This document shows positions 1 through 64,000 of a stretch of DNA of 64,000 bases, one piece after another. The notes beneath the pieces are model-generated. The model saw only the letters and a list, made by a program, of their open reading frames with translations, was not told the DNA's origin and did not search any database. The stretch lies in assembly GCF_003334785.1 (NCBI RefSeq), contig NZ_QOWV01000004.1; one strand, given 5' to 3'. Position numbers and translations under genes: made by a program. Positions within the stretch are counted from its first letter, which is position 1, and every line of letters starts with the position of its first letter. The stretch comes from Escherichia coli. Its GTDB lineage: Bacteria; Pseudomonadota; Gammaproteobacteria; Enterobacterales; Enterobacteriaceae.

Positions 1-257
1 TTTTCCCATTCGCTACCTTTATTGGTTTTGTTGCTATTGATGTTACCCAGCACCAGACTGATGATGAAGAATAACGTTGCCAGCAGCGCCGTCATGCGGG
101 TCATGAAGTTACCAGAACCACTTGAACCAAACAGCGTAGCGGAAGCGCCTGCTCCGAAGGAGGCTCCCATATCAGCGCCTTTACCTTGCTGCAGCATGAT
201 CAGACCAACAAGGCCAATTGCCACAATAAGGAAAACTACTAAAAGAGCTTCATACAT
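1..257 (-). CDS. secG: SecG preprotein translocase subunit (partial; 3' end beyond window start)
   Basis: Minus-strand translation from ATG at 255-257 reads MYEALLVVFLIVAIGLVGLIMLQQGK...; track ORF 22..336(+) is its antisense shadow; position downstream of glmM. Confidence 0.85.
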   Translation of the reverse strand, partial: MYEALLVVFLIVAIGLVGLIMLQQGKGADMGASFGAGASATLFGSSGSGNFMTRMTALLATLFFIISLVLGNINSNKTNKGSEWE

Positions 258-440
258 AATCAACCTGTTCCTTGCGGAGTTGCCGCGTACCAATGCTTCA
301 ACCAATAAAGCGGGAGTTTTTAATCTTTCCCACTGAAGCGGGTGTGAATACTAACCAAAGCGAATGACCTTCGCAAGGGCAATTTTATCGCATTGTATCA
401 ACTGCGGAAAAAAACAGCAAAACCGATGTGTTCGCTGAGA

Positions 441-466
441 AAAAAGGCGACAATCGCCGCCTTTTT
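441..466 (-). terminator. Intrinsic terminator downstream of glmM
   Basis: GC hairpin (GGCG..CGCC) with flanking A/T runs immediately after the glmM stop at 485. Confidence 0.55.
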
Positions 467-484
467 AGCCAGTTATCTAACGCT

Positions 485-1822
485 TTAAACGGCTTTTACT
501 GCATCGGCGATGCGGTGTGCAAATTCAGTCACCTGCGCTTCGTCTTCGCCTTCCACCATCACGCGAATTAACGGTTCGGTGCCGGATTTACGCAGCAACA
601 CGCGTCCACGGTTGCCCAGCGCAGCTTCAACCTCTGCGGTCACGGCTTTAACTGACTCATGCTCAAGTGGATCGCCGCTACCTGCGGTGTAACGTACGTT
701 AACCAGAATCTGCGGGAACATTTTCATGCCGCTGCAAAGGTCGTGCAGGCTCATATGGTTACGTGCCATCGCCGCCAGCACCTGCAAGCCAGCAACGATG
801 CCGTCACCGGTAGTAGTTTTATCCAGCAGGATCACATGACCGGAATTCTCTGCACCGATACGCCAGCCTTTCTCCTGCATTTTTTCCAGTACGTAGCGGT
901 CACCCACTTTCGCGCGCGCAAATGGAATTCCTAACTGTTTCAGCGCCAGTTCAAGCCCCATGTTGCTCATCAATGTACCCACAGCGCCACCACGCAGCTG
1001 GCCCTGACGAAGACCTTCACGCGCGATGATATACATGATCTGATCGCCATCGACTTTATTGCCTTCATGGTCAACCATAATCACGCGATCGCCATCGCCG
1101 TCGAAGGCAATACCGAGATCCGCTTTTTCAGCCAGCACACGAGCCTGGAGCGCGCGAACGTCGGTAGCCCCCACTTCGGCATTGATGTTTACACCGTTTG
1201 GCTCACAACCGATAGCGATAACGTTCGCCCCCAGTTCGCGCAGCACGTTCGGCGCGATGTGATAAGTCGCACCGTTTGCACAATCCACCACAATCTTCAG
1301 TTCACTGAGGCTAAGTTCGTTCGGGAACGTGGCTTTGCAAAACTCGATATAGCGACCCGCGGCATCAACGATACGGCTGGCTTTACCCAGTTCTGCCGAA
1401 TCAACGCAGCTGATCTCCTTTTCCATTTCCGCTTCGATGGCCTCTTCTACCGCATCCGGCAGTTTGGTGCCGTCGATAGAGAAGAATTTAATGCCATTAT
1501 CGTAGAACGGGTTATGCGATGCAGATATCACAATTCCGGCCTCTGCGCGGAAGGTACGCGTCAGATAAGCCACGGCCGGTGTTGGCATCGGGCCAGTGAA
1601 GAGTGCGGAAAGGCCCGCTGCCGCCAGACCCGCTTCCAGTGCTGACTCCAGCATATAGCCAGAAATACGCGTGTCTTTACCAATAATAATCTTACGGGAG
1701 CCGTGGCGCGCCAGCACTTTACCCGCGGCCCAACCCAGCTTAAGCACAAAATCAGGTGTGATCGGCGCATCCCCTACACGACCACGAATCCCATCGGTAC
1801 CGAAATATTTACGATTACTCAT
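485..1822 (-). CDS. glmM: Phosphoglucosamine mutase
   Basis: 445 aa; [14 protein letters not shown]... and SASHNP phosphoserine loop. Confidence 0.97.
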
Positions 1823-2663
1823 AGCGTTTGTTTTCCTTTGCAGACAGAGTGGCTTCCACCACCCGCATCGCTTCTACGGTTTCTTTGACGTCATGAACAC
1901 GAATGATGTGCGCGCCTTGCATTGCGGCAATGACCGCACAGGCCAGACTACCGCTCAGGCGCTCGGACGGCCCCACGTTCAGCAGCTGCCCAATCATCGA
2001 TTTTCGTGACATACCCACCAACAGCGGCAGGTTGAAATGGTGAAATTCAGCCAGGCGCGCCAGTAATGAATAGTTATGGGAGAGATTTTTACCGAAACCG
2101 AATCCGGGGTCGAGCAACAATTTCTCTTTTGCGATACCCGCCTGCTCGCAACGTGCTATTTGCTCAATAAAGTAGCGATTCACTTCTGCAAAGACATCGT
2201 CATACTTCGGAGCTTCCTGCATGGTTTTTGGATTTCCCTGCATATGCATCAGACAAACCGGTAAACCGGTTTCTGCAGCCGCCTCCAGAGCGCCAGGTTC
2301 GGAAAGGGAGCGGATATCATTAATAATGTGAGCGCCAACTTTCGCTGACTCACGGATGACTTCTGGTTTGGATGTATCGACTGAGATCCAGACTTCGAAG
2401 CGTTGAGCAATTGCCTCAACCACAGGAATAACACGTTGCAACTCTTCTTCAACGCTAACTTCCGCCGCCCCTGGGCGCGTGGACTCGCCACCAACGTCAA
2501 TGATCGTCGCGCCAGCGTTGATCATCAGATTCGCATGTTTCACCGCATCTATCAGCGAGTTATGCGTGCCACCATCCGAAAAGGAATCAGGCGTGACGTT
2601 GAGGATCCCCATTACGTGAGGATGGCTAAGGTCCAGTGAAGTACCCTGGGCAAAGAGTTTCAT
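1815..2663 (-). CDS. folP: Dihydropteroate synthase
   Basis: Track ORF is 304 aa; trimmed to internal ATG giving 282 aa [32 protein letters not shown]...; overlaps glmM start by 8 nt. Confidence 0.95.
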
Positions 2664-2752
2664 GATGTTATCCCTGGTATGAATTGATAAGAAAAAACCC
2701 CGGAGCACGCCCCGGGGTTTTCGGTACAAATACAGTCATCTGATGCGGGAAC

Positions 2753-4687
2753 TTACTTGTCGCCTAACTGCTCTGACATGGTGTTACCCGGGTTCGGCGT
2801 ACGCGGTTCATCAACCGGACGAGGAGCCTTTGGACTACCATTGTCGCCAGAATTGTTAGAAGCGCCTGGTTCTTCCCAGCCCGCTGGCGGACGTACATCG
2901 CGACGTGCCATCAGGTCATCAATCTGCGGTGCGTCGATAGTCTCATATTTCATGAGAGCATCTTTCATCGCATGCAGAATATCCATATTGTCGGTCAGAA
3001 GCTGACGCGCACGATTATAGTTACGCTCAATCAGTGCTTTCACTTCCTGGTCGATGATACGTGCAGTTTCATCGGACATATGTTTCGCTTTCGCTACGCT
3101 ACGGCCGAGGAACACTTCACCTTCTTCTTCCGCGTACAGCAGTGGACCCAATTTCTCAGAGAAGCCCCACTGAGTCACCATGTTACGTGCCAGGTTGGTC
3201 GCAACTTTAATATCGTTGGACGCACCGGTAGATACATGTTCCGGCCCGTAGATGATCTCTTCTGCCAGACGACCACCGTACAGCGTAGAAATCTGGCTTT
3301 CCAGTTTCTGACGGCTGGCGCTGATTGCGTCGCCCTCAGGCAAGAAGAAAGTCACACCCAGCGCACGACCGCGTGGGATAATCGTCACTTTGTGCACCGG
3401 ATCGTGTTCCGGCACCAGGCGACCGATAATCGCATGACCCGCTTCGTGGTAAGCCGTCGATTCTTTCTGCGCTTCCGTCATCACCATGGAGCGACGTTCC
3501 GCACCCATCATGATTTTGTCTTTCGCTTTCTCGAACTCAACCATCGACACAACGCGTTTGTTGCCACGAGCAGCGAACAGTGCCGCTTCGTTCACCAGGT
3601 TCGCCAGGTCAGCACCGGAGAAACCAGGAGTACCACGGGCAATGATTGCCGCGTCGATATCGGGTGCCAATGGTACGCGACGCATGTGAACTTTCAGGAT
3701 CTGCTCACGACCGCGAACATCTGGCAAGCCGACCACAACCTGACGGTCGAAACGGCCAGGACGCAGCAGGGCCGGGTCGAGAACGTCCGGACGGTTAGTC
3801 GCGGCGATAACGATGATACCTTCGTTACCTTCGAAGCCATCCATCTCAACCAGCATCTGGTTCAGAGTCTGTTCACGTTCATCGTGACCACCGCCCAGAC
3901 CAGCGCCACGCTGGCGGCCTACGGCGTCGATTTCATCGATAAAGATGATGCACGGTGCCGCTTTCTTCGCCTGTTCGAACATGTCACGAACACGGGATGC
4001 ACCCACACCGACGAACATTTCTACGAAGTCAGAACCGGAGATAGTAAAGAACGGAACTTTCGCTTCGCCTGCAATCGCTTTCGCCAGCAGCGTTTTACCG
4101 GTACCCGGAGGACCGACCATCAAGACGCCTTTCGGGATCTTACCGCCGAGTTTCTGGAAGCGGCTCGGCTCGCGCAGATACTCAACCAGTTCAGCAACTT
4201 CTTCTTTTGCTTCGTCGCAGCCCGCAACGTCAGCAAAGGTCGTTTTGATCTGATCTTCCGTCAGCATGCGCGCTTTGCTCTTACCAAACGACATGGCACC
4301 TTTGCCACCGCCGCCCTGCATTTGACGCATGAAGAAGATCCAGACACCAATCAGCAACAGCATCGGGAACCAGGAGATGAAGATAGAAGCCAGCAGGCTT
4401 GGTTCTTCAGGCGGTTCACCGACAACCTTGACGTTCTTGGTCAACAGGTTATCCAGTAATTTCGGATCCTGAACCGGAATGTAAGTGGTATAACGGTTAC
4501 TATCTTTCTTGGTAACGTTGATTTCACGTCCGTTGATACGCGCTTCACGAACCTGGTCGTTATTGACCTCTTGTAGGAAGGTAGAGTAATCCACCTTACG
4601 GCCATTAGACTCGCTGGGCCCAAAGCTCTGGAATACTGACATCAGCACAACGGCAATGACCAGCCAGAGTATTAGGTTTTTCGCCAT
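2753..4687 (-). CDS. ftsH: ATP-dependent zinc metalloprotease FtsH
   Basis: 644 aa from ATG (MAKNLILW...); Walker [14 protein letters not shown] zinc site; track ORF extends 3 codons upstream to a TTG. Confidence 0.97.
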
Positions 4688-4786
4688 GTCACTCAAGGGA
4701 TTAACCTCTTATTACAACTGTGTTAAAAACAGCGTCAGGATACTCTATATCCAGCATCTTTCAAACTTTCGTCTGAAATCTCCCGG

Positions 4787-5416
4787 TTAGGGTTTACGCC
4801 CGGTCGCTACAATATACACTTCCCGCGAACGTGCACGAGAAGAGTCCGGCTTACGAACTTTGACCTTCGTAAACAGGGAGCGAATTTCCCTTAGATACTC
4901 ATCGAAACCTTCGCCCTGGAACACCTTCACTACAAAACTGCCACCTGGCGCTAATACATCACGACACATTTCTAGCGCCAGTTCCACCAGATACATGGCA
5001 CGGGGGATATCCACCGCCGGTGTTCCGCTCATGTTTGGTGCCATATCGGACATGACAACCTGGACTTTGCTGTCGCCAACGCGCTCCAGCAGTGCTTTCA
5101 TCACCAGTTCATCACGAAAATCGCCCTGAAGAAAGTCCACACCAACGATAGGATCCATAGGTAAAAGATCGCAAGCGATGATGCGGCCTTTGCCGCCAAT
5201 TTGGGTGACCACATATTGTGACCAACCACCCGGAGCAGCACCAAGGTCGACAACCGTCATTCCCGGTTTAAAGAGTTTGTCACTTTGCTGTATTTCATCA
5301 AGTTTAAACCAGGCACGGGAACGTAACCCCTTTTTCTGTGCCTGTTGAACATATTTATCGCTAAAGTGTTCCTGAAGCCAGCGGCTGGAGCTGGCAGAAC
5401 GCTTCTTACCTGTCAT
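4787..5416 (-). CDS. rlmE: 23S rRNA U2552 2'-O-methyltransferase
   Basis: 209 aa; [39 protein letters not shown]...; SAM-binding [11 protein letters not shown]. Confidence 0.96.
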
Positions 5417-5541
5417 TTAACTTTCCCATGGGGATAACTCATCGTAACCAATTGCGTAAATTTTTACGCGCCTATTTGGTGATATATGGGAGATGGCGGT
5501 AGAATGACCCGTTTTCAATCCCAACGTAAGCAAAAAATACG

Positions 5542-5835
5542 ATGAATCTGAGTACTAAACAAAAACAGCACCTGAAAGGTCTGGCACATCCGCTCAAGCC
5601 AGTTGTTCTGCTTGGCAGTAATGGTTTGACCGAAGGGGTGCTGGCCGAGATTGAACAAGCGTTAGAGCACCATGAACTCATCAAGGTGAAAATCGCCACC
5701 GAAGATCGCGAAACTAAAACCTTGATCGTGGAAGCTATCGTGCGCGAAACCGGCGCCTGTAATGTACAGGTCATCGGTAAAACGCTGGTGCTTTATCGCC
5801 CAACTAAAGAACGTAAAATCTCGCTGCCACGCTAA
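5542..5835 (+). CDS. yhbY: RNA-binding protein YhbY (CRS1/YhbY domain)
   Basis: 97 aa; MNLSTKQKQHLKGLAHPLKPVVLLGSNGLTEGV... Confidence 0.95.
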   Translation: MNLSTKQKQHLKGLAHPLKPVVLLGSNGLTEGVLAEIEQALEHHELIKVKIATEDRETKTLIVEAIVRETGACNVQVIGKTLVLYRPTKERKISLPR

Positions 5836-5923
5836 GATTATCCTAAAGTTACACACATTTGCTGTGTAAAACGAGGGGTTTTCCGCAGGCAGGAGAGCAA
5901 AATGCCACGCTCTGTTCGTTGAT

Positions 5924-5950
5924 AAAAGGCCGCATAGCGGCCTTTTTCCT
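5924..5950. terminator. Bidirectional intrinsic terminator between yhbY and greA
   Basis: AAAAGGCCGC-ATAG-CGGCCTTTTT hairpin with A-run on one side and T-run on the other, between convergent genes. Confidence 0.7.
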
Positions 5951-5990
5951 TTCTTTACAATACATCAACATCTTGAGTATTGGGTAATTC

Positions 5991-6467
<477 letters not shown>

Positions 6468-6561
6468 TTGTTATACCTCTTGAATATTCCTGATAGGGCA
6501 AGTCTTCACCCACCCCGGCTGTTCGGCCTGCCCGGCATAACTCCTTACCGGGACCAGAAGC

Positions 6562-6640
6562 AAAAAAATACCGACCCGGGTACAAGTCCCAGGTCAGCTA
6601 CAATTCACATTTTGATAGTCATTTTACCCTGAAGTTCCCG
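6562..6640 (-). ncRNA. graL: greA leader region with intrinsic terminator (candidate GraL leader RNA); boundaries approximate
   Basis: On the minus strand a GACCUGGG..CCCGGGUC hairpin followed by a U7 run lies about 95 nt upstream of the greA start; 5' end not determinable from sequence. Confidence 0.35.
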
Positions 6641-6714
6641 AAGGGTCATCGTTTACTTTATAGGGCGTTGCGCCGTAGTATGACGGCTCGATTCCAGGTT
6701 GTTAGCGCGAGATT

Positions 6715-8148
6715 ATGCGATTTTCCAGATTTATCATCGGATTGACCAGCTGTATAGCGTTCAGTGTTCAGGCCGCAAATGTTGATGAGTACATTACTCA
6801 ACTCCCCGCTGGTGCCAACCTTGCCCTGATGGTGCAAAAAGTCGGCGCGTCGGCCCCCGCTATTGATTACCACAGTCAGCAGATGGCGCTGCCTGCCAGT
6901 ACCCAGAAAGTGATTACTGCGCTGGCGGCGTTGATTCAACTCGGCCCCGATTTTCGTTTTACCACGACGCTTGAAACCAAAGGCAATGTGGAAAACGGCG
7001 TACTTAAGGGTGACTTAGTGGCGCGATTTGGTGCCGATCCGACGTTAAAACGTCAGGATATTCGCAATATGGTCGCGACTTTGAAAAAATCTGGCGTCAA
7101 CCAAATCGATGGCAATGTGTTGATAGATACCTCCATTTTCGCCAGCCACGATAAAGCCCCCGGCTGGCCATGGAATGACATGACACAATGCTTTAGCGCT
7201 CCGCCTGCCGCCGCCATAGTTGACCGCAACTGTTTCTCCGTCTCGCTCTACAGTGCCCCAAAGCCTGGTGATATGGCTTTTATACGCGTGGCATCTTATT
7301 ACCCCGTTACGATGTTCAGCCAGGTACGCACCCTCCCCCGTGGTTCTGCCGAAGCGCAATACTGCGAACTGGATGTGGTGCCAGGCGACCTGAACCGCTT
7401 TACGCTGACGGGATGCCTGCCACAACGTTCTGAGCCGCTCCCGTTGGCTTTTGCCGTGCAGGATGGAGCCAGCTATGCCGGTGCAATTCTGAAAGATGAG
7501 TTAAAACAGGCGGGTATCACCTGGAGCGGAACACTGCTGCGCCAGACTCAGGTTAACGAACCTGGAACGGTAGTTGCCAGTAAACAGTCGGCCCCGCTGC
7601 ACGATCTGCTTAAGATTATGCTGAAAAAGTCGGACAACATGATCGCCGATACGGTTTTCCGCATGATAGGCCATGCGCGCTTCAATGTGCCTGGAACATG
7701 GCGGGCCGGGTCGGACGCCGTGCGTCAGATCCTGCGCCAGCAAGCCGGTGTCGATATTGGAAACACCATTATTGCCGATGGTTCAGGGCTTTCGCGGCAT
7801 AACCTGATTGCCCCCGCCACCATGATGCAGGTGCTGCAATACATTGCCCAACACGACAATGAACTTAACTTTATCTCCATGCTGCCGCTGGCGGGCTATG
7901 ACGGCTCTTTGCAGTACCGTGCAGGTCTGCATCAGGCGGGCGTGGATGGAAAAGTCTCAGCGAAAACCGGTTCGTTGCAGGGGGTATATAACCTGGCGGG
8001 ATTCATTACCACAGCGAGCGGGCAACGAATGGCGTTTGTGCAATATCTTTCTGGCTATGCAGTAGAACCTGCGGATCAGCGTAATCGCCGTATTCCGTTA
8101 GTGCGTTTTGAAAGCCGTTTGTATAAAGATATTTATCAGAACAATTAG
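6715..8148 (+). CDS. dacB: D-alanyl-D-alanine carboxypeptidase/endopeptidase PBP4
   Basis: 477 aa; signal peptide MRFSRFIIGLTSCIAFSVQA; STQK active-site motif. Confidence 0.96.
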   Translation: MRFSRFIIGLTSCIAFSVQAANVDEYITQLPAGANLALMVQKVGASAPAIDYHSQQMALPASTQKVITALAALIQLGPDFRFTTTLETKGNVENGVLKGDLVARFGADPTLKRQDIRNMVATLKKSGVNQIDGNVLIDTSIFASHDKAPGWPWNDMTQCFSAPPAAAIVDRNCFSVSLYSAPKPGDMAFIRVASYYPVTMFSQVRTLPRGSAEAQYCELDVVPGDLNRFTLTGCLPQRSEPLPLAFAVQDGASYAGAILKDELKQAGITWSGTLLRQTQVNEPGTVVASKQSAPLHDLLKIMLKKSDNMIADTVFRMIGHARFNVPGTWRAGSDAVRQILRQQAGVDIGNTIIADGSGLSRHNLIAPATMMQVLQYIAQHDNELNFISMLPLAGYDGSLQYRAGLHQAGVDGKVSAKTGSLQGVYNLAGFITTASGQRMAFVQYLSGYAVEPADQRNRRIPLVRFESRLYKDIYQNN

Positions 8149-8158
8149 TCAAAAAGAA

Positions 8159-8179
8159 ACCCCGGCACATGGCCGGGGC
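8159..8179 (+). terminator. Hairpin downstream of dacB (probable terminator)
   Basis: CCCCGGC-ACATG-GCCGGGG perfect 7-bp stem 11 nt after the dacB stop; weak T tract. Confidence 0.5.
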
Positions 8180-8211
8180 TTCAGATTATTGACAAAGTGC
8201 GCTTTGTTTAT

Positions 8212-8309
<98 letters not shown>

Positions 8310-8333
8310 TGATTTGGCGTTTATCATCAGTGA

Positions 8334-9521
<1,188 letters not shown>

Positions 9522-10487
9522 TCATTCGCCTGCGCGGGGTTGCGATACCACCGTTGTATGCTTACGTAATCCGCCCCAAATACGATGACCAATGGCGGAA
9601 TACATCGCGCCCGCAACCACGACAAACGCACCGAGATAACCTAAAAGGTTTAACATCGGTCTGGCGAAGAAATCGGGCCAGGCCAGTGATAAAAGATCTG
9701 AAAAAAACAGCGTAAACAGTGGGGTGAGCGTGATGATCGCGCTCACCTGCGCTGCCTGCCAGCGAGCCATCGCTTCCGCCAGGGCGCCATATCCTACCAA
9801 GGTATTCAGTCCGCAAAAAATTAAACATGCGAGCTGCCAGTGGCTAAGCTGCGCTATCACTCCAGGCTTTGCCAGAGGGAAGAGCGCAATTGTACATAAA
9901 GTGTACAGTAAAAACAGGATCTGCGGTGAGGCCAGCCGACGCAATAAAACCTTTTGCGCCACGCCATAACTCACCCAAACCGTCGCCGCACCGACCCCAA
10001 AGATAACTCCCCAGGTGTAATCGGTGAGCTTTGTAAATATCTCGACCAGACTGGTGTTAAAAAACATCACCAGGCCGCTCAGGAGCATCAATGCCCCTAC
10101 AACCTGAGTGCTGCGCATTTTCTCTTTGAGGATAAATACGCTGGCAACCATCATGCCAACTGGCGAGAGTTGCCCAATCACCTGCGAAGCGGTCGGACTC
10201 AGGTATTGCAAGGATGAGCTGAACAGGATGAAGTTCCCAAACAGCCCGGCGGTCGCCACTGCCAACAAAATCAACCAGCGTGGCTTACGAAACACGCGTA
10301 ATGGCGGCAACCTCTTCTTCACCGCAAGAATGGCACCCAGGCCAATACTCGCCATCAAGAAACGGTAAAACACGATTGTCGGAGGTTCCATCACCTCCAG
10401 CACCTGCTTCATTGCGATTGGCAACGCCCCCCAGCAAATTGCTGTGGTGAGCGCCAAAAGAATGCCAATGCCTGCCTGCTGCTTCAT
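9522..10487 (-). CDS. yhbE: EamA/DMT-family inner membrane transporter YhbE
   Basis: 321 aa polytopic membrane protein; position between obgE and rpmA. Confidence 0.9.
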   Translation of the reverse strand: MKQQAGIGILLALTTAICWGALPIAMKQVLEVMEPPTIVFYRFLMASIGLGAILAVKKRLPPLRVFRKPRWLILLAVATAGLFGNFILFSSSLQYLSPTASQVIGQLSPVGMMVASVFILKEKMRSTQVVGALMLLSGLVMFFNTSLVEIFTKLTDYTWGVIFGVGAATVWVSYGVAQKVLLRRLASPQILFLLYTLCTIALFPLAKPGVIAQLSHWQLACLIFCGLNTLVGYGALAEAMARWQAAQVSAIITLTPLFTLFFSDLLSLAWPDFFARPMLNLLGYLGAFVVVAGAMYSAIGHRIWGGLRKHTTVVSQPRAGE

Positions 10488-10556
10488 ACCGTATTCCCTG
10501 CAAAGCGCATTTGCGGATTAACGTCGCACCATGCGCATTTTTACCGGTTATCGAAT

Positions 10557-10588
10557 GTAAAAAGCCCCGCAACGTGTTGCGGGGCTTT
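10557..10588 (-). terminator. Intrinsic terminator after rpmA
   Basis: AAAGCCCCGCAACGTGTTGCGGGGCTTT hairpin; on the minus strand it is followed by a U-run. Confidence 0.7.
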
Positions 10589-10613
10589 CATCCGTTACCG
10601 GGACGCGAAAAAC

Positions 10614-11239
<626 letters not shown>

Positions 11240-11461
11240 TCAGAGTGCGCTATAAATATTCACAATAGGGCGCGAATATTACGCAAAACGCACGCCTTTG
11301 ACAAGTGCTACAGTCAATACACGAAGAAAAAAAACACAACTTGTACGGTAACGTTTATCTGTGCCATTTTTTCAGTACAATCACCCTATATTCCTAACCA
11401 TAAACCCTAAGTTGCCTTTGTTCACAGTAAGGTAATCGGGGCGAAAAGCCCGGCTTTTGCG

Positions 11462-12433
11462 ATGAATTTAGAAAAAATCAATGAGTTAACCGCGCAAGAT
11501 ATGGCGGGTGTTAATGCGGCAATCCTTGAGCAGCTTAATTCCGACGTCCAACTGATCAATCAGTTAGGCTATTACATCGTCAGCGGCGGCGGTAAACGTA
11601 TTCGTCCGATGATTGCTGTACTGGCTGCACGAGCTGTTGGCTATGAGGGAAATGCGCATGTCACCATTGCTGCCCTGATCGAGTTTATCCACACGGCGAC
11701 TCTGCTACACGACGACGTTGTGGATGAATCAGATATGCGCAGGGGTAAAGCTACCGCCAACGCCGCATTTGGCAATGCCGCCAGCGTGCTGGTAGGCGAT
11801 TTTATTTATACCCGCGCTTTCCAGATGATGACCAGCCTCGGTTCGCTCAAAGTGCTGGAAGTCATGTCAGAAGCCGTAAACGTCATCGCAGAAGGTGAAG
11901 TTCTGCAACTGATGAACGTTAACGATCCGGACATCACTGAAGAAAACTACATGCGCGTTATCTATAGCAAAACCGCGCGTCTGTTTGAGGCTGCCGCGCA
12001 GTGTTCCGGGATTCTGGCTGGCTGTACGCCGGAGGAGGAGAAAGGCCTGCAGGATTATGGGCGCTATCTCGGCACTGCTTTCCAGTTGATCGACGATTTA
12101 CTCGATTACAATGCCGATGGCGAACAGTTAGGTAAAAATGTCGGCGACGATCTGAACGAAGGTAAACCGACGCTGCCGCTGCTGCATGCGATGCATCATG
12201 GCACACCAGAACAGGCACAGATGATCCGTACCGCCATCGAACAGGGTAACGGTCGCCATCTTCTGGAACCGGTTCTGGAAGCAATGAACGCTTGTGGATC
12301 TCTTGAATGGACGCGTCAGCGTGCCGAGGAAGAAGCAGACAAAGCCATCGCAGCGTTACAGGTGCTCCCGGACACCCCTTGGCGAGAAGCACTCATCGGC
12401 CTCGCGCACATCGCTGTTCAACGCGATCGTTAA
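11462..12433 (+). CDS. ispB: Octaprenyl diphosphate synthase
   Basis: 323 aa; polyprenyl synthase aspartate-rich motifs LLHDDVVDES and FQLIDDLLDY. Confidence 0.95.
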   Translation: MNLEKINELTAQDMAGVNAAILEQLNSDVQLINQLGYYIVSGGGKRIRPMIAVLAARAVGYEGNAHVTIAALIEFIHTATLLHDDVVDESDMRRGKATANAAFGNAASVLVGDFIYTRAFQMMTSLGSLKVLEVMSEAVNVIAEGEVLQLMNVNDPDITEENYMRVIYSKTARLFEAAAQCSGILAGCTPEEEKGLQDYGRYLGTAFQLIDDLLDYNADGEQLGKNVGDDLNEGKPTLPLLHAMHHGTPEQAQMIRTAIEQGNGRHLLEPVLEAMNACGSLEWTRQRAEEEADKAIAALQVLPDTPWREALIGLAHIAVQRDR

Positions 12434-12444
12434 TCCCCTCCCCT

Positions 12445-12467
12445 CATCCCGCGCAGCGCGCGGGATG
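12445..12467 (+). terminator. Perfect 10-bp GC-rich hairpin 12 nt after the ispB stop (terminator-like, no U-tract)
   Basis: CATCCCGCGC-AGC-GCGCGGGATG. Confidence 0.4.
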
Positions 12468-12660
12468 GTTCCAGTAAGTTCCATAAAAACACTTATTCAG
12501 CTCTATAACACCTGAAAAATAGGGATGTGCATCTTTATATATTCTGAATATTCACACTCTTTACAGGAACTTTTTAGAGCAATAGGCCATCAGGAGTATA
12601 GTGATGCTCGACAGAAGAAGTGTTCTGAATGAAAGCGACTAACTTAAGGAGTGAGGAAAA

Positions 12661-12939
12661 ATGGAAAGTAATTTCATTGACTGGCATCCCGCTGACATCA
12701 TTGCGGGTTTGCGCAAGAAGGGAACGTCAATGGCGGCGGAATCTCGCAGAAATGGTTTGAGTTCCTCAACGCTGGCGAATGCATTATCGCGCCCATGGCC
12801 GAAAGGAGAGATGATTATTGCGAAAGCCCTGGGAACTGACCCCTGGGTTATCTGGCCATCACGCTACCATGATCCGCAGACCCATGAGTTTATCGACAGA
12901 ACGCAGTTGATGCGTAGCTACACTAAACCGAAAAAATGA
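12661..12939 (+). CDS. sfsB: Ner-like DNA-binding protein Nlp/SfsB
   Basis: 92 aa; MESNFIDWHPADIIAGLRKKGTSMAAESRRNGLSSSTLANAL... Confidence 0.9.
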   Translation: MESNFIDWHPADIIAGLRKKGTSMAAESRRNGLSSSTLANALSRPWPKGEMIIAKALGTDPWVIWPSRYHDPQTHEFIDRTQLMRSYTKPKK

Positions 12940-12951
12940 GTGGTCTGGCGG

Positions 12952-12969
12952 TAGCCCCGCGAACGGGGC
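12952..12969. terminator. Hairpin between convergent sfsB and murA
   Basis: AGCCCCG-CGAA-CGGGGCT stem-loop; no strong U-tract. Confidence 0.45.
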
Positions 12970-12986
12970 TGCCAGCTCTCAGACGA

Positions 12987-14246
<1,260 letters not shown>

Positions 14247-14300
14247 TTAGTTTGTTCTCAGTTAACAATTCATATCCGCTACCGGCGAATCGCCCATAGC

Positions 14301-14555
14301 TCAAAAGCCGTTCAGTTTGCGATCGCGCGCCCACTCCGCAGGGGTATACGCTTTGATCGACACAGCATGAATGCGGTTATCCGCAATATATTCCATCAGC
14401 GGACCATAGACCGTCTGCTGTTTTTTAACCCGACTCATGCCGTCAAACAACTCACCCACGGCAATAACCTGAAAGTGGCTGCCATCGCCGGAAACGTGGA
14501 CTTCCTGGAGGGAGAGAGCGTTCATCAACACGCTCTGAATTTCATTATTTTCCAT
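14301..14555 (-). CDS. ibaG: BolA-family protein IbaG (YrbA)
   Basis: 84 aa from second ATG ([30 protein letters not shown]...); track ORF is 5 codons longer. Confidence 0.88.
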
Positions 14556-14673
14556 GGGATCTTCAATCATCAGTTAATAAACCAGCGAAACATCTTAGAG
14601 CAAAGTTGCGCTGGCATAAATAAGCAAAAAGCCTCGCTGATAAATCAGACAAGGCTCGACTTGCAGGCAGGTT

Positions 14674-14707
14674 TGCCGGACAGGCGGTTAACGCCATATC
14701 CGGCCTG
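14674..14707. repeat. REP-like palindromic unit
   Basis: TGCCGGACAGGCGGTTAACGCCATATCCGGCCTGA resembles the REP consensus; intergenic between ibaG and mlaB. Confidence 0.5.
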
Positions 14708-14714
14708 AAAAAAT

Positions 14715-15007
14715 TTAACGAGGCAGAACATCAGCAGGCAAATTATACAATTTCGCCAGGGTATACACTTTGTCGTTTACCCCCTGAAGCGTCACATTGT
14801 TGCCCTGCTTTTTCGCCAGATCGATAAGATGGAGCAGCAGTGCCAGTCCCCCCGTATCCACGCGGGAGACACGGCTAAGATCGATGCAGGTAATCCCCTT
14901 CACCGCTTCCTCACGCATTTCCCAAAGCGGTAGCAAAACGTCCTGATCCAGCTCTCCGGATAACGCCAGCGTGTCACCCGTCTGCATCCAGCTCAGTGAC
15001 TCGCTCA

Positions 15008-15008
<1 letters not shown>
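14715..15008 (-). CDS. mlaB: Mla pathway STAS-domain protein MlaB
   Basis: 97 aa from ATG overlapping the mlaC stop (TAATG); MSESLSWMQTGDTLALSGELDQD...; track ORF has a 32-codon upstream extension. Confidence 0.9.
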
Positions 15009-15661
<653 letters not shown>

Positions 15662-16213
15662 TTATTTCGTTGTACCCACAGGTTCAGTGGTTTCATTATT
15701 ACCTGGCGCAGCAGCTGGCGCATCGCCACTATTCTTATTGTCATCGCCTTTACTACCGTAAAGGAACTGACCAATGAGATCTTCCAGCACCATCGCAGAC
15801 TTAGTGTCCTGAATTGTATCGCCATCCTTCAGGATAGCAGTCCCCAGTTCCGGGTCTTCAAAACCGACGTTTAATGCCAGATATTGTTCCCCCAGCAGGC
15901 CGGAAGTACGAATGCTCAGCGAACTGGTATCTGGAATGTGGTTATAACGTTGTTCAATTTCCAGCGTTACGCGCGGCAGATAGGTTTTCGGGTCCAGCGT
16001 AATATCCGCCACCCGACCCACAACAACGCCACCAATACTGACCGGAGAGCGCGCTTTCAGGCCGCCAATGTTATCGAACGTCGCATAAAGCGTGTAGGTC
16101 GGTTCAGTACGTATGGACGTCACGTTCGCCGCCTTCAGGCAAACAAACAGCGCCGCCAGCAGTGCTGCTAATAAAAAGATACCCACCCAAATTTCATTTT
16201 TTTTCGTTTGCAT
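15662..16213 (-). CDS. mlaD: MCE-domain protein MlaD
   Basis: 183 aa from ATG (MQTKKNEIWVGIFLLAALLAALFV...). Confidence 0.95.
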   Translation of the reverse strand: MQTKKNEIWVGIFLLAALLAALFVCLKAANVTSIRTEPTYTLYATFDNIGGLKARSPVSIGGVVVGRVADITLDPKTYLPRVTLEIEQRYNHIPDTSSLSIRTSGLLGEQYLALNVGFEDPELGTAILKDGDTIQDTKSAMVLEDLIGQFLYGSKGDDNKNSGDAPAAAPGNNETTEPVGTTK

Positions 16214-16217
16214 GAAC

Positions 16218-17817
<1,600 letters not shown>

Positions 17818-18026
17818 AATTCACCCTTCGTCTTGCGTTGATTTTCTAAGCATGGCGCTCAATTTAACCTTGAACCCAACATATTTACAGAATATTACCC
17901 GCCGTGGTTAGCGAAAGCTGGCATTTGTTTTACTTTTTAGCCGCATAAAGTCAAAATTAAGCATCCGTTACGGCTTTCTGAAAATCTTCAGCGGACCGGC
18001 GAGTATACCTGAAGAAAGGACGTTAG

Positions 18027-19004
18027 ATGCTTTTAGCTACGGCACTGTTAATTGTTGGTTTACTTTTGGTCGTTTACAGTGCCGACCGCCTGGTTTTTGC
18101 CGCGTCTATTCTTTGCCGAACCTTTGGCATCCCGCCGCTGATCATCGGCATGACGGTGGTCAGTATTGGTACATCGTTACCAGAAGTCATCGTCTCGCTT
18201 GCCGCGTCTCTGCACGAACAACGCGATTTAGCCGTTGGTACAGCCCTCGGCTCAAACATTATCAATATATTGCTGATCCTCGGTCTGGCTGCGCTGGTTC
18301 GTCCTTTTACCGTCCATTCTGATGTTCTACGCCGTGAATTACCCTTAATGTTGTTGGTCAGCGTGGTGGCCGGTTCCGTACTCTATGACGGACAACTTAG
18401 TCGCAGCGATGGTATCTTTCTCCTCTTTCTGGCTGTGCTATGGCTGCTGTTCATTGTTAAACTTGCACGTCAGGCTGAACGTCAGGGGACTGACAGCCTG
18501 ACCAGAGAGCAGCTTGCAGAGCTGCCGCGTGACGGCGGATTGCCCGTCGCGTTTTTATGGCTCGGCATTGCGCTTATCATCATGCCAGTGGCCACGCGGA
18601 TGGTGGTTGATAACGCCACGGTGCTGGCGAATTACTTTGCCATCAGCGAGTTGACGATGGGTCTGACGGCAATTGCTATCGGAACCAGCCTGCCGGAACT
18701 GGCAACCGCAATAGCGGGGGTTCGCAAAGGTGAAAACGACATTGCTGTCGGAAATATCATTGGCGCAAACATTTTTAATATTGTCATCGTGTTGGGTTTA
18801 CCCGCGCTGATAACGCCAGGAGAGATTGATCCACTGGCGTACAGTCGTGACTACAGCGTGATGTTGCTGGTGAGCATTATTTTTGCGTTGCTGTGCTGGC
18901 GGCGCTCCCCGCAACCGGGCCGTGGTGTAGGGGTATTATTAACTGGCGGATTTATCGTATGGCTGGCGATGTTGTACTGGTTATCGCCAATACTCGTTGA
19001 ATAA
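18027..19004 (+). CDS. yrbG: Ca2+/Na+ antiporter-family inner membrane protein YrbG
   Basis: 325 aa; duplicated GTSLPE motifs typical of the CaCA family. Confidence 0.92.
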   Translation: MLLATALLIVGLLLVVYSADRLVFAASILCRTFGIPPLIIGMTVVSIGTSLPEVIVSLAASLHEQRDLAVGTALGSNIINILLILGLAALVRPFTVHSDVLRRELPLMLLVSVVAGSVLYDGQLSRSDGIFLLFLAVLWLLFIVKLARQAERQGTDSLTREQLAELPRDGGLPVAFLWLGIALIIMPVATRMVVDNATVLANYFAISELTMGLTAIAIGTSLPELATAIAGVRKGENDIAVGNIIGANIFNIVIVLGLPALITPGEIDPLAYSRDYSVMLLVSIIFALLCWRRSPQPGRGVGVLLTGGFIVWLAMLYWLSPILVE

Positions 19005-19017
19005 CTGGAAACGCATT

Positions 19018-20004
19018 ATGTCGCACGTAGAGTTACAACCGGGTTTTGACTTTCAGCAAGCAGGTAAAGAAGTCCTGGCGATTGAACGTGAATGCCTGGC
19101 GGAGCTTGATCAATACATCAATCAGAATTTCACGCTTGCCTGTGAAAAGATGTTCTGGTGTAAAGGGAAAGTTGTCGTCATGGGGATGGGAAAATCGGGG
19201 CATATTGGGCGAAAAATGGCGGCAACGTTTGCCAGCACCGGTACACCTTCATTTTTCGTCCATCCTGGTGAAGCCGCGCATGGTGATTTAGGCATGGTTA
19301 CCCCACAGGATGTGGTGATTGCTATCTCTAACTCTGGTGAATCCAGCGAAATCACGGCCTTAATTCCAGTGCTTAAGCGTCTTCACGTACCGTTAATCTG
19401 CATCACCGGTCGCCCGGAGAGCAGCATGGCGCGCGCCGCAGATGTGCATCTGTGTGTTAAAGTAGCGAAAGAAGCCTGTCCGTTAGGGCTGGCACCGACC
19501 AGCAGCACCACCGCCACGCTGGTTATGGGCGATGCCCTCGCTGTCGCGCTGTTAAAAGCACGCGGCTTTACTGCTGAAGATTTTGCGCTCTCACACCCAG
19601 GCGGCGCACTGGGTCGTAAACTTCTGCTGCGCGTAAACGATATTATGCATACGGGCGATGAGATCCCGCATGTTAAGAAAACGGCCAGTCTGCGTGACGC
19701 GTTGCTGGAAGTTACCCGCAAAAATCTTGGTATGACTGTCATTTGCGATGACAATATGATGATTGAAGGCATCTTTACCGACGGTGATTTACGCCGTGTC
19801 TTCGATATGGGCGTGGATGTTCGTCAGTTAAGTATTGCCGATGTGATGACGCCGGGGGGAATACGTGTGCGCCCTGGCATTCTGGCCGTTGAGGCACTGA
19901 ACTTAATGCAGTCCCGCCATATCACCTCCGTGATGGTTGCCGATGGCGACCATTTACTCGGTGTGTTACATATGCATGATTTACTGCGTGCAGGCGTAGT
20001 GTAA
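19018..20004 (+). CDS. kdsD: D-arabinose 5-phosphate isomerase KdsD
   Basis: 328 aa from ATG (MSHVELQPGFDFQQAGKEVLAIERE...); SIS domain plus tandem CBS. Confidence 0.95.
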   Translation: MSHVELQPGFDFQQAGKEVLAIERECLAELDQYINQNFTLACEKMFWCKGKVVVMGMGKSGHIGRKMAATFASTGTPSFFVHPGEAAHGDLGMVTPQDVVIAISNSGESSEITALIPVLKRLHVPLICITGRPESSMARAADVHLCVKVAKEACPLGLAPTSSTTATLVMGDALAVALLKARGFTAEDFALSHPGGALGRKLLLRVNDIMHTGDEIPHVKKTASLRDALLEVTRKNLGMTVICDDNMMIEGIFTDGDLRRVFDMGVDVRQLSIADVMTPGGIRVRPGILAVEALNLMQSRHITSVMVADGDHLLGVLHMHDLLRAGVV

Positions 20005-20024
20005 AGATTCAAGGATAAACAACA

Positions 20025-20591
20025 ATGAGCAAAGCAGGTGCGTCGCTTGCGACCTGTTACGGCCCTGTCAGCGCCGACGTTATAGCAAAAGCAGAGAACA
20101 TTCGTCTGCTGATCCTCGATGTCGATGGCGTACTGTCAGATGGCCTGATTTATATGGGCAATAATGGCGAAGAGCTGAAAGCGTTCAATGTTCGTGACGG
20201 TTATGGCATTCGTTGTGCGCTCACCTCTGATATTGAAGTCGCTATCATTACCGGGCGAAAGGCTAAACTGGTAGAAGATCGTTGTGCCACATTGGGGATC
20301 ACTCACTTGTATCAGGGGCAGTCAAACAAACTGATCGCCTTTAGCGATCTGCTGGAAAAACTGGCGATTGCCCCGGAAAATGTGGCTTATGTCGGCGATG
20401 ATCTCATCGACTGGCCGGTAATGGAAAAAGTGGGTTTAAGCGTCGCCGTGGCCGATGCGCATCCACTGTTGATCCCGCGCGCCGATTACGTGACGCGCAT
20501 TGCTGGCGGTCGTGGCGCAGTGCGCGAAGTTTGCGACTTATTACTCCTGGCGCAGGGCAAACTGGATGAAGCCAAAGGGCAATCGATATGA
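20025..20591 (+). CDS. kdsC: KDO 8-phosphate phosphatase KdsC
   Basis: 188 aa; HAD motif LLILDVDGVLSDG. Confidence 0.95.
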   Translation: MSKAGASLATCYGPVSADVIAKAENIRLLILDVDGVLSDGLIYMGNNGEELKAFNVRDGYGIRCALTSDIEVAIITGRKAKLVEDRCATLGITHLYQGQSNKLIAFSDLLEKLAIAPENVAYVGDDLIDWPVMEKVGLSVAVADAHPLLIPRADYVTRIAGGRGAVREVCDLLLLAQGKLDEAKGQSI

Positions 20592-21163
20592 GTAAAGCCA
20601 GACGTTGGGTTATCATTGTGCTATCACTGGCGGTTCTGGTGATGATCGGCATTAATATGGCCGAAAAAGACGATACCGCCCAGGTGGTCGTCAACAACAA
20701 TGATCCCACCTATAAAAGCGAGCATACGGACACGCTCGTCTATAACCCAGAAGGGGCACTAAGCTATCGATTGATTGCTCAACACGTTGAATATTATTCC
20801 GATCAGGCCGTTTCGTGGTTTACGCAGCCGGTACTTACCACGTTTGATAAGGATAAAATCCCGACATGGTCCGTAAAAGCAGATAAAGCCAAGCTGACCA
20901 ATGACCGGATGCTCTATTTATATGGACACGTTGAAGTCAACGCACTTGTGCCAGACTCTCAACTTCGCAGAATCACGACGGATAACGCGCAGATCAATCT
21001 GGTGACGCAGGATGTTACCTCTGAAGACCTCGTCACGTTATACGGAACAACATTTAACTCCAGCGGTCTGAAAATGCGCGGCAACTTACGCAGCAAGAAC
21101 GCCGAGCTGATTGAAAAGGTTAGAACATCCTATGAAATTCAAAACAAACAAACTCAGCCTTAA
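20588..21163 (+). CDS. lptC: LPS export protein LptC
   Basis: 191 aa; MSKARRWVIIVLSLAVLVMIGINMAEKDD...; start overlaps kdsC stop (ATGA). Confidence 0.95.
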   Translation: MSKARRWVIIVLSLAVLVMIGINMAEKDDTAQVVVNNNDPTYKSEHTDTLVYNPEGALSYRLIAQHVEYYSDQAVSWFTQPVLTTFDKDKIPTWSVKADKAKLTNDRMLYLYGHVEVNALVPDSQLRRITTDNAQINLVTQDVTSEDLVTLYGTTFNSSGLKMRGNLRSKNAELIEKVRTSYEIQNKQTQP

Positions 21164-21689
21164 TCTTGTGCTTGCCAGCTCACTTCTGGCCGCCAGCATT
21201 CCGGCATTTGCCGTAACCGGAGACACTGATCAGCCGATCCACATTGAATCGGACCAGCAATCTCTTGATATGCAAGGCAACGTGGTTACCTTTACCGGTA
21301 ATGTCATCGTCACCCAGGGCACCATCAAAATTAATGCCGACAAAGTGGTCGTTACCCGTCCGGGCGGCGAACAAGGTAAAGAAGTGATTGACGGCTACGG
21401 TAAACCGGCAACGTTCTACCAGATGCAGGACAACGGTAAACCCGTTGAAGGTCACGCTTCCCAGATGCACTACGAACTGGCAAAAGATTTTGTCGTTCTG
21501 ACGGGTAATGCTTATCTGCAGCAGGTCGATAGCAACATTAAGGGCGATAAGATCACTTACCTGGTGAAAGAGCAGAAAATGCAGGCTTTCAGCGACAAAG
21601 GCAAGCGCGTAACAACCGTTCTGGTGCCGTCTCAGCTGCAGGACAAAAACAACAAAGGCCAGACCCCGGCACAGAAGAAGGGTAATTAA
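21132..21689 (+). CDS. lptA: LPS export periplasmic protein LptA
   Basis: 185 aa from ATG (MKFKTNKLSLNLVLASSLLAASIPAFA...); overlaps lptC 3' end by 32 nt. Confidence 0.95.
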   Translation: MKFKTNKLSLNLVLASSLLAASIPAFAVTGDTDQPIHIESDQQSLDMQGNVVTFTGNVIVTQGTIKINADKVVVTRPGGEQGKEVIDGYGKPATFYQMQDNGKPVEGHASQMHYELAKDFVVLTGNAYLQQVDSNIKGDKITYLVKEQKMQAFSDKGKRVTTVLVPSQLQDKNNKGQTPAQKKGN

Positions 21690-21695
21690 TTCGTT

Positions 21696-22421
21696 ATGGC
21701 AACATTAACTGCAAAGAACCTTGCAAAAGCCTATAAAGGCCGTCGCGTGGTAGAAGACGTCAGCCTGACCGTCAACTCCGGGGAAATTGTCGGTCTGCTG
21801 GGGCCAAACGGTGCCGGTAAGACCACCACTTTCTACATGGTTGTAGGCATTGTGCCGCGCGATGCGGGCAACATCATTATTGATGATGACGATATCAGTC
21901 TGCTGCCTCTGCATGCACGCGCGCGCCGCGGTATCGGCTATCTGCCACAGGAAGCCTCCATTTTCCGTCGCCTCAGCGTTTACGATAACCTGATGGCGGT
22001 ACTGCAAATTCGTGACGACTTGTCTGCTGAACAACGTGAAGACCGCGCGAACGAGCTGATGGAAGAGTTTCACATTGAGCACCTGCGTGACAGCATGGGG
22101 CAGTCACTCTCCGGGGGTGAACGTCGCCGTGTAGAAATTGCCCGCGCACTGGCTGCGAATCCGAAATTTATTCTGCTCGACGAACCGTTTGCCGGGGTTG
22201 ACCCGATCTCGGTTATCGACATTAAACGCATCATTGAGCACCTGCGCGACAGCGGCCTGGGCGTGCTGATCACTGACCACAACGTGCGTGAAACACTGGC
22301 GGTTTGTGAACGCGCTTATATCGTCAGTCAGGGGCATTTGATCGCCCACGGCACGCCTACAGAAATCTTACAAGACGAACACGTTAAGCGTGTATACCTT
22401 GGGGAAGACTTCAGACTCTGA
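21696..22421 (+). CDS. lptB: LPS export ABC ATPase LptB
   Basis: 241 aa; Walker [10 protein letters not shown], signature LSGGERRR. Confidence 0.97.
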
Positions 22422-22468
22422 TAGGGTAGAAGTTTGCGACGTTTTAGCAGGAGAGTACGATTCTGAAC

Positions 22469-23902
22469 ATGAAGCAAGGTTTGCAACTCAGGCTTAGCCA
22501 ACAACTGGCGATGACGCCACAGCTCCAACAGGCAATTCGTCTGTTGCAGTTGTCGACGCTGGAACTTCAGCAGGAGCTACAGCAGGCGCTGGAGAGTAAT
22601 CCGCTGCTTGAGCAAATCGACACTCATGAAGAAATCGACACCCGCGAAACGCAAGACAGTGAAACGCTGGACACCGCCGACGCGCTCGAACAAAAAGAGA
22701 TGCCGGAAGAGCTGCCGCTCGATGCCAGTTGGGACACCATTTACACCGCTGGTACACCATCCGGCACCAGCGGTGACTACATTGACGACGAGCTGCCGGT
22801 CTACCAGGGCGAAACGACGCAGACCTTGCAGGATTACCTGATGTGGCAGGTTGAGCTGACACCGTTTTCCGACACTGACCGCGCTATTGCTACCTCTATC
22901 GTCGATGCCGTTGATGAAACCGGTTATCTGACTGTCCCGCTGGAAGATATTCTCGAAAGTATAGGCGATGAAGAGATCGACATCGACGAAGTTGAAGCCG
23001 TCCTTAAGCGGATCCAACGGTTTGATCCGGTCGGTGTGGCGGCAAAAGATCTGCGTGACTGTCTGCTGATCCAACTCTCCCAATTCGATAAGACCACGCC
23101 GTGGCTGGAAGAGGCCAGACTGATCATTAGCGATCATCTCGATCTGTTAGCCAATCACGACTTCCGCACTTTAATGCGCGTCACGCGTCTGAAAGAAGAT
23201 GTGCTGAAAGAAGCCGTCAATCTGATCCAGTCGCTCGATCCGCGCCCCGGGCAGTCGATCCAGACTGGCGAACCTGAGTATGTCATTCCAGATGTGCTGG
23301 TGCGTAAGCATAACGGTCACTGGACGGTAGAACTCAACAGTGACAGCATTCCGCGTCTGCAAATCAACCAGCACTACGCCTCGATGTGCAATAACGCGCG
23401 CAACGATGGTGACAGCCAGTTTATCCGCAGCAATCTGCAGGATGCCAAATGGTTGATCAAGAGTCTGGAAAGCCGTAACGATACGCTACTGCGCGTGAGT
23501 CGCTGTATCGTTGAACAGCAGCAAGCCTTCTTTGAGCAAGGTGAAGAATATATGAAACCGATGGTACTGGCCGATATCGCCCAGGCTGTCGAAATGCATG
23601 AATCGACGATATCTCGCGTGACCACGCAAAAATACCTGCATAGTCCACGAGGCATTTTTGAACTGAAGTATTTCTTTTCCAGTCACGTCAATACCGAGGG
23701 CGGCGGCGAAGCTTCCTCCACGGCGATTCGTGCGCTGGTGAAGAAATTAATCGCGGCGGAAAACCCAGCGAAACCGTTGAGCGACAGCAAGTTAACCTCT
23801 TTGCTGTCGGAACAAGGTATCATGGTGGCACGCCGCACTGTTGCGAAGTACCGAGAGTCTTTATCCATTCCGCCGTCAAACCAGCGTAAACAACTCGTTT
23901 GA
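22469..23902 (+). CDS. rpoN: RNA polymerase sigma-54 factor
   Basis: 477 aa; [33 protein letters not shown]...; C-terminal RpoN box [10 protein letters not shown]. Confidence 0.97.
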
Positions 23903-23924
23903 CCCAACCGATAAGGAAGACACT

Positions 23925-24212
23925 ATGCAGCTCAACATTACCGGAAATAACGTCGAGATCACCGAGGCACTGCGCGAATTTGTTACAGCCAAATTTGCCA
24001 AACTTGAGCAATATTTTGACCGAATCAACCAGGTCTATGTTGTTCTGAAAGTGGAGAAAGTCACCCACACCTCAGATGCAACACTGCATGTAAACGGTGG
24101 TGAAATTCATGCCAGCGCGGAAGGTCAGGACATGTACGCTGCCATTGATGGCTTAATTGATAAGCTGGCACGCCAGTTGACCAAACATAAAGATAAACTG
24201 AAACAACACTAA
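23925..24212 (+). CDS. hpf: Ribosome hibernation promoting factor
   Basis: 95 aa from ATG (MQLNITGNNVEITEALREFVTAKF...); track ORF has a 28-codon upstream extension. Confidence 0.95.
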   Translation: MQLNITGNNVEITEALREFVTAKFAKLEQYFDRINQVYVVLKVEKVTHTSDATLHVNGGEIHASAEGQDMYAAIDGLIDKLARQLTKHKDKLKQH

Positions 24213-24329
24213 TTGTCCGGGCAATTAGCATGTGCATGGCGGTCTGTTGTGCGGCACAACGGGCCATTTGTACGGTTAATGCTCCGAGCCTGTTCCACTG
24301 TTTGAGTGGGCAGGTTCTTAGGTGAAATT

Positions 24330-24821
24330 ATGACAAATAATGATACAACTCTACAGCTTAGCAGTGTTCTTAACAGGGAATGTACGCGAAGCCGCGTCCA
24401 CTGTCAGAGCAAAAAACGCGCCCTGGAAATCATCAGCGAGCTGGCGGCGAAACAACTTAGCCTGCCGCCTCAGGTGGTTTTTGAAGCTATCCTGACGCGG
24501 GAAAAAATGGGCAGTACCGGTATCGGCAATGGTATTGCCATTCCGCATGGCAAACTGGAAGAAGATACTCTGCGCGCCGTTGGCGTTTTCGTTCAGCTCG
24601 AAACGCCTATAGCTTTCGATGCCATCGACAACCAACCGGTGGACTTACTTTTTGCCCTGCTGGTGCCGGCAGACCAAACTAAAACGCACCTGCATACTCT
24701 GTCGCTGGTGGCGAAACGTCTGGCGGACAAAACCATCTGCCGCCGTTTACGCGCAGCCCAGAGCGATGAAGAGCTGTATCAAATCATTACGGATACCGAA
24801 GGTACTCCGGATGAAGCGTAG
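24330..24821 (+). CDS. ptsN: Nitrogen-related PTS protein EIIA-Ntr
   Basis: 163 aa from ATG (MTNNDTTLQLSSVLNRE...); IAIPHGK phosphohistidine motif. Confidence 0.95.
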   Translation: MTNNDTTLQLSSVLNRECTRSRVHCQSKKRALEIISELAAKQLSLPPQVVFEAILTREKMGSTGIGNGIAIPHGKLEEDTLRAVGVFVQLETPIAFDAIDNQPVDLLFALLVPADQTKTHLHTLSLVAKRLADKTICRRLRAAQSDEELYQIITDTEGTPDEA

Positions 24822-24866
24822 TTATTCGGTAATGTCTCTTTTAGACGTTGTGAGGAGAAACAGTAC

Positions 24867-25721
24867 ATGGTACTGATGATCGTCAGCGGACGTTCAGGTT
24901 CAGGTAAATCTGTCGCCCTGCGTGCGCTGGAAGATATGGGTTTTTACTGCGTGGATAACCTTCCCGTAGTGTTGTTACCCGATCTGGCTCGAACCCTGGC
25001 CGATCGCGAGATTTCTGCCGCCGTCAGCATTGATGTTCGTAATATGCCGGAGTCACCAGAAATATTCGAACAGGCGATGAGTAACCTGCCTGACGCTTTC
25101 TCACCGCAACTCCTGTTCCTGGATGCCGACCGTAATACCTTAATTCGTCGTTACAGTGACACGCGCCGACTGCATCCGCTTTCCAGCAAAAACCTGTCGC
25201 TGGAAAGTGCTATCGACAAAGAAAGCGATTTGCTGGAGCCTCTGCGTTCGCGAGCGGATCTGATTGTCGATACCTCAGAAATGTCCGTTCACGAGCTGGC
25301 TGAAATGCTGCGTACCCGTCTGCTGGGTAAACGTGAACGCGAACTGACCATGGTCTTTGAGTCTTTCGGCTTCAAACACGGTATCCCTATCGATGCAGAT
25401 TACGTCTTTGACGTGCGCTTCTTGCCGAACCCGCACTGGGATCCGAAACTGCGTCCAATGACAGGTCTTGATAAACCTGTCGCCGCGTTCCTCGACCGCC
25501 ACACAGAAGTACACAATTTTATCTACCAGACGCGAAGCTATCTTGAGCTATGGTTACCTATGCTGGAAACCAACAACCGTAGCTACTTGACGGTCGCCAT
25601 TGGTTGTACCGGCGGGAAGCACCGTTCGGTGTATATTGCAGAGCAACTGGCAGACTACTTCCGCTCGCGCGGTAAAAACGTCCAGTCACGCCATCGTACG
25701 CTGGAAAAACGTAAACCATGA
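24867..25721 (+). CDS. rapZ: RNase adaptor protein RapZ (YhbJ)
   Basis: 284 aa; [23 protein letters not shown]... P-loop. Confidence 0.96.
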
Positions 25722-25990
25722 CCGTCAAGCAAACTGTTGAAATCACAAACAAGCTGGGCATGCATGCCCGGCCTGCAATGAAGCTGTTTGAATTAATGCA
25801 GGGTTTTGACGCTGAAGTGCTCTTACGTAATGACGAAGGCACCGAGGCTGAAGCCAACAGCGTTATTGCGCTGCTGATGTTGGATTCTGCCAAAGGACGG
25901 CAGATTGAAGTTGAAGCGACCGGTCCACAGGAAGAGGAAGCACTGGCCGCCGTTATCGCCCTCTTTAATTCTGGTTTTGATGAAGATTAA
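25718..25990 (+). CDS. ptsO: Phosphocarrier protein NPr
   Basis: 90 aa; [26 protein letters not shown]...; start overlaps rapZ stop (ATGA). Confidence 0.95.
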
Positions 25991-26136
25991 TCTTCATCAC
26001 TTTGACATACAACTCCCTTCAAACTCCCCCCGACAATAAGAAAATCACGTACTGAAATCGTTCTCAATCAACGTCATTTGTACATTTTGTGCGCTTTTCA
26101 CTTTCAGAAGAACCTTAAGAAAACCTTAAGAGGCAT

Positions 26137-26153
26137 TGTTTAGGTTTTGTTTA
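26137..26153 (+). promoter_or_regulatory. Candidate PhoP box (direct repeat TGTTTA-N5-TGTTTA) upstream of yrbL
   Basis: TGTTTAGGTTTTGTTTA about 50 nt upstream of the yrbL start; matches the recalled PhoP direct-repeat consensus. Confidence 0.55.
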
Positions 26154-26203
26154 AGTTAATCGACCATACTGGAGATCGTCAGAAAATATTTCCAGGAGAT
26201 GGC

Positions 26204-26836
26204 ATGATTCGCTTATCTGAACAAAGTCCCCTGGGCACCGGAAGACATCGGAAATGTTATGCGCATCCGGAAGATGCCCAACGCTGTATCAAGATTGTCT
26301 ACCATCGTGGCGATGGTGGCGATAAAGAGATCCGCCGTGAGTTAAAGTACTACGCGCATCTTGGTCGCCGGTTAAAAGACTGGAGTGGAATACCGCGCTA
26401 TCACGGTACCGTTGAGACGGATTGCGGAACCGGTTATGTCTACGATGTGATTGCAGATTTTGACGGCAAGCCTTCCATTACGCTGACCGAATTTGCTGAA
26501 CAATGCCGTTACGAAGAAGACATTGCACAACTGCGCCAGCTACTGAAACAGCTGAAGCGTTATTTGCAGGATAACCGTATCGTGACGATGTCGCTGAAGC
26601 CGCAGAATATCCTCTGTCACCGCATCAGTGAGTCAGAGGTTATCCCGGTCGTCTGCGACAACATTGGTGAAAGCACATTGATTCCACTGGCGACCTGGTC
26701 GAAGTGGTGTTGTCTGCGTAAGCAAGAGCGGTTATGGAAACGATTTATCGCCCAACCGGCGCTGGCTATTGCCCTGCAGAAAGATCTGCAACCTCGTGAG
26801 AGCAAAACGCTGGCCCTCACTTCGCGCGAAGCTTAA
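26204..26836 (+). CDS. yrbL: Uncharacterized protein YrbL
   Basis: 210 aa from ATG ([34 protein letters not shown]...); track ORF has a 19-codon extension. Confidence 0.85.
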
Positions 26837-27561
26837 TCCAGCTGGTGTTGTTGCATAAACGGCTCACCGCCTAACTGATACATCTGCCGTAAAATCCACG
26901 CCTGACGGCTACGCACGTAGCCCGATGGCGAGGAGACTTTGAAACGAAGTGGATTAGGTAATACAGCTGCCAGTAATGCAGCTTCCGACCGGGTAAGTTT
27001 GCTCGCGGGTTTGTGGAAATAACGTTGTGCCGCAGCTTCGACGCCAAACACACCGTCGCCAAATTCGGCGATATTCAGGTAAACCGTCAGGATACGCTTT
27101 TTGCTCCAGACCGTTTCTATCCCCAGCGTTAATCCGGCTTCCAGCCCTTTTCGAACCCAGCTACGCCCATCCCATAAAAAGAGATTTTTGGCTGTCTGTT
27201 GAGAAATCGTTGAAGCACCGCGAATACGGTTTTCATTGCGCTCGTTGTGCGCCAGGGCTTTCTCAATGGAAGCGACATCAAAGCCCCAGTGCTCAGGAAA
27301 TTTCTGATCTTCTGCGGCAATCACCGCCAGTCCCATCCACGGCGAGATTTGATCCATACTGACCCAGTCAGAATGTGCCACGTAACGAAAATTGCCATGC
27401 AGCCAGGCGCTGACCTGTCGCTCGACCATTACCGCTGAGAAGGGAACAGGCGCAACGCTAAACAACGCGATGCCCCCGCCCCAGAAAACGGCGAGGACAA
27501 CCATTAACCGCAAAAGAAAACGGCGAACGAAACTAAACACCGTTAAGCGGCTTTTACTCAT
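26833..27561 (-). CDS. mtgA: Monofunctional peptidoglycan glycosyltransferase
   Basis: 242 aa; [30 protein letters not shown]...; EDQKF and RGASTISQQ transglycosylase motifs. Confidence 0.95.
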
Positions 27562-28211
27562 TCAGCCAGAACCAGCACGCGGGAAACCAGCTTATCAATG
27601 CCGCTCGCCGCTTCTGCAATGTTCTGCGCCAGCATATATGCTGGGGTGGTGACAATCTTATTGTCTTCATCAACCACGATATCATCGACAGGACACGGCA
27701 CATGCTCCGCGCCCATCTCTTCCAGCACTTCTGCGGTATCGATATCAGTACCGATGGTCAAACGCAGCGGGAAATCGAAAATTTTCGGCAGCATCGCCGG
27801 GGCAATACACATAAAACCAAGCGGTTTTCCGGCCTGATGCATCGCTTGTGCCAGCGCCTTTAATTCACGGTCAACGGTGCATTCGCTACCAAGACTGGCA
27901 AAATTGCTTAAATTCTTCGCCGCGCCAAACCCCCCCGGCACAATCAACGCATCCAGTTCAGCGGCATCGGCCTGGGCCAGAGGACGGATTTCACCGCGCG
28001 TTATTCGTGCCGCTTCAATCAGCACATTGCGCGTTTCCGTCATCGCTTCGCCAGTTAAATGGTTGATAACATCAACCTGCTGCTTATCCGGTGCAAAGCA
28101 GACCGCCTGCGCACCGCTGCGTGAAATAGCTAACAACGTCAACACCGCTTCATGAATTTCAGAACCGTCATAGACGCCGCATCCGCTCAGAATTACGCCA
28201 ATTTTCTTCAT
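27558..28211 (-). CDS. elbB: DJ-1/PfpI-like protein ElbB
   Basis: 217 aa from ATG ([23 protein letters not shown]...). Confidence 0.92.
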
Positions 28212-28328
28212 TGTGATCATCCTTTCGCAATTGACTGAAACACATTAATTTTTTTAATAAAAATGGTACGCATCACACATTTAACTGATTCATGTAACAA
28301 ATCATTTAAGTTTTGCTATCTTAACTGC

Positions 28329-28449
28329 GTGCGGCCTGAAAAACAGTGCTGTGCCCTTGTAACTCATCATAATAATTTACGGCGCAGCCAAGATTTCCCT
28401 GGTGTTGGCGCAGTATTCGCGCACCCCGGTCTAGCCGGGGTCATTTTTT
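28329..28449 (+). ncRNA. arcZ: Hfq-dependent small RNA ArcZ (SraH/RyhA)
   Basis: GTGCGGCCTGAAAAACAGTGCTGTGCCC...GCGCACCCCGGTCTAGCCGGGGTCATTTTTT; terminal hairpin plus U-run overlaps the arcB stop codon on the opposite strand. Confidence 0.88.
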
Positions 28450-30777
28450 AGTGGCTTTTGCCACCCACGCTTTCAGCACTTCTACGTCGTGACGCCACTC
28501 TTCTTTCATCTCTTCAATCCATTCACCGACGTTATCTTCCCAGGCCGGAAGGTCAGGAGACTGAATTTGCTGACCCAGCTGTTGCAGATGGCGTAACCCC
28601 ACTGACCCCGCCGCACCTTTAATTTTATGTCCTTCCTCAACAATGCCTTTTTTATCCTGCGCCGTCAGATTCGACTCCAGCACGCTGACATAGCCCGGCA
28701 TCATCTTCTCAAACACCGCTAACCCGTCGGTGATCAGCTTCGGTCCTACAAGTTCGAGATACTGTTCCAGCATGGGAATATCGAGCAATGCTTCTGATTT
28801 ACTGTTCTCTTCTGTCGTCATCGTACTCTCCTCATCATCCTGGGTATCCCAGAATTTCTTGATCATCGCGGTTAGCGCCGGAACAGAAAGCGGCTTACTC
28901 AGCACATCATCCATTCCAGCATTGAGGTACTCTTGTTTGTCTTTCAGCACGTTAGCGGTTAAGGCCACCAGCGGCGGTAAATCCTCGCGCGGATAACGTT
29001 TCGTCAGTTCACGAGAGATATCCAGCCCGGTCATATCTGGCAACTGAATATCCAGCAACACCAGGTCGTATTCGCCCGGTTTAAACATCTCCAGCGCCGC
29101 CTTGCCGGTCATGGCGACATCAACGCTGTTACCTAATTTTTCCAGCACAGAACGCGCAACAATCACGTTCAGTTCAATGTCTTCCACCAGCAGCACATTC
29201 AGCGCCGGTAAAGGCATATCGTCTTCATCAAACGCATCATCGACCTCTTCTGCTACCGACGGTGCGTGGATCGTCAACGTAAAGGTTGAACCTTTGCCCT
29301 GTTCGCTGGTAACCGTAATATCGCCGCCCATATTTTTCGCCAGACGACGAGAAACGGCCAGACCAATACCGGTGCCGGTGGCAGGTTTACCGCCATGACT
29401 GTCTTTCACCTGGTAATACATGGCGAAAATTTTATCCAGCTCATCCTGCGGAATGCCGATACCAGAGTCTTCCACTTCAAAATGCAGCATATCGCCTTCA
29501 TCGTAGCGCACGCGCACGGTAACCTGGCCTTGCTGGGTGAATTTGACGGCGTTACTGATGAGGTTCCACAGGATCTGCCGTAAACGCGTCCCGTCGGTAA
29601 TGACCTGATGCGGTAATGGCAGCGTCGGCTCCAGGTTAAAGCGCAATCCTTTTTGTTGCGCCTGCAATGCGGAGAGATTTTCCAGATCGGCAAGGAAGCT
29701 GGTGAAATCAACCGGTTGATTATCAAGCTGGACCTTGCGCCGTTCCATCTTATCCATGTCGATAATATCGTTAAAGATATTCCCCAGCGTGACGGCCGAA
29801 ACATGGATGGTCTTGAGATATTTTTCCTGCTCGGCGGTGAGTTCGGTATCCAGCAGAATGCGGCTCAGACCGACGATACCGTTCAGCGGTGTACGCAATT
29901 CGTGACTGATGGTGGAGATAAACGTCGTTTTGTCGCGGCTGGCCCGTTCAAGCGCATCCTGATACCGCTTACGCTCGGTAATGTCGCGACCAAAGCCCAT
30001 CAAACCGTGACGTTTACCCACGCGGTCGTAGTACGGCACTTTACGGATTTCAAAGCAGGCTTTGCGCCCGTCCGGGTAATCCAGCCACTGTTCATAGGTC
30101 AGTGACACATTATGACGGAACACTTTTTCATCGGTTTCAATGACTTTTGCGGCGGCTTCCGGTGAGTAAACATCAGCAGGTTTCAGGTGAACCAGTTGTT
30201 TTTCGCTTTTTCCGGTCAGCAGCTCCATCGCGCGGTTACAGCCGGAAAACTCTTTATCTTCGTTACGATAAAAAACCAGGTCGGGTGAAGCATCAAGGAA
30301 GGAACGTAAGAATGAGGATTGCTGCTCGAGCTGAATTTGTGTCTCTTCGCGCTCTTTGATTTCAATTTTCAGTTGGCCGAAGGTTTCCTGCAGTTCTGCT
30401 TCCGCTTTTTCACGAACGGCAATTTCCTGATTTAGCTGGGCAATATTATCTTTTAACTGAACGTTGAGGCTCAAATCGCGCTCGCGCATCTCCTCCAGTT
30501 TTTGCACCAGCCGTGACAGACGTTGTCGTGACTCCTCCAGTTGCTCGACGACCACCGATAGAAAGTAGACCGCCCACGGCGTAATCAGCAAACCAAAGAA
30601 GATAGAACGAATAACATCAATGCTTTCGACCTGACCATGCAGCACCATGGTTACCGCCATTTGTACCACAATGGCAAGAACGACGAGGGCCAGCGCCAGC
30701 AACATTGAGAAGCGCACCAGACCTAACTTCATCATCAGGTCAACATAATACTGCGCCAGCAGACGAATTTGCTTCAT
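28441..30777 (-). CDS. arcB: Aerobic respiration control sensor kinase ArcB
   Basis: 778 aa; MKQIRLLAQYYVDLMMKLGLVRFSMLLALALVVLAIVVQMAV...; HisKA, receiver and Hpt regions. Confidence 0.97.
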   Translation of the reverse strand: MKQIRLLAQYYVDLMMKLGLVRFSMLLALALVVLAIVVQMAVTMVLHGQVESIDVIRSIFFGLLITPWAVYFLSVVVEQLEESRQRLSRLVQKLEEMRERDLSLNVQLKDNIAQLNQEIAVREKAEAELQETFGQLKIEIKEREETQIQLEQQSSFLRSFLDASPDLVFYRNEDKEFSGCNRAMELLTGKSEKQLVHLKPADVYSPEAAAKVIETDEKVFRHNVSLTYEQWLDYPDGRKACFEIRKVPYYDRVGKRHGLMGFGRDITERKRYQDALERASRDKTTFISTISHELRTPLNGIVGLSRILLDTELTAEQEKYLKTIHVSAVTLGNIFNDIIDMDKMERRKVQLDNQPVDFTSFLADLENLSALQAQQKGLRFNLEPTLPLPHQVITDGTRLRQILWNLISNAVKFTQQGQVTVRVRYDEGDMLHFEVEDSGIGIPQDELDKIFAMYYQVKDSHGGKPATGTGIGLAVSRRLAKNMGGDITVTSEQGKGSTFTLTIHAPSVAEEVDDAFDEDDMPLPALNVLLVEDIELNVIVARSVLEKLGNSVDVAMTGKAALEMFKPGEYDLVLLDIQLPDMTGLDISRELTKRYPREDLPPLVALTANVLKDKQEYLNAGMDDVLSKPLSVPALTAMIKKFWDTQDDEESTMTTEENSKSEALLDIPMLEQYLELVGPKLITDGLAVFEKMMPGYVSVLESNLTAQDKKGIVEEGHKIKGAAGSVGLRHLQQLGQQIQSPDLPAWEDNVGEWIEEMKEEWRHDVEVLKAWVAKATKK

Positions 30778-30872
30778 TAGGGAATTCCTTCACGACAACC
30801 TGCCCCAATAATACCCAATTCTGACAGTTACGTTATAAATTGTGTGAGAAATGCGGAATTCCCCTCAACGAC

Positions 30873-31802
30873 CTACTCCGTTGGAGGTAGCCACGGACGT
30901 CCCAGCGCCGATCCCTGTACGCCATGTTCATTCAGATAGCGATCCAGCTCGACCATTCCCGTCCATCGATTTTCGCACCACAGCGGAGCAAGCAGCGTCG
31001 GGCGACGGGCGCTGGCGGAAATGCGGTGGTAGATCACTTCCGGTGGCGTATGGCGAATCATTTCTCCGGCAGTGAGCGTGTAATCCTCCAGTTCAATACC
31101 GTTCAAACGCCCCGCTTCCCAGGCTTTCGCCATAATGCTGCCTTTCACAATATGCAGCGGATGCAGCTTTATGCCGTCCACGCCGGTTTCAACCACTCGC
31201 TCCAGCGTTTGCAAACATTCAGCCTGCCCTTCGCCAGGCAGGCCGACAATTAAGTGGGAACACACCTTCAGCCCGCGCTGACGTGCCAGCTGGGTTGTAC
31301 GCTGATAACAGGCAAAATCATGGCCGCGGTTGATGCGATGCAGTGTTTTGTCGTGGGCGGTTTGTAGCCCCAGCTCCAGCCACACTTCGTAACCCTGGTC
31401 CTTATATTCGCAAAGCAGATCCAGCACCGCATCCGGCACGCAGTCCGGGCGGGTACCCACACACAAACCGACAATATTGGCCTGGCTCACCGCCTGCTGA
31501 TACATAGAACGCAGCACCTGAACTTCCGCAAAGGTGCTGGTATACGCCTGAAAGTAGGCCAGATAGCGTTTAGCGCGGTTAACTAAATTCGCCTGGTGCG
31601 CCAGTTGCTCGGCAATGGAACGATGCTGCTGCGCTTCATCGGCAAACGAGGCAACATTACAGAATGTGCAGCCACCACGCCCGATGGTACCGTCACGGTT
31701 AGGGCAGCTAAAACCGCCGTGCAGCGTCAGCTTATGCACCTTTTGCCCATAACGACGGGTGAGATCACCACCAAACATATTGACTAATTTCTGTAACTGC
31801 AT
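30873..31802 (-). CDS. yhcC: Radical SAM protein YhcC
   Basis: 309 aa from ATG (MQLQKLVNMFGGDLTRRYGQKVHKLTLHGGFSCPNRDG...); Cys-rich N-terminus. Confidence 0.9.
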   Translation of the reverse strand: MQLQKLVNMFGGDLTRRYGQKVHKLTLHGGFSCPNRDGTIGRGGCTFCNVASFADEAQQHRSIAEQLAHQANLVNRAKRYLAYFQAYTSTFAEVQVLRSMYQQAVSQANIVGLCVGTRPDCVPDAVLDLLCEYKDQGYEVWLELGLQTAHDKTLHRINRGHDFACYQRTTQLARQRGLKVCSHLIVGLPGEGQAECLQTLERVVETGVDGIKLHPLHIVKGSIMAKAWEAGRLNGIELEDYTLTAGEMIRHTPPEVIYHRISASARRPTLLAPLWCENRWTGMVELDRYLNEHGVQGSALGRPWLPPTE

Positions 31803-32476
31803 AATCTGATAGACCGCGCCTTGAAAAGAGGCCAAAGCCTGCCATTTTTAGCTCAATTCGGCGATGACCTGGATCAATCGTCCCGGCCTGCTTTTATCAA
31901 CTGCATAATCAATCAAAATTACCGAAATTTCATGCATAATCACATAAATCACTTTTGCTTATCTTGTGTCAGATTTTTTTATCTCCTGATGGATTTTAGG
32001 CAAAAACAGTAGCATGAAACGTCATTACCAATTAAGGCAGTATAAAATGCTGGTTTTGTCGTCAGTTCAAGGCAGGATAAGGGTTAACACACCTTTATGA
32101 CAGTCAGGAATTGACTGTTTCTCTAACGACTTCCCTTTTAGCCTTAAAGATAAAATCCATTTTAATTTCAGTCATTTAATAAAGAATTTTGCGCTAAAGC
32201 ACATTTCTGTACCAATAAGCTTGCCATTTGACCTGTATCAGCTTTCCCGATAAGTTGGAAATCCGCTGGAAGCTTTCTGGATGAGCAGCCTGCTCATCAT
32301 ATTTATGCAGTAATTGAGATCCCCTCTTCACCGTATTAACCGATGCGAAAAGGACAACAAGGGGGCGAATGCGAGGCGCGCGTATGACACGCAAACCCCG
32401 TCGCCACGCTCTTTCTGTGCCCGTGCGCAGCGGTTCGGAAGTGGGGTTCCCGCAGAGCCTGGGGGAGGTTCACGAT

Positions 32477-35400
32477 ATGTTGTACGATAAATCCCTTGAG
32501 AGGGATAACTGTGGTTTCGGCCTGATCGCCCACATAGAAGGCGAACCTAGCCACAAGGTAGTGCGTACTGCAATACACGCACTGGCCCGCATGCAGCACC
32601 GTGGCGCGATTCTCGCCGATGGTAAAACCGGCGACGGTTGCGGCTTGCTGTTACAAAAACCGGATCGCTTTTTTCGCATCGTTGCGCAGGAGCGCGGCTG
32701 GCGTTTAGCAAAAAACTACGCTGTCGGGATGCTCTTCCTGAATAAAGATCCTGAACTCGCCGCTGCCGCACGCCGCATCGTTGAAGAAGAACTGCAACGC
32801 GAAACCTTGTCGATTGTGGGCTGGCGTGATGTCCCCACTAACGAAGGCGTGCTGGGTGAAATCGCCCTCTCCTCTCTGCCACGCATTGAGCAAATTTTTG
32901 TGAACGCCCCGGCAGGCTGGCGTCCACGCGATATGGAGCGCCGTCTGTTTATCGCCCGCCGCCGCATTGAAAAGCGTCTCGAAGCCGACAAAGACTTCTA
33001 CGTCTGTAGCCTGTCGAATCTGGTGAACATCTATAAAGGTCTGTGTATGCCGACGGATCTGCCGCGCTTTTATCTGGATCTTGCGGACCTGCGTCTGGAA
33101 TCGGCCATTTGCCTGTTCCACCAGCGCTTCTCCACTAACACCGTACCGCGCTGGCCGCTGGCGCAACCGTTCCGCTATCTGGCGCATAACGGTGAAATCA
33201 ACACCATCACCGGTAACCGCCAATGGGCGCGTGCGCGTACTTATAAATTCCAGACACCGCTTATCCCTGACCTGCACGACGCCGCACCGTTCGTCAACGA
33301 AACCGGCTCTGACTCCAGTTCGATGGATAACATGCTGGAACTGCTGCTGGCAGGCGGGATGGATATCATCCGCGCCATGCGTCTATTAGTACCACCCGCC
33401 TGGCAGAACAACCCGGATATGGACCCGGAACTGCGTGCCTTCTTTGACTTTAACTCCATGCATATGGAGCCGTGGGATGGCCCGGCGGGCATCGTGATGT
33501 CCGACGGTCGTTTTGCCGCCTGTAACCTCGACCGTAACGGTCTGCGTCCGGCGCGCTACGTCATCACCAAAGATAAGCTCATCACCTGCGCCTCTGAAGT
33601 CGGTATCTGGGATTACCAGCCTGACGAAGTGGTCGAAAAAGGCCGCGTCGGGCCAGGCGAACTGATGGTTATCGACACCCGCAGTGGGCGTATTCTGCAC
33701 TCGGCAGAAACCGATGACGATCTGAAAAGCCGCCATCCATATAAAGAGTGGATGGAGAAAAACGTCCGCCGACTGGTACCGTTTGAAGATCTGCCCGATG
33801 AAGAAGTGGGTAGCCGCGAACTGGACGACGACACGCTTGCCAGCTACCAGAAACAGTTTAACTACAGCGCGGAAGAGCTGGACTCCGTAATTCGCGTACT
33901 GGGCGAAAACGGTCAGGAAGCGGTCGGTTCGATGGGCGATGATACCCCATTCGCCGTGCTCTCCAGTCAGCCGCGCATTATTTACGACTACTTCCGCCAG
34001 CAGTTTGCCCAGGTGACTAACCCGCCAATCGACCCGCTGCGTGAAGCGCATGTTATGTCGCTCGCCACCAGTATCGGTCGTGAAATGAACGTCTTTTGCG
34101 AAGCAGAGGGCCAGGCGCACCGTTTAAGCTTTAAATCGCCGATTCTGCTCTACTCCGATTTCAAACAGCTCACGACGATGAAAGAGGAGCACTACCGCGC
34201 AGATACGCTGGATATCACCTTTGACGTCACTAAAACCACGCTCGAAGCGACAGTCAAAGAGCTGTGCGACAAAGCCGAAAAAATGGTACGTAGCGGCACC
34301 GTGCTGCTGGTGCTCTCCGACCGGAATATCGCTAAAGATCGCCTGCCGGTTCCAGCCCCGATGGCGGTTGGCGCGATCCAGACCCGTCTGGTCGATCAAA
34401 GCCTGCGTTGCGATGCCAACATCATCGTCGAAACCGCCAGCGCCCGCGATCCGCACCACTTCGCCGTGTTGCTGGGCTTCGGCGCGACGGCTATTTATCC
34501 ATACCTTGCCTATGAAACGCTGGGCCGCCTGGTAGACACCCATGCGATTGCCAAAGATTATCGTACCGTGATGCTCAACTACCGTAACGGCATCAACAAA
34601 GGCTTGTACAAAATCATGTCCAAAATGGGCATCTCCACCATCGCCTCTTACCGCTGCTCGAAACTGTTTGAAGCGGTCGGTCTACACGATGATGTAGTGG
34701 GCCTGTGCTTCCAGGGGGCGGTCAGCCGCATTGGTGGAGCAAGCTTTGAAGACTTCCAGCAGGATCTGCTGAATCTGTCGAAACGTGCCTGGCTGGCGCG
34801 TAAGCCCATCAGCCAGGGCGGTCTGCTGAAATACGTCCACGGCGGCGAATACCACGCCTACAACCCGGACGTGGTGCGCACGCTGCAACAAGCGGTACAA
34901 AGCGGCGAGTACAGCGACTATCAGGAATACGCGAAGCTGGTTAATGAGCGTCCGGCAACCACGCTGCGCGATCTGCTGGCAATTACGCCGGGTGAAAACG
35001 CGGTCAACATTGCTGATGTTGAACCGGCAAGCGAACTGTTTAAACGCTTTGATACCGCCGCGATGTCTATCGGCGCGTTAAGCCCGGAAGCCCACGAGGC
35101 GCTGGCGGAAGCGATGAACAGCATCGGCGGTAATTCGAACTCCGGTGAAGGCGGCGAAGACCCGGCGCGCTACGGCACCAACAAAGTGTCGCGCATCAAG
35201 CAGGTGGCTTCCGGTCGCTTTGGGGTTACTCCGGCGTATCTGGTCAATGCCGACGTCATTCAGATTAAAGTCGCCCAGGGCGCGAAGCCAGGCGAAGGCG
35301 GTCAGTTGCCGGGTGATAAAGTCACGCCTTACATCGCCAAACTGCGCTATTCGGTGCCCGGAGTGACGCTGATCTCCCCGCCGCCGCACCACGATATCTA

Positions 35401-36937
35401 CTCTATCGAGGACTTAGCGCAGCTCATTTTCGACCTCAAGCAGGTTAACCCGAAAGCGATGATCTCCGTGAAGCTGGTTTCCGAACCGGGAGTAGGCACC
35501 ATCGCGACTGGCGTGGCAAAAGCTTATGCGGACTTGATCACCATCGCAGGCTATGACGGCGGCACCGGCGCAAGTCCGCTTTCATCGGTGAAATACGCAG
35601 GCTGTCCGTGGGAGCTGGGGCTTGTTGAAACCCAGCAGGCGCTGGTTGCTAACGGCTTGCGTCACAAGATCCGTTTGCAGGTCGATGGCGGCCTGAAAAC
35701 GGGTGTCGATATCATCAAGGCGGCGATTCTCGGCGCAGAAAGCTTCGGCTTCGGCACTGGCCCGATGGTGGCGCTCGGCTGTAAATATCTACGTATTTGC
35801 CATCTGAACAACTGCGCAACGGGTGTAGCAACTCAGGATGACAAACTGCGTAAGAACCACTATCACGGCCTGCCATTCAAGGTGACGAATTACTTTGAGT
35901 TTATCGCCCGTGAAACCCGCGAGCTGATGGCACAGCTTGGCGTAACACGTCTGGTGGATCTGATTGGTCGCACCGACCTGCTGAAAGAGCTGGACGGTTT
36001 CACCGCCAAACAGCAGAAGCTGGCGCTGTCGAAGCTGCTGGAGACTGCCGAACCGCATCCAGGTAAGGCACTCTACTGCACCGAAAACAACCCGCCGTTT
36101 GATAACGGCCTGCTGAACGCGCAGTTGCTGCAACAGGCGAAACCGTTTGTCGATGAGCGCCAGAGCAAAACCTTCTGGTTCGATATTCGCAACACCGACC
36201 GTTCTGTCGGCGCGTCGCTTTCAGGCTATATCGCCCAGACGCACGGCGATCAGGGGCTGGCAGCCGATCCTATCAAAGCGTACTTCAACGGCACCGCAGG
36301 CCAGAGCTTCGGCGTGTGGAACGCGGGCGGCGTGGAACTGTACCTGACCGGTGATGCCAACGACTATGTCGGTAAAGGCATGGCGGGCGGCTTAATCGCC
36401 ATTCGTCCTCCGGTTGGTTCCGCCTTCCGCAGCCATGAAGCAAGCATTATCGGCAACACCTGCCTGTATGGCGCGACCGGTGGTCGTCTGTATGCCGCAG
36501 GCCGCGCGGGTGAACGTTTCGGCGTGCGTAACTCCGGTGCTATCACCGTGGTAGAAGGCATTGGCGACAACGGTTGTGAATATATGACGGGTGGTATCGT
36601 CTGCATTCTGGGTAAAACCGGCGTTAACTTCGGTGCGGGCATGACCGGCGGTTTCGCTTACGTTCTCGATGAAAGCGGCGATTTCCGCAAACGCGTTAAC
36701 CCGGAACTGGTCGAGGTCTTAAGCGTTGACGCTCTGGCGATCCATGAAGAGCATCTGCGTGGTCTTATCACCGAGCATGTGCAGCATACCGGCTCTCAGC
36801 GCGGTGAAGAGATTCTGGCGAACTGGTCAACCTTCGCCACTAAATTTGCGCTGGTTAAACCGAAGTCCAGTGATGTAAAAGCACTGCTGGGTCACCGTAG
36901 TCGTAGCGCAGCTGAGTTGCGCGTGCAGGCGCAGTAA
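32477..36937 (+). CDS. gltB: Glutamate synthase (NADPH) large subunit
   Basis: 1486 aa from ATG ([26 protein letters not shown]...); track ORF extends 36 codons upstream to 32369. Confidence 0.96.
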
Positions 36938-38368
<1,431 letters not shown>

Positions 38369-38381
38369 GCGAGGTAACAAT

Positions 38382-38409
38382 GAATTCGCCAGACTGTGTC
38401 TGGCGAATC
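38382..38409. repeat. Palindromic unit (GAATTCGCCAGAC-TGT-GTCTGGCGAATC), 13 nt after the gltD stop
   Basis: 12-13 bp perfect inverted arms with 3-nt centre; same family as the units in and after yhcG. Confidence 0.8.
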
Positions 38410-38927
38410 AAATTACTGACGAAGTGCGCGTTGTTTTCTGGCAAATGCGGCATGAGCGTTTGACCTTTCCTATAATAGGGATAATTTTCAATAAATTGTG
38501 CTTTGTTCACCAAGTCTGATGAGTGAAGCACATCAAGCAATTTCTCATTTACAATCCGTCTCAATTACTTGTTAACACCTCTGACAATACCGATTCTGCA
38601 AGCTATTCAGTCTTTTCATTCCATGTAAATTGTCTCGATATTAATATACAAAATATGAATATAAAAAACCAATATATTATCCTTAATTATCTATATATTT
38701 TCCTATTTTTCAGCGCAAACATTCATGTAATGAATAATTATCACCACAAACCACCTCACCAGCACCTTATTATTCACATGATCGTAACTATAAAATTCAT
38801 TAAATAAATACATCCCAGCAAGTTGGCTATTTCTGAACGAGTTATTTATTTACATTCACAAACAGATATATATACTGCTTCAGCTTTTTATTTTAAAAAA
38901 TAAATTTGTTATTAAGGATATGTTCAT

Positions 38928-39692
38928 ATGTTTTTCAAAAAGAACCTCACAACAGCTGCTATTTGTGCAGCACTTTCTGTTGCAGCATTCAGTGCCATGG
39001 CAACAGATTCAACTGATACAGAATTAACTATCATCGGCGAGTATACCCCTGGTGCATGTACCCCAGTTGTTACGGGCGGCGGCATTGTTGACTATGGGAA
39101 ACATCATAACAGTGCGCTGAATCCGACCGGTAAAAGTAATAAACTGGTTCAACTGGGCCGCAAAAACAGCACATTAAATATAACCTGCACAGCACCAACG
39201 CTAATTGCTGTAACCTCCAAGGATAACCGTCAGTCGACCATTGTAGCGTTAAACGACACATCCTATATTGAAAAAGCTTATGATACTCTCGTAGATATGA
39301 AGGGAACGAAAAACGCCTTTGGTTTAGGTTCTGCGCCTAATGGACAAAAAATTGGCGCTGCATCCATTGGTATTGACAGGTCTAATGGTGGGATTCACGC
39401 GGCGGACGATACAGGTGAAATTCCTGTCGACCTGATTCAAACTGACCACTGGTCAGCAGCGACCCCCACATGGAAAGCCTCATCTAATGGCGCATTCTGC
39501 TCGCTGACAAGTTGCTCAGCAATCGAGCGCGGTTATTCTGTTGCAAAAACAGGGGAACTGACACCTGTTGCCATTACAGCGGTCACCTTCCCGTTACTGA
39601 TTGATGCTGCGGTAAATGACAATACTATTCTTGGTTCTGATGAAACGATCAAACTGGATGGTAACGTCACTATCAGCGTTCAGTATTTATAA
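38928..39692 (+). CDS. gltF: GltF, periplasmic fimbrial-subunit-like protein (DUF1120 family)
   Basis: 254 aa; signal peptide MFFKKNLTTAAICAALSVAAFSAMA; C-terminal ...KLDGNVTISVQYL shared with yhcF. Confidence 0.9.
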   Translation: MFFKKNLTTAAICAALSVAAFSAMATDSTDTELTIIGEYTPGACTPVVTGGGIVDYGKHHNSALNPTGKSNKLVQLGRKNSTLNITCTAPTLIAVTSKDNRQSTIVALNDTSYIEKAYDTLVDMKGTKNAFGLGSAPNGQKIGAASIGIDRSNGGIHAADDTGEIPVDLIQTDHWSAATPTWKASSNGAFCSLTSCSAIERGYSVAKTGELTPVAITAVTFPLLIDAAVNDNTILGSDETIKLDGNVTISVQYL

Positions 39693-39863
39693 GAACTTGT
39701 AATACAGTTTTTATTTTTACGCATTAACCAGTTAGCTATAACTCGGACAGATTATGCCCTATGACATGGTCTGTCTTAATCAATCTCATCGCAAACAGTG
39801 CATAACATATATTAACAATATGTTTCTGCGTTATTTATCATTATTACAGGAGTTTTAATTTAA

Positions 39864-40538
39864 ATGCTCAGACACATTACATTCACTGTATTTATAACAA
39901 CATCAATGAATACCTTAGCCACAGGGATGGTTCCTGAAACATCAGTATTGCTGGTTGATGAAAAGCGTGGTGAAGCTAGTATTAATATTAAGAATACAGA
40001 TGATCATCCTTCATTGCTTTACACCACCATTGTTGATTTGCCTGAAAGCAATAAATCAATTCGTTTAATCCCGACTCAGCCCGTTATTCGTGTTGAAGCC
40101 GGTCAAGTACAACAGGTTCGATTTTTACTTCAGGCGACTGTTCCTCTGCAATCAGAAGAGCTGAAACGCGTAACGTTCGAAGGTATTCCACCAAAAGATG
40201 ACAAGAGCAGCAGAGTTACTGTTTCAATTCGTCAGGATCTACCTGTACTGATCCACCCGGCTTCCCTGCCGGAAGAGCGAGAGACCTGGAAATTCCTGGA
40301 ATGGCGTAAAAATGGCGACCAAATTGAGATTAGCAACCCCAGTAATTATGTCGTTCGTATGACCTTACAATTTAAAACGCTCCCTTCAGGAAAAACGGGG
40401 GCTATAAATAAGACCTATTTTCTACCACACACCAGTACAACTACTGCATTAACAAACGCTACGGATACAAAAGTCGAGTTTTACCCAGCCAGCCGATATG
40501 GTTATCGCGGTAATAAATATGTCACTGACTTAAAATAA
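39864..40538 (+). CDS. yhcA: Fimbrial periplasmic chaperone (PapD-like)
   Basis: 224 aa; MLRHITFTVFITTSMNTLATGMVPETSVLLVDEKRGEASINIKNTDD... Confidence 0.9.
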   Translation: MLRHITFTVFITTSMNTLATGMVPETSVLLVDEKRGEASINIKNTDDHPSLLYTTIVDLPESNKSIRLIPTQPVIRVEAGQVQQVRFLLQATVPLQSEELKRVTFEGIPPKDDKSSRVTVSIRQDLPVLIHPASLPEERETWKFLEWRKNGDQIEISNPSNYVVRMTLQFKTLPSGKTGAINKTYFLPHTSTTTALTNATDTKVEFYPASRYGYRGNKYVTDLK

Positions 40539-40558
40539 CTTTGCCTGGAGCGACAAGG

Positions 40559-42940
40559 ATGTTAAAAAAAACGTTACTGGCCTACACCATTGGTTTTGCC
40601 TTTTCTCCCCCAGCCAATGCAGATGGTATAGAGATTGCCGCTGTTGATTTTGATCGGGAAACATTAAAATCACTAGGTGTAGATCCTAATATATCGCATT
40701 ATTTTTCCCGTTCAGCCCGTTTTTTGCCAGGTGAATATTCACTGATAGTATCAGTAAATGGCGAAAAAAAAGGCAACATTGCTACGCGCTTTGATGAAAA
40801 TGGCGACATTTGTCTTGATCAGGCATTTCTGCAACAAGCCGGTTTAAAAATTCCTTCTGAAGAAAAAAATGGCTGTTACGACTATATATTGTCCTACCCG
40901 GGTACCACAATCACACCATTACCTAACCAGGAAGCGTTAGATATTATCGTTTCACCACAGGCGATCATTCCCATAGGGTTGGATCTCACAAACGCAGCAA
41001 CTGGTGGAACAGCTGCGCTGCTAAACTACTCTCTGATGAGCAGCCGTGCAGAATTTTCTAATGGGAGTTCGGACTACTCCCAGGCTGCACTTGAAGGCGG
41101 GATTAATATTAATGACTGGATGTTACGCAGCCATCAGTTCCTTACACAAACAAATGGCACATTCAGTAACCAGAACTCGTCAACCTACCTTCAACGTACC
41201 TTTACAGATCTTAAAACACTCATGCGAGCAGGTGAAGTTAACCTCAATAATAGCGTGTTGGAAGGAGCCAGTATTTACGGTATCGAAATCGCACCGGACA
41301 ACGCATTGCAAACCAGCGGCAATGGTGTGCAAGTTACTGGTATAGCCAACACCTCTCAGGCTCGTGTCGAGATTCGTCAACAAGGAGTTTTAATTCATTC
41401 CATTCTGGTTCCTGCGGGCGCATTCACTATCCCTGATGTACCTGTTCGCAATGGTAATAGTGATCTTAATGTCACCGTTGTCGAAACAGACGGTAGTTCG
41501 CACAACTATATTGTTCCCTCCACCCTGTTTAATCAGCATGTAGAAAGCTTCCAGGGTTATCGCTTCGCGATAGGGCGGGTAGACGATGACTATGACGAAT
41601 CACCTTGGGTAATTAGTGCATCGAGCGGATGGAATCTGACACGCTGGAGTGCAATGAACGGCGGCGTTATCGTAGCAGAAAATTATCAGGCGGCATCAAT
41701 CCGGTCGAGTCTGGTTCCCCTGCCCGATTTAACAGTGAGCAGCCAAATTAGTACATCGCAGGATACGAAAGACTCACTGCAAGGACAGAAATATCGTCTT
41801 GACGCGAACTACAATCTCCCATTTTCACTTGGGCTAACAACCAGCCTCACTCGATCTGATCGCCATTATCGCGAACTGTCTGAAGCGATTGATGATGATT
41901 ATACCGATCCGACTAAAAGCACTTATGCGCTTGGTTTAAACTGGTCTAACTCCATTCTGGGTGGTTTCAACATCAGTGGCTATAAAACATATAGTTACGA
42001 CGGTGACAATGACTCAAGCAACCTTAATATTAACTGGAACAAAGCGTTCAAACACGCCACGGTTTCCGTCAACTGGCAGCATCAACTTAGTGCTTCAGAA
42101 AATAATGAAGACGATGGTGATCTGTTCTACGTCAACATCAGTATTCCATTTGGCAGATCAAACACCGCCACACTGTATACTCGCCATGACGATCATAAAA
42201 CCCACTATGGTACTGGTGTCATGGGAGTCGTCTCAGATGAGATGTCCTACTATGTGAATGCTGAACGAGATCACGACGAACGTGAAACGAGCTTGAACGG
42301 CAGTATCAGTTCCAATCTCCATTACACCCAAGTCAGCCTTGCCGCAGGAGCAAGCGGCAGTGATAGCCGTACTTACAACGGTACGATGTCAGGTGGTATT
42401 GCCGTACATGATCAGGGAGTGACCTTTTCACCGTGGACTATCAATGACACTTTCGCCATCGCAAAAATGGATAACAATATTGCAGGTGTCAGAATTACAT
42501 CTCAGGCAGGCCCAGTATGGACAGATTTTCGGGGTAATGCCGTCATTCCATCAATCCAGCCGTGGCGAACATCAGGAGTTGAGATCGATACCGCCAGCTT
42601 GCCAAAAAATGTCGATATCGGTAACGGCACAAAAATGATCAAACAAGGCCGTGGTGCAGTAGGGAAAGTCGGATTCAGTGCGATAACACAACGCCGTGCA
42701 TTACTCAATATCACACTTTCCGACGGCAAAAAACTGCCCAGAGGCGTTGCGATTGAAGATAGTGAAGGCAACTATCTGACAACATCAGTGGATGACGGTG
42801 TTGTATTCCTCAATAACATCAAACCGGACATGGTGCTAGATATAAAAGATGAGCAGCAATCATGCCGTATTCACCTTACATTCCCAGAAGATGCACCAAA
42901 AGATGTGTTCTATGAGACAGCAACAGGAGAGTGCCAATGA
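40559..42940 (+). CDS. yhcD: Fimbrial outer membrane usher
   Basis: 793 aa from ATG (MLKKTLLAYTIGFAFSPPANA...); C-terminal Cys pair. Confidence 0.9.
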   Translation: MLKKTLLAYTIGFAFSPPANADGIEIAAVDFDRETLKSLGVDPNISHYFSRSARFLPGEYSLIVSVNGEKKGNIATRFDENGDICLDQAFLQQAGLKIPSEEKNGCYDYILSYPGTTITPLPNQEALDIIVSPQAIIPIGLDLTNAATGGTAALLNYSLMSSRAEFSNGSSDYSQAALEGGININDWMLRSHQFLTQTNGTFSNQNSSTYLQRTFTDLKTLMRAGEVNLNNSVLEGASIYGIEIAPDNALQTSGNGVQVTGIANTSQARVEIRQQGVLIHSILVPAGAFTIPDVPVRNGNSDLNVTVVETDGSSHNYIVPSTLFNQHVESFQGYRFAIGRVDDDYDESPWVISASSGWNLTRWSAMNGGVIVAENYQAASIRSSLVPLPDLTVSSQISTSQDTKDSLQGQKYRLDANYNLPFSLGLTTSLTRSDRHYRELSEAIDDDYTDPTKSTYALGLNWSNSILGGFNISGYKTYSYDGDNDSSNLNINWNKAFKHATVSVNWQHQLSASENNEDDGDLFYVNISIPFGRSNTATLYTRHDDHKTHYGTGVMGVVSDEMSYYVNAERDHDERETSLNGSISSNLHYTQVSLAAGASGSDSRTYNGTMSGGIAVHDQGVTFSPWTINDTFAIAKMDNNIAGVRITSQAGPVWTDFRGNAVIPSIQPWRTSGVEIDTASLPKNVDIGNGTKMIKQGRGAVGKVGFSAITQRRALLNITLSDGKKLPRGVAIEDSEGNYLTTSVDDGVVFLNNIKPDMVLDIKDEQQSCRIHLTFPEDAPKDVFYETATGECQ

Positions 42941-43482
42941 AACGGATAATAACAGGATGCCTGCTGCTGAACTTCGCCATGGCCGCTCAGGCAGAGTGTA
43001 ATATCTCCAGTAGCATACAAAATATCGACTATGGCAAACGAAGTGCTGCCATGCGCCAAGTTGACCGGGGTAAAACAACACAATTAGCAGACAGAACAAT
43101 CACGCTGGTAATGCAATGCGATCAGGACGCTCATATTCGTGTTCAGTTGAATACCGCTAATATTTCCAACAACGGATTTGGATTTGGCCCGAATGGTTCA
43201 TTAAATCTGATCGCCAGCGATGCATTTTCAGGTAGTAACAATCTCGACCTGGCGTTAGCCAGTGGCAAAAATGACAATCCGGGCAGCACAGGAACAGCAT
43301 CAATTAGTACTTCCCCCAATAATTGGCTGGTGTTTATGCAAAATGGTCAAGAAGTGGTAATTGATAGCGGTAAAAGCGTTAGCCTCACACTGACAATGGC
43401 TCCAGCTTTTAAGGATGAAGGGGAACTAACCGACATGACAGATATTACAGGCAATCTGACGGTCCTGGTGGAGGCAAAATGA
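42937..43482 (+). CDS. yhcE: Putative fimbrial subunit YhcE (DUF1120-like), apparently intact
   Basis: 181 aa from ATG overlapping the yhcD stop (ATGA); signal peptide MKRIITGCLLLNFAMAAQA; no insertion sequence in or near the ORF. Confidence 0.8.
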   Translation: MKRIITGCLLLNFAMAAQAECNISSSIQNIDYGKRSAAMRQVDRGKTTQLADRTITLVMQCDQDAHIRVQLNTANISNNGFGFGPNGSLNLIASDAFSGSNNLDLALASGKNDNPGSTGTASISTSPNNWLVFMQNGQEVVIDSGKSVSLTLTMAPAFKDEGELTDMTDITGNLTVLVEAK

Positions 43483-44195
43483 ACAATGTAAAATTACTGA
43501 TTGCCGGAAGTGCCTTTTTTGCCATGTCAGCGCAAGCCGCTGATAGAGTATCAATTGACGTTAAGGTGACTCTGGAAGCTGCAGCTTGTACTCCAATACT
43601 AAGCAACGGCGGAGTTGTTAACTTCGGTAGTCATTCAGTCAATAGACTTTCAACGCAGCACTACACACAGATTGGAACACGTAATATTAATATGACTATA
43701 ACTTGCGAATCCGCTACCGGCATTGCGATTACCGCTCGTGATACACGAATGGATAGTATGACCACCGGAAAAGATAGTGGGGGTCAGAGTGGTGTAAAAT
43801 ATACCTTAAATGGCGGAGGTTATATTAGCCAGACAACGCGCTTATTCGGCTTAGGGAAAACAAAAGATAATAAAAATATCGGTAGTTATGCCGTGTTAAT
43901 TGATAGCAACAACATTAGTGCCAGCAATGGTAGCCAGACGTTAGCTGTATCAATAGCAGGTGCAGATGCCGTCATAACAGGGCAAAAAAGAGCATGGCAA
44001 ACGCTCACCGCTTATCCGCTTGCAGTCGATCAAAGCTATTATTACACCTTTGTAAAACCAGGTGAAACAACCCCAACTCCTGTAACGAACGCCATTATAC
44101 CGCTTCAGGTGAGCGCATCTATCGCGAATGATTTAGGCGGTTCAGAAAAAATCGAACTTGATGGGAAAGCTGTGATAAGCGTAGTCTACTTGTGA
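43479..44195 (+). CDS. yhcF: Putative fimbrial subunit YhcF (DUF1120 family)
   Basis: 238 aa; signal peptide MNNVKLLIAGSAFFAMSAQA; C-terminal ...ELDGKAVISVVYL paralogous to gltF. Confidence 0.85.
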   Translation: MNNVKLLIAGSAFFAMSAQAADRVSIDVKVTLEAAACTPILSNGGVVNFGSHSVNRLSTQHYTQIGTRNINMTITCESATGIAITARDTRMDSMTTGKDSGGQSGVKYTLNGGGYISQTTRLFGLGKTKDNKNIGSYAVLIDSNNISASNGSQTLAVSIAGADAVITGQKRAWQTLTAYPLAVDQSYYYTFVKPGETTPTPVTNAIIPLQVSASIANDLGGSEKIELDGKAVISVVYL

Positions 44196-44379
44196 TAACA
44201 ATGCCGGACAGGAGTACTATCAGGCATTCGTTTTATACGATCGGTTAATGTTTCAGGAAAGCTCTTCGCATATCTTGGGGAAAGTAAATGTAATACGCTG
44301 TTCTTAATTGTTCAGTGCTCACCCCCCAGAGTATAGCTCATTCCATTATTCAACTTAGCTCCATATAAAGGGACAGATA

Positions 44380-45507
44380 ATGGAATCGCTCTCAGAAGGA
44401 ACCACAGCAGGCTACCAGCAAATCCACGACGGTATTATTCATCTGGTCGATAGCGCCCGGACGGAAACGGTACGTAGCGTTAACGCGTTAATGACCGCGA
44501 CGTACCAGGAAATTGGCCGACGAATTGTCGAATTTGAACAAGGTGGCGAGGCCAGGGCTGCGTATGGTGCGCAGCTAATCAAGCGACTATCAAAGGATTT
44601 ATGTCTAAGGTATAAGCGTGGGTTCTCTGCAAAAAACTTACGCCAAATGAGGCTTTTTTACCTCTTTTTTCAACATGTTGAAATTCGCCAGACAATGTCT
44701 GGCGAATTAACACCATTGGGAATTCCGCAGACACCGTCTGCAGAATTCCCATCGGCAAAGATTTGGCAGACGCTGTCTGCCAAATCTTTCCCCTTGCCCA
44801 GGTCCACCTACGTCCGTTTACTTTCCGTTAAAAACGCTGACGCCCGCAGCTTTTATGAAAAAGAGACGCTCCGCTGTGGCTGGTCTGTTCGCCAGCTAGA
44901 GCGGCAAATTGCGACCCAGTTTTATGAGCGGACACTACTGTCACATGACAAATCAGCCATGCTGCAACAACACGCTCCTGCCGAGACGCATATTCTTCCG
45001 CAACAGGCGATACGCGATCCCTTTGTGCTCGAATTTCTGGAATTGAAAGATGAATATTCAGAATCCGATTTTGAGGAGGCGCTGATCAACCACCTGATGG
45101 ATTTCATGCTGGAACTTGGGGATGATTTTGCCTTTGTTGGTCGGCAGCGAAGGTTACGCATTGATGACAACTGGTTTCGTGTCGATCTGCTGTTTTTCCA
45201 CCGCCGTTTACGCTGCCTGCTAATCGTCGATCTAAAAGTGGGCAAATTCAGCTATAGCGATGCCGGACAGATGAATATGTATCTCAACTACGCCAAAGAG
45301 CACTGGACGCTACCGGATGAAAATCCGCCCATCGGTCTGGTTCTCTGTGCAGAGAAAGGAGCCGGAGAAGCGCATTATGCTCTGGCAGGTTTGCCTAACA
45401 CCGTTCTGGCAAGCGAATATAAGATGCAACTACCTGATGAGAAACGACTCGCAGATGAACTCGTTCGAACACAGGCGGTGCTAGAGGAAGGCTATAGACG
45501 CCGTTAA
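44380..45507 (+). CDS. yhcG: YhcG, DUF1016-family protein with PD-(D/E)xK nuclease-like C-terminal region
   Basis: 375 aa; MESLSEGTTAGYQQIHDGIIHLVDSARTE...; C-terminal ...RVDLLFFHRRLRCLLIVDLKVGKF... resembles a D...(D/E)xK core; contains three in-frame palindromic repeat units. Confidence 0.85.
   Translation: MESLSEGTTAGYQQIHDGIIHLVDSARTETVRSVNALMTATYQEIGRRIVEFEQGGEARAAYGAQLIKRLSKDLCLRYKRGFSAKNLRQMRLFYLFFQHVEIRQTMSGELTPLGIPQTPSAEFPSAKIWQTLSAKSFPLPRSTYVRLLSVKNADARSFYEKETLRCGWSVRQLERQIATQFYERTLLSHDKSAMLQQHAPAETHILPQQAIRDPFVLEFLELKDEYSESDFEEALINHLMDFMLELGDDFAFVGRQRRLRIDDNWFRVDLLFFHRRLRCLLIVDLKVGKFSYSDAGQMNMYLNYAKEHWTLPDENPPIGLVLCAEKGAGEAHYALAGLPNTVLASEYKMQLPDEKRLADELVRTQAVLEEGYRRR
44682..44787. 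repeat. Three tandem 27-29 bp palindromic units (CAGAC-N3-GTCTG core) inside the yhcG coding sequence
   Basis: Units at 44682-44708, 44720-44748 and 44759-44787 with 38-39 bp periodicity; 12-13 bp inverted arms, two perfect and one with a single mismatch. Confidence 0.8.
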
Positions 45508-45520
45508 TTTCAGCGGTTTC

Positions 45521-45548
45521 GAATTCTGCAGACAGTGTCTGCAGAATC
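45521..45548. repeat. Palindromic unit (GAATTCTGCAGAC-AGT-GTCTGCAGAATC), 13 nt after the yhcG stop
   Basis: Perfect inverted arms; same family as 38382-38409 and the intragenic yhcG units; lies between convergent yhcG and yhcH. Confidence 0.8.
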
Positions 45549-45566
45549 TTTAAAACGAACTAAGTT

Positions 45567-46899
<1,333 letters not shown>

Positions 46900-46903
<4 letters not shown>

Positions 46904-47589
46904 AGCACCGCCTTTTTCATCGCTGTGTTGTACCACTGACAAATGTGCTCAAGACGCGTGATTGCAGAACCGACCGTCACCGCCCACGCGCCGTGGCGCA
47001 TCGCATCCGCCGCCTGAGCAGGCGTGTTGTAACGCCCTTCGGCAATCACCCGACATCCGGCGTCGCTCAACGTTTTCACCAGCGCCAGATCCGGCTCTTC
47101 TGGCGTTTCAGGCGTGGTATAGCCAGAAAGCGTAGTGCCAATAATTTCGGCTCCCAGCTTTTGGCATGCCAGGCCGTCTTCCGGCGTTGAGCAGTCGGTC
47201 ATCGCCAGTAAACCGTGATGGTGAATACGTGCCAGCAGCGTTTCAACAGGCACCGGACGCGGGCGGTCGGTGCCGTCAATGGCGATAATGTCCGCGCCCG
47301 CCTGCGCCAGCGCATCAACATCTTCAATATAGGCCGTGATGCGTACCGGAGAATCCTCCAGATCGCGTTTCACAATTCCAATAATCGGCACGCTCACCAC
47401 CGCACGCGTGGCTTGCAGATTTGCCACACCTTCAATGCGAATGGCAACCGCGCCCGCCTGTTCTGCCGCTAATGCCATGGCGGCGACGATTTCGGGTTTA
47501 TCGAGCGGGCTGTCCGGAACCGGCTGGCAGGAGACAATCAGGCCACCGTTAGCAGCGATTTTTTGATCCAGTTGTGCAAGTAACGACAT
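46900..47589 (-). CDS. nanE: N-acetylmannosamine-6-phosphate 2-epimerase
   Basis: 229 aa from ATG ([30 protein letters not shown]...). Confidence 0.95.
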
Positions 47590-47636
47590 ACATCTTCCCT
47601 TAGCGAAAGGCCCGGTACATAGACCGGGCAACAGGA

Positions 47637-49127
47637 TTAACTTTTGGTTTTGACTAAATCGTTTTTGGCGCTGCCAAACGGCACGGCACCGCTGAATGGT
47701 TTACCGTCGATAGCGTCATGAGTACGCAACGCTTCCGGGCGCAACCAACGCTGAACGCGAGAAGGCATATCCAGCCCAATCAGCAGGATCACCACGAACG
47801 TCAGACTGAACGAGAGCGATGCCAGCGCAGTACCCAGATCCAGACGTTGAGCGATCAACGCGCCGATGATTGGGGCCAGTGCACCGCCCAATGCGCCAAC
47901 GTTGTAGGTAAAGCCCAGGCCCGCTGCACGCTGGTCGGTATCGAAATAACCGCCAATCAGTTTTGGTAAGATCCCGGCGATCCCTTGTCCAAGCATTTGC
48001 TGGAAGAACAGTAACAGACCGAGCACCCAGACGTTTGCGCCGCCAATCGCAAATACCGGAATAATCAGCAGCTGCGAGGCCAGCAGGCTACAAACGTACG
48101 CTTTGCGGGTTCCCAGCCAGTCACCGAGGAAGCCACCTACGCAGCATCCCACCGCCGCGCCAAAGCCACTAAAGAACAGCACATTGGCTACAGTATGCGG
48201 GTTATAAGCCAGATCGGTTTTCAGATACGTTGGCAGCAGCGCCTGAATCGGCCATGAGTAGAGGAAAGCAAACAACACGACCACCATCAGCATTACGCCC
48301 GTTGGCCAGCGTTTGCCTGTACTCTGCACCATAAAGCTGATAAAGATTGCGGCGCATAACAGCCCAAGAACAGCGACGATCGCGGCATTTTGCAGGTTAC
48401 CGGCGAAGCAGAACCACAGCGCAGTAGCCGCCGCCAGTGTCATTACGATATTGGCAATGCGATGTTCACCACGGTAGAGAATATCCACCATTGTGCGTAC
48501 TGGTGCTTTACCTGCGTGTTTCTCTTTCCAGTCTTCCGCTTCCGGGATGTTTTTACGCAGCCAGAGAGCAAAGATGATTGGCAAAATGCCGATAAAGAAC
48601 AGCGCACGCCAGCCCCAGACCGGAACCACCAGGCTATAGACCTGAGCGGCAACGACGGCCCCCACAGAGAAGCCTGAAATCAAAAAACCACTGGCTTTGT
48701 TACGCAGATGTTTTGGCCAGCTTTCAATGACATAGGTGGCGCTGGAACCGTATTCACCCGCCATCCCCATGCCGATGACCAGACGAGCGATAAACATGGT
48801 GATGTAGCCTGGCGCAAAGCCGCAGGCCAGCGTCCCGGCCGAGAAGAGAACGATGCTGGTGACCATTGCCAGACGACGCCCGTAGCGGTCACCCATAGCG
48901 CCGAGCATCAGGCCGCCGAACCAGCGAGAGATAAAGGCTGCAGAGATCAGACTTGCCGCCTGCACCGTCGTCAGCCCGAATTCACCTTGTACTTCGGTGA
49001 GTACCAGGGCGATTAAAACGAAATCAAAACCGTCAAGCAGATATCCCAACCAGGCAGCGGAAAATGCGCGCCATTGTGCACGGTTGAGATGGCGATACCA
49101 CGGGATATTCTGGGTTGTAGTACTCAT
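47637..49127 (-). CDS. nanT: Sialic acid MFS transporter NanT
   Basis: 496 aa from ATG ([36 protein letters not shown]...). Confidence 0.95.
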
Positions 49128-49235
49128 TGTGAGTCTCCCGCGGTGGGCGATGCCCACACGCTTTGGTATGAAAATTGTAGGGTACAGATGCGTTTATTTC
49201 CCCTCACCCGGTAGGGGCGAGCGAGGGGAAACAAC

Positions 49236-50129
49236 TCACCCGCGCTCTTGCATCAACTGCTGGGCCAGCGCCTTCAGTTCTGGCAGATATTTTTCATCTA
49301 CCGGTCCAAACGGTTTGCGGCACAGCGGCACAGAAACGACATCCATATAATGGAGGACAGTTTTCAGGCCGCGGAATACGCCCGTTTTGATCAGTAAATC
49401 AATGACTTTATTGCATTCAGTTTGCAGTTTCTGCGCGGTCTGGATATCGCCTTCTTTCAGCGCCTTAACGATCCCCTGATAGCGCCAGCCCATGATGTTG
49501 TAGGTACTGCCGATACCACCATCAGCGCCCGCCAGCAGACCAGAGGCGAAGATTTCGTCGTAACCGTTATAGAGCACAAGATCAGGATGTTCACGACGGA
49601 TCTGCTCCATCTGATAGAGATCGCCAGAGGTCTGTTTCAGCGCACCTACGCCAGGCAATGTAACAAGTGTGTTGATCTGATCCAGGGTCAGTTTTACCCC
49701 ACTCAGGGCTGGAATGTTGTACACCACCATCGGCAAACCATCCGCCGAATCAATAATTGCCCGATAGTGATCGCAGTGTTCTTCAAAGCTGAAAGGATAG
49801 TAGAACGGCGTGACGGCGGAGACGGCATCGAAGCCATAACGTTTAGCCGATGCCGCAAGTTGTTGGCTTTCGGCGGTGCTGACGCAACCGACGTGGGCGA
49901 TGAGTTTAATCTTACCTTTCGCCTCTTCGGCGACGATTTCCAGTACCTGTTCACGCTCGGAAAGGCTTTGTACAAAGGCCTCGCCGGTCGAACCACCCAC
50001 GTATAAACCGTCGATGCCCTGCTGAATATTGAACTGAACCAGGCGACGCAGACTCGCTTTATCCAGTGCTTGTTGTTGGTCAAAAGGAGTCAGGAGTGCA
50101 GCCATTACGCCACGTAAATTCGTTGCCAT
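49236..50129 (-). CDS. nanA: N-acetylneuraminate lyase
   Basis: 297 aa; [50 protein letters not shown]... Confidence 0.97.
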
Positions 50130-50164
50130 AAATACCTCTGAAGTGATGCTTGTCTGATAAACGA

Positions 50165-50187
50165 TATACCTTTATACCTGTTATACC
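50165..50187 (-). promoter_or_regulatory. NanR operator: three GGTATA direct repeats in the nanA promoter
   Basis: Reverse complement reads GGTATAACAGGTATAAAGGTATA, 35-60 nt upstream of the nanA start. Confidence 0.75.
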
Positions 50188-50250
50188 AGATCAATTAAGC
50201 AACACCCCATACAGAAAGCTTATAATGCGATCTGCTTCACTAAAGTGGCA

Positions 50251-51042
50251 TTATTTCTTTTTGTTGGTGGTCTGACCGAAAGCGTGCCAGGTAGCAGAGA
50301 CGCTGTTGAGATGCGATTGCAACGCACGATCGGCTTCGTCAGGATCATGACGGCGGATCGCATCAACGATCGCAATATGCTGTTGATAACTAACGTTGTT
50401 ATGTTCGTGCAGTGCCTGATCGGTAACCGTTGGGCGTGCGGCAATAAGCCAGTCGAGCAGGGCAACGTGGATCGCCATGAAGATTGGGTTACCGGGGATC
50501 TCCGCCAGCACGCGGTGGAAATCAACGTCTGAACGAATGAATGCCGCGTTGTTATCCAGCGACTGACTGTTGATTTCCAGTGCTTTTGCCAGCAAATCGA
50601 TTTGCTCATCGGTGGCATGTTCAGCCGCATAGCGCACCAGACTGGATTCAAAGAACAGACGTAATTGTTCGAAATGGGCAATCCCACCGGGATGAGAAAG
50701 GAAATCTTTCGCCATGCCGGAAAGCTCACCGATGATAGTGTCCGCAGAAGGACGCGAGACGCGAGCGCGTTCGCCGTTGTTTATTTGCACCAGACCTTTG
50801 CGTTTTAACGCTGCCAGCGCTTCACGCACCGAAGGACGCCCGACGTTAAAGAACGCCATCAGTTCGCGTTCAGACGGTAATTGTTCACCTTCGCCAAATT
50901 CACGACGGCGGATCATCTGTTCCAGCTCTTCTTCCACCATTTCGGAGAGTTTTTTACGCGCCAGCGGGCGGCTACGCAAGTTGCGACCAATTGCAGGTGA
51001 AGAATCTTCGGTTTGCGAATCAAATGCGTTCATAAGGCCCAT
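50251..51042 (-). CDS. nanR: GntR/FadR-family repressor NanR
   Basis: 263 aa; [44 protein letters not shown]... Confidence 0.95.
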
Positions 51043-51421
51043 TCTGTAAGGTCAGTGTGATTAACATCATCAGTGACATCCTATCACAGGATTGAAAGTA
51101 GGGGAAAATGGCAGGGTTTTCTCTTTGTGCCTCATCATTACCATAATTAACGGAATAATTAACTATTGCGAAAAATTAATGTAACGCAGATAAAAACATC
51201 CCGTTTGAATTATTTATAAGACTATTCACGAGCATTATGAATATTATGAATGTGTTCTTACAAAATAATCATAAGCGCATATTTTTTAATGAAAAATCAC
51301 CTCACCTACAATTAAAAACACGACATCCGCACCATAAATAGCCTTGCAAAAAATATAACATCGTTGTTTTCAATCTGCCGTTTATGGGATTGACCGTTTT
51401 CTTTTGACACGGAGTTCAACA

Positions 51422-64000: not shown

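Follow-up and report, generated by a model that had tools for sequence, protein, structure and literature searches.

Reports that PhoP activates yrbL and that PmrA/BasR represses it date back to 2003-2005, and both of the operators are already known. Zwir et al. in 2005 reportedly described yrbL as a PhoP-activated and PmrA-repressed gene that takes part in a 'bi-fan' motif with pmrD. The Salmonella yrbL promoter carries a single PhoP box, which has been footprinted and lies in direct orientation 11 nt before a CATACT -10 hexamer, and its PhoP-dependent start site has been mapped with S1 nuclease, giving a leader of 32 nt (PMC3335776). In Shigella, deletion of phoPQ brings yrbL expression down to 0.02x, i.e., a 50-fold dependence, PhoP-P shifts a fragment of the promoter, and the PhoP site listed for yrbL of Shigella flexneri is the 19-mer tTGTTTAggtttTGTTTAa, the same as that of E. 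coli (PMC5775216).

On the PmrA side, verified boxes consist of CTTAAG and xTTAAT half-sites with 5 bp between them, bound by a head-to-tail PmrA dimer (PMC3973317). PmrA binding to the E. coli yrbL promoter and its repression are stated in secondary citations (PMC3335776, PMC2681069, and PMC4196223), and PMC2681069 puts the PhoP and PmrA sites of the yrbL promoter ~24 bp apart in both E. coli and Salmonella. PmrA is named as the repressor of both yrbL and pmrD in PMC4196223, which also describes yrbL as the first PhoP target to be transcribed, yet the lowest expressed, and a table of regulators gives BasR and PhoP for yrbL (PMC4145685). Like yrbL, the Salmonella pmrD promoter combines a PhoP class II site at -35 with an upstream PmrA operator in a negative loop, the two boxes being ~38 bp apart according to PMC2681069, as against ~23-24 bp in yrbL. 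For E. coli B adapted to iron, basR, eptA, arnB, and pmrR have been reported up and yrbL down (PMC13405929). As yrbL has also been reported to be a direct Fur target, iron-linked repression seen in a transcriptome is not attributable to BasR alone.

The window analysed here, i.e., the whole 64-kb stretch of DNA, carries hpf, ptsN, rapZ, and npr on the plus strand, followed by a 213-nt intergenic region and then yrbL, with mtgA, elbB, and arcB on the minus strand beyond yrbL, as read from the open reading frames of the window. The yrbL coding sequence (26204..26836, plus strand; ATG at 26204, stop at 26836) encodes a product of 210 aa that belongs to PF10707, 'PhoP regulatory network protein YrbL'. 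The npr-yrbL intergenic region was found in every one of the complete E. coli genomes searched (5426/5426), yrbL is annotated in 5426/5426 E. coli genomes, and the 76 bases at 26100-26175 are completely identical to K-12 MG1655. A YrbL fragment with 99% identity to the E. coli protein was also met on a 420-bp contig of the Tannerella forsythia ATCC 43037 assembly, and the most likely source of that contig is contaminating E. coli DNA.

The region upstream of yrbL had been singled out for two sets of direct repeats, which lie 51-93 nt upstream of the ATG. These are a tandem of AACCTTAAG at 26111-26119 and 26122-26130, with a period of 11 bp, and TGTTTA (26137-26142), GGTTT (26143-26147), and TGTTTA (26148-26153), and both sets stand exactly at the coordinates that had been given for them. 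The same original prediction took 26137-26153 for a PhoP direct repeat and held that the other repeat is left unexplained by the PhoP site. The first reading agrees with the literature, as 26137-26153 is the published yrbL PhoP box, and the second claim is upheld, with the tandem of AACCTTAAG best read as a PmrA/BasR box on the opposite strand; the observation is thus confirmed and its interpretation supported. All in all, the region is very probably the known dual-input yrbL promoter, at which PhoP activates through the TGTTTA repeat and PmrA/BasR represses through the tandem 9-mer. What the present analysis shows is the sequence identity of the sites, how they are oriented and spaced, and how far they are conserved; the binding and regulation by PhoP and PmrA are taken from the papers cited. 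It is the promoter described for Salmonella and E. coli by Zwir et al. (2005 and 2012), with which it shares the PhoP box, the 11 nt to CATACT, and a PmrA box ~23 bp upstream.

Neither arrangement is expected often in a sequence of this size. The two copies of AACCTTAAG are the only ones in the 64-kb window, compared to 0.36 expected from shuffles, and under a first-order Markov model the exact patterns CTTAAG-N5-CTTAAG and KGTTTA-N5-KGTTTA, each of which occurs once, have expectations of 0.0019 and 0.026 per 64 kb, respectively. For the full 20-mer CTTAAGGTTNNCTTAAGGTT the same model gives 8e-7 in 64 kb. The four hexamers begin at 26114, 26125, 26137, and 26148, i.e., at intervals of 11, 12, and 11 bp, which places all four on nearly the same face of the helix, and 6 bp separate the proximal PmrA hexamer from the distal PhoP hexamer. 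A small ORF that runs over the repeats (TTG at 26078, 21 codons) was considered and set aside, being unconserved, with stops and variable spacer sequence in the relatives.

The PhoP box TGTTTA-GGTTT-TGTTTA (26137..26153, plus strand) matches (T/G)GTTTA-N5-(T/G)GTTTA at 12/12 positions, in direct orientation toward yrbL, and is the sole exact match in the window. It takes the place of a -35 element, as in the class II or 'architecture I' promoters, and TGTTTA-N5-TGTTTA is the yrbL PhoP box that has already been published. From its end at 26153 there are 11 nt to the -10 hexamer CATACT (26165..26170, plus strand), which agrees with the 11-12 nt of single-box class II PhoP promoters and is the distance shared by 19 of the 22 tabulated loci. 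All six positions of this hexamer are invariant in our alignment (A1), and the same hexamer has been assigned in Salmonella (PMC3335776). If the start mapped with S1 in Salmonella is carried over by homology, transcription would begin at 26173 on the plus strand and give a leader of ~32 nt; this predicted start lies only 2 nt past the -10, which is unusually short, and its position should therefore be read with an uncertainty of a few nt. A scan of 25900-26300 for sigma-70 promoters returned no match on either strand, which fits an activator-dependent promoter and lends no support to a divergent one. An intrinsic terminator scan of 25900-26300 on both strands found no match, and the sole match of an Rfam scan of 25700-26400 was a chance snoRNA (E = 0.29).

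Several other features were seen around the -10 and in the leader. A Dam site (GATC, 26174-26177) adjoins the predicted transcription start, and a Dcm site (CCAGG, 26192-26196) lies over the Shine-Dalgarno region; yrbL is among the five genes most significantly up-regulated upon dcm deletion (PMC11741368). The leader segment GTCAGAAAATATTTCCAGGAG at 26178-26203 is largely conserved across genera, more so than a Shine-Dalgarno sequence requires, and it includes the near-palindrome GAAAATATTTC. In two E. coli strains the -10 hexamer (equivalent to 26165-26170) is interrupted, by IS1 after CCA in 2009C-3133 and by an IS66-family element after CATAC in Ecol_AZ161, and both of these insertions cut yrbL off from the promoter controlled by PhoP and PmrA.

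With the PhoP box accounted for, we turn to the tandem 9-mer. Its reverse complement is CTTAAGGTT, and the minus strand reads CTTAAGGTTTTCTTAAGGTT, i.e., a box of the form CTTAAGGTT-TT-CTTAAGGTT (26111..26130, minus strand) whose first hexamer runs 26130->26125 and whose second runs 26119->26114 with a 5-nt spacer between them. Assignment of this box to PmrA/BasR draws on the match to the consensus, on the K-12 targets, on the orthologues, and on the literature. All 15 of the 15 positions specified by the PmrA consensus CTTAAG-N5-NTTAAT/G are matched, the direct repeat of (C/T)TTAA(G/T) hexamers with a 5-nt spacer at 26114-26130 is unique in the window, and both halves conform to the extended half-site CTTAAGGTT, the proximal copy being invariant at 8/9 positions across genera. 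Measured between centres, the box lies 23 bp upstream of the PhoP box here, and 22 bp upstream in S. enterica. Motif identity and the ~24 bp spacing quoted at second hand are thus what points to a PmrA footprint at 26111-26130, and judged on its sequence, the second repeat that had been left unexplained is the known PmrA/BasR operator.

The minus strand of the tandem can also be read as GGTTTT-CTTAA-GGTTCT, which has the 11-bp register of a PhoP box and agrees with (T/G)GTTTA-N5-(T/G)GTTTA at 9/12 positions, and since a second, upstream box is present in some PhoP promoters (PMC3335776), the tandem could be taken for a reversed PhoP box of such a two-box architecture. We consider this very unlikely: the final conserved A is absent from both half-sites, footprinting of Salmonella yrbL found a single PhoP box (PMC3335776), and the bases that do not vary among orthologues are those of the TTAAG/TTAAT cores rather than of a GTTTA core, whereas the PmrA consensus fits perfectly.

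Comparison with the K-12 promoters that PmrA activates supports the PmrA/BasR assignment and shows where yrbL differs. Read from the K-12 sequence itself, these have CTTAAGGTTGGCTTAAT at eptA (pmrC), CTTAAGGTTAAGTTAAT at arnB (pmrH/pbgP), and CTTAAGGTTCACTTAAT at pmrR, all of which open with CTTAAGGTT and face their gene, with 10-13 nt between the box and the -10 downstream. The operator type, CTTAAGGTT-NN-(C/G)TTAAT with hexamers 5 nt apart, is shared with yrbL. In contrast, the boxes of eptA, arnB, and pmrR overlap the -35 and activate, whereas the yrbL box is inverted and upstream of the PhoP box, and represses. With its inverted orientation, 34 nt to the -10, and the PhoP box in between, the yrbL box has a non-activating geometry, in agreement with the repression that has been published, and is thereby excluded from the class that PmrA activates. 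As a side observation, the K-12 eptA promoter (L001 4665->4638, minus strand) has an extra AACCTTAAG directly upstream of its canonical box, in an inverted arrangement AACCTTAAG-AA-CTTAAGGTTGGCTTAAT in which the 9-mer is present in both orientations.

Because CTTAAG is its own reverse complement, the orientation of the E. coli box rests on the 3-nt GTT flanks and on orthologues in which the box is asymmetric. Such orthologues were found in E. albertii, four Citrobacter species, Salmonella enterica and arizonae, and Pluralibacter, where the distal copy is AATATTAAG or AACATTAAG. Their minus strand has CTTAAT as the distal half and so yields the canonical asymmetric box CTTAAGGTTTTCTTAAT, and this settles the orientation of the E. 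coli box. Put the other way, the distal half-site is CTTAAGgtt in E. coli as opposed to CTTAATgtt/att in Salmonella, Citrobacter, and E. albertii, and it is the E. coli form that makes the 9-mer tandem perfect. Outside E. coli, the perfect duplication is confined to its closest relatives within Escherichia, and neither 9-mer varies across a diverse set of E. coli that takes in O157:H7, CFT073-like strains, and the cryptic clades.

Conservation was expressed as the majority-residue fraction over 12 Escherichia, Citrobacter, and Salmonella sequences. This fraction is 0.90 for the distal and 0.97 for the proximal 9-mer (0.90-1.0 within the 9-mers), 0.87-0.90 for the PhoP box, and 1.00 for the -10 hexamer, compared to 0.53-0.61 for the spacers between the boxes. 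Both repeats are phylogenetic footprints, and conservation is confined to discrete blocks. A two-hexamer box is found at the same place in Escherichia, Citrobacter, Salmonella, Siccibacter, Pluralibacter, and Superficieibacter, with variable spacers around it, and the order PmrA box, 5-7 nt, PhoP box, 11 nt, CATACT holds in Escherichia, Citrobacter, Salmonella, Siccibacter, and Superficieibacter. These data bear on the idea that the tandem 9-mer is a non-functional product of slippage that resembles a PmrA box by chance. The restriction of perfect 9-mer identity to E. coli and its closest relatives would agree with such an origin, but an equivalent box is conserved across six genera between variable spacers, chance would yield 0.002 hexamer pairs and 8e-7 copies of the 20-mer in 64 kb, and repression by PmrA has been published, which together make a slippage origin extremely improbable.

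The gap between the PmrA and PhoP boxes is 5-7 nt wherever both could be placed, except in Erwinia (12) and Cedecea (24). In an Erwinia sp. (L019 1101-1117) and in Cedecea colo (L020 1076-1092), a PmrA-type box, CTTAAGGTTTT[A/C]TTAAG, is on the plus strand, followed by a PhoP-like repeat after 12 nt and 24 nt, respectively, and boxes that are turned round and set further away in this manner make a strict requirement for one geometry less likely. A diverged copy of yrbL with 60% identity was found outside the npr-mtgA context, on a contig labelled Enterobacter hormaechei (L018 848-1210), where it adjoins a tRNA gene to which ARAGORN gives the anticodon tta. Its PmrA box is degenerate, but the PhoP box, a -10 of the form CATAAT, and the third conserved block described below are all retained.

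Taken together with the published regulation, this layout suggests how the two inputs may be combined. Phospho-PhoP, formed at low Mg2+ or in the presence of antimicrobial peptides, binds TGTTTA-N5-TGTTTA at the -35 position and drives yrbL transcription. BasR is turned on by BasS upon Fe3+, Al3+, or mild acid, and also through PhoP-induced PmrD where that connector works, and phospho-BasR/PmrA would then occupy CTTAAGGTT-TT-CTTAAGGTT as a head-to-tail dimer. Relative to the predicted start, the PmrA hexamers are at about -59..-54 and -48..-43, and with an inverted box whose centre is near -51 rather than over the -35, BasR should be unable to activate yrbL. BasR-P bound at -59..-43 would make no productive contact with RNA polymerase. 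It represses the PhoP-dependent promoter instead, probably by crowding of the adjacent PhoP dimer and/or by blocking of upstream DNA used by RNA polymerase. We infer such a steric mechanism because no more than 6 bp lie between the proximal PmrA and the distal PhoP hexamer. When the PhoP -> PmrD -> PmrA route is added, we likewise infer an incoherent feed-forward loop, whose dynamics would have yrbL expressed early but at a low level and off at high iron. A reader working from the sequence alone was able to recover the two operators of what is a textbook incoherent feed-forward promoter. What also emerges is a rigid module of the Enterobacteriaceae, consisting of a conserved block, 16 nt, the PmrA box, 5-7 nt, the PhoP box, 11 nt, and the -10.

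The first element of this module is a third conserved block, TTGTACATTTTGTGCGCTTT (26078..26097, plus strand), also written TTGTACATTTnGTGCGCTTT. It is the best-conserved element of the npr-yrbL intergenic region among Escherichia, Citrobacter, and Salmonella, with 18/20 columns invariant in alignment A1 between variable flanks, and it lies 16-17 nt upstream of the PmrA box in 19/22 tabulated loci, including the non-syntenic yrbL copy. The block is part of the same promoter module, and we flag it here as a conserved element that goes unmentioned in the literature searched, in which no bacterial paper quoting its sequence was found, the sole hit being an unrelated paper on human genetics.

One way to account for the minus-strand orientation of the PmrA box is that it activates a divergent, PmrA-dependent transcript toward npr, with 26078-26097 as the start of the RNA and the repression of yrbL as a side effect. 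The box does have the required orientation, the block does lie at a fixed distance downstream on that strand, and pmrR shows that PmrA boxes are able to drive very small genes. However, no -10-like TAnnnT is found 10-13 nt past the box on the minus strand, the 16-nt spacer is unconserved, neither strand has a promoter-like site, there is no conserved ORF and no Rfam family, and the non-syntenic copy on L018 keeps the block although its PmrA box is degenerate. A divergent transcript is accordingly a highly improbable explanation.

We regard it as possible, if rather doubtful, that the promoter has three operators and that TTGTACATTTnGTGCGCTTT is the site of a third regulator acting together with PmrA and PhoP. 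Known regulators were compared with the block. The marbox bound by MarA/SoxS/Rob (AYNGCACNNWNNRYYAAAY) has no match at 26078-26097 within 2 mismatches, nor has the RstA box (TACATNTNGTTACA) within 3 mismatches, and the counts of both in the window are those of chance. An informal, by-eye comparison of the block with consensus sequences for CRP, FNR, ArcA, OmpR, PhoB, IHF, and Fis found none that fits. For the Fur box (GATAATGATAATCATTATC), for which 12 or more of 19 is the typical threshold, the best match in 25990-26210 is only 11/19, a level reached by about 0.6% of all positions in the window and by none in the third block.

Two ChIP-seq studies list yrbL as a direct Fur-repressed target with an additional dependence on O2 (PMC4676285, PMC7157518), and the published coordinate of the CFT073 Fur ChIP-seq peak, 3,781,815, corresponds to about 26075 in the window, 3-4 nt from the third block. 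A third regulator, if real, could underlie this reported Fur- and O2-dependent control of yrbL. Should TTGTACATTTNGTGC recur upstream of other genes in enterobacterial genomes, it would define a regulon. Separately, the best Fur-like match that we saw, 13/19, is in the -10 region of the diverged yrbL copy on L018.

Follow-up and report, generated by a model that had tools for sequence, protein, structure and literature searches.

The arcZ-arcB locus

The window, by which we mean the whole 64,000-nucleotide stretch of Escherichia coli DNA that was analysed, contains two convergent genes whose ends run into one another: arcZ on the plus strand, which encodes a small RNA (sRNA), and arcB on the minus strand, which encodes a sensor histidine kinase. 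The features of the two genes are as follows.

28329-28449, plus strand: ArcZ primary transcript, 121 nt, placed by Rfam, by the MG1655 annotation and by a published Term-seq 3' end
28348-28388, plus strand: ArcZ 5' stem-loop, GCUGUGCC (28348-28355) paired with GGCGCAGC (28381-28388), from the cmscan structure line
28394-28449, plus strand: conserved 3' part of ArcZ with the target-pairing core, the processed form of about 56 nt, coordinates counted back from the 3' end
28441-30777, minus strand: arcB, sensor histidine kinase ArcB, an ORF of 778 aa ending in KATKK and the stop, the longest ORF nearby

When the whole window was scanned against Rfam, two matches lay above threshold, ArcZ and the greA leader. 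The ArcZ match (RF00081) runs from 28329 to 28436 on the plus strand, takes in the full model (1-106) and scores 120.8 bits (E = 4e-27), where the gathering score is 66. The greA leader (RF01769) is a known element and lies upstream of greA, at 6563-6684 on the minus strand (127.5 bits). The sequence of 28329-28449, which opens with GTGCGGCCTG and closes with GGGGTCATTTTTT, can be placed directly on the MG1655 map: with an offset of 3322248, the annotated arcZ (b4450, 3350577-3350697, plus strand) falls on 28329-28449 and the annotated arcB (b3210, 3350689-3353025, minus strand) on 28441-30777. MG1655 and the window are 100% identical over 28100-28700, and the 601-base region around arcZ was found in 5417 of 5426 complete E. 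coli genomes. At the sequence level, all the marks of the ArcZ family are present, namely the model score, the position by arcB, the conserved 3' core and the terminator. The initial annotation, which had been made from the letters alone, had already named the sRNA as ArcZ and given its strand and coordinates; these were correct, since they agree with the Rfam match and equal the b4450 annotation, and the comparison with published ArcZ that it had proposed returned an identical MG1655 sequence across arcZ and its flanks.

Taken together, these results make it very probable that what lies here is arcZ (known earlier as sraH/ryhA), which encodes the Hfq-dependent sRNA of Enterobacterales, and that it and the convergent arcB are a cis-antisense pair acting within a feedback loop. 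No evidence opposes the identity, and the objections weighed below concern the pairing mechanism alone. Earlier work has described the 5' part of ArcZ as variable and lost on processing, while the 3' part is conserved (PMC11331407); Hfq binds ArcZ, and cleavage by RNase E leaves a 56-nt 3' form that is active on rpoS, flhD and other targets (PMC11331407). The predicted cut site lies at 28393/28394, after GA and before UUU.

The ArcZ terminator and its overlap with arcB

The 3' end of ArcZ lies within the coding sequence of arcB, and three features describe the junction.

28423-28441, plus strand: ArcZ intrinsic terminator stem-loop, ACCCCGGTCTAGCCGGGGT (ACCCCGG, TCTAG and CCGGGGT in succession), from the terminator scan
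28444-28449, plus strand: ArcZ terminator U-run, U6 after a CA spacer (28442-28443), complementary to the arcB codons for Lys777 and Lys778 (AAA AAA)
28441-28449, both strands: arcZ/arcB coding overlap of 9 nt, made up of the stop TGA (28441-28443) and two Lys codons

The hairpin has 7-8 bp and a folding energy of -14.5 kcal/mol. The terminator-pattern scan is by itself not significant (two found as against 1.0 expected), and the reality of the terminator is instead settled by the covariance-model score, by the conservation of the hairpin with compensatory changes (see below) and by a published Term-seq 3' end. According to the initial annotation, terminator and U-run occupied 28422-28449 and covered the arcB stop codon. 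The location and the U-run stand, although the stem starts at 28423 and not at 28422; the overlap with 28441-28443 likewise stands, except that the hairpin stem takes up just one base of the TGA (28441, in the closing A-U pair) and the remaining two (28442-28443) are spacer.

The 3' ends of the two RNAs

For the ArcZ strand, an RNA 3' end has been mapped by Term-seq (Adams et al. 2021, PMC7815308 Suppl. file 1), for which MG1655 was grown in LB to two densities and in M63. The tables list a plus-strand 3' end at MG1655 3350696, classed as 'internal arcZ, antisense arcB' (PMC7815308), which corresponds to window position 28448, within the U-run and one base before the annotated arcZ end at 28449. 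The file, which covers three growth conditions, gives three rows for arcZ, two of them with coverages of 50512 and 89664 (PMC7815308). A plus-strand RNA ending at about 28449, whose absence the initial annotation had named as refuting evidence, is thus on record with high coverage.

While plus-strand RNA reaches 28448, the arcB mRNA must reach 28441 for translation. Because this mRNA must hold its own stop codon, it carries the complement of at least the last 8-9 nt of ArcZ. Complementarity between the 3' ends of the transcripts had been proposed; this is supported for those 8-9 nt, that is the arcB stop and the last two codons, and no further. On the minus strand, the terminator scan returned no hairpin followed by a U-run in 27900-28900, folding of 28205-28446 gave no convincing arcB terminator, and the two U5 runs (28343-28339 and 28263-28259) have no compact GC-rich stem ahead of them. 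Minus-strand 3' ends at MG1655 33503xx-33506xx are absent from the Term-seq tables (PMC7815308), and so is a row for elbB. Since arcB lacks an intrinsic terminator downstream on its own strand, its mRNA probably carries much more of the ArcZ complement, and probably continues through arcZ toward the same-strand elbB-mtgA. We note that the interval between the arcB stop and the co-directional elbB-mtgA (28212-28440, minus strand) holds no intrinsic terminator, and that arcB may read into elbB.

An alternative is that the hairpin at 28423-28441 acts as a bidirectional terminator which ends both ArcZ and the arcB mRNA, in which case the RNAs would overlap by only about 20-25 nt. The stem is indeed nearly palindromic and folds on both strands, the minus strand has an A-run upstream of the stem, and no other terminator-like site was seen after arcB. 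The minus-strand copy of the hairpin is, however, followed by GCGCGAAUACUG, without a U-run, so that it fails the terminator pattern, and the MG1655 interval given above has no minus-strand entry in the Term-seq tables. We therefore consider this alternative very unlikely, and a bidirectional intrinsic terminator was rejected on the missing minus-strand U-run (27900-28900 scan). In the reading we prefer, the hairpin terminates ArcZ and the arcB mRNA probably runs on through it.

Conservation of the overlap across Enterobacterales

We scanned one genome per GTDB species for the 22-mer CCTGGTGTTGGCGCAGTATTCG of the ArcZ core, which yielded at least 120 loci (L003-L122). The sample is not random, as it consists of 22-mer-positive loci among the matches listed. 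It includes Escherichia, Salmonella, Citrobacter, Klebsiella, Enterobacter, Yersinia, Rahnella and Photorhabdus, together with Xenorhabdus, Proteus, Providencia, Morganella, Erwinia, Pantoea and others. A convergent homologue of the ArcB C-terminus was found by tblastn at 120/120 ArcZ-core loci among the matches listed, and the overlap was distributed as follows.

Overlap of 9-11 nt: 99 of 120 species among the matches listed (9 nt in 17, 10 nt in 40, 11 nt in 42)
Overlap of 2 nt: 9 of 120 species among the matches listed
No overlap: 10 of 120 species among the matches listed (Pantoea, Mixta, Chimaeribacter)
Overlap of 23 and 79 nt, implausible: loci L031 and L085, probably frame errors that arose as the tblastn match was extended; not interpreted

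All 99 species with an overlap of 9-11 nt share two further traits: Lys-Lys (KK) as the C-terminus of ArcB, and a stop codon (TGA or TAA) located in the CA or TA spacer that separates the stem from the U-run. Roughly one in six species among the matches listed is without an overlap of this size. Both terminal Lys codons of ArcB are AAA, the complement of the ArcZ U-tail, in the same proportion of species (99/120 among the matches listed). The terminator itself was found throughout: a hairpin of 7-9 bp, in 35 sequence variants, is kept at 120/120 of the loci listed, the spacer being CA in 90 and TA in 30 of these 120 listed loci and the T-run 5-9 long, mostly 7-8, among the same 120 matches. 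Alignment of 97 distinct 3' sequences gave a 7-pair terminator stem with compensatory changes from GC to AU at two pairs (in 13 and 11 sequences), the other pairs being invariant. The segment 28397-28427 is invariant in these 97 sequences, which come from many genera, but 22 of its bases are the search pattern, so that the flanking bases alone are independent evidence. As a further observation, the third-last arcB codon sets the length of the U-tail (28444-28452), with GAA giving U8 and GGA, AGA, ACA or GCA giving U7; in E. coli this codon is ACT and the tail is U6, shorter than in most species.

These counts bear on whether the overlap has any regulatory role. It might be inherited gene packing, with cross-talk between the two genes running via ArcA-P at the arcZ promoter and through ordinary trans effects. 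Consistent with such a view, the coding overlap amounts to just 9 nt, ArcZ is kept without overlap in 10/120 species and with a 2-nt overlap in 9/120 (both among the matches listed), and Pectobacterium has been reported to be without overlap (PMC11331407); moreover, species in which TCA/TTA does not serve as the arcB stop codon still have this spacer, which may therefore belong to the sRNA only. The 9-nt limit and the 10/120 listed species without overlap also count against a pairing mechanism in general, as do the lack of an arcB mRNA 3' end in the Term-seq tables searched and, among the results given below, the ChIP and ArcA-box findings at arcZ and the Erwinia arcB fusion. Conversely, the geometry has been retained in Enterobacteriaceae, Yersiniaceae, Morganellaceae and many Erwiniaceae, the lack of an intrinsic terminator after arcB makes a longer complementarity likely, and reviews report both that ArcZ lowers arcB mRNA and that arcB mRNA has a role in ArcZ repression beyond that of ArcA. 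We regard mere packing as the less probable explanation, while giving it appreciable weight, and we continue to favour a cis-antisense pair inside a feedback loop.

The putative arcZ promoter

Transcription of arcZ could be assigned to the following element.

28294-28322, plus strand: putative arcZ promoter with a -35-like GTAACA (28294-28299), a 17-bp spacer and an extended -10 TGcTATCTT (28314-28322)

The putative -10 ends 6 nt before the annotated +1 (28329), and its placement derives from that annotated start only. A consensus promoter scan, which needs 9/12 hexamer matches, found nothing near arcZ; the site proposed here matches at 8/12. At low oxygen, ArcA-P is reported to repress arcZ (PMC11331407). 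ArcA-like boxes at arcZ were limited to weak matches (5/15 mismatches) in our scan, and published ChIP data showed no ArcA site in the upstream region of arcZ (PMC3798270).

A comparison of strains brought out an insertion in this promoter. In 54 of 5426 complete E. coli genomes, IS1A lies between the -35 and the -10 of arcZ (28308-28316), flanked by the target duplication AAGTTTTG; in strain C600 (L002) the IS1 occupies 680-1483. The top BLAST matches are K-12 laboratory strains with IS1 in the arcZ promoter, and the 40 listed IS1 carriers are K-12-type laboratory strains and derivatives, among them C600/EC600, TG1, RV308, NEB Turbo, CV601, GM4792 and DTU-1. At its outward-facing end the IS1 carries TTGGCA, which comes to lie 17 bp ahead of the native TATCTT. 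Judged by these motifs, the IS1 strains may transcribe arcZ from a hybrid promoter that no longer receives the native upstream control. A limited literature search found no paper on IS1 at the arcZ promoter; the genome paper of ER2796 (K-12) describes arcZ as 'missing' (PMC4444293).

The genome is almost identical to K-12 but is not MG1655 itself: the window differs from MG1655 by four SNPs in its first 43.3 kb and by the absence from yhcE of the IS5 that splits this gene in MG1655. The SNP at 28821 falls in arcB and gives V653M (codon 653) relative to MG1655.

Positions given for the MG1655 differences: 28821, 21632, 39572, 41322 and 43308

Reported mutual repression of arcZ and arcB

In the mechanism that we propose, a sigma-70-type promoter with an extended -10 would start transcription at 28329. 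Transcription ends at the intrinsic terminator, which has its stem directly next to the arcB stop and its U-tail opposite the last two Lys codons. According to the literature, RNase E cuts the 121-nt RNA to the 56-nt 3' fragment (28394-28449), which pairs in trans with rpoS, flhD, mutS and other mRNAs. Feedback would arise as ArcB/ArcA-P represses arcZ at low oxygen and ArcZ lowers arcB mRNA, with the arcB mRNA in turn thought to destabilise ArcZ.

The initial annotation had called this arrangement a known one, and rightly so, as reviews describe both the overlap and the mutual repression of ArcZ and arcB. One describes the overlap and the terminator and states that ArcZ lowers arcB and that arcB mRNA is 'speculated' to be an antisense RNA destabilising ArcZ (PMC11331407). 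Another source states that 'ArcZ destabilizes antisense arcB mRNA', for which reason deletion of arcZ was avoided and its -10 element was mutated instead (PMC3937726). The mutual repression is reported in reviews citing Mandin and Gottesman 2010; reviews also report that arcB mRNA adds to the repression of ArcZ beyond ArcA. In Erwinia, an arcB translational fusion was unresponsive to ArcZ; how much of the arcB 3' end the reporter contained is not given in the available part of that paper (PMC6895013). A limited literature search on dsRNA and RNase III found no RNase III cleavage at arcZ/arcB. We infer that the repression is due to pairing across the overlap rather than to transcriptional collision.

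Published data also show transcription of the arcZ strand well inside arcB.

29213 (MG1655 3351461), plus strand: Rho-dependent termination peak, antisense inside arcB, about 765 nt past the ArcZ terminator (PMC7815308 Suppl. file 2)

The peak has a Rho score of 15.2 (p = 9.7e-69; PMC7815308), and the DirectRNA-seq reads there number 2219 upstream and 20 downstream without bicyclomycin (BCM) as against 3049 and 418 with BCM (PMC7815308). Some plus-strand transcription thus runs up to about 0.8 kb into arcB and is then stopped by Rho, and the transcripts near 29213 may be arcZ read-through. With a Rho-dependent stop inside arcB, transcriptional interference has to be considered beside RNA pairing: collision of polymerases, or arcZ read-through running antisense into arcB until Rho, would lower arcB in place of a 3' duplex. 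The rise in downstream reads from 20 to 418 with BCM fits this explanation, as does the very high transcription of arcZ (50512 and 89664 in Term-seq), and the short U-run of E. coli (6, compared with 7-8 in most species) could permit read-through. Nevertheless, the RNAs ending near 29213 could come from an internal antisense promoter, and without BCM the plus-strand signal falls sharply across the site (2219 to 20). Interference in place of pairing therefore appears unlikely to us, although less so than the bidirectional terminator, and pairing across the overlap is the mechanism we favour.

A conjecture in two parts may be added, which we put forward as tentative and, on balance, doubtful. 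U-tail and C-terminus would constrain each other, and it may be the sRNA terminator, not kinase function, that has shaped the last residues of ArcB; separately, the cis repression of arcB is possibly carried by arcZ read-through, with its Rho stop 765 nt inside arcB, and not by the 9-nt overlap.

Our results bear out the arrangement as a real and conserved one, which earlier work had already described. The arcB overlap is part of a described feedback loop, and the analysis adds no new biology to it. Its additions are modest: a species count of the stop/U-tail geometry (99/120 among the matches listed), the finding that no arcB 3' end is present in the Term-seq tables searched, and the observation that the terminal Lys-Lys codons of ArcB are the complement of the Hfq-binding tail of the sRNA. 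The locus matters as ArcZ connects ArcB/ArcA, which senses oxygen, with the general stress response via RpoS, and also with motility and mutagenesis; it further illustrates that a real sRNA with its terminator can be recognised from raw sequence.

Comparison with known systems

The locus belongs with ArcZ (SraH/RyhA) of E. coli and Salmonella (RF00081): the sequence in the window is that of MG1655 arcZ, and length, start, terminator and convergence with arcB are alike. The 3' core (the 22-mer) is identical to that of at least 120 other Enterobacterales species. Among convergent cis-antisense pairs of an sRNA and an mRNA with overlapping 3' ends, GadY/gadX of E. coli is an example. The arcZ-arcB pair resembles such pairs in that the sRNA lies opposite the 3' end of the mRNA, the complementarity there would be perfect and each RNA is reported to affect the level of the other, but it differs from them in that ArcZ is mainly trans-acting and Hfq-dependent, with many distant targets, and that the coding overlap in cis is 9 nt only. 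Overlapping bidirectional terminators (Ju et al. 2019, cited in PMC7815308) are similar in that convergent genes share one GC-rich hairpin; unlike these, the hairpin at arcZ-arcB is followed by a U-run on the ArcZ strand alone, and the arcB strand fails the terminator pattern.

What the first reader, a model, noticed from the sequence alone, without database searches (positions are those of the whole stretch)
38382..38409. Same palindromic family 13 nt after the gltD stop codon
GAATTCGCCAGAC-TGT-GTCTGGCGAATC has arms nearly identical to the first yhcG unit and sits at the same 13-nt distance from a stop codon as the copy after yhcG. The repeated stop-plus-13 placement at two loci about 7 kb apart suggests targeted insertion or a shared 3' end function.
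Basis: seen in the sequence. Interest (0 to 1): 0.45.

Follow-up and report, generated by a model that had tools for sequence, protein, structure and literature searches.

The report
Stray yhcG nuclease palindrome after gltD
The hairpin after gltD is a stray copy of a 27-29 bp palindrome that sits inside nearly every yhcG-type (DUF1016) nuclease gene across bacteria and archaea; in E. coli it bounds a strain-variable 7 kb segment and marks the end of the gltBD mRNA.

Summary
In detail: a 28-nt palindrome (38382-38409) lies 13 nt after the gltD stop. A sister copy (45521-45548) lies 13 nt after the yhcG stop, and three more lie in frame inside yhcG.

It is not a dispersed REP-like family. Complete E. 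coli genomes hold 1-4 copies, and every listed hit lies at this locus or in a yhcG-type gene. 3140 of 5426 genomes have no copy after gltD, and the two 13-nt spacers are unrelated.

The two extragenic copies bracket a 7.1 kb segment (gltF-yhcADEF-yhcG). In 947 Nissle-type genomes that segment is missing and a single copy remains.

Published Term-seq places the gltD mRNA 3' end 3 nt after the hairpin, so a 3'-end role holds for gltD.

The larger result concerns the family. The unit (AATT-N8-A[C/G]T-N8-AATT) occupies the same in-frame position in DUF1016/YhcG nuclease genes (PADLOC candidate defence gene PDC-S02) across phyla. Its stem sequence and encoded peptide vary, but the arms stay complementary. 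G.T and A.C mismatches are equally rare, which points to selection on DNA rather than RNA. Extra copies occur at promoters, after stop codons, flanking genes and alone.

I found no prior description. The family's function is inferred, not shown; most likely it is the nuclease's own DNA site.

The parts
38382..38409 (.). Proximal palindromic unit, the finding itself: GAATTCGCCAGAC-TGT-GTCTGGCGAATC. It forms the left boundary of the variable segment and is the stem-loop at the gltBD mRNA 3' end.
   Evidence: boundary role
36950..38368 (+). gltD coding sequence (glutamate synthase small subunit); stop codon TAA at 38366-38368.
38412..38412 (+). Position equivalent to the Term-seq primary 3' end of gltD mRNA (NC_000913.3 3360660), 3 nt after the stem.
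   Evidence: the window is 100% identical to K-12 BW25113 here
38410..45548 (+). 7139-bp strain-variable segment (gltF, yhcA, yhcD, yhcE, yhcF, yhcG and the distal unit). It is absent in Nissle-type genomes, which keep one unit between gltD and nanQ.
44380..45507 (+). yhcG: DUF1016_N plus YhcG_C PD-(D/E)XK nuclease, matching PADLOC candidate defence gene PDC-S02.
44681..44708 (.). Internal unit U1 (AAATTCGCCAGACAATGTCTGGCGAATT), in frame, encoding IRQTMSGEL.
44720..44747 (.). Internal unit U2 (GAATTCCGCAGACACCGTCTGCAGAATT), 39 nt after U1, in frame, with one mismatch in the stem.
44760..44786 (.). Internal unit U3 (GATTTGGCAGACGCTGTCTGCCAAATC). It lies just upstream of the codons for the family's LSWSHY motif. 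In about 717 genomes yhcG is truncated at its end.
45521..45548 (.). Distal unit (GAATTCTGCAGACAGTGTCTGCAGAATC), 13 nt after the yhcG stop and 18 nt after the stop of the convergent nanQ gene. It forms the right boundary of the variable segment.
45567..46031 (-). nanQ (yhcH), the convergent gene that abuts the single unit in Nissle-type genomes.

Best explanation
The hairpin after gltD is an orphan copy of the palindromic unit that belongs to yhcG. That unit is a perfect 27-29 bp DNA palindrome with AATT at both ends, 8 variable but self-complementary base pairs, and an A-[C/G]-T centre. It is embedded in frame, at one fixed position, in the disordered-loop coding part of DUF1016/YhcG PD-(D/E)XK nuclease genes across bacteria, archaea and phage-like contigs. 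Selection acts on the nucleic acid, not on the peptide. In E. coli the ancestral arrangement is most likely gltD-yhcG-unit-nanQ (inferred). The K-12-type arrangement gained the fimbrial genes gltF-yhcADEF together with a unit placed next to the gltD stop. The units then behave as short direct repeats and fragile palindromes at which deletions occur. Examples are the Nissle-type loss of everything between the proximal and distal units, a hybrid-unit deletion in E. albertii, and a 78-bp in-frame loss of two internal units in some O157 strains. In K-12-type strains the proximal copy has been put to use as RNA: it is the stable stem-loop without a U tract at which steady-state gltBD mRNA ends. The 3' end is shown by mapping; protection from 3' exonucleases after downstream Rho-dependent termination is inferred. 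The family-level role is inferred and least certain. The most likely reading is that the palindrome is the cognate cruciform or duplex DNA site of the YhcG nuclease itself, kept inside and beside its gene for autoregulation and/or cleavage.
For: Locus structure. K-12-type is gltD-unit-[gltF..yhcG]-unit-nanQ. Nissle 1917 is gltD-TAA-13 nt-one unit-nanQ, with the K-12 left flank and the distal right flank. O157 is gltD-183 nt-yhcG-unit-nanQ. Among 5426 genomes the counts are 3140 O157-type, 1223 K-12-type and 947 Nissle-type. E. albertii has the O157-type left junction, plus a hybrid unit that joins an internal left arm to the distal right arm. Some O157 genomes lack exactly 78 nt, which is two units. 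3'-end evidence. The Term-seq gltD 3' end lies 3 nt past the stem. There is no T run and no terminator-like call. Dar and Sorek 2018 describe this class of 3' end. Family evidence. 97 of 138 matches lie in YhcG-like ORFs and 90 of those 97 share one frame. 107 of 138 have both unconstrained pairs Watson-Crick, against about 6% expected. In an unbiased sample of 80 homologues picked through C-terminal peptides, a palindrome sits at the same place even where the sequence differs, for example GCGAACGC/GCGTTCGC, GTCGTATC/GATACGAC and TGCTACAC/GTGTAGCA. At a fixed offset from the LSWSHY codons, 29 of 51 unique genes have at least 9 of 12 Watson-Crick pairs, against 0.2% of 15,438 control windows. 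On the same alignment 80.5% of cells pair against 54.6% in shuffles and 31-37% when slid, with 135 double-change cells against 46 expected and 0 of 500 shuffles as high. G.T versus A.C mismatches are 35 versus 26 and 27 versus 27, and the ACT and AGT centres are equally frequent. Both point to symmetry at the DNA level. The encoded peptide falls in a loop with pLDDT below 50. Lineage-specific copies recur at promoters or 5' UTRs, after stop codons, flanking a gene as 48-bp repeats and alone.
Against: Nothing here shows that YhcG binds or cuts the unit; the cognate-site idea rests on co-occurrence alone. Only one Term-seq dataset was available, and the gltD 3' end appears once among its three growth-condition tabs. 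That dataset also shows read-through to a stronger 3' end 123 nt downstream. Rho dependence at this site was not tested. The order O157-type, then K-12-type, then Nissle-type rests on one outgroup and on parsimony. The Nissle unit has matched GC/GC arms, which a simple crossover in the unit centre between today's K-12 copies would not give; the crossover must lie at the right edge, or the palindrome was corrected afterwards. The K-12-type YhcG carries Arg in place of the family-invariant Trp, so any present-day protein-site interplay in this strain is doubtful. The equal 13-nt spacing is left as coincidence or as a ribosome-clearance constraint; neither was tested.
Confidence: 0.7

Rival explanations
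1. The units are attachment sites. The 7.1 kb gltF-yhcG segment is an integrative element that entered a single chromosomal unit by site-specific recombination, perhaps catalysed or triggered by YhcG, and can excise again to leave the Nissle-type empty site.
For: Units flank the segment exactly and one unit remains in the empty form. yhcG lies at the element's end next to a unit, as integrase genes lie next to attP. L090 has an intact yhcG-like gene flanked by identical 48-bp direct repeats that hold the unit. L067 has an unrelated 280-aa ORF between two units next to hsdR.
Against: The yhcG-unit-nanQ junction is also present in the O157-type and in E. albertii, which lack the proximal unit, so it was not created by integration. 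Crossover points differ between events: the unit centre in E. albertii and the unit edge in Nissle and HKUOPY1. That fits short-homology or breakage events better than one precise recombinase. No recombinase gene is present, and a PD-(D/E)XK nuclease cannot rejoin DNA by itself.
Confidence: 0.12
2. The family element works as RNA. It would be a cis-regulatory or protective hairpin in the yhcG mRNA (5' UTR, internal and 3' copies), and the gltD copy is simply one more RNA hairpin of that kind.
For: The gltD copy does define an RNA 3' end. Some homologues carry a copy 10-22 nt upstream of the start codon or within a few tens of nt after the stop codon. The RNA folds are very stable.
Against: G.U pairs are no more frequent than A.C mismatches in the sense orientation (35 vs 26 and 27 vs 27). 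The two centre orientations are equally common. The first and third loop bases are themselves symmetric (A..T), which a 3-nt RNA loop does not need. Many copies stand alone in intergenic DNA. No Rfam family matches.
Confidence: 0.12
3. This is the first reader's view: a REP-like dispersed palindrome family that inserts at a set distance after stop codons.
For: There are two copies at stop+13. Units are discrete modules with unrelated flanks, which implies some way of copying a unit.
Against: There are only 1-4 copies per E. coli genome, and every listed hit lies at this locus or in a yhcG-type gene. The unit is absent after gltD in 3140 of 5426 genomes. It does not match the REP consensus, and the one MG1655 RefSeq stretch inspected, around the gltD copy, carries no repeat feature. 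Distances after stop codons vary in other taxa.
Confidence: 0.04
4. The palindrome is a by-product of a repeated peptide (IxQTxSxE) selected in the protein, or of self-perpetuating quasi-palindrome correction without any function.
For: The units are in frame and Q, T and S are invariant in the first, pattern-selected sample. Template-switch correction of quasi-palindromes is an established mutational process in E. coli (my knowledge).
Against: In the unbiased sample the peptide varies freely (IANALRSQF, IVVSLIRQL, ICYTLCSKL, DGSTLWNQL) while complementarity holds. Extragenic copies lie in other frames or in non-coding DNA. The peptide lies in a predicted disordered loop. Retention at one position across bacteria and archaea is hard to explain without selection.
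Confidence: 0.04

Closest known systems
REP/BIME elements with their RAYT (TnpA-REP) genes, the 'REPtron' arrangement
   Same: Both are short palindromic units tied to one nuclease-type gene. Copies flank that gene, lie between convergent genes just after stop codons, and can act as mRNA 3' stabilisers. Units are discrete modules with unrelated flanks.
   Different: The partner gene is a PD-(D/E)XK nuclease (DUF1016), not an HUH/Y1 transposase. The main copy is inside the gene, in frame. Copy number is 1-4 per genome rather than hundreds. The sequence is unrelated to REP.
[quoted passage not shown]
   Same: It is a stable stem-loop with no U tract, and the RNA 3' end lies immediately downstream, at +3 nt.
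   Different: This stem-loop is not a locus-specific invention. It is a borrowed copy of a DNA palindrome family, and most E. coli strains end gltD with a different hairpin.
Rickettsia palindromic elements (RPEs) inserted in frame in protein genes (my knowledge)
   Same: Both are palindromic DNA that is translated as part of a protein, lies in a surface or loop region, and varies in copy number.
   Different: RPEs are 100-150 bp, dispersed in many unrelated genes and lineage-restricted. This unit is 27-29 bp, tied to one gene family and conserved across phyla at one position.
Cis sites placed inside the gene of the protein that uses them: lacO2 in lacZ, galOI in galE, the pT181 origin hairpin in repC, phiX174 ori in gene A (my knowledge)
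   Same: A palindromic or hairpin DNA site overlaps coding sequence. In some lineages it is paired with a second copy at the promoter about 345 bp away.
   Different: No binding or cleavage by YhcG has been shown. The inner stem varies even among copies within one genome, which argues for recognition of structure rather than of an operator sequence.
Integron attC sites
   Same: Both are imperfect palindromes conserved as structure rather than sequence, located at the 3' ends of ORFs and bounding cassettes.
   Different: There are no R''/L''/L'/R' core sites, no extrahelical bases and no integrase. The arms are near-perfect and symmetric, with no strand bias.

Membership tests
yhcG/DUF1016 palindromic unit (family defined here) | Two arms of 11-13 bp separated by 3 nt, near-perfectly complementary | tested here: met
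   The arms are 11 nt, 100% complementary, with a 3-nt spacer. A 12th pair forms with a 1-nt bulge.
yhcG/DUF1016 palindromic unit (family defined here) | AATT at both outer ends and a C-A-[C/G]-T-G centre | tested here: inconclusive
   The left end is AATT, but the right end is AAT-C, one T short, as in the distal copy. The centre is C-TGT-G in the window, against the consensus C-A-S-T-G. The Nissle-type copy has AATT...AATT and C-AGT-G.
yhcG/DUF1016 palindromic unit (family defined here) | Physical linkage to a DUF1016/YhcG gene | tested here: met
   yhcG lies 6 kb downstream in the same variable segment. The unit is 92% identical to yhcG unit U1.
E. coli REP/BIME | REP consensus sequence, hundreds of copies per genome, annotated as repeat_region in K-12 | tested here: not met
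   There are 1-4 places per genome, and no repeat feature lies at NC_000913.3 3360500-3360800. The mismatch to the REP consensus is judged from memory.
Intrinsic (Rho-independent) terminator | G+C-rich stem-loop followed directly by a U tract | tested here: not met
   The stem is present, but the tail is AAAUUACUG. The scan found 0 terminator-like sites at 38300-38950 and at 45400-45700.
3' protective stem-loop of Rho-dependent transcripts | Stable stem-loop without a U tract, with the steady-state 3' end immediately downstream | tested here: met
   The fold is -22.6 kcal/mol, and the Term-seq 3' end lies 3 nt after the stem.
3' protective stem-loop of Rho-dependent transcripts | Read-through increases when Rho is inhibited; the 3' end is lost in the absence of the stem or shifts in exonuclease mutants | not testable with these tools
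   The Rho-region table of Adams et al. lists no entry at this position (the nearest is inside gltF). The supplement of Dar and Sorek is not held.
Any Rfam family | Covariance-model match | tested here: not met
   There is no relevant hit at E up to 10 in window 36000-47000 or in L195 2800-3400.
Integron attC | R''-L''...L'-R' core sites, extrahelical bases and a nearby intI gene | tested here: not met
   The sequence lacks GTTRRRY/RYYYAAC cores, and no integrase is annotated in the locus.

The most novel reading that the evidence does not exclude
DUF1016/YhcG nucleases and their in-gene palindromes form an unrecognised nuclease-palindrome partnership, comparable to RAYT-REP but built on a PD-(D/E)XK enzyme. 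In this reading the protein recognises the cruciform or hairpin encoded inside its own gene, copies or relocates 27-29 bp units at low frequency, and causes the breaks that reshuffle defence-island loci. The gltD hairpin would be one such relocated unit, later co-opted as an mRNA end.
Probability: 0.25. Interest if true: 0.8.

Novelty: new variant of a known kind. Interest (0 to 1): 0.62.

Why it matters
For E. coli K-12, this explains a hairpin at the end of a well-studied operon. It supplies the structure behind a mapped gltBD mRNA 3' end. It also shows why the gltD-nanQ interval differs between K-12, O157 and Nissle-type strains.

More broadly, it exposes a nucleic-acid element hidden in the coding sequence of a very widespread, uncharacterised nuclease family that is listed as a candidate antiphage gene. 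The evidence is covariation across bacteria, archaea and viral contigs. That gives a concrete handle on what DUF1016 proteins do: test them on their own palindrome.

It is also a practical warning. Codon-optimised or recoded yhcG constructs would destroy the element. The many 'DUF1016 N-terminal domain' fragments in databases may be products of breakage at this palindrome.

Tried and rejected
- Tandem Repeats Finder saw nothing in yhcG, because the 39-bp units are too diverged.
- Rfam gave no family for the hairpin.
- YhcG has no sequence relative in the PDB and no NCBIfam model.
- Foldseek only confirmed a generic NucS/EndoMS-like PD-(D/E)XK domain.
- I looked for remains of a second yhcG around the gltD copy. 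None exists beyond the unit itself.
- The 101-aa 'transposase' ORF that replaces the yhcG 3' part in about 717 genomes matched no family, and its 439-bp segment is single-copy, so it is not an IS.
- An allele starting at yhcG position 385 turned out to be an IS1 insertion, which says nothing about hairpin recombination.
- The supplement of Dar and Sorek 2018 is not held.
- No 3' end is listed at the distal copy.
- Literature searches for DUF1016, YhcG, PDC-S02, yhcG with 'palindrom', and gltF/gltD with 'stem-loop' found no description of the element.
- I considered a plain homodimer operator. I rejected it as the sole explanation because positions that differ among the five units of one genome are still self-complementary.

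Full report
**Observation.** The window is the E. coli arcB-yhcC-gltBD-gltF-yhcADEF-yhcG-nanQ region. gltD ends with TAA at 38366-38368. Thirteen bases later lies GAATTCGCCAGAC-TGT-GTCTGGCGAATC at 38382-38409. Its 11-nt arms are perfectly complementary, with a 3-nt spacer. yhcG ends with TAA at 45505-45507, and 13 bases later lies GAATTCTGCAGAC-AGT-GTCTGCAGAATC at 45521-45548. Three further units lie inside yhcG at 44681-44708, 44720-44747 and 44760-44786, spaced 39 nt apart and in frame. Shuffled sequence gave no match to the motif. The hairpin is stable as RNA (-22.6 kcal/mol, z -5.6) and as DNA (-12.1 kcal/mol, z -6.1).

**Not a dispersed family, and no stop-plus-13 rule.** In 5426 complete E. 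coli genomes a 30-nt query finds 1-4 places per genome (median 2). Every listed hit lies at this locus or in a yhcG-type gene. Similarity among the five units ends at the unit edges, and the two 13-nt spacers are unrelated. No trace of a second yhcG surrounds the gltD copy. Neither extragenic copy has a T run, and neither is called terminator-like.

**The units mark structural breakpoints of the locus.**
- K-12-type genomes read gltD-unit-[gltF yhcA yhcD yhcE yhcF yhcG]-unit-nanQ. There are 1223 of them.
- Nissle 1917 reads gltD-TAA-13 nt-one unit-nanQ. It has the K-12 left flank and the distal copy's right flank, and the 7139-bp interval is gone. There are 947 such genomes.
- O157-type genomes read gltD-183 nt-yhcG-unit-nanQ. 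They have no unit after gltD; a different GC-rich hairpin sits there instead. There are 3140 of them.
- E. albertii shares the O157-type left junction. It has lost most of yhcG through a deletion whose product is a hybrid unit, made of the left arm of an internal unit and the right arm of the distal unit.
- Some O157 genomes lack exactly 78 nt, which is two internal units, while other O157 genomes keep all three.
- About 717 genomes have yhcG cut exactly at the end of unit 3 and continued by an unrelated single-copy 439-bp segment.

From the outgroup and the majority state I infer the order O157-type, then K-12-type (gain of the fimbrial genes plus a unit next to gltD), then Nissle-type (loss between the two units). 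This order is an inference. Crossover positions differ between events. That fits short-homology or breakage-driven events at repeated palindromes better than one precise recombinase.

**RNA role of the gltD copy.** Adams et al. 2021 (PMC7815308, Supplementary file 1) list a primary Term-seq 3' end for gltD at NC_000913.3 position 3360660. The gltD stop ends at 3360616. The hairpin therefore spans 3360630-3360657 and the RNA ends 3 nt past the stem, equivalent to window position 38412. The window is identical to K-12 here. Dar and Sorek 2018 (PMC6061677) showed that Rho-dependent transcripts end at steady state immediately downstream of stable stem-loops that lack a U tract, and that these structures protect the RNA from PNPase and RNase II. 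This copy fits that class. Rho dependence at this site was not testable. The same table shows a stronger 3' end 123 nt further on, so the hairpin is read through in part. No 3' end is listed at the yhcG copy.

**The unit is a signature of the whole DUF1016/YhcG family.** YhcG carries DUF1016_N (residues 19-184) and the YhcG_C PD-(D/E)XK domain (208-360). It matches the PADLOC candidate defence gene PDC-S02 at E 3e-131. Its nuclease domain resembles NucS/EndoMS.

They came from many bacterial phyla and from archaea. I calculate about 17 chance matches for the entire collection. Of 138 matches:
- 97 lie inside YhcG-like ORFs;
- 90 of those 97 share one reading frame;
- 107 have both unconstrained NN positions Watson-Crick paired, against about 6% by chance, and the pairs are of many types.

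**Removing ascertainment bias.** I fetched 80 homologues from viral contigs through C-terminal peptide patterns only. Almost every gene has a palindrome at about 0.3 of its length, in the same codon phase. The consensus is AATT-N8-A[C/G]T-N8-AATT. This holds even where the stem and the peptide are quite different:
- AATTGCGAACGC-GCT-GCGTTCGCAATT (IANALRSQF);
- CAATTGTCGTATC-ACT-GATACGACAATTG (IVVSLIRQL);
- CAATTTGCTACAC-ACT-GTGTAGCAAATTG (ICYTLCSKL);
- ATTTTCCAGTC-AGT-GACTGGAAAAT (IFQSVTGKL).

At a fixed offset from the LSWSHY codons, 29 of 51 unique genes have at least 9 of 12 Watson-Crick pairs, against 0.2% of 15,438 same-phase control windows. On that alignment 80.5% of cells pair, against 54.6% in shuffles and 31-37% when the partners are slid. 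There are 135 double-change cells against 46 expected, and 0 of 500 shuffles reach the observed values.

Within Escherichia, a compensatory path is visible in three stages. The window and O157 have CGC..GGC (a G-C pair), K-12 has CAC..GGC (an A.C mismatch), and E. albertii has CAC..GGT (an A-T pair). The encoded residues fall in a loop of very low model confidence (pLDDT below 50 at 103-120). That would explain how a DNA element can sit in the reading frame.

**DNA or RNA.** In the sense orientation G.T and A.C mismatches are equally rare (35 vs 26 in the unbiased set, 27 vs 27 in the other). The two centre orientations, ACT and AGT, are equally frequent. The first and third spacer bases are themselves symmetric. 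An RNA hairpin would tolerate G.U but not A.C, so these figures favour selection on DNA in a form symmetric between strands (cruciform or duplex). A plain homodimer operator does not explain why positions that differ among the five units of a single genome remain self-complementary. I therefore favour a structure that needs intrastrand pairing.

**Copies outside the gene.**
- Three unbiased lineages carry a second copy of their own lineage-specific palindrome about 345 nt upstream. In L195 it lies between a TTGAAT-17-TATAAT promoter and the ribosome-binding site. In L163 it is in a different frame from the internal copy. Several more such cases occur in the first set.
- Copies or similar 3-nt-loop palindromes lie 18-43 nt after the stop codon in other taxa.
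- L090 has an intact gene without an internal palindrome, flanked by identical 48-bp direct repeats that hold the unit.
- About twenty loci hold solo units in intergenic DNA, for example beside hsdR, a SIR2-like gene, mnmE and dnaA.
- Many family genes are split or truncated at the palindrome. PADLOC holds many short models that match only about the first 100-115 residues of YhcG.

**Interpretation.** The gltD hairpin is an orphan yhcG unit. It bounds a variable segment and has been co-opted as the gltBD 3' stem-loop; I hold this with fair confidence. The function of the family element is not shown. My preferred reading is that it is the YhcG nuclease's own DNA site, used for autoregulation, cleavage or both. 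Rival readings are an attachment site for cassette movement, an RNA element, and a functionless self-correcting palindrome. I found no description of the element in the searchable literature or in Rfam.

Noticed in passing
window 44800-44802: The window and K-12 yhcG alleles have Arg (AGG) where the family-invariant Trp of the LSWSHY motif sits; the O157 allele has TGG. The K-12-type protein may be inactive.
   Followed up: partly
window 44686-44703; L001 16585-16602; L043 3417-3441: In unit U1 one base pair appears in three evolutionary stages: G-C (window, O157), A.C mismatch (K-12 BW25113) and A-T (E. albertii). The path combines a non-synonymous change in one arm with a synonymous change in the other.
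   Followed up: yes
window about 38535 (NC_000913.3 3360783): A second Term-seq 3' end lies 123 nt past the hairpin, at another small stem-loop in the gltD-gltF spacer. It has a higher read count (1859 vs 956), so part of the transcription reads through the palindrome.
   Followed up: no
L003 12081-12113; L043 2941-2973: O157-type E. coli and E. albertii end gltD with a different hairpin, CAGCGCCG-17 nt-CGGCGCTG. The gltD 3' structure has therefore been swapped between lineages.
   Followed up: partly
L004 12667-13105: In about 717 E. coli genomes the 3' two-thirds of yhcG and the distal unit are replaced by a single-copy 439-bp segment. It carries a 101-aa ORF annotated 'transposase' that matches no NCBIfam, PADLOC or PHROG family. 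The segment ends with a degenerate unit-like TTTGGC..TCTGTGCCAAA.
   Followed up: partly
window 42931-43482: yhcE is intact in the window, whereas K-12 BW25113 has an IS5 inserted in it. The window is therefore K-12-like but not K-12; strain 300709 was 100% identical in every segment compared.
   Followed up: no
window 38437-38446: TCTGGCAAAT, 28 nt after the proximal unit, resembles a right half-arm of a unit and is 90% complementary to the proximal left arm. It may be a chance match or a decayed half unit.
   Followed up: no
upstream of yhcG (NC_000913.3 3367641, minus strand): A very strong Term-seq 3' end (read count about 67,600) belongs to the sRNA G0-10703, antisense to yhcF and divergent from yhcG. 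A separate paper reports that it overlaps the yhcG 5' UTR.
   Followed up: no
L081 1-1500: A Cytophagales contig carries three roughly 680-bp tandem repeats, each holding a unit plus short fragments of the yhcG N-terminal coding region.
   Followed up: partly
L206 488-1200: In strain L73 an IS1 sits exactly at yhcG position 385, inside unit U3, and the 5' part of the gene is missing. This may be coincidence or a preference of IS1 for the unit.
   Followed up: no

Follow-up and report, generated by a model that had tools for sequence, protein, structure and literature searches.

The AT-rich gltD-gltF spacer of Escherichia coli as the probable leader and left cassette junction of the yhc chaperone-usher operon

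Cryptic chaperone-usher operons with H-NS-silenced promoters were reportedly described in Escherichia coli K-12 by Korea et al. in 2010 (cited in PMC5216030), and the yhc operon is said not to have been among those tested. Rho-dependent termination and the co-silencing of foreign DNA by Rho and H-NS are likewise said to have been described, by Cardinale in 2008 and Peters in 2012. The xenogeneic silencing of AT-rich acquired islands by H-NS goes back to three studies (Navarre, 2006; Lucchini, 2006; Oshima, 2006) as summarised in PMC3064808, where the mean H-NS tract is 1,686 bp, fimbrial biogenesis is enriched among H-NS-bound operons and long tracts are enriched for acquired A/T-rich DNA. The yhc genes are the beta-class chaperone-usher locus of E. 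coli, a locus confined to phylogroup A (K-12 included), with strains W, B and Crooks being without it (PMC5216030; PMC3032704).

Like the cryptic K-12 operons (ycb/elf, yad, yeh, sfm, yra, ybg and yfc), yhc has an AT-rich leader before its first subunit gene. It also shares with them little expression in the laboratory, a reported H-NS ChIP signal within the operon and membership of a class of operons enriched among H-NS targets. However, yhc is the only beta-class locus, its yhcE gene is interrupted by IS5 in K-12 (no IS5 is present in the yhcE studied here) and its leader adjoins a core operon which lies on the same strand and is highly expressed. In addition, the promoters of the other operons are described as H-NS-silenced, whereas that of yhc is a candidate for such control. 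In common with xenogeneically silenced islands, yhc differs in composition from its surroundings (a G+C of 0.29 for the leader and 0.44 for the operon, where the flanks have 0.56), is patchy within the species and has a divergence that is discordant with that of the flanks. Unlike such islands, it comes without an integrase, tRNA gene or mobility gene; integrase and tRNA genes were sought in and near the cassette in the ORF list and the RefSeq annotation.

The window, meaning here the whole 64 kb stretch of DNA that was analysed, has the gene order arcB-yhcC-gltB-gltD, after which come the spacer and gltF (Table 1). The spacer is 100% identical to that of E. coli K-12 MG1655 (NC_000913.3, 3,360,617-3,361,175), while gltD shows no base differences from this strain and gltF shows one. 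Pfam domains were found in the products of gltF (DUF1120), yhcA (PapD_N) and yhcD (PapC_N, Usher and PapC_C), and the AT-rich stretch thus immediately precedes the first structural gene of an operon with a PapD-like chaperone and an outer-membrane usher. The identity of the region as the leader of this fimbrial operon, bearing a predicted promoter, is well supported, and the locus is already known and of a known kind. Taken as a whole, the best explanation of the region is that it forms the leader of gltF-yhcADEF and also the left junction of the cassette with the core gene gltD. With the silencing and insulation proposed below included, this explanation is held with fairly good confidence.

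Table 1. Features of the gltD-gltF spacer and its neighbourhood (positions in the window).
Feature	Position	Strand	Remarks
gltB	32369-36937		
gltD	36950-38368		
gltD-gltF spacer, non-coding	38369-38927		559 bp
Perfect palindrome, probably the gltD 3' hairpin	38382-38409	.	GAATTCGCCAGAC-TGT-GTCTGGCGAATC; 28 nt, just 3' of the gltD stop
E. coli-allele-specific segment	38410-38600	+	about 190 bp, G+C about 0.40; absent from other Escherichia leaders
GTG-initiated open frame, judged non-coding	38523-38807	+	94 codons
AT-rich core of gltF leader	38600-38927	+	about 42% three-way identity with other Escherichia yhc leaders
Conserved block TTTTCCTATTTT	38698-38709	+	most conserved of the non-coding blocks; three Escherichia alleles agree at 12/12
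Palindrome, candidate operator	38721-38735	.	ATTCAT-GTA-ATGAAT; ATTC-N7-GAAT kept in locus L018, approximately in L011
C-over-G stretch, candidate Rho-utilisation region	38737-38816	+	strongest on + strand of window; 23 C, 3 G in 80 nt
Conserved block ATTTATTTACA	38844-38854		ranks second in conservation among the non-coding blocks; includes the -35 hexamer
Predicted sigma-70 promoter of gltF-yhcADEF	38849-38876	+	-35 TTTACA 38849-38854, 16-nt spacer, -10 TATACT 38871-38876
IS1A target CACAAACAG	38857-38865	.	9 bp, duplicated in strain CFS3246
Shine-Dalgarno AAGGA	38914-38918	+	9 nt before gltF ATG (38928); kept in all Escherichia alleles
gltF	38928-39692		followed by yhcA, yhcD, intact yhcE, yhcF, yhcG, nan operon
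gltF-yhcA-yhcD-yhcE-yhcF, beta-class chaperone-usher operon	38928-44195	+	downstream of the leader; G+C 0.443
Second intergenic palindrome copy	45521-45548	.	GAATTCTGCAGAC-AGT-GTCTGCAGAATC; between the yhcG and nanQ stops

An earlier note on this DNA had described about 430 bp upstream of gltF as strongly AT-rich, and this is borne out by a sliding-window analysis of G+C. Positions 38500-38927 have a G+C of 0.290 (0.320 for the entire spacer) against a window mean of 0.509 (z about -4.5 for 428-bp windows, sd 0.049), and the minimum of the 64 kb (0.278, at 38517-38944) falls on the gltD-gltF spacer. The next-lowest region stands at 0.329, and all the 428-bp windows with a G+C as low as that of the stretch (0.17%) overlap it. 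Of the flanking genes, gltB (0.571) and gltD (0.562) are far richer in G+C than gltF (0.455). The change at the junction is abrupt (0.56 to 0.32), with the first 131 bp of the spacer (38369-38499) being moderately AT-rich at 0.42. TpA steps account for 11.0% of the AT-rich stretch as against 4.5% of the window, and the region therefore shows both low G+C over several hundred bp and TpA richness, two properties expected of DNA silenced by H-NS/StpA. The same note had called the stretch full of A/T tracts, which is correct as a count, there being 21 AnTm tracts of at least 4 nt or threefold the window average (7.5 +/- 3.8 per 428 bp). However, shuffled sequence of the same composition yields a similar number (19.3 +/- 3.1, P = 0.34), and the tracts are therefore a by-product of composition and add no signal. 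The curvature check, which used a home-made wedge model, gave a predicted peak of 20 degrees per turn near 38706. This exceeds the 99th percentile for the interval of 30-48 kb, but is moderate and ranks only eighth among the peaks of those 18 kb.

Alignment of the Escherichia leaders divides the E. coli spacer into three parts, namely the hairpin, a segment specific to E. coli and a core that is shared. The 54-nt context of the hairpin folds at -20.1 kcal/mol (z = -4.07), and the hairpin is conserved in an ST131 (B2) genome and in the other Escherichia loci L012, L013, and L018. For the E. coli-specific segment no origin could be recognised, tblastn and blastn searches with the neighbouring proteins and the whole window giving no gene remnant there; in the remnant search of the spacer only the palindrome was matched, to yhcG. 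The leader found no match in a plasmid collection (distant mode), and no Rfam family was detected over 37800-39500 at a permissive threshold. The shared core is proposed to be the region of H-NS/StpA nucleation and of regulation. Its TTTTCCTATTTT block coincides with the predicted curvature peak and is a candidate regulator or bending site, while the palindrome just downstream of that block might serve as an operator.

The predicted sigma-70 promoter agrees with the consensus at 10 of 12 positions, is the sole + strand match in the spacer and lies 52 bp before the gltF ATG, which would place the transcription start near 38883 (MG1655 ~3,361,131). Of the four other Escherichia loci examined, three (L012, L013, and L018) have kept it, and in these the -35 hexamer is invariant and the -10 hexamer reads TATACT or TACACT; the block is missing from L011, the most similar allele. 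Kluyvera and Enterobacter have a single comparable predicted promoter 77-83 bp upstream of the start codon. In all nine contexts inspected, with either gltD or sspB as the upstream neighbour, the first DUF1120 gene is preceded by a leader of 342-559 bp with a G+C of 0.26-0.32. As this AT-rich leader is kept in the homologous cassettes, the stretch is to be counted as part of the operon. When the E. coli leader is aligned with those of Kluyvera and Enterobacter, the result is noise, and the comparison with these genera is one of length, composition and promoter position only. The earlier note's reading of the stretch as a fimbrial promoter silenced by nucleoid proteins is consistent with these findings, though its support is indirect, with gltF heading a chaperone-usher operon behind a predicted and conserved promoter.

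A gltBDF operon was reportedly defined by Castano et al. in 1992 from polar insertions, and gltF is still given as its third gene in RegulonDB-derived lists and some papers. The spacer would then be a gap within an operon transcribed from the gltB promoter and would have no role as a promoter or in silencing. The two genes are indeed on the same strand, the gltD hairpin is not followed by a T-run and no intrinsic terminator was found in the spacer. Nevertheless, this account is considered unlikely. As many as 79% of the E. coli genomes bearing gltBD are without gltF, and in Kluyvera and Enterobacter the homologous operon is not downstream of gltD. The supposed operon would also contain 559 nt of untranslated RNA with a hairpin of -20 kcal/mol and the strongest C-over-G stretch of the window, and a predicted conserved promoter and a Shine-Dalgarno sequence lie directly upstream of gltF. 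The functional links of gltF are with the chaperone and usher downstream and not with glutamate synthase, and Goss et al. in 2001 are said to have doubted that it has any role in nitrogen metabolism. It is suggested that gltF be regarded as opening a dispensable and probably silenced beta-class cassette with a predicted promoter of its own, and not as part of the glutamate synthase operon, a point of little importance beyond correct annotation.

The C-over-G stretch is a candidate Rho-utilisation region for transcripts reading through from gltD. Such transcripts, coming from the strongly expressed gltBD genes, would meet the hairpin and then continue for some 500 nt without translation, in RNA rich in C and poor in G onto which Rho is likely to load, and the operon would thereby be insulated from gltBD. 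Transcripts of gltBD would in this way be plausible, if unproven, Rho substrates, which argues against the older gltBDF view. As in systems with Rho-dependent termination or Rho/H-NS co-silencing, there is a long untranslated stretch of C-rich and G-poor sequence past a stop codon and at the edge of AT-rich DNA; compared with those systems, the signature of the yhc leader is one of composition. Weaker equivalents of the C-over-G stretch are present in L011, L012, and L018. However, the leaders of Kluyvera and Enterobacter show no C-over-G bias, and for this reason the Rho part of the proposal is weak.

The distribution of the cassette was surveyed in 5,426 complete E. coli genomes, in which the 3' end of gltD is nearly universal (5,416). 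The complete spacer, counted as present at a coverage of at least 80%, was found in 1,149 genomes, and 1,143 have gltF, with an identity of at least 99% in almost every case, so that just 21% of the genomes have the gltF cassette. In 3,148 genomes the arrangement is gltD-183 bp-yhcG, with divergence starting two bases past the gltD stop, and about 946 have in common with the window only the first 40 bp past gltD; one of these that was inspected, an ST131 strain, has gltD with a single hairpin behind it, after which the end of nanQ follows. Alternative arrangements are seen in loci L002-L008, with alternative junctions in L002 and L006-L008. The gltF cassette is thus polymorphic in presence and absence between conserved flanks. 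Other Escherichia (L011-L014 and L018) encode relatives of GltF (56-78% identity) between gltD and nanQ, and in these loci gltD is 92-94% identical to that of the window and the operon about 70-74%. Along the locus, identity to these Escherichia falls from 0.92-0.97 in gltD to 0.16-0.65 just past the hairpin (~38400) and recovers at nanQ.

By direct comparison, the cassette polymorphism and this drop in identity uphold the further claim of the earlier note that the stretch marks the boundary of an acquired or variable segment. Its left edge at 38500 is reasonable for the AT-rich core, but the structural boundary lies about 90 bp further to the left, at the hairpin; this is the last sequence in common with genomes without the cassette, and for that reason the variable segment has its true left limit there. 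The identity profile is a mosaic, with L012 and L018 being nearer to the window in yhcE-yhcF and L011 nearer in gltF-yhcD. In Kluyvera and Enterobacter a homologous operon (GltF 48-49% identical) follows sspB and converges on gltD in the opposite orientation. Since the same site is used in other Escherichia and the cassette adjoins gltD in these two genera as well, it looks like a long-standing occupant of the gltD-sspB slot that can be exchanged and is frequently lost, and not a simple recent insertion. For the same reason, homologous recombination in the flanks is a likelier route of exchange than insertion at a specific site. No donor lineage was found in a search of genome contigs with YhcD, which gave only two 100% identical E. 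coli-like fragments, one in a Collinsella MAG and one in a Methylobacterium assembly, both likely to be contamination. Within E. coli the junction takes three alternative forms, other Escherichia have divergent alleles at the same site and IS1 has repeatedly mediated loss; the locus offers a tidy case of the turnover of a surface-structure cassette at a fixed chromosomal slot.

Another possibility is that the AT-rich stretch is neutral junction debris, made AT-rich by mutational bias and without regulation beyond a minimal promoter. The E. coli-specific segment is lineage-specific and of no recognisable origin, the three-way identity of the core is just 0.42, and insertions and deletions by IS1 are tolerated in the leader. 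However, the length and G+C of the leader have been maintained despite this turnover of sequence and next to different neighbours, and the core contains the discrete conserved TTTTCCTATTTT and ATTTATTTACA blocks. Only a small chance is therefore given to neutral debris, and the leader is preferred as a regulatory region belonging to the operon.

On that preferred reading, silencing of the leader and operon by H-NS is likely. It is suggested by the AT- and TpA-rich composition, the patchy distribution of the cassette, an H-NS mark in yhcA and the general findings on H-NS. The mark is MG1655 position 3,362,763, in yhcA and 1.6 kb downstream, which Table 1 of PMC10294691 places in a region bound by H-NS according to the Kahramanoglou ChIP-seq data; RNA counts given in the same publication are low (38 for yhcA and 425 for yhcD). 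The AT-rich, TpA-rich leader would nucleate H-NS (with StpA), from where a filament could spread across the promoter into the 44% G+C operon and keep it silent in laboratory conditions, as with the other cryptic K-12 chaperone-usher operons. The high-affinity H-NS motif TCGATAAATT (tCGATAAATT) is not enriched, its total for the window being 77 against 63 +/- 8 expected; near-matches occur at 38488 (one mismatch) and 38690 (two mismatches). An uncharacterised transcription factor has also been reported to act at gltF (PMC6237786), and control may therefore not be by H-NS alone. With precise coordinates now available, control by H-NS or Rho can be tested at what is the sole beta-class chaperone-usher locus of E. 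coli.

The two related 28-nt palindromes of Table 1, one past gltD and the other before nanQ, lie on either side of the segment that the inspected ST131 (B2) genome lacks, the second of them marking its right end. Among the matches listed, the palindrome is found either just past gltD or inside yhcG, a gene encoding a PDDEXK nuclease. It could be imagined that the palindrome is a substrate for recombination or cleavage which makes the gltD-nanQ slot a hotspot, with YhcG perhaps as the acting enzyme and the leader as a built-in silencer or insulator. If so, it is through the palindrome that yhc cassettes would be gained, lost and replaced by other alleles, and the leader would allow incoming alleles to be tolerated beside the highly expressed gltBD. 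This idea is regarded as a long shot.

It should also be mentioned that the palindrome, in the form GAATTC-NNCAGAC-NNN-GTCTGNN-GAATTC, recurs in yhcG as one to three in-frame 39-nt units. Membership of a dispersed REP-like family was considered for the 28-nt palindrome and rejected, as it occurs in one to four places per genome (median 2).

The GTG-initiated frame inside the AT-rich stretch has very little claim to encode a real 94-residue protein. It is somewhat longer than expected by chance (P about 0.015-0.06 in shuffles of like composition), and it stays open because the + strand has only 7.7% G, which removes TAG and TGA stops. However, its start is without a Shine-Dalgarno sequence, its G+C by codon position (0.36/0.17/0.35) differs from that of the neighbouring genes and its first 78 nt fall inside the E. 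coli-specific insert. The frame is kept in no homologous leader, with tblastn to these giving matches of 13-22 aa only (E >= 0.01), its product has no match in Pfam or NCBIfam, it is without annotation in RefSeq genomes and IS1 deletions cut it short in natural isolates. It had already been suspected of being a composition artefact, a view that can be confirmed, and the ORF should stay unannotated.

Finally, the leader resembles the fimS switch of type 1 fimbriae in having the predicted promoter of a fimbrial subunit gene between inverted repeats in AT-rich DNA (38678-38701 and 38897-38920; arms of 24 nt, 79% complementary, with a perfect 10-nt core TATCCTTAAT/ATTAAGGATA), but the notion that the promoter lies on an invertible phase-variation element can hardly be entertained and was rejected: no recombinase gene of the FimB/FimE type or otherwise is present in or beside the cassette, the repeats are imperfect and of a type expected in DNA with 29% G+C, the Shine-Dalgarno sequence falls partly within the right arm, and in all 1,149 genomes having it at a coverage of at least 80% the spacer is in one place and on one strand with no inverted orientation. 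All five partial matches inspected were IS1 deletions and not inversions. Among the full-length matches listed, all are single colinear pieces except that of strain CFS3246, in which an IS1A insertion separates the predicted -35 hexamer from the -10.

The AT-rich spacer between gltD and gltF is a repeated target of IS1, as found in comparison loci from other genomes (L003, L005, L004, L020, L021). Four distinct left junctions were identified in the spacer, all paired with a single common right junction within yhcG; these spacer-to-yhcG losses are nested IS1-mediated deletions, by which the entire yhc operon (gltF-yhcA-yhcD-yhcE-yhcF) is gone. Only a partial spacer is present in approximately 144 genomes of the E. 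coli survey. The spacer segment that is specific to E. coli also has a perfect TATAAT (38471-38476), 5 bp downstream of a TTGACC. These two elements are wrongly spaced to act as a promoter, a usable -35 element at 16-18 bp is lacking, and the promoter scan makes no call here.

Coordinates of palindrome copies, IS1 sites and low-G+C stretches
Feature	Position	Remark
Palindrome, intergenic copy	38382-38409	3′ of gltD
Palindrome, second intergenic copy	45521-45548	yhcG-nanQ gap
Palindrome units	44681-44709, 44720-44748, ~44759-44790	inside yhcG
IS1 deletion endpoints, left side	38450, ~38520, 38670, 38672	in spacer
Simple IS1A insertion, 9-bp duplication	38857-38865	within predicted gltF promoter
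Remaining low-G+C stretches of the window	51058-51485, 61798-62225, 60897-61324, 31893-32320	G+C 0.33-0.37

The gltD-nanQ locus possesses a locus-specific 28-nt palindrome with the consensus GAATTC-NNCAGAC-NNN-GTCTGNN-GAATTC, for which no occurrences are expected by chance. The differences between its two intergenic copies are compensatory stem changes. Within yhcG, which encodes a PDDEXK/DUF1016 protein, the palindrome recurs as three tandem in-frame 39-nt units encoding the peptides IRQTMSGEL, IPQTPSAEF and IWQTLSAKSF, and the O157 type of yhcG is 26 aa shorter, which corresponds to exactly two such units (2 x 39 nt). The palindrome is not dispersed, being found at one to four places per E. 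coli genome (median 2), and among the matches listed for E. coli genomes it lies either directly after gltD or inside yhcG.

The window is identical to K-12 MG1655 across gltD and the spacer, and gltF differs by a single base (39572). Despite this identity, the window is not K-12 MG1655, since its yhcE (42931-43482) is intact and without IS5. Other Escherichia (L011-L014, L018) have divergent full gltF-yhcF cassettes at the same gltD-nanQ site, with approximately 70-74% nucleotide identity and mosaic identity profiles, while gltD in these loci is 92-94% identical. In Kluyvera (L015) and Enterobacter (L016, L017), the operon has the opposite orientation to gltD and is placed after sspB, the Kluyvera operon having three tandem DUF1120 genes ahead of the chaperone gene. 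Fragments matching E. coli yhcD at 100% identity were also detected in a Collinsella sp. MAG, on a contig of 5 kb, and in a Methylobacterium organophilum assembly, on a contig of 249 bp (L009, L010); most likely, E. coli DNA has contaminated these assemblies.

A second very AT-rich gap (G+C 0.30) lies inside the operon, this being the gltF-yhcA spacer (39693-39863). In a laboratory evolution experiment, every sequenced clone was reported to have acquired an IS5 insertion in this spacer, for which no effect was identified (PMC8403718). Features reported within yhcA are a PhoB site from ChIP and an RpoH peak from SELEX. Among the remaining low-G+C stretches of the window, the last one tabulated is the known yhcC-gltB regulatory region.

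Follow-up and report, generated by a model that had tools for sequence, protein, structure and literature searches.

The closest described counterpart of the locus reported here is the Yhc cluster of Escherichia coli K-12 MG1655 (b3214-b3219). Its usher, YhcD, represents E. coli in the beta clade of ushers (PMC3559732, PMC3032704, PMC5216030), and the annotation gives its yhcE (b4569) as a pseudogene in two pieces, one on each side of IS5R (3365556-3366750). Intact beta-class yhc loci were described by Del Canto et al. (2017) in colonisation-factor-negative ETEC of phylogroup A (PMC5216030), where the function of YhcE is called unclear. For beta-class fimbriae no fibre, expression or adhesion has been published, and deletion of yhc in an ETEC strain left adherence to Caco-2 cells unchanged (PMC5216030). 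They are the sole chaperone-usher clade that experiments have yet to characterise, and the copy in K-12, where such systems are usually tested, is broken.

The window, a stretch of 64,000 nucleotides of E. coli DNA, is collinear in alignment with MG1655 3322249-3387447. Very probably, what it carries is the Yhc operon of the chromosome (gltF-yhcADEF), ancestral in form and without an interruption, and the strain is phylogroup-A-like, closely related to K-12 yet distinct from it. An intact Yhc operon is already known and is not a discovery; what is proposed here is a place for YhcE in the fibre.

Genes and flanking DNA of the locus

Five intact open reading frames (gltF, yhcA, yhcD, yhcE, and yhcF) lie on the same strand at 38928-44195 of the window (Table 1). 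The translations contain no internal stops, and re-reading for frameshifts or stops left all five intact. The yhcD/yhcE and yhcE/yhcF junctions are ATGA overlaps. The original prediction had yhcE uninterrupted, and so it is: 181 codons without a stop, a single TTAG, and no IS sequence.

The cluster had also been predicted to be of the chaperone-usher type, and YhcA and YhcD both score above the cut-offs of curated models. YhcA matches NF007392 at 319.7 bits (cut-off 183; E 9.3e-96), and its orthologues in E. ruysiae and E. albertii carry PapD_N (PF00345); YhcD matches NF011832 at 1271.6 bits (cut-off 723), and its orthologues in the same species carry PapC_N, Usher, and PapC_C. The PapD-like chaperone and the outer-membrane usher of a chaperone-usher operon are thereby both present. 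The YhcD of the window, one residue from that of K-12, falls in the beta clade of the Nuccio-Baumler usher phylogeny, as placed via published trees. YhcD is the reference usher of the beta clade. Among the chaperone-usher fimbrial loci of E. coli, Yhc alone is of the beta clade.

Table 1 Positions of genes and other features of the Yhc locus in the window
Feature	Position	Strand	Remarks
gltD-gltF intergenic region	38369..38927	+	AT-rich; GC 0.31-0.39 against 0.52-0.60 in flanking gltBD
Perfect inverted repeat	38383-38410		just past gltD stop
Promoter-like site	38849-38876		TTTACA-16-TATACT, 10/12
gltF	38928-39692	+	254 aa; one synonymous SNP against K-12
Hairpin, gltF-yhcA spacer	39745..39776	+	12-bp stem; RNA fold of 39685-39870, z = -2.56 against shuffles
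yhcA	39864-40538	+	224 aa; PapD-like periplasmic chaperone; yhcA in MG1655 and RefSeq annotation
yhcD	40559-42940	+	793 aa from annotated ATG; ORF opens with TTG at 40541; outer-membrane usher
yhcE	42937-43482	+	181 aa from annotated ATG; upstream GTG at 42931 opens ORF
Unoccupied IS5 target	43304-43307	+	single TTAG; two BLAST segments against MG1655 overlap there
yhcF	43479-44195	+	238 aa; start overlaps yhcE stop

The gltD-gltF intergenic region is presumed to be the promoter and silencing region of the cluster. Scans for promoter and terminator consensus sequences gave no excess over shuffles (11 against 15.3 expected; 6 against 7.6) and, being at or below that expectation, say nothing on regulation. 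The spacer stem between gltF and yhcA is not followed by a T-run; it might, speculatively, be an attenuator or an mRNA-stability element. The literature search on yhcD and H-NS returned only an entry in a PhoB ChIP table.

Distribution and selection

Among 5426 complete E. coli genomes, yhcE was found in 1142, the cluster being present in about 21% and missing from ~79%. Nucleotide identity among the 1142 carriers is >99%. The comparison with other E. coli genomes, which had been suggested as a check, found yhcE uninterrupted in 783 of the carriers. In other strains the 6-kb cluster region contains IS1, IS3, IS150, IS903B, or ISKpn26, and these insertions, together with the absence from ~79% of genomes, fit weak selection within E. 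coli. At the same gltD/nan site, this five-gene cluster is also present in E. ruysiae and E. albertii. The lengths of the five genes are maintained across the Escherichia species at this shared locus, with dN/dS of 0.05-0.22 against these two species, and the cluster genes are under purifying selection. An intact yhc locus is the usual natural state and has already been published as such (PMC5216030, PMC3032704).

The five intact reading frames and these dN/dS values support the original view of the operon as potentially functional. The possible but doubtful alternative is a decaying cryptic remnant: a silent operon without a functional organelle, its reading frames intact here by chance. Presence in only about a fifth of the genomes and the independent IS insertions would suit a remnant; the gene lengths and dN/dS kept across Escherichia at the same site would not. 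To the first side belong also a premature yhcD stop in one ETEC strain, truncated yhcF variants in other strains, and the yhc deletion without an adhesion phenotype (PMC5216030), as well as upstream DNA that is AT-rich, as is typical of silenced loci. To the second belong the conservation of the architecture, including a YhcE-type gene, in distant bacteria, and the large uninterrupted share of the carriers, whose high identity leaves little time for decay to appear.

DUF1120 subunits and the YhcE family

GltF and YhcF match Pfam DUF1120 (PF06551) over model positions 1-116 of 116 (E 1.8e-45 and 2.3e-47, respectively) and are 30% identical over their full length (E 6e-26). Both have an apparent signal peptide, a Cys pair, a C-terminal strand whose penultimate residue is Tyr, and a 16-18-residue alternating-hydrophobic N-terminal extension (ADRVSIDVKVTLEAAA in YhcF), which we read as a putative donor strand. 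Their C-termini (GltF, LDGNVTISVQYL; YhcF, LDGKAVISVVYL) follow the pattern LDG-xxx-ISV-x-YL; the shared strand had been foreseen correctly, with the spacing from LDG to ISV given as two residues where there are three. GltF is presumed to be the major subunit because gltF is the first gene. PDB sequence searches with GltF and with a YhcE profile returned no relevant solved structure, and the literature search on DUF1120 and gltF returned nothing relevant.

The original prediction counted three DUF1120 paralogues, which stands for GltF and YhcF and fails for YhcE. The match of YhcE to the DUF1120 HMM is not significant (E = 0.12; 13 bits; model positions 22-60 only), and neither are its BLASTP comparisons with GltF or YhcF taken alone (E = 0.017 against YhcF). 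Among 27 members of its family, none matches DUF1120 at E <= 0.001 and seven do at E <= 0.1. Comparison of profiles (hhalign) does relate YhcE to DUF1120, at 94.8% and E 5.4e-8 over 155 columns and the whole mature length, and the predicted model of YhcE, the one model in which this was seen, has a pilin-type fold. YhcE is a distant pilin-fold relative of the DUF1120 subunits, visible at the level of profile and fold only.

Full-length similarity to proteins encoded directly after beta-class ushers places YhcE in the YhcE family. The identical protein WP_000821351.1 is named 'YhcE family protein' in RefSeq, which annotates an identical locus, and residues 4-181 match NF011829/PRK15301 at E 7.5e-15 (54.8 bits, below the equivalog cut-off of 226). 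A word-indexed search for homologues reached Escherichia only; an exhaustive profile search was used instead and gave 119 representatives. In loci L007-L010 a YhcE-like gene comes immediately after the usher gene, the two overlapping by 4 nt, and the same cluster layout was found on the seven contigs examined. In YhcE the conserved Cys pair sits where pilins have theirs, and the Y-L ending shared by GltF and YhcF is missing. With cleavage sites read by eye from the AXA rule, 27/27 representatives of the family have their first conserved Cys 1-5 residues past the apparent signal-peptide cleavage site; an extension of 15-18 residues precedes it in 13/13 GltF/YhcF relatives. Judged by these sequences, the YhcE family has no N-terminal donor strand.

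A lipoprotein was considered for YhcE and rejected: 21 of the 27 have D or E immediately ahead of the conserved Cys, the lipobox fits none of the 27, and this Cys has a second conserved Cys as its partner.

Natural fusions of a YhcE-type N-domain to a YhcF-type C-domain occur in other bacteria (14 representatives, 374-398 aa), and their linker is the YhcF-type N-terminal strand. When mature YhcE was joined through DNKQ to the N-terminal strand of YhcF, AF2 gave a pLDDT of 91.4, a gain from 70.6 that is confounded by the deeper alignment and the removal of the signal peptide in the second run. In this model the added strand (167-178) is predicted to pair with C-terminal strand 149-161 as a hairpin.

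If Yhc works like the chaperone-usher systems already characterised, Sec would export all five products, YhcA would bind the subunits in the periplasm through donor-strand complementation, and YhcD would polymerise them at the outer membrane through donor-strand exchange. YhcE would accept a strand but could not donate one; a pilin fold without a donor strand could therefore be placed only at the distal end. The fibre would then run from YhcE (tip) through YhcF (adaptor, its N-terminal strand completing YhcE) to a GltF polymer. We infer from sequence anatomy and single-chain models that YhcE is probably the subunit at the distal tip, with YhcF as its cap, because it has no donor strand, its gene directly follows the usher gene, and fusions to YhcF-type domains occur. 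Beta-fimbriae have been described as without tip subunits. The wider reading, on which we are evenly divided, is that the YhcE family is an unrecognised beta-fimbrial tip subunit completed by the N-terminal strand of a YhcF-type protein, E. coli YhcE and YhcF being the split version of a two-domain tip adhesin made by other Proteobacteria as a single protein of 375-395 aa. The donor-strand-free YhcE and the natural fusions give a concrete, testable order of assembly.

It is less likely, though worth weighing, that YhcE is a periplasmic accessory and not a fibre subunit; it might, say, regulate assembly or act as a chaperone-bound terminator that stays at the usher throughout. The lack of an assigned Pfam family, the missing Y-L C-terminus, and a function described as unclear (PMC5216030) leave room for such a role. 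Against it stand a pilin-type fold, a profile-level relationship to DUF1120 subunits that spans the entire mature protein, and a conserved Cys pair at the pilin position. In the fusions, moreover, the YhcE domain is N-terminal to a polymerisable YhcF-type domain, as in two-domain tip adhesins. Known terminators such as PapH keep their donor strand, unlike YhcE.

For GltF, a role as nitrogen-regulation factor of a gltBDF operon instead of a fimbrial subunit is very improbable. Its gene comes next after gltBD, in the same orientation, and the name gltF presumably reflects early genetic work and the historical nitrogen-regulation reading. The protein, annotated in MG1655 as 'periplasmic protein GltF', nevertheless contains a DUF1120 domain, is 30% identical to YhcF, and shows an apparent signal peptide along with the pilin-like N-terminal extension, Cys pair, and C-terminus; 559 bp of DNA of 31-39% GC separate gltD from gltF; and genomes without the fimbrial cluster retain gltBD and have no gltF.

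Comparison with K-12 and other chaperone-usher systems

Between the window and MG1655 there are 7 SNPs in 64 kb, and the 1195-bp IS5R is missing from the window; identity is 99.99% on either side of the IS5R point. K-12 has the arrangement TTAG-IS5-TTAG, with the target duplicated, and MG1655 junction sequences ...CAATTAG/GGAAGGTGCGAA and ...CCTTCC/TTAGTACTT; the window has one TTAG. The disrupted K-12 allele, with IS5 between the duplicated TTAG at yhcE codon ~124, is absent from the window. The suggestion in the original prediction that IS5 disrupts yhcE in K-12 agrees with the MG1655 annotation, and the alignment that it called for found the gene split there and intact here. The records of split yhcE that were sampled are all interrupted at the same point, and most are named K-12 laboratory derivatives; this and the seven SNPs bear out the non-K-12 background proposed for the window. 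Two of the SNPs fall in the cluster, namely the synonymous one in gltF and one that gives YhcD N255 for S255 of K-12; nonsynonymous SNPs include this change in yhcD and one in yhcG (R103/H103).

An origin of the window in an engineered (MDS-type) K-12 derivative freed of IS elements, in place of a natural strain outside K-12, might be suggested by 99.99% identity over 64 kb with the precise absence of IS5R as sole structural difference. It was rejected as extremely improbable, since an engineered IS-free MG1655 would match at the seven SNP sites spread through the window, and since the 6-kb cluster is 100% identical in the natural isolates JKHS016 and AST198 and a 25-kb region is a near-perfect match in the natural isolates NCTC9087 and FORC_081.

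As stated, the finding matters little: the window is not K-12, and the K-12 reference is the exception at the yhc locus. The intact allele, 99.9% identical to that of K-12, is directly movable into K-12. The K-12 insertion would remove the tip or initiating subunit and probably lower yhcF expression by polarity; if the tip reading is true, what is lost is exactly the receptor-binding or initiating end.

MG1655 Yhc has the same chromosomal site, gene order, and sequence as the window, and differs in carrying IS5R in yhcE, which here is complete. The intact yhc loci of ETEC (PMC5216030) and of some 780 complete RefSeq genomes have the same five genes and no insertion sequence; the same paper describes truncated yhcF2 and yhcF3 variants, whereas the window has a full-length yhcF of 717 bp, and nothing material differs otherwise. 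The two-domain tip adhesins FimH, PapG, LpfD, CfaE, and CupB6 of classical chaperone-usher pili are single polypeptides, whereas YhcE and YhcF of E. coli are separate; neither resembles known lectin domains in sequence. AfaD/DraD, to our knowledge, belong to a different usher clade and have no detectable sequence relationship to YhcE. In Afa/Dr fibrils AfaD/DraD form a one-domain cap that accepts the donor strand of a fibre subunit at the distal end, and to this cap YhcE may be likened.

Genomic organization and comparison with K-12

Five ORFs with 0 internal stops occupy one strand of the window at 38928-44195, between gltBD upstream and yhcG and the nan operon downstream. ATGA overlaps, typical of translational coupling, are present at both the yhcD/yhcE and yhcE/yhcF junctions. 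G+C content is 43% in the cluster versus 51% in the window and 52-60% in the immediate flanks, and drops to 31-39% in the 559-bp gltD-gltF spacer.

Coordinates of the gltF-yhcADEF genes in the window
Gene	Position	Length	Remark
gltF	38928-39692	254 aa	
yhcA	39864-40538	224 aa	
yhcD	40559-42940	793 aa	counted from annotated ATG
yhcE	42937-43482	181 aa	counted from annotated ATG
yhcF	43479-44195	238 aa	

The perfect inverted repeat GAATTCGCCAGAC-TGTG-TCTGGCGAATC at 38383-38410, 15 bp past the gltD stop, could mark where gltBD transcription stops, and would then set gltF apart from gltBD. A candidate hairpin with a 12-bp stem, GGACAGATTATG...CATGGTCTGTCT, is located at 39745-39776 inside the 171-bp gltF-yhcA spacer (spacer fold z = -2.56 versus shuffles; no T-run after the stem) and, by analogy with other fimbrial operons, could set the ratio of major subunit to assembly genes. 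The PhoB ChIP-seq site reported for K-12 at MG1655 3362763, GGTAATAAATATGTCACT (PMC10294691), is kept at 40509-40526, at the yhcA 3' end just upstream of yhcD.

MG1655 3322249-3387447 is collinear with the entire window, which BLAST aligns in two segments (99.991% and 99.986% identity) abutting at a 1195-bp insert in MG1655, annotated as IS5R (3365556-3366750, insH10). TTAG flanks IS5 on both sides in K-12; the single TTAG in the window, at 43304-43307, is the pristine empty IS5 site. With yhcE (b4569) annotated in MG1655 as a pseudogene made up of two fragments, annotation and alignment agree with the original prediction that yhcE is disrupted by IS5 in K-12 but uninterrupted here. Seven single-base differences from MG1655 are scattered over the 64 kb and rule out an engineered IS-free MG1655 as source; those in or beside the cluster are a synonymous change in gltF, YhcD N255 (K-12 S255), and YhcG R103 (K-12 H103). 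The other four, outside the cluster and yhcG, are at 21632, 28821, 48320, and 56581. These differences and the missing IS5R bear out the suggested non-K-12 background, and the source is a natural strain that is very near K-12 here. Strains JKHS016 and AST198 have the 6-kb cluster at 100% identity; the surrounding 25 kb has near-perfect matches in NCTC9087 and FORC_081.

Distribution and conservation in Escherichia

The intact locus was correctly observed and is already known. Archer et al. (2011) give the K-12 entry as 'gltF-yhcF, beta, IS5::yhcE' and report that W, B, and Crooks lack the locus (PMC3032704). Wurpel et al. (2013) assign Yhc to the beta clade; their dataset contained no intact copy (PMC3559732). 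In 13 ETEC genomes of phylogroup A, Del Canto et al. (2017) found the complete gltF-yhcADEF locus without an IS, and they noted 353 database entries identical to YhcE, whose function they termed unclear (PMC5216030).

Of 5426 complete E. coli genomes, 1142 carry the yhcE sequence (identity at least 99% in all), and in 783 of these carriers it is uninterrupted, i.e., one single place covers at least 80% of the gene; intact yhcE is the common natural allele, not unusual. Split records sampled from among the lowest-ranked hits (H68-H79) all break at query position 377, the IS5 target, and are mostly named K-12 laboratory derivatives (J53, BW2952, HB101, Origami, NBRC 3301); ER2796 kept only the distal yhcE fragment. 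The cluster is missing from the remaining ~79% of complete genomes; where it is missing (L014, L015), ~180 bp separate gltD from a downstream yhcG allele whose 5' end is ~80% identical to that of the window's yhcG. The window's yhcG (44380-45507, 375 aa) belongs to the DUF1016/PDDEXK nuclease family; it is truncated beside a transposase gene in ATCC 8739, which is without the cluster, and absent in E. albertii, while in E. ruysiae only an ORF of 68 codons is left.

In E. ruysiae (L012) and E. albertii (L013), the same five-gene cluster lies intact and with unchanged gene lengths in the gltD-nan interval, at 3000-8265 of both loci. Nei-Gojobori dN/dS against the window was 0.05-0.22 for all genes with unsaturated dS (yhcE, 0.16) and 0.02 for flanking gltD. 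By the shared site and these ratios, the cluster is no recent acquisition: it has long been present in Escherichia, is under purifying selection, and has been lost from most E. coli lineages. Divergence is mosaic, greatest for gltF, yhcA, and yhcD against E. ruysiae and for yhcE and yhcF against E. albertii, a pattern suggestive of recombination close to where yhcD meets yhcE. The fimbrial genes have a far higher dS (0.6 to above 3) than flanking gltD (~0.3).

Five intact ORFs and the low dN/dS support the potentially functional operon proposed earlier. A strong present role in E. coli is doubtful: many other strains carry independent IS1, IS3, IS150, IS903B, or ISKpn26 insertions at window positions 38400-44400 (RefSeq comparison), which is therefore a recurrent IS target, and in the sole published phenotype test yhc deletion left Caco-2 adherence unchanged (PMC5216030).

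YhcE as a proposed tip subunit

YhcA and YhcD pass the curated cut-offs of the fimbrial chaperone model NF007392 (319.7 bits; cut-off 183) and the usher model NF011832 (1271.6 bits; cut-off 723). GltF and YhcF match Pfam DUF1120 unambiguously (E 1.8e-45 and 2.3e-47, respectively), are 30% identical over the full length (E 6e-26), and have the C-terminus LDG-xxx-ISV-x-YL in common; this motif had been noted earlier, with spacing one residue too short. 'Three DUF1120 paralogues' fits GltF and YhcF and is too strong for YhcE, because the latter is below significance against Pfam DUF1120 (E = 0.12) and marginal in pairwise BLASTP against GltF/YhcF.

Profiles extend the comparison. An exhaustive search yielded 119 YhcE family representatives, and a 27-member YhcE-family alignment matched a 13-member GltF/YhcF alignment (94.8% probability, E 5.4e-8) over 155 columns, which start at the first conserved Cys, run to the C-terminus, and leave out the signal peptide. 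The AF2 model of YhcE with signal peptide is all-beta, of moderate confidence (pLDDT 70.6); its Foldseek hits in AFDB50 (E 1e-12 to 1e-8) were models labelled 'Fimbrial protein', 'DUF1120 domain-containing protein', and 'Beta-fimbriae major subunit'. The confidence gain in a second run (mature YhcE, linker, and YhcF N-terminal strand) is confounded by a deeper alignment and the removed signal peptide.

All 13 GltF/YhcF relatives have a 15-18-residue alternating-hydrophobic segment between signal peptide and first Cys (e.g., ADRVSIDVKVTLEAAA-C), a putative donor strand by its match to that of pilins in position and pattern. In 27/27 YhcE relatives the homologous Cys is only 1-5 residues past the apparent AXA cleavage site, because of which YhcE-type proteins would have the acceptor fold and nothing to donate.

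In every locus from other bacteria with enough flank (L007-L010), the YhcE-type gene is directly 3' of the usher gene and overlaps it by 4 nt; further upstream are a chaperone gene and 2-3 genes for DUF1120 proteins. Natural fusions (14 representatives of 374-398 aa: P0097, P0103, P0107, P0115, and 10 more) join a YhcE-type domain at the N-terminus (E 1e-25 to 1e-36) to a DUF1120/YhcF-type domain at the C-terminus, which ends in ...LDGxATIE(I/V)xYL; the linker is the YhcF-type N-terminal strand. The fusion gene of L007 (7001-8128) is in the post-usher position and is, in effect, a joined version of E. coli yhcE and yhcF.

Gene position and fusions fit a distal-tip role. Under standard chaperone-usher assembly the fibre order would be YhcE (tip) - YhcF (adaptor) - GltF(n); we infer this order and the tip function from gene content and anatomy. 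We give this hypothesis roughly an even chance; if YhcE is the tip, the K-12 insertion removes a tip or initiator subunit. The tip reading is the only part here that goes past the literature searched: in the published view, as quoted in PMC5216030, tip subunits are lacking from beta-fimbriae, whereas YhcE is here proposed as one.

Follow-up and report, generated by a model that had tools for sequence, protein, structure and literature searches.

A gene-linked DNA palindrome of fixed build at one site in nuclease genes of the DUF1016/YhcG family

The nuclease genes of the DUF1016/YhcG family very probably carry, at one site, a gene-linked DNA palindrome of fixed build (we put the probability of this reading at about 0.9). 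Two mirrored arms of ~12 bp enclose a 3-nt centre of the form R-N-Y, and AATT usually stands at either end. The element lies ~300 nt into the gene, where the encoded loop separates the conserved 'FYLxYP' and 'LSWSHY' motifs. The symmetry of the DNA is the conserved feature, whereas the encoded peptide is a passenger that changes with the DNA. Our searches of the literature on yhcG, DUF1016 and PDC-S02 turned up no account of the element, apart from the use of yhcG length in O157 typing. We analysed a 64-kb stretch of Escherichia coli DNA (the window), in which yhcG holds three in-frame 27-nt palindromes (12+3+12) spaced 39 and 39 nt from start to start, equal to 13 codons, and in which further copies lie between genes:

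38383 to 38408, no strand assigned: intergenic copy P_L, AATTCGCCAGAC-TGT-GTCTGGCGAAT, 14 nt past the gltD stop
44380 to 45507, plus strand: yhcG open reading frame, 375 aa, with DUF1016_N, a predicted disordered linker encoded by the palindromes, and the YhcG_C PD-(D/E)XK nuclease domain
44682 to 44708, no strand assigned: in-gene unit 1, AATTCGCCAGAC-AAT-GTCTGGCGAATT, perfect, inverted repeat 13/13, encodes (E)IRQTMSGEL
44721 to 44747, no strand assigned: in-gene unit 2, AATTCCGCAGAC-ACC-GTCTGCAGAATT, one C-A mismatch, encodes (G)IPQTPSAEF
44754 to 44792 (core 44760 to 44786), no strand assigned: in-gene unit 3, GATTTGGCAGAC-GCT-GTCTGCCAAATC, encodes KIWQTLSAKSF
45522 to 45547, no strand assigned: post-stop copy P_R, AATTCTGCAGAC-AGT-GTCTGCAGAAT, intergenic, 14 nt past the yhcG stop

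A preliminary description of this DNA had recognized the three in-gene units within an intact yhcG reading frame, and both the sequence and a repeat finder agree with it, giving arms of 12–13 nt; the linker peptides that it read from the units (EIRQTMSGEL, GIPQTPSAEF and KIWQTLSAKSF) stand as given, but its list of copies overlooked the two intergenic ones, P_L and P_R. All five copies fall within the gltD-nanQ interval, with P_R located between the convergent genes yhcG and nanQ (yhcH), and the arms of P_L are identical to those of unit 1. The window contains the core CAGAC-N3-GTCTG 5 times against 0.05 expected, a count reached by none of 100 shuffles, and the longer pattern ATT-N3-CAGAC-N3-GTCTG-N3-AAT, with 3 mismatches allowed, returns the identical 5 sites (0.24 expected). 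Folded as single-stranded DNA, the copies reach −10 to −14 kcal/mol each, with z from −5 to −9.7 (unit 1, −13.1; unit 2, −10.1; unit 3, −14.1; P_R, −10.8 kcal/mol as DNA hairpins), and the pairing of unit 3 extends to 18-nt arms that are 94% complementary according to the repeat finder. Of note, the arms of unit 2 are similar to those of P_R. An intrinsic (Rho-independent) terminator was considered and rejected: a terminator scan of positions 44100–45700 reported none of the palindromes, and the stems continue into AATT and mixed sequence. MG1655 and strain H1 have no repeat or other annotated feature at the palindrome sites.

The yhcG gene of the window belongs to the DUF1016/YhcG family of PD-(D/E)XK nucleases, as both Pfam domains are present, DUF1016_N (PF17761) at residues 19–184 (E = 1.3e-36) and YhcG_C (PF06250) at residues 208–360 (E = 1.6e-56). 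The family is large, comprising 21,241 cluster representatives at E <= 1e-3 (clusters at 50% identity). YhcG also matches the PADLOC profile PDLC04807 (E = 2.8e-131) and is by this profile HMM a member of PDC-S02, a candidate label for phage defence. The one PDC-S02 gene assayed, a representative of the group, did not protect against T4, T5 or T7. Comparing the N-terminal DUF1016 domain with known folds gave no DNA-binding fold or informative match, and a search for a solved structure of this domain found none. In the structural model of YhcG, residues 101–130, the stretch encoded by the palindromes, are the sole internal segment of low confidence (pLDDT 42–56). As modelled, this stretch is a disordered loop, in line with the initial view that it is tolerated as a linker.

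To place the element in the family, we rely on samples drawn with and without the palindrome. A scan of one genome per species with the pattern ATT-N3-CAGAC-N3-GTCTG-N3-AAT gave at least 120 matches. Among the matches listed, hosts range from Proteobacteria to Woesearchaeota, a YhcG-like gene of 28–66% amino acid identity lies at or near the palindrome in 87 of 120 loci, and the palindrome is in frame at the identical protein position in 90 of 99 oriented matches. The palindrome-independent sample consisted of 60 loci on viral contigs, retrieved by patterns in the C-terminal peptide. The CAGAC type was present in 33 of these 60 loci, as compared to ~0.2 expected from shuffles, and many of the remaining loci had another perfect palindrome at the matching site and in the matching frame, such as AATTGCGAACGC-GCT-GCGTTCGCAATT. 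Further perfect palindromes of alternative sequence at the family site are CAATTTGCTACAC-ACT-GTGTAGCAAATTG and AATTGGTCAACA-AGC-TGTTGACCAATT, and the inner sequence varies between subfamilies. Phage-genome records numbered 16 and were mostly fragments. For 48 distinct genes chosen without reference to the palindrome, the family site held the best palindrome of the gene in 43, and in 19 the palindrome was stronger than in 100 out of 100 synonymous-codon shuffles. When all strong palindromes in 97 full genes were mapped, 85 of 92 fell within +270..+390 nt, against a background of 0.068 per kb. Judged by these comparisons, one unit at the fixed site is a family-wide feature, in bacteria and archaea alike, and is probably ancestral. 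Unit 1 is the counterpart of this single ancestral unit, and the sole unit of O157 yhcG occupies the unit 1 position.

Within the element, it is the pairing rather than the peptide that is conserved. Double compensatory changes were seen in 12 of 12 arm pairs; 89.8% of cells were paired, compared to 62% after shuffling and 22–40% when the partner column was slid, and the covariation score was 0.66 vs 0.17. Tandem units within one gene have differing arms, each of which is self-complementary. In the commonest type of encoded peptide, I-x-Q-T-x-S-x-x, the two residues following Ser vary together with residue x in the way expected of reverse-complement codons. A mere coincidence of a protein motif was rejected, since synonymous shuffles lose the palindrome, subfamilies differ in peptide yet remain symmetric, and copies exist in non-coding DNA. 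With homologues keeping the inverted repeat while the peptide changes, and with copies outside genes, the units are a feature of the nucleic acid, as had been suspected at the outset.

Copies outside the gene body recur at two positions. Extra copies with matching arms lie 30–35 nt 5' of the start codon, beside the ribosome-binding site, at four loci (L003, L039, L106 and L155 in our numbering), and copies in the 5' UTR lie 4–10 nt before the ribosome-binding site at L003, L039, L043, L058 and L106; the distance from upstream to in-gene copy is 324–347 bp, and helical phasing of these pairs, too few of which are independent, was not taken as evidence. In distant homologues, 3' copies are found after the stop (L182) or at the extreme 3' end of the open reading frame (L043), comparable to P_R. 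Moreover, arrays of diversified units are present in non-coding DNA of several phyla, some of them without a nearby DUF1016 gene, and solo copies as well as arrays occur in either orientation and in contexts that do not look transcribed. At L041, L131 and L111 the solo copies are remnants of decayed DUF1016 genes; at the other solo copies, and at P_L and P_R, no DUF1016 remnant was detectable. The neighbours of solo copies include tyrosine recombinases or transposases (L081, L083 and L099), a relaxase (L118) and type I restriction-modification (R-M) genes (L095, L080 and L013). There is no tRNA near the solo copies, and we rejected an island boundary at a tRNA.

The preliminary description had offered two interpretations, a miniature element expanding within the gene or an RNA or DNA structure with its own function. 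The latter proved the better half, and the evidence favours DNA over RNA. An mRNA hairpin could be a stability or processing element, or a site through which a protein, possibly YhcG, controls translation of a toxic nuclease or of genes further down type I R-M operons. Consistent with this, the folding check suggested earlier gave very strong RNA structure for the 131-nt three-unit region on both strands (z = −11.4 on the plus and −10.7 on the minus strand), every arm pair covaries, the extra copies in the 5' UTR and just past the stop occupy classic positions of RNA control, and inside polycistronic R-M operons an RNA element is more readily envisaged than an operator. However, G·U pairs are no better tolerated than other mismatches: the tally of sense-strand mismatches comprised 9 G·U, 14 A·C and 15 transversions, revealing no wobble bias, and in interior cells G·U accounted for ~1.6% vs ~10% for other mismatches. 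In addition, the symmetry runs through the 'loop' to one central base, the first and third centre bases being complementary in 55 of 88 units (62%), a property irrelevant to RNA. The solo copies and arrays, found in either orientation and in seemingly non-transcribed DNA, also speak against an mRNA hairpin, as does Rfam 15, which has no matching family and returned only chance-level mir-266 matches (23.6 bits vs a gathering score of 80). Because G·U is not favoured and the symmetry extends to the centre, the constraint looks to be at the level of DNA rather than RNA, and we consider the mRNA hairpin unlikely.

Strict symmetry of the DNA could also be the product of a mutational process instead of selection. 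The quasi-palindrome would then be functionless and self-maintaining, with intrastrand template switching copying arm onto arm, and slippage giving rise to tandems and deletions. In E. coli, quasi-palindromes are corrected by template switching, an established mutational mechanism known from the work of Ripley and the Lovett laboratory. The Ripley model, for which hot spots in E. coli thyA are an example, accounts for arms that evolve in concert, with Watson-Crick pairing and no strand bias. This agrees with the strict, DNA-type pairing of the yhcG element, which lacks strand bias and is symmetric to the centre, with the differing but self-complementary arms of tandem units, with the disordered, unconstrained nature of the peptide, and with the finding that copies outlive gene decay (L041, L131 and L111) and persist in genomes devoid of yhcG. 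Template switching is a mechanism, however, and not an element. Such a drive alone leaves unexplained why position, arm length and frame are fixed across >21,000 clusters and why extra copies recur at two extragenic positions; furthermore, deletion normally removes palindromes, and an asymmetric hybrid copy in E. albertii, described below, was left uncorrected. We thus regard a functionless origin as rather improbable.

In E. coli, copy number and locus structure change at the palindromes. The O157:H7 yhcG gene, with its single unit, falls 78 nt short of the three-unit allele of the window, bearing out the expectation that linker length varies by whole units; in the window, in-frame amplification has produced three tandem palindromes at a period of 39 nt. 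The 7.1-kb gltF-yhcADEF-yhcG segment is bracketed by P_L and P_R and is missing from ~1,000 E. coli genomes. A perfect solo copy is retained in ~1,000 E. coli genomes without yhcG, and the empty site of AR_0086 consists of a single perfect palindrome having the left flank of P_L and the right flank of P_R. In many E. coli strains, homology to the window stops exactly at the 3' edge of unit 3, with other DNA beyond, and alleles of the Ec-U10/ATCC 8739 type diverge after ...GCCAAAT, those of the Ec-U10 type being truncated pseudogenes. E. albertii lost the nuclease segment when an in-gene unit recombined with the post-stop copy P_R, and the hybrid left behind is asymmetric and remains uncorrected. 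Being short direct and inverted repeats, the palindromes are hot spots of slippage and deletion, which yields whole-unit copy changes and rearrangements ending at palindromes. In LSPA-6 typing, one yhcG allele is said to be 78 nt larger, which is not borne out by the texts of the typing papers. LSPA-6 shares the yhcG stretch with our palindrome analysis and is purely a typing locus: O157:H7 lineages are typed with yhcG length as a marker, using amplicons of 394 and 392 nt, and the palindrome is not mentioned (PMC3514354, PMC8733641).

The same rearrangements might be taken as signs of a recombination or mobility site, an att- or attC-like junction for insertion, excision or exchange, either by a recombinase or after cleavage. 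The 7.1-kb segment with two bracketing copies and an empty site with one, the loss of the nuclease segment in E. albertii, the foreign 3' parts beginning exactly at the edge of unit 3, and the recombinases, transposases, relaxase and type I R-M loci adjoining solo copies would all fit such a site. Integron attC sites resemble the yhcG element in being diverse but self-complementary, in their placement after a stop, in forming arrays, and in leaving one copy at an empty site. Unlike attC sites, which span 57–141 nt and have R and L boxes, extrahelical bases and IntI, the yhcG element has none of these features and usually lies mid-gene rather than at a cassette end. We rejected an attC identity, since the element is 27 nt long, does not fit the boxes RYYYAAC … GTTRRRY (compared by eye) and has no IntI consistently nearby; indeed, no recombinase of any kind is consistently associated. 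Of 4,439 E. coli genomes carrying the locus, 0 contain the inverted junction between unit 3 and the post-stop copy, as constructed in silico, which gives no support to an invertible DNA switch (inverton). As for module shuffling at the palindrome, there is one clear mosaic (L089/L109/L033); its breakpoint lies within a conserved block, 60–100 nt downstream of the units, as ordinary homologous recombination would produce. Identities of N- and C-terminal segments are not bimodal, and the deletions fit RecA-independent slippage between repeats of 13–17 nt. Taken together, a dedicated recombination site appears quite improbable.

The other half of the initial interpretation, in which a miniature palindromic element of the REP, MITE or Rickettsia type invaded yhcG and expanded there, is largely refuted and very improbable. 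Rickettsia palindromic elements (RPEs) are 100–150 nt long, are confined to a single genus, occur in many unrelated genes and RNAs and are viewed as selfish mobile DNA (Ogata et al. 2000, 2002, cited in PMC4316617). They share with the yhcG element the in-frame position of palindromic DNA in coding genes, the translation into a tolerated surface or loop peptide and the recurrence of the nucleic-acid feature rather than the peptide. Besides this in-frame tolerance, the copies outside the gene in the window and the diversified arrays in non-coding DNA of several phyla would be compatible with invasion. In contrast to RPEs, however, the yhcG element measures 27 nt, is confined largely to a single codon position of a single gene family, extends over many phyla plus archaea and is usually single-copy per replicon. 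A single unit is found at the fixed codon position family-wide, even in archaeal members and those of 30% identity, and the inner sequence differs from member to member; we regard the unit as probably ancestral and not as an insertion into yhcG. A Rickettsia-type element or MITE was thus rejected, given a site at one codon position of one family and solo copies that are few and in part gene remnants. The preliminary notion of a dispersed repeat fared no better: in five complete plasmids from five phyla the element is present solely at the DUF1016 gene, one copy per replicon, and these plasmids contain no dispersed cognate targets.

The REP/BIME sequences of enterobacteria with their RAYT proteins deserve separate mention. 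Both they and the yhcG element are short imperfect palindromes that lie past stops between convergent genes, form clusters and flank a gene of nuclease type. The associated proteins differ, RAYT being an HUH Y1 transposase and the yhcG-associated protein a PD-(D/E)XK nuclease. By sequence, AATTCGCCAGAC-N3-GTCTGGCGAATT is unlike the ~35-nt REP consensus …GCCGGATGCGGCG…CTTATCCGGCCTAC quoted in PMC7967276. By copy number, 5 copies in the 64-kb window at one locus (gltD-nanQ only), the main copy inside a gene, and the gene-only distribution in the five plasmids do not match REP/BIME either; no transposition is evident, and MG1655 has no repeat annotation there.

Palindromic cis sites within coding sequence are well known from parS in parB/spo0J and from auxiliary operators such as lacO2 and galOI. 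Each is linked to the gene for the protein acting on it, and parS is conserved across phyla. A sequence-specific dimer recognizes such sites in duplex form, and positions that are not contacted drift independently. In the yhcG element, by contrast, the inner 8 bp of each arm vary by subfamily and by tandem unit while being strictly complementary throughout. The fact that the inner arms vary and nonetheless stay complementary argues that pairing or symmetry itself matters. We tentatively propose that the encoded, putatively resolvase-like nuclease uses the palindrome as a cis site that forms a hairpin or cruciform. The palindrome would act as DNA, folding into a hairpin or an extruded cruciform, and would not be read as sequence by a conventional dimeric repressor. 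The encoded nuclease may bind the cis-linked palindrome and perhaps cut it, and binding would link how much of this potentially toxic nuclease is present, or how active it is, to its own locus. A cruciform suggests itself as the nuclease site because, as a four-way junction, it would suit a resolvase-like domain. It is conceivable, if doubtful, that YhcG nucleases, whose genes are often embedded in type I R-M operons, carry their own substrate in their coding sequence, a cruciform or hairpin recognized by shape rather than sequence. DNA conformation would then gate the enzyme, with supercoiling, replication or single-stranded entry as possible inputs, and the peptide would be a by-product of a DNA signal that bacteria and archaea have both conserved.

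Several observations count against this proposed cis site, among them that the N-terminal domain resembles no known DNA-binding fold and that the PDC-S02 representative gave no phage protection. At 27 bp, the palindrome is short for spontaneous cruciform extrusion. Cleavage within its own gene would damage the cell, a point that counts against a nuclease site. In type I R-M operons, the DUF1016 gene has no promoter of its own, and the gene on the Serratia plasmid overlaps both neighbours by 4 nt; self-repression at a promoter can therefore not be the general role. The solo copy in yhcG-less genomes and the arrays with no DUF1016 gene nearby imply that the element does not need the protein in cis in order to persist.

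For E. coli, these data mean that the O157:H7 typing polymorphism in yhcG length reflects gain or loss of whole units, and that the palindrome in the gltD-nanQ spacer is the boundary of a 7-kb presence/absence region. Should the element be non-functional, it would be a striking case of a self-perpetuating palindrome. If it is functional, it would give experiments a first point of entry to a very large family (>21,000 clusters at 50% identity, in many phyla plus archaea) and a defined 27-bp candidate ligand for proteins encoded by plasmids and type I R-M loci, and it would represent an unusually clear DNA structural signal that dictates protein sequence over very long evolutionary time, with consequences for how 'conserved peptide motifs' and constraint at synonymous sites are interpreted.

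The preliminary description, made from the sequence alone, had reported three palindromic units in frame within yhcG, and both the window sequence and a repeat finder bear this out, with the units spaced by exactly 39 nt (13 codons). Within the 64-kb window, the core CAGAC-N3-GTCTG occurs five times compared to 0.05 expected, and a search for ATT-N3-CAGAC-N3-GTCTG-N3-AAT with up to 3 mismatches returned the identical five sites. The two further copies, which had been overlooked, are both intergenic. The features concerned are:

44380..45507 (+), yhcG ORF, 375 aa, with DUF1016_N (residues 19-184) and the YhcG_C PD-(D/E)XK nuclease domain (208-360) according to Pfam
44682-44708, unit 1, perfect 13+1+13 palindrome
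44721-44747, unit 2, palindrome with one C-A mismatch
44760-44786, unit 3, pairing over 18 nt per arm
38383-38408, gltD copy, beginning 14 nt past the gltD stop, with the arms of unit 1
45522-45547, post-stop copy, beginning 14 nt past the yhcG stop, with the arms of unit 2

The spacers between stop and palindrome (38369-38382 and 45508-45521) are unrelated in sequence, and their identical 14-nt length could reflect coincidence or a positional constraint. RNA folding of the unit region yielded z-scores of -11.4 and -10.7 for the two strands, well outside chance, and DNA folding gave -10 to -14 kcal/mol for each window copy. In the window yhcG, the element has undergone tandem amplification in frame.

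Among 5,426 complete E. coli genomes, 1,029 carry the K-12-like arrangement of the window, most others retain yhcG and lack gltF-yhcF, and about 1,000 have no yhcG. Strain H1-type genomes match the window at 100%; yhcE is intact in the window (42931-43482), whereas it is interrupted by IS5 in MG1655 (L185:6186-7930). The linker changes length in whole units: YhcG of O157:H7 and O111 has 349 aa and a single unit, ATTCGCCAGACAGTGTCTGGCGAAT, with the 'LPWSTY' motif intact. All three units persist in Ec-U10, ATCC 8739 and many other strains, but homology stops exactly at the end of unit 3; in place of the nuclease domain and the post-stop copy, these strains have about 470 nt of foreign DNA. This foreign DNA (L123:3033-3500 in Ec-U10) contains a 101-aa ORF labeled 'transposase' (WP_000639208.1), for which NCBIfam returned no match, and ends in a hairpin with a 10-bp stem, GGCACAGAGC…GCTCTGTGCC. 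In AR_0086, which lacks yhcG, the 67-nt gltD-nanQ spacer harbors one perfect palindrome, flanked on the left as the gltD copy is and on the right as the post-stop copy is, and identical to the O157 in-gene unit at 27/27 positions. In E. albertii yhcG, unit 1 is followed by a hybrid palindrome bearing the right arm and flank of the post-stop copy, indicating that recombination between two copies removed the nuclease segment; the hybrid itself is asymmetric, with weak folding (-5.2 kcal/mol). The palindrome copies are rearrangement hot spots, with rearrangements ending at the copies. Such endpoints would suit a recombination or mobility site; on the other side, no inverted allele was found among 4,439 E. 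coli genomes, in the single clear mosaic gene the break lies 60-100 nt downstream of the units rather than at them, and the identities of N- and C-segments showed no bimodality. We regard a dedicated site of this kind as improbable. Of note, yhcG length is one of six LSPA-6 markers for O157 lineage typing, and two papers on this typing contain no description of palindromes in the gene (PMC3514354, PMC8733641).

The palindrome belongs to the gene family rather than to E. coli: it is gene-linked and of DNA type, deeply conserved, and occupies one site in DUF1016/YhcG genes. A scan with 16 specified bases across 100,044 species, each represented by one genome, gave at least 120 matches, compared to an estimated chance expectation of about 70 for the whole collection. 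The matches listed span Proteobacteria, Firmicutes, Bacteroidota, Acidobacteriota, Verrucomicrobiota, Cyanobacteria, Myxococcota, Elusimicrobia and Archaea, and 87 of the 120 loci listed have a YhcG-like gene (28-66% amino-acid identity) at the match or adjoining it. Among these, 90 of 99 gene-oriented matches encode an in-frame I-x-Q-T-x-S between the 'Y-x-x-YP' and 'LSWSH' motifs. Watson-Crick complementarity holds for the three pattern-free bases of each arm in 80-93% of units. This sample was selected on the palindrome pattern itself; a pattern-independent one comprised 60 viral-contig loci retrieved via C-terminal peptide patterns downstream of the palindrome site. Here, 33 of 60 loci carry a CAGAC-type unit at the same position, compared to about 0.2 expected, some with compensatory changes in the core (GAGAC…GTCTC, CACAC…GTGTG). 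Many loci lacking the CAGAC type have another perfect palindrome with site and frame unchanged, such as AATTGCGAACGC-GCT-GCGTTCGCAATT, which encodes PIANALRSQF, CAATTGCGTCCGC-AGT-GCGGACGCAATTG, CAATTTGCTACAC-ACT-GTGTAGCAAATTG or AATTGGTCAACA-AGC-TGTTGACCAATT. Of 48 distinct genes, 43 have their strongest palindrome at the site, 33 reach at least 10 of 11 pairs, and 19 beat all 100 synonymous-codon shuffles, in which the protein sequence was kept. Among 92 strong palindromes in 97 full-length genes and their flanks, 85 fall at +270 to +390 nt, compared to a background of 0.068 per kb elsewhere in these loci. A protein-level coincidence as the origin of the palindrome is excluded.

About half of 150 diverse homologues have one to three occurrences of Q-T-x-S at the site, and residue x tracks the two residues after the serine exactly in the way expected from reverse-complement codons (W…AK, G…DQ, Q…VE, F…GK, V…AQ). 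The protein alignment identifies the site as a hypervariable spot of 0 to about 100 residues, and in an AlphaFold2 model with a mean pLDDT of 82 the unit-encoded residues 101-130 form the only low-confidence internal segment (pLDDT 42-56). The inner 8 bp per arm are unconstrained except for symmetry. A conserved Ile and a [K/Q/E]-[L/F] pair fall on the AATT ends, to whose conservation protein constraint may contribute. The encoded peptide is a passenger.

In the unbiased site alignment, all 12 arm pairs show changes on both sides, and 89.8% of cells are paired, a percentage biased upward by taking the best palindrome centre in a 150-nt site window, compared to 62% after shuffling and 22-40% when the partner was displaced by 1-3 columns; covariation scored 0.66 versus 0.17. 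The agreement in position and the synonymous shuffles are the tests free of such circularity. An mRNA hairpin, for which the RNA folding scores would speak, should tolerate G·U pairs, but mismatched free positions comprised 9 sense-strand G·U, 14 A·C (G·U on the antisense strand) and 15 transversions, giving no G·U excess, and interior cells contained about 1.6% G·U and about 10% other mismatches. Moreover, the centre of the units reads R-N-Y with bases 1 and 3 complementary in 55 of 88, so that symmetry mostly extends down to a single central base, which is meaningless for an RNA hairpin. Arms also differ among tandem units of one gene, each being self-complementary (CGC/GCG, CCG/CAG and TGG/CCA in the window), and therefore one sequence-specific dimer cannot read those bases. 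Together, these features argue against both mRNA structure, which we consider unlikely, and a conventional operator. As judged from sequence, they point to self-complementarity at the DNA level, in the form of a hairpin or cruciform, or of concerted arm evolution. The latter would be compatible with a self-maintaining quasi-palindrome devoid of function; given the fixed site of the palindrome across the family, we deem this somewhat less likely still than an mRNA structure.

Linkage to the gene is also evident in five complete plasmids from five phyla, where a palindrome of this build occurs solely at the DUF1016 gene: in four at +277 to +306, with inner sequences that differ from plasmid to plasmid, and in a Rickettsiales plasmid as a shorter palindrome at +310, with a second one 27 nt past the stop. 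Three of these plasmids have the gene within a type I R-M operon, flanked by hsdM and hsdR (L187:8406-16049; L188:23669-29851; L189:29522-37012), and in the Serratia plasmid it overlaps both neighbours by 4 nt. The anticodon nuclease gene prrC takes this slot in the EcoprrI locus, an analogy hinting that the R-M complex guards the DUF1016 protein, which would be a latent effector. PADLOC labels YhcG as defence candidate PDC-S02, of which one assayed representative gave no protection against T4, T5 or T7, and for its N-terminal domain an informative structural match was not found. A stationary-phase antisense/divergent RNA, G0-10703, is reported to overlap the yhcG 5' region by 128 nt (PMC7967276); its position corresponds to about 44196-44380 of the window, upstream of the palindromes.

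Extra same-arm copies lie 30-35 nt upstream of the start codon, beside the ribosome-binding site, in four comparison loci (L003, L039, L106, L155), with similar copies in L043, L048 and L058. Others are found at the stop or 11-17 nt past it (L043, L182 and the window); in distant homologues the distance is 11-27 nt (L182, Rickettsiales plasmid), and in L043 the copy sits at the ORF's extreme 3' end. About 14-20 of the 120 matches listed are truly free-standing, including copies in type I R-M loci (L095, L080, L013), adjoining tyrosine recombinases or transposases (L081, L083, L099), a relaxase (L118) or a phosphorothioate-dependent restriction enzyme (L047). Three are detectable DUF1016 gene remnants (L041, L131, L111); no remnant was seen at the others, including both E. 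coli intergenic copies. Arrays of 2-5 diversified units without a detectable DUF1016 gene nearby occur in L014, L016, L081, L013, L065 and L001, three of them with the same build and differing inner sequences:

L014:4305-4632, array in a Myxococcales MAG
L016:12385-12511, array in an Elusimicrobia MAG
L065:177-258, array in a Methanoregula MAG

In L081:1-620, a tyrosine-recombinase ORF (351..1808, minus strand) runs in frame through the units (…ISQTVSAES…IGQTVSGQS…), at least four of which, with differing cores, lie at about 257, 306, 437 and 514, adjoining a divergent HTH gene and operator-like direct repeats, GTTACTnCCnTAAGGGAGTAAT, at 150-215. Solitary copies and arrays would fit an invading dispersed element; considering the exclusive placement at the DUF1016 gene in the plasmids, we give this explanation very little credence. 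A second, unrelated palindrome family (about AACTnnnAAG-N5-CTTnnnAGTT) lies near DUF1016 genes and type I R-M loci of Bacteroidales and Clostridia type (L076:3139 and 3173; L055:142; L095:2514; L028, 10 nt past the DUF1016 stop; L158, 52 nt before the start) and may represent an hsdS-shufflon inverted repeat or a terminator. The related viral contigs L136-L142 carry a perfect hairpin, CAAAAGGCCACC-CAT-GGTGGCCTTTTG, 88-115 nt upstream of the DUF1016 start, which looks like the upstream gene's terminator, unrelated to the yhcG-type element.

Our tentative reading, to which we assign a probability of roughly 35-40%, is that the palindrome forms a hairpin or cruciform whose partner would be the encoded, putatively resolvase-like nuclease, serving either in self-control or as its preferred substrate. 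Such a partnership would explain why gene and site co-occur so strictly, why shape and not sequence is conserved, why the pairing is of DNA type and why extra copies are flexible in position; it fits poorly with solo copies in genomes without yhcG. No description of the element turned up in full-text searches, Rfam has no entry for it, and MG1655 carries no annotation at the window-type sites. The nearest known kinds are the protein-coding palindromes of Rickettsia, REP/RAYT, parS within parB, and attC, whose respective defining features the element does not share. We rate it as a translated palindromic DNA element, yet one that is family- and site-specific and present in bacteria and archaea; if the nuclease indeed acts on its own gene's palindrome, it could be more than that.

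Follow-up and report, generated by a model that had tools for sequence, protein, structure and literature searches.

The analyzed window, a 64,000-nucleotide stretch of an Escherichia coli contig, carries at positions 44380..45507 the yhcG coding sequence (375 amino acids plus stop, ATG start), which is 100% identical to the annotated yhcG of K-12-like E. coli genomes; this and all other features described below lie on the plus strand. The RefSeq name of its product is 'PDDEXK nuclease domain-containing protein / YhcG family protein'. In K-12, the genes located within 20 kb on each side are gltBD, gltF-yhcADEF, nanQKETAR, sspAB and ribosomal genes, among others. No methyltransferase, specificity subunit or known defence gene was found within this distance, nor were hsdM, hsdS, hsdR, cas genes or a parA-like neighbour. 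The preliminary description of yhcG as a solitary gene lacking a defence partner was thus borne out for E. coli, but not as a norm for the family: in a survey of 80 homologue loci from other species, hsdM adjoined 11, and others were accompanied by hsdR, hsdS, Fic or integrase genes. In many E. coli genomes yhcG is frameshifted, disrupted by insertion sequences or deleted, so its role must be dispensable. The E. coli gene is a dispensable orphan copy of a family that in other genomes belongs to type I restriction-modification operons, mobile elements and phages.

E. coli K-12 YhcG is the name-giving member of the YhcG/DUF1016 family (PF17761 + PF06250, COG4804; PADLOC candidate PDC-S02), which comprises more than 21,000 clusters at 50% identity and is common in restriction-modification operons, defence islands and phages. 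The protein encoded in the window has both domains and the conserved E-D-(D/E)xK residues, and differs from the family in nothing. The best PADLOC model was PDLC04807 (E 2.8e-131), and more than 20 further PDC-S02 models matched as well; an NCBIfam search with YhcG gave no match, and a PDB sequence search gave chance matches only (E about 0.3). One cold-seep PDC-S02 homologue conferred no protection against T4, T5 or T7 (bioRxiv 10.1101/2024.09.26.614923), and deletion of yhcG is synthetically lethal with dnaB, dnaN and parE hypomorphs (PMC2672614). Taken by itself, yhcG is an ordinary gene, already annotated as an uncharacterised restriction-fold nuclease.

The C-terminal module (residues 208-360; 45001..45459) was assigned to YhcG_C (PF06250) with E 1.6e-56, covering model positions 1-155 of 157. 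The D...(D/E)xK-like core noticed earlier is present, the translation containing FRVDLLFFHRRLRCLLIVDLKVGKF exactly as quoted, and its reading as a restriction-endonuclease fold is supported by the Pfam profile, the conserved E...D...DxK residues and the predicted fold. In alignments of 44 and 10 distant homologues, D269 of VDLLFF (codon 45184-45186), D284 and K286 of IVDLK (45229-45231 and 45235-45237), E245 (45112-45114) and E228 were invariant or at least 90% conserved. The AlphaFold model has an alpha-beta-beta-beta-alpha-beta core, with the putative catalytic residues on strands 2 and 3 and on the helix before them (elements H228-246, E264-274 and E279-286); this core keeps the E-D-DxK site complete and matches solved PD-(D/E)xK nucleases in structure comparison. 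The module is thus predicted to be a PD-(D/E)xK nuclease with a complete active site, and we infer a nuclease activity from sequence and model. This reading is not a discovery: the fold of YhcG, the namesake of the family, was already described as PD-(D/E)xK in 2005 (PMC1189080).

The N-terminal module (residues 19-184; 44434..44931), predicted to be helical, was assigned to DUF1016_N (PF17761; E 1.3e-36). The best structural matches of its model were the DNA-binding domains of ParB/Spo0J, Noc and KorB; this lends modest support to a candidate ParB/KorB-like DNA-binding domain. The N-terminal (CTP-binding) domain of ParB is absent, Pfam detecting only DUF1016_N and YhcG_C on YhcG. A linker at about residues 104-140 (44689..44799) is predicted to be disordered, with pLDDT below 50 at residues 106-130 in the full model and 104-120 in the N-domain model, and the family alignment is hypervariable in length in this region.

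The DNA encoding this linker consists of palindromic units: three in-frame units of 25-27 nt lie within yhcG and two more flank the locus. Unit 1 (44682..44708) is a perfect inverted repeat, AATTCGCCAGACA-A-TGTCTGGCGAATT (13/1/13), that was detected with a repeat finder and encodes IRQTMSGEL (DNA hairpin -13.1 kcal/mol, z -8.3). Unit 2 (44717..44751), starting 39 nt after unit 1, has 15 pairs with one mismatch and encodes IPQTPSAEF (-13.8 kcal/mol, z -7.5); unit 3 (44754..44792), again detected with the repeat finder and starting 39 nt after unit 2, has 18-nt arms that are 94% complementary and encodes IWQTLSAKS (-15.8 kcal/mol, z -8.0). A perfect unit (12/1/12; 45523..45547; -10.8 kcal/mol) lies just 3' of the yhcG stop codon and in frame with the gene; allele P0021, which has lost the stop codon, reads through it as ...RILQTLSGES. 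The fifth, stand-alone unit (38384..38408; -12.1 kcal/mol) is situated 16 nt after the gltD stop codon, at the left edge of the gltF-yhcADEF-yhcG segment. The core CAGAC-N3-GTCTG occurs five times in the window, all within the gltD-nanQ interval, against 0.05 occurrences expected. The preliminary description was right that yhcG hosts a palindromic repeat array; what it took as incidental turned out to say more about the gene, and about the family as a whole, than any other feature. A CRISPR array was rejected on the basis of spacers of 12 nt, location in frame inside an open reading frame, repeats that differ from one another and a lack of cas genes. Scans for promoters and terminators stayed within what shuffled sequence gives, and no unit was scored as an intrinsic terminator.

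The palindrome is a DNA-level feature kept at one in-frame position in the DUF1016 family across bacteria and archaea. A unit of the form AATTnnnCAGAC-N3-GTCTGnnnAATT was found at a single codon phase in 103 of 123 distinct DUF1016 genes from many phyla and archaea: the best palindrome with at least 10 of 12 pairs fell in phase 0 in these 103 genes, and in phases 1 and 2 in only 6 and 4. One frame was shared by 107 of 110 units, and about 15% of the family had no good unit. Perfect stems of at least 9 bp were present in 75% of 80 genes from many phyla vs. 4% of synonymous-codon shuffles, and stems of at least 11 bp in 57.5% vs. 0.5%. In an ungapped alignment of 104 units, 92.9% of positions were paired, vs. 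72.6% in shuffles and 20-46% with partners slid, a percentage inflated by the selection of these units by palindromy; the unbiased figures are the synonymous-shuffle comparison, the codon-phase count over 123 genes and a search with a pattern leaving the mid-stem free. In that search, all three free pairs were complementary in 15 of 27 distinct units, compared with 0.4 expected (P 1e-20). Double changes were observed at 11 of the 12 pairs of the 104-unit alignment, the mid-stem pairs showing three or four Watson-Crick types each. A mid-stem that varies yet stays complementary indicates a constraint on the nucleic acid, not on the peptide.

Loop and arm geometry were invariant, the units aligning without gaps, and positions A5, A12, C15, G19, T22, A27 and T29 were at least 90% conserved; conserved bases and fixed geometry fit recognition by a protein. 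A family gene typically has one to three in-frame copies, in the stretch translated into the disordered linker, and most DUF1016 genes have internal units and none at their ends. The core may differ between copies within one gene (CAGAC with GAATC in locus L008, TACAC with CAGAC in L049), so that the copies cannot all be one sequence-specific site. No mention of the family-wide in-frame palindrome was found in the YhcG/DUF1016 literature, and this cis element appears undescribed so far.

Variation at the E. coli locus was related to the units. A total of 947 genomes had the arrangement gltD-[one unit]-nanQ, with nothing but one such unit between both genes, and the 7.1-kb gltF-yhcADEF-yhcG segment of K-12 is bounded by units on both sides. 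In strain GPEC1040 the 3' two-thirds of yhcG are replaced, with the breakpoint exactly at the right edge of unit 3; an allelic mosaic patch in yhcG also ends at unit 3, and an O157-type deletion of 80 nt removes units 2 and 3. Length variation of yhcG serves for typing E. coli O157 (LSPA-6, PMC3514354), and the units would explain this polymorphism together with the rearrangement hot spot at gltD-nanQ. Among the matches listed, units occurred at 1-4 places per E. coli genome, all of them at the gltD-nanQ locus, and a dispersed genome-wide repeat of the REP/ERIC type was rejected on this basis. Truncated yhcG genes in QDFD216 and MRSN346638 corresponded to ordinary IS1 and IS3 insertions, and the end of a DUF1016 remnant in strain KFu014 (L003) was not at a palindrome.

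Stand-alone units were also found outside E. coli. Only one such copy was seen in 80 loci with 8-kb flanks. An Ignavibacteria locus contains, in this order, a stand-alone unit, a SIR2-like defence gene, an unknown gene and the DUF1016 gene. Phage contigs and a plasmid carried units away from any DUF1016 gene; some copies stood between divergent genes or in other settings, and one lay in frame within an unrelated open reading frame (L094). Identical 25-mers were shared by Burkholderiales genes and a Clostridia plasmid. Several plasmid matches without an annotated feature were unannotated DUF1016 pseudogenes. Neither target-site duplications nor conserved flanks were detected around stand-alone units, and a miniature transposon was rejected for want of such duplications.

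The family-wide palindrome suggests an enzyme whose recognition site is part of the gene encoding it, and our best guess, a tentative one, is that YhcG binds its own hairpin-forming palindrome. The protein would be a two-module DNA enzyme, with a ParB/KorB-like N-terminal module and a PD-(D/E)xK C-terminal module, and the palindrome would be its own recognition element, bound by YhcG dimers either as a duplex or as an extruded hairpin or cruciform. Binding would tie the enzyme to its own locus, as ParB is tied to parS inside parB, the likeliest uses being self-limited expression and site- or structure-directed cutting of DNA carrying such sites. Hairpin-prone and possibly cut, the units would become hot spots for duplication, deletion and segment exchange, which would account for the alleles of different copy number and the indels between gltD and nanQ. 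The synthetic lethality of the yhcG deletion with replication and topoisomerase hypomorphs (dnaB, dnaN and parE) counts in favour of this reading. Two difficulties weigh against recognition of an own site: a dimer reading duplex DNA does not itself explain the complementarity of the mid-stem, which it would not contact, and a nuclease with a target in its own gene needs a protection mechanism. The genes without a good unit, the within-gene core differences, the negative phage result for PDC-S02 and the dispensability of yhcG also count against it.

A broader version of this idea, which we consider doubtful, is that DUF1016/YhcG and its in-frame palindrome make up a self-contained module of enzyme and site, conserved in bacteria, archaea and phages alike. 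The protein would recognise, and possibly cut, a hairpin or cruciform site in its own linker-coding DNA, and stand-alone copies would mark the gain or loss of neighbouring DNA, such as the fimbrial operon in K-12 and the SIR2 gene in Ignavibacteria.

A neutral, self-perpetuating quasi-palindrome would be an unlikely source of the pattern, despite several points of agreement. Template switching would copy changes from one arm to the other and produce co-variation without function, and the same hairpin would lead to slippage, duplication and deletion; in E. coli, quasi-palindromes are known to be corrected by a templated mutational process. The inverted repeat (12-13 bp, loop of 1-3 nt) sits in a stretch encoding a tolerant loop, disordered and variable in length, its mismatches are mostly single changes, and the units are rearrangement hot spots in E. 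coli. In addition, sense-strand G:T mismatches did not exceed A:C mismatches (31 vs. 54 in 169 distinct units), as conversion at the DNA level, rather than selection on RNA, predicts. However, hairpins are prone to deletion and a lost palindrome is irrecoverable, yet about 85% of the genes, bacterial and archaeal, have retained one in a constant position and frame; the maintenance of the AGAC/GTCT and ATT/AAT bases and of invariant spacing across phyla is not predicted by conversion alone, and the 25-mers shared between Burkholderiales and Clostridia are a further point against it.

Less probable still is an RNA stem-loop in the yhcG mRNA, involved in autoregulation, processing, ribosome pausing or protection, or serving as a protein-bound RNA cofactor or antitoxin. 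The element is always transcribed with the gene, the three yhcG units fold in RNA into three strong stem-loops (-67.6 kcal/mol, z -10.9), and tandem 39-nt repeats recall ToxI-type arrays. A sense-strand hairpin was nevertheless set aside: an excess of G:U was looked for and none appeared in the mismatch counts given above, G:U amounting to about 1% of cells in the stem alignment. Rfam covariance models gave no match up to E = 1 on window positions 38300-45700, and some copies stand alone between divergent genes and in other contexts. Furthermore, the unit is equally conserved in DPANN archaea and bacteria, which would require the trans-acting factor to be the protein itself.

Equally improbable is a recombination site or miniature mobile element with DUF1016 as its nuclease, be it a REP/RAYT-like or a cassette-exchange module. 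The empty gltD-nanQ site with one unit and the occupied K-12 site with units at both ends agree with it, as do the stand-alone unit, SIR2-like gene and unknown gene 5' of the Ignavibacteria DUF1016 gene, the exact replacement after unit 3 in GPEC1040, the units in phage contigs and on a plasmid away from any DUF1016 gene, and the one within an unrelated reading frame. Hairpin breakpoints, though, are expected without any enzyme, and mobility fits poorly with units confined to one E. coli locus among the matches listed, a single stand-alone copy in the 80 loci, flanks devoid of duplications or conservation, and genes that mostly carry units internally and none at their ends.

Use of the peptide motif I-x-Q-T-x-S-x-(K/E)-(L/F) by the protein, with DNA symmetry as a by-product, is highly improbable and was rejected: although its Q-T-x-S core is fairly conserved, always just before the conserved LSWSHY helix, and its copy number varies in frame, it is largely refuted by the loss of palindromes under synonymous shuffling with amino acids kept, residues change two at a time as base pairing demands (Q..G with E..R, V..AQ and others), untranslated copies exist (38384-38408 and 45523-45547), and the region is predicted to be disordered.

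Recognition of its own palindrome by YhcG, if correct, would place DUF1016 beside ParB-parS among the systems in which a protein finds its site in its own gene, with a nuclease as the added component; the enzyme-plus-site module, if true, would be a class of site-specific recombinogenic or defence element not recognised before. The palindromes are the new part, without which yhcG would be one more uncharacterised y-gene with a known fold. They provide a concrete and cheaply tested candidate DNA ligand for a very large family, and a clean natural case, in two domains of life, of nucleic-acid constraint overriding protein sequence in an open reading frame.

Among known nucleases, NucS/EndoMS, the archaeal Holliday-junction resolvases (Hjc) and the restriction, Cas4, Can2 and Shedu nucleases share only 8-15% identity with YhcG, to which they are likened by predicted fold, and its N-terminal domain differs from theirs. 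Unlike a type II restriction endonuclease, yhcG has no cognate DNA methyltransferase gene nearby. DUF1016 genes often lie between hsd genes, as do other accessory genes of type I restriction-modification operons (PrrC, RhuM, Fic), and such genes (e.g. PrrC) are regarded as second-line effectors; K-12 yhcG differs in having no hsd gene within 20 kb. If the protein bound an RNA cofactor or antitoxin, the repeat RNAs of type III toxin-antitoxin systems and the RNAs embedded in tnpB would be the analogues.

The closest structures to the N-terminal domain, ParB/Spo0J, Noc and KorB, act as dimers on short palindromes (parS, NBS and OB, respectively). In B. subtilis, the coding sequence of spo0J reportedly contains the first parS site, and the outer arm most often seen in the units (ATTTCC.) is similar to the Noc half-site ATTTCCC, a lead rather than a test. 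ParB systems differ in their CTP-binding domain and partner ATPase, which were not found for yhcG. Inverted repeats tolerated in frame within coding sequences, as in yhcG, are found in the Rickettsia palindromic elements and in mitochondrial genes of Nematomorpha (PMC6649704), but those are lineage-specific insertions in many unrelated genes, whereas the DUF1016 palindrome belongs to one family, position and frame in two domains of life. REP elements with their RAYT transposases (REPtrons) likewise combine the gene of a DNA-cleaving enzyme with short hairpin-forming palindromes, stand-alone copies included; RAYTs, however, are HUH/Y1 enzymes and YhcG a predicted PD-(D/E)xK one, and REPs are intergenic and present in hundreds of copies, whereas the yhcG units lie in frame within the gene and, among the matches listed, at one E. 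coli locus.

The gene yhcG (44380..45507, +) has an ATG start and encodes 375 aa; on one side is yhcF, with which the gltF-yhcADEF fimbrial cluster ends, and on the other the convergent nanQ. Its DNA matched yhcG of K-12-like E. coli at 100% identity, and RefSeq labels it 'PDDEXK nuclease domain-containing protein' or 'YhcG family protein'. Within the cluster, yhcE (42931-43482) was intact (183 aa) and is split by an IS5 insertion in the MG1655 record, so the window derives from a K-12-like strain in which this IS5 is lacking. The nuclease-like ORF of the preliminary description was present, with the C-terminal part FRVDLLFFHRRLRCLLIVDLKVGKF as quoted there. Two Pfam domains were assigned to YhcG, DUF1016_N (residues 19-184, E 1.3e-36) and YhcG_C, the PD-(D/E)xK domain of the family (residues 208-360, E 1.6e-56); NCBIfam offered no matching model, and a sequence search detected no solved structure. 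Homologues formed 21,241 clusters at E <= 0.001 in a search of 1.84 billion representative proteins. Based on two alignments, with 44 and 10 full-length homologues (35-58% identity), E228, E245, D269, D284, K286 and Q297 were invariant or at least 90% conserved. In the AlphaFold model (mean pLDDT 78), E245 ended helix 228-246, strand 264-274 carried D269 and strand 279-286 carried D284-x-K286, a predicted arrangement of the catalytic residues that is canonical for PD-(D/E)xK. The PD-(D/E)xK-like core proposed earlier was thus borne out by the agreement of the Pfam domain, the conserved E...D...DxK residues and the modelled fold, and the predicted site looks competent. The gene is thus intact and belongs to a known nuclease family, its catalytic signature being complete.

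Both the gene and its fold prediction are already known and published; the assignment of YhcG to PD-(D/E)xK dates from 2005, and gave its motif as E-D-E(I/L/V)K and noted an affinity to resolvases (PMC1189080). According to a proteomic and genetic atlas, YhcG is associated with HsdMRS, McrBC and integrases, and yhcG deletion is synthetically lethal with dnaB, dnaN and parE hypomorphs (PMC2672614). Published locations of DUF1016 genes include the interior of type I restriction-modification loci, a position adjacent to a type II restriction-modification enzyme gene (Cj0031 homologue) that programmed inversions target (PMC9881135), conjugative elements of Rickettsia (PMC4316617) and prophages (PMC11341870). 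The small RNA G0-10703, antisense or divergent, reportedly overlaps the 5' region of yhcG by 128 bp (window ~44200-44400) and is induced in stationary phase (PMC7967276). PADLOC treats the family as candidate single-gene system PDC-S02 (YhcG match E 2.8e-131), and in the only published test found, one homologue gave no protection against phages T4, T5 or T7.

The solitary status attributed to yhcG was confirmed in K-12, where no methyltransferase, specificity subunit or recognised defence gene was found within 20 kb on either side. From other species, 80 DUF1016 loci were taken from one-genome-per-species contigs, covering Beta- and Gammaproteobacteria, Acidobacteria, Chloroflexi, Elusimicrobia, Planctomycetes, Bacteroidetes, Firmicutes, candidate phyla and DPANN archaea. 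The neighbours that recurred were hsdM (11), hsdR (5), hsdS (3 plus 3), Fic, integrase and another methyltransferase (3 each), and the neighbourhoods were mostly unrelated. Based on this survey, the E. coli gene is an orphan, and the family is only sometimes embedded in restriction-modification operons. Moreover, yhcG is dispensable in E. coli; it is frameshifted in an O157-type strain, disrupted by IS1 or IS3 in others, partly replaced in strain GPEC1040, and absent from 947 of 5426 complete genomes.

As also described earlier, yhcG hosts an array of palindromes, here called units, with three in-frame copies at a 39-nt (13-codon) period: unit 1 (44682-44708, encoding IRQTMSGEL), unit 2 (44717-44751, IPQTPSAEF) and unit 3 (44754-44792, IWQTLSAKS). 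A fourth (45523-45547) starts 16 nt past the yhcG stop codon, and a fifth (38384-38408), at the left boundary of the fimbrial segment, 16 nt past that of gltD. The pattern CAGAC-N3-GTCTG had five matches in the 64 kb (0.05 expected), as did a longer 25-nt unit pattern (0.01 expected). All five units were near-perfect hairpins (DNA folding -10.8 to -15.8 kcal/mol, z -6.3 to -8.3), and their copies differ (GCCAGAC, CGCAGAC, GGCAGAC, TGCAGAC) with self-complementarity kept in each. An EcoRI site (GAATTC) was observed in the outer arm of four of them (38382, 44721, 44742, 45521), probably as a consequence of their AATT ends. In the literature searched, with most subscription journals outside its reach, DUF1016 or yhcG was never linked to a palindrome, hairpin or inverted repeat.

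The palindrome proved to be a trait of the whole family. Among the 80 genes, perfect stems of at least 9 and at least 11 bp were present in 75% and 57.5%, respectively, vs. 4% and 0.5% after synonymous codons were permuted within each gene, the protein remaining unchanged. With 41 viral loci added, 123 distinct genes were scored, and the best palindrome at codon phase 0 had at least 10/12 pairs in 103, vs. only 6 and 4 for phases 1 and 2, respectively; the unit centre was on the first codon position in 107/110 units. The 75 loci with a unit carried one (44 loci), two (27) or three (4). Units are located at approximately residue 75-140, between the conserved MRxFYxxYP and LSWSHY helices, and the segment they encode is the sole length-hypervariable one of the family alignment, being also predicted to be disordered. 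Two seemingly similar motifs flanking this linker in YhcG, GFSAKNLRQMRLFY and GWSVRQLERQIATQFY (residues 81-96 and 168-184), hint at an internal duplication of the N-domain with the palindrome at the junction.

The alignment of 104 units (consensus AATTTnCCAGACACTGTCTGGnAAATC) had 92.9% of cells paired, vs. 72.6% in shuffles and 20-46% with the partner slid; changes were found on both sides at 11 of 12 stem pairs, and four mid-stem pairs showed three or four Watson-Crick types each. This alignment was selected by palindromy, and more weight was given to an independent scan of viral contigs for ATTNNNCAGACNNNGTCTGNNNAAT, with the mid-stem left free. All three free pairs were complementary in 15 of 27 distinct units (0.4 expected, P ~1e-20) and two of three in 10 more, with nine different triplets. 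As the intervening positions vary but stay complementary, intrastrand pairing or copying between the arms is indicated, and the latter would suit self-perpetuating quasi-palindromes without function. Spacing was invariant, with 0 gaps across the 104 units, and AGAC/GTCT and ATT/AAT were conserved across phyla; fixed geometry and conserved bases point to recognition by a protein, and functionless units are considered unlikely.

Folded as RNA, units 1-3 reached -67.6 kcal/mol (z -10.9), as would suit an mRNA stem-loop. Selected structure in sense RNA predicts common G:U wobble and rare A:C, whereas mismatches in 169 distinct units were of the G:T type in 31 cases and of the A:C type in 54. In addition, G:U accounted for ~1% of cells in the stem alignment, and Rfam gave no match for the units. 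A DNA element appears to fit these data better than an RNA element, and the stem-loop is judged improbable.

Four architectures of the gltD-nanQ interval were observed among E. coli genomes. Architecture A has a single unit between gltD and nanQ (67-bp spacer; the 947 genomes); B has gltD, 180 nt without a unit, yhcG, a unit and nanQ; C, that of the window and K-12, has gltD, a unit, gltF-yhcADEF, yhcG, a unit and nanQ; and D has other islands in place of this content. The gltD-proximal unit with the C junction was found in ~1290 genomes. The left and right flanks of empty site A are those of the left and right units of C, respectively, so the 7.1-kb gltF-yhcADEF-yhcG segment (38369-45547) is bounded by two units, and the single-unit spacer reflects either deletion between units or insertion at a unit. 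The yhcG alleles of K-12 and EBJ003 were 97-100% identical outside a patch at 44622-44790 (~170 bp; vs. 1870-2010 of comparison locus L002), which was 55-70% identical, carried different units, ended at unit 3 and suggests gene conversion from a divergent homologue. The patch also alters part of a conserved helix (NLRQMRLFYLFF vs. NLWQFKNFYICF). In GPEC1040, yhcG homology ends exactly at the right edge of unit 3, followed by another small gene; the ~480 bp of replacement (3529-3930 of its locus L182) hold a 101-aa ORF annotated 'transposase', unlike a typical transposase. The O157-type allele, annotated as frameshifted, lacks 80 nt corresponding to units 2 and 3, probably the yhcG length polymorphism of LSPA-6 typing. 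YhcG lengths in E. coli (349, 358, 362, 370, 375, 382 and 391 aa) reflect differing numbers of units, the 391-aa form having lost the stop codon, with the post-stop unit translated as RILQTLSGES. Rearrangement breakpoints in E. coli thus lie at units.

Units also occur outside the family's genes. The viral scan gave 41 units, 23 in DUF1016-like ORFs, about 5 in recognisable remnants and about 12 elsewhere, including one upstream of a major head gene and one at the 3' end of a clamp-loader-like ORF. One viral contig (L099, 9938-9985) has two abutting non-coding units 23 nt apart, a spacing that, unlike that of all in-gene arrays, is not a multiple of three. In another, of 327 kb, an ORF without DUF1016 similarity contains a perfect unit (L094, 7563-7587) read in frame as MIGQTVSGQS, which could be an in-frame insertion into another gene. 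A Vescimonas (Clostridia) plasmid (L183, 4001-4030) carries the perfect unit GAGATTTTCCAGACGCTGTCTGGAAAATCTG between divergent genes, beside an Rrf2-regulator operon; in its outer arms it agrees with units of Burkholderiales DUF1016 genes, and no DUF1016 homology was found within 4 kb. In one Ignavibacteria genome (L033), a unit (5702-5732) stands 2.3 kb upstream of a DUF1016 gene that itself has two internal units; a SIR2-like defence gene (PADLOC Aga_SIR2, E 7e-18) and an unknown gene separate the two, the three genes lying at 5911-9080. The layout of unit, cargo and DUF1016 gene is that of K-12, with different cargo. No other stand-alone unit was found in the 80 loci with 8-kb flanks, and in E. 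coli units are confined to the gltD-nanQ locus. That the units are recombination sites or miniature mobile elements on which the nuclease acts would agree with the E. coli breakpoints, and is considered quite unlikely.

The amino acids of the units track the bases (pairs Q/G, E/R and V/A-Q), which places the constraint on the nucleic acid, the peptide being a by-product, and a peptide-level explanation is essentially excluded by the synonymous-codon shuffling. The unit was thus shown to be a family-wide, frame-locked palindrome of fixed geometry under nucleic-acid constraint, in a linker predicted to be disordered. It accompanies the gene in bacteria, archaea and phages alike, so that the gene's own product is the only factor always present with it. 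In the preferred reading, the unit would act as DNA, the most confident step; with less confidence, the N-domain of YhcG would bind DNA; with less again, the unit would be YhcG's own site; and, least confidently, binding may serve self-limitation and/or site-directed cutting. This chain as a whole is possible, and is put forward tentatively.

Modelled alone (residues 1-205, pLDDT 82), the N-domain had as best PDB matches helix-turn-helix domains that bind short palindromes as dimers, with modest scores and without sequence-profile support, and the model looks ParB/KorB-like at those modest scores. The coding palindrome and this putative ParB/KorB-like N-domain give the large uncharacterised DUF1016 family a directly testable candidate ligand. 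Among known systems, the first parS site of B. subtilis lies inside spo0J, and the most frequent outer arm of the unit is similar to the Noc half-site ATTTCCC.

What the first reader, a model, noticed from the sequence alone, without database searches (positions are those of the whole stretch)
45521..45548. Same palindromic unit 13 nt after the yhcG stop codon
GAATTCTGCAGAC-AGT-GTCTGCAGAATC is a perfect hairpin of the same family as the intragenic units, placed 13 nt after the yhcG stop and between convergent yhcG and yhcH. There is no U-tract, so it is not a canonical intrinsic terminator; a REP-like 3' stabiliser or protein-binding role is possible.
Basis: seen in the sequence. Interest (0 to 1): 0.4.

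Follow-up and report, generated by a model that had tools for sequence, protein, structure and literature searches.

The report
Solo copy of nuclease-gene palindrome
The hairpin after yhcG is real and is a stray, non-coding copy of a DNA palindrome that is built into the coding sequence of YhcG-type (DUF1016) nuclease genes across bacteria, archaea and viral contigs; here it probably caps the ends of two converging transcripts and marks the edge of a 7-kb block that some E. coli strains lack.

Summary
The perfect palindrome is 45523-45547 (12-bp arms around one central G); the outer G..C pair needs a bulged A. It starts 13 nt after the yhcG stop and has no T-tract.

It is one of five related units in the window (0.05 expected). 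Three lie in-frame inside yhcG. One lies 13 nt after the gltD stop, and one is the finding.

Three further results:
- The two extragenic units bracket gltF-yhcADEF-yhcG. In 556 of 5,426 complete E. coli genomes that block is missing and a single unit remains. Other yhcG variants also break at units.
- The unit marks a whole gene family. Homologues retrieved through nuclease-domain peptides carry a palindrome at the same codon position. The stems differ and covary by strict Watson-Crick pairing, with almost no G.U. This points to a DNA-level constraint. I found no description of it in the papers searched.
- Published Term-seq data map the gltD mRNA 3' end 3 nt after the sibling unit, with Rho termination regions further downstream.

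Best reading: a solo copy of the DUF1016 coding palindrome, co-opted as a 3' stem-loop and prone to rearrangement. The function of the intragenic palindrome is unresolved. It is not REP, attC or an intrinsic terminator.

The parts
45521..45548 (.). unitR, the finding: a solo extragenic palindromic unit. The perfect palindrome is 45523-45547. It lies 13 nt after the yhcG stop and 18 nt after the nanQ stop.
   Evidence: Conserved with identical arms in K-12-type, O157-type, 370-aa-allele and cryptic-clade Escherichia; only the centre varies (AGT, ACT, GGT).
38382..38409 (.). unitL: sibling solo unit GAATTCGCCAGACTGTGTCTGGCGAATC, 13 nt after the gltD stop.
   Evidence: Term-seq 3' end of gltD mRNA 3 nt after it in MG1655.
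44681..44707 (+). Intragenic unit 1 of yhcG, encoding I-R-Q-T-M-S-G-E.
44720..44746 (+). Intragenic unit 2 of yhcG (one mismatch in the arms), 39 nt after unit 1.
44759..44785 (+). Intragenic unit 3 of yhcG. It is the breakpoint of the E. coli B-type truncation (after 44785) and of the IS1 junction (at 44764).
44380..45507 (+). yhcG: DUF1016_N plus YhcG_C PD-(D/E)XK nuclease; matches PADLOC candidate defence family PDC-S02.
38410..45520 (+). Block gltF-yhcA-yhcD-yhcE-yhcF-yhcG lying between the two solo units. Together with one unit it is absent from 556 complete E. coli genomes.
45567..46031 (-). nanQ (yhcH), the convergent neighbour. Its transcript must cross unitR.
36950..38368 (+). gltD, whose mRNA 3' end maps just after unitL.

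Best explanation
By descent, the hairpin is a solo, non-coding copy of the 25-nt DNA palindrome ATTYNN-CAGAC-NNN-GTCTG-NNRAAT that YhcG/DUF1016 nuclease genes carry in-frame in the linker of their N-terminal region. This part is shown. In Escherichia it occupies the spot after yhcG where Kluyvera and Pseudocitrobacter have ordinary terminators. It most likely acts there as a stable 3' stem-loop. Transcripts of yhcG and of the convergent nanATEK-nanQ operon are not stopped by it as an intrinsic terminator. They are terminated further on by Rho and trimmed back to the stem, as seen for gltD mRNA at the sibling unit. This part is inferred by analogy. As DNA it is also a rearrangement-prone palindrome. 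Together with the unit after gltD it forms the borders of the gltF-yhcG block that UPEC/APEC-type strains have lost, leaving one unit; the deletion itself is shown, its mechanism is inferred. Why the parent palindrome is kept inside DUF1016 genes is unresolved. The leading idea is a hairpin or cruciform site used by the nuclease itself.
For: Family membership:
- Five units in the window against 0.05 expected, with arms that differ by compensating changes.
97 of 138 sites lie in YhcG-like ORFs and always read I-x-Q-T-x-S.

DNA-level constraint in the family:
- Homologues seeded on nuclease-domain peptides use CAG 20/22, ACA 19/22 and TCT 21/22 at the Q, T and S codons.
- Anchored only on the protein alignment, 36 of 60 unique sequences have at least 10 of 13 complementary pairs. 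A control anchor gives a mean of 3.4 of 13.
- On 40 in-register sequences, 12 of 13 pairs change on both sides. The covariation score is 0.718, against 0.166 for shuffles and 0.05-0.14 for slid partners, and G.U pairs are almost absent.
- The encoded peptide falls in a low-confidence loop without secondary structure in the AlphaFold model: no helix or strand at residues 97-125, pLDDT below 50 at 103-123.

3' stem-loop role:
- A curated Term-seq 3' end at MG1655 3360660(+), classed as primary for gltD, lies 3 nt after unitL (3360630-3360657) and has no U-tract.
- Rho termination regions lie at 3361307(+), downstream of unitL, and at 3368581(-), 387 nt beyond unitR on the nanQ strand (file caption).
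- Kluyvera and Pseudocitrobacter have stem plus T-tract terminators at the same position after yhcG.
- In other phyla, 10 of 46 solo units lie within 40 nt after a stop codon, against 1.9% of random positions.

Rearrangement border:
- 556 genomes have gltD-unit-nanQ. The match starts exactly at 45521, and the flanks outside the units align on both sides.
- Other yhcG variants break at units.
Against: - No 3' end was reported at unitR itself in LB or M63 glucose. yhcG and the nan operon are probably poorly expressed in those conditions, but I did not check this.
- The absence of G.U pairs, and palindromy that runs through the loop positions, fit a DNA-level constraint better than an RNA one for the family. 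The RNA role may therefore be secondary or absent.
- Arm conservation of unitR within Escherichia is uninformative, because the flanks are equally conserved.
- The deletion could be a single historical accident between two short repeats.
Confidence: 0.55

Rival explanations
1. The unit is a cognate DNA site of the YhcG nuclease. It forms a hairpin or cruciform that the DUF1016 protein binds or cuts. Copies outside the gene would then work as operators or as att-like recombination sites, making the gene and adjacent cargo an excisable and insertable cassette.
For: The only factor that always travels with the palindrome is the DUF1016 gene. Covariation is strict Watson-Crick without G.U, and the outer AATT and central CA-S-TG are conserved. 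Cassette-like arrangements exist: L088 has a gene flanked by 48-bp direct repeats that each contain a unit, and the E. coli block is flanked by units, with one-unit 'empty' alleles. Units lie 8-30 nt upstream of the start in L033, L048, L086 and L103. Breakpoints fall at unit edges. The nuclease domain resembles NucS and restriction endonucleases.
Against: There is no biochemical evidence. In the sample retrieved independently of the palindrome, only about 1 of 80 loci has an extragenic copy. The B2-type strains keep a perfect unit although yhcG is gone at this locus. The hybrid units expected from a crossover at the centre are not seen, since both flanking units are internally self-complementary. 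gltD-yhcG-nanQ synteny in Salmonella, Citrobacter and cryptic Escherichia clades shows vertical inheritance, not mobility.
Confidence: 0.25
2. The unit is a neutral by-product: a short duplicated piece or relic of the yhcG linker region. Its palindromy is kept perfect by template-switch ('quasi-palindrome') mutation rather than by selection, and it has no function of its own.
For: About 20 nt upstream and 7 nt downstream of unitR weakly resemble the gene sequence around a single internal unit (14/23 and 7/7 matches). Several 'orphan' units in other genomes sit in short DUF1016 gene fragments (L003, L068, L077, L079, L114). The centre varies as AGT or ACT, which is an exact loop inversion. Template switching is known to homogenise inverted-repeat arms and invert spacers (PMC8604942 abstract).
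Against: There is no detectable DUF1016 coding remnant beyond the unit. Solo units are strongly intergenic and enriched just after stop codons. The sibling unit coincides with a real mRNA 3' end. The unit is retained at the same position in all sampled Escherichia lineages that have yhcG.
Confidence: 0.15
3. The unit is a double-stranded operator for a dimeric transcription factor, for example a regulator of the nan or glt operons, or a member of a dispersed mobile palindrome family of the REP or MITE type.
For: Dyad symmetry runs through the centre in many copies (A-N-T loops). The two solo units lie next to the glt and nan operons.
Against: Positions 5 and 6 differ between units in one gene yet stay complementary. 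A half-site reader does not explain this. All five units in 64 kb lie at this one locus, and none was found in MG1655 1-50,000. There is no REP consensus, no target-site duplication and no Rfam match. The same unit occurs across phyla that share no regulator.
Confidence: 0.05

Closest known systems
REP / BIME extragenic palindromes with their RAYT (TnpA-REP) gene
   Same: Short palindromic units lie just after stop codons between convergent genes. They can protect mRNA 3' ends and act as rearrangement hot spots. They are linked to one particular nuclease or transposase gene that carries copies next to it.
   Different: The sequence is unrelated to the REP consensus. Only five copies are present, all at one locus in 64 kb. 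The parent copies are in-frame inside the coding sequence of a PD-(D/E)XK gene, not flanking an HUH transposase gene. The family spans bacteria, archaea and viral contigs.
Stem-loops that define mature 3' ends of Rho-terminated transcripts (3' end trimming to a stable hairpin)
   Same: A stable stem without a U-tract, an mRNA 3' end mapped 3 nt after the sibling unit, and Rho termination regions downstream (PMC7815308 supplements).
   Different: This is not shown for this copy. The hairpin sequence is not arbitrary; it is copied from a conserved coding palindrome.
Integron attC sites
   Same: Conserved outer and inner motifs with a variable but complementary middle. Recognition would be of a folded DNA structure. 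The sites sit right after the stop codon of a cassette gene.
   Different: There are no R''/R' GTTRRRY cores, no extrahelical bases (pairing is perfect) and no integrase nearby. The main copy lies in the middle of an ORF.
Coding palindromes (Nematomorpha mitochondrial genes, PMC6649704) and template-switch homogenised inverted repeats in yeast genes (PMC8604942)
   Same: Perfect inverted repeats are embedded in protein-coding sequence, and arms are kept identical by a DNA-level process.
   Different: Here one short palindrome is fixed at one codon position of one gene family across domains of life, and it has solo extragenic derivatives.

Membership tests
DUF1016/YhcG-linked palindromic unit (family defined here) | 25-nt dyad ATTYNN-CAGAC-NNN-GTCTG-NNRAAT with complementary N positions | tested here: met
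   45523-45547 matches exactly, with all 11 outer and core pairs Watson-Crick.
DUF1016/YhcG-linked palindromic unit (family defined here) | Physical linkage to a DUF1016 gene | tested here: met
   It lies 13 nt after the yhcG stop. yhcG matches PF17761 and PF06250.
DUF1016/YhcG-linked palindromic unit (family defined here) | In-frame position in the gene, with the centre at the first base of the sixth codon before the W of the LSWSHY motif | tested here: not met
   This copy is extragenic. It belongs to the minority class of solo copies (46 of 170 core sites in pattern-found loci, about 1 in 80 loci found independently of the palindrome).
REP / BIME | REP consensus sequence and many dispersed extragenic copies | tested here: not met
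   The sequence is unrelated to the REP consensus (from my own knowledge; no REP model was run). All five units in 64 kb lie at one locus, three of them intragenic. None was found in MG1655 1-50,000. A whole-genome count could not be done.
Intrinsic (Rho-independent) terminator | G+C-rich stem followed directly by a U-tract | tested here: not met
   The scan found no site here. The tails are CUUUAAAA on the plus strand and UCGAAACC on the minus strand. Seven true A/T-tract terminator palindromes elsewhere in the window serve as contrast.
3' end-protecting stem-loop of Rho-terminated transcripts | Mapped RNA 3' end a few nt after the stem, with Rho-dependent termination downstream | tested here: inconclusive
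   Met for sibling unitL (3' end at 3360660, Rho region at 3361307). For unitR a Rho region lies 387 nt downstream on the nanQ strand, but no 3' end was curated.
Integron attC | R''/R' core sites (RYYYAAC ... GTTRRRY), extrahelical bases, adjacent integrase and attI | tested here: not met
   The unit has no such cores and is perfectly paired. No integrase gene is annotated in the corresponding MG1655 region.
Rfam RNA families | Match to any curated covariance model | tested here: not met
   No match at E up to 1 in 36000-48000.

The most novel reading that the evidence does not exclude
The palindrome is a structured-DNA element (hairpin or cruciform) that the DUF1016/YhcG candidate defence nucleases carry inside their own coding sequence as a cognate site. 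It would be used for self-regulation, sensing or cassette-like recombination. The solo units, such as the one after yhcG, would be its footprints. That would be a previously unrecognised protein-plus-embedded-DNA-site module, conserved from archaea to E. coli and present on viral contigs.
Probability: 0.3. Interest if true: 0.85.

Novelty: new variant of a known kind. Interest (0 to 1): 0.65.

Why it matters
For E. coli, the result explains two unannotated hairpins. It gives a likely 3' end determinant for the gltBD and nan/yhcG transcripts. It also identifies the borders of a common presence/absence polymorphism that removes the Yhc fimbrial operon and yhcG, and of other frequent yhcG truncations, including the one in E. 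coli B strains.

More broadly, it exposes a DNA palindrome that is kept by compensatory change at one codon position of a widespread, uncharacterised nuclease family (PADLOC candidate PDC-S02). This is a concrete handle on what these proteins recognise. It is directly testable by binding and cleavage assays and by synonymous recoding.

Tried and rejected
- Rfam scan of 36-48 kb at E up to 1: nothing.
- Promoter and terminator scan: nothing at the unit.
- NCBIfam: no family for YhcG.
- Literature searches for yhcG, DUF1016, PDC-S02, the core sequences, and palindrome or cruciform terms found no description of the element. Rudd 1999, on intergenic repeats of K-12, is not in the library, so I could not check whether the gltD/yhcG pair was listed there.
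- The RNA-specific helix idea for the family was tested through G.U against A.C asymmetry and not supported: 16 against 25, and 2 G.U in the inner pairs of the broad set.
- The relic idea was tested by a profile search of the flanks and found nothing beyond the unit.
- Insertion versus deletion: outgroups show gltD-yhcG-nanQ is ancestral and the one-unit allele is derived.
- A whole-genome unit count in E. coli was not possible. Only 131 kb of E. coli sequence was scanned (this 64-kb window plus 67 kb of MG1655, which includes the MG1655 copy of this locus).
- Two other Term-seq papers held no usable supplements.
- The MG1655 RefSeq table shows nothing at the units, but it lists no REP features in the 67 kb inspected either, so that is uninformative.

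Full report
**1. The observation**

The window is the E. coli gltBD / yhc fimbrial operon / yhcG / nan region. At 45521-45548 the sequence is GAATTCTGCAGAC-AGT-GTCTGCAGAATC.
- The yhcG stop codon ends at 45507, so the unit starts 13 nt later.
- The convergent nanQ (yhcH) stop codon is at 45567-45569.
- The perfect palindrome is 45523-45547, with 12-bp arms around one central G. The outermost G..C pair needs a bulged A, so 'perfect hairpin' is slightly overstated.
- The fold is far more stable than shuffled sequence, both as RNA and as DNA (z about -6).
- No T-tract follows on either strand. Seven other perfect palindromes in the window are ordinary A-tract/T-tract terminators.

**2. The local family**

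The core CAGACNNNGTCTG occurs five times in 64 kb, against 0.05 expected.
- Three copies lie inside yhcG, 39 nt (13 codons) apart. Each encodes I-x-Q-T-x-S.
- One copy (unitL, 38382-38409) lies 13 nt after the gltD stop.
- One copy is the finding (unitR).

The arms differ between copies by compensating changes: CGCCAGAC/GTCTGGCG, TGGCAGAC/GTCTGCCA and CTGCAGAC/GTCTGCAG. Rfam has no match.

**3. A border of a presence/absence polymorphism**

Among 5,426 complete E. coli genomes, 3,712 carry yhcG-unitR-nanQ nearly unchanged. In 556 genomes the match begins exactly at 45521 and lies under nanQ only. In those genomes gltD is followed directly by nanQ, with a single perfect unit between them (L001 and L129). 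The flanks outside the two units of the window align with the two sides of that single unit.

Outgroups establish the direction of change:
- Salmonella, Citrobacter koseri, Pseudocitrobacter, a cryptic Escherichia clade and O157-type E. coli all have gltD-yhcG in synteny, without the fimbrial operon and without unitL.
- K-12-type genomes (1,236) have gltD-unitL-gltF-yhcADEF-yhcG-unitR.
- The one-unit allele shares the K-12-type left flank GCGAGGTAACAAT. It is therefore most simply a deletion between unitL and unitR.
- The retained unit has unitL-type arms on both sides. The junction therefore lies at the unit edge, where the two units share only GAATC.

**4. Other breaks at units**
- A large class of genomes, including E. 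coli B, C43(DE3) and O104:H4, has yhcG cut exactly after the last base of unit 3 (44785). The rest of the gene is replaced by unrelated DNA.
- In ETEC6-type genomes an IS1 sits between the right edge of unitL and the left arm of unit 3, without a target duplication. This indicates an IS1-mediated deletion.
- Alleles with one, two or three units exist. A 307-aa allele is consistent with a deletion between TTCGCCAG in unit 1 and a second TTCGCCAG that occurs 200 nt downstream in the window; I did not read that allele's DNA.

**5. The unit marks the gene family**

YhcG consists of DUF1016_N plus the YhcG_C PD-(D/E)XK nuclease domain. It matches the PADLOC candidate defence family PDC-S02.

Pattern-based sample:
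- A scan of one genome per species with ATTYNNCAGACNNNGTCTGNNRAAT stopped at its 120-locus limit. I estimate about 17 chance matches for the whole collection.
- The hits come from many bacterial phyla and from archaea.
- 97 of 138 sites lie in ORFs that match YhcG, always in the same reading frame.

Sample retrieved independently of the palindrome:
- I retrieved 80 homologue loci from viral contigs, seeded only on nuclease-domain peptides.
- Where Q-T-x-S is present, the codons are CAG 20/22, ACA 19/22 and TCT 21/22.
- Homologues without that peptide carry a different palindrome at the same place. Examples are AATTGCGTCCGCA-C-TGCGGACGCAATT, AATTGTCGTATCA-C-TGATACGACAATT and AATTGGTCAACAAGCTGTTGACCAATT. 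They share the outer AATT and the central CA-S-TG.
- I anchored purely on the protein alignment, placing the centre at the first base of the sixth codon before the W of LSWSHY. On that anchor 36 of 60 unique sequences have at least 10 of 13 complementary pairs. A control anchor gives a mean of 3.4 of 13.
- On the 40 in-register sequences, 86.5% of cells pair and 12 of 13 pairs show changes on both sides. The covariation score is 0.718, against 0.166 for shuffles and 0.05-0.14 for slid partners. These 40 were chosen as in register with at least 8 pairs, so the paired percentage is inflated. The slid controls and the protein-anchored count are the fairer measures.

Nucleic-acid level of the constraint:
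- G.U pairs are almost absent: 16 G.U against 25 A.C on the sense strand in YhcG-type units, and 2 G.U in the eight inner pairs of the broad set. An mRNA-only helix should tolerate G.U.
- In the AlphaFold model, residues 97-125, which cover most of the unit-encoded stretch, have no helix or strand. pLDDT is below 50 at 103-123.

The constraint is therefore on the nucleic acid and looks like Watson-Crick DNA pairing, or a process that keeps the two arms identical. I found no description of this in the papers I could search.

**6. Solo copies elsewhere**
- In the pattern-found loci, 46 of 170 core sites are outside DUF1016 ORFs.
- Some sit in short gene fragments that begin or end at the unit.
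- One gene (L088) is flanked by 48-bp direct repeats that each contain a unit.
- Several units lie 8-30 nt upstream of a DUF1016 start codon.
- 36 of the 46 lie outside any ORF of at least 100 aa, against 26% of random positions. Ten lie within 40 nt after a stop codon, against 1.9% of random positions.
- In the sample retrieved independently of the palindrome, solo copies are rare, about 1 in 80 loci.

**7. What the solo units do in E. coli**

In the curated Term-seq table of Adams et al. 2021 (PMC7815308, supplementary file 1), a 3' end classed as primary for gltD lies at MG1655 3360660(+). gltD ends at 3360616 and unitL spans 3360630-3360657. The 3' end is therefore 3 nt after the unit, in CAAA, with no U-tract.

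Supplementary file 2 of that paper lists Rho termination regions at:
- 3361307(+) in gltF, downstream of unitL;
- 3368581(-) antisense within yhcG, 387 nt beyond unitR on the nanQ strand.

This fits Rho-dependent termination followed by trimming back to a protective stem. No 3' end is listed at unitR (3368968-3368995). The conditions were LB and glucose minimal medium, in which I would expect the nan operon and yhcG to be poorly expressed, though I did not check this.

Kluyvera and Pseudocitrobacter have canonical terminators at the corresponding place after yhcG. Within Escherichia the arms of unitR are invariant and only the centre varies (AGT, ACT, GGT). AGT and ACT are reverse complements of each other, as expected from hairpin template switching (PMC8604942).

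**8. Verdict**

The hairpin is real. It belongs to the same family as the intragenic units and is not an intrinsic terminator. It is a solo derivative of a DNA palindrome embedded in DUF1016 nuclease genes. It is most likely co-opted as the shared 3' stem-loop of the convergent yhcG and nan transcripts, by analogy with unitL. It is also one border of a common deletion.

It is not a member of REP, attC or any Rfam family. The function of the parent palindrome remains open. The main rivals are a cognate hairpin or cruciform site for the nuclease, and a purely mutational (template-switch) maintenance. The family-level palindrome is the surprising part and deserves follow-up.

Noticed in passing
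L045 (units at 2390 and 2429) and L092 (unit at 1644): The DUF1016 reading frame switches right at the units. The N-terminal part and the C-terminal part lie in two overlapping frames that are both open across the palindrome. This could be a pseudogene, an assembly error at a hairpin, or a frameshift site.
   Followed up: no
L127 9668-10120 (E. coli strain 98223; same class as E. coli B, C43(DE3) and O104:H4): The C-terminal two thirds of yhcG plus unitR are replaced by about 450 nt. This insert carries a 101-aa ORF annotated as 'transposase' and a different hairpin (GGCACAGAGC...GCTCTGTGCC) before nanQ. The left breakpoint is exactly the last base of unit 3.
   Followed up: partly
window 44630-44790 compared with alleles P0016 and P0035: The 370-aa E. 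coli allele is nearly identical to the window protein except for residues of about 84-135 around the units. There it resembles Pseudocitrobacter, which suggests a recombination patch centred on the palindromes.
   Followed up: no
window 44685 compared with L216 13135 (MG1655): Unit 1 is a perfect palindrome in the window (ATTCGCC...). In MG1655 it has one A.C mismatch (ATTCACC...). The window also lacks the IS5 that interrupts yhcE in K-12, so it comes from a different strain.
   Followed up: partly
L126 9080-9140 (O157:H7): In genomes without the fimbrial operon, gltD is followed by an unrelated hairpin (CAGCGCCG...CGGCGCTG) instead of unitL. The divergence from the K-12 type starts 2 nt after the stop codon, so unitL arrived together with the gltF-yhcF block.
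   Followed up: partly
MG1655 3367906(+), 3368581(-) and 3367641(-), corresponding to the start, the interior and the upstream side of window yhcG: The published data list a Rho termination region 80 nt into yhcG and another antisense within it. They also list a strong 3' end for the antisense RNA G0-10703 opposite yhcF. The yhcG locus therefore has unexplored antisense and attenuated transcription.
   Followed up: no
L079 110-1487, L012 13878-14048, L028 4089-4136: Solo units occur in arrays: three units about 680 nt apart with identical flanks, two units 146 nt apart, and two units overlapping by 2 nt. These look like tandem duplications that include the unit.
   Followed up: no
window 45521-45548: The unit contains one EcoRI site (GAATTC) and two PstI sites (CTGCAG). 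This is incidental but handy for mapping or cloning tests.
   Followed up: no
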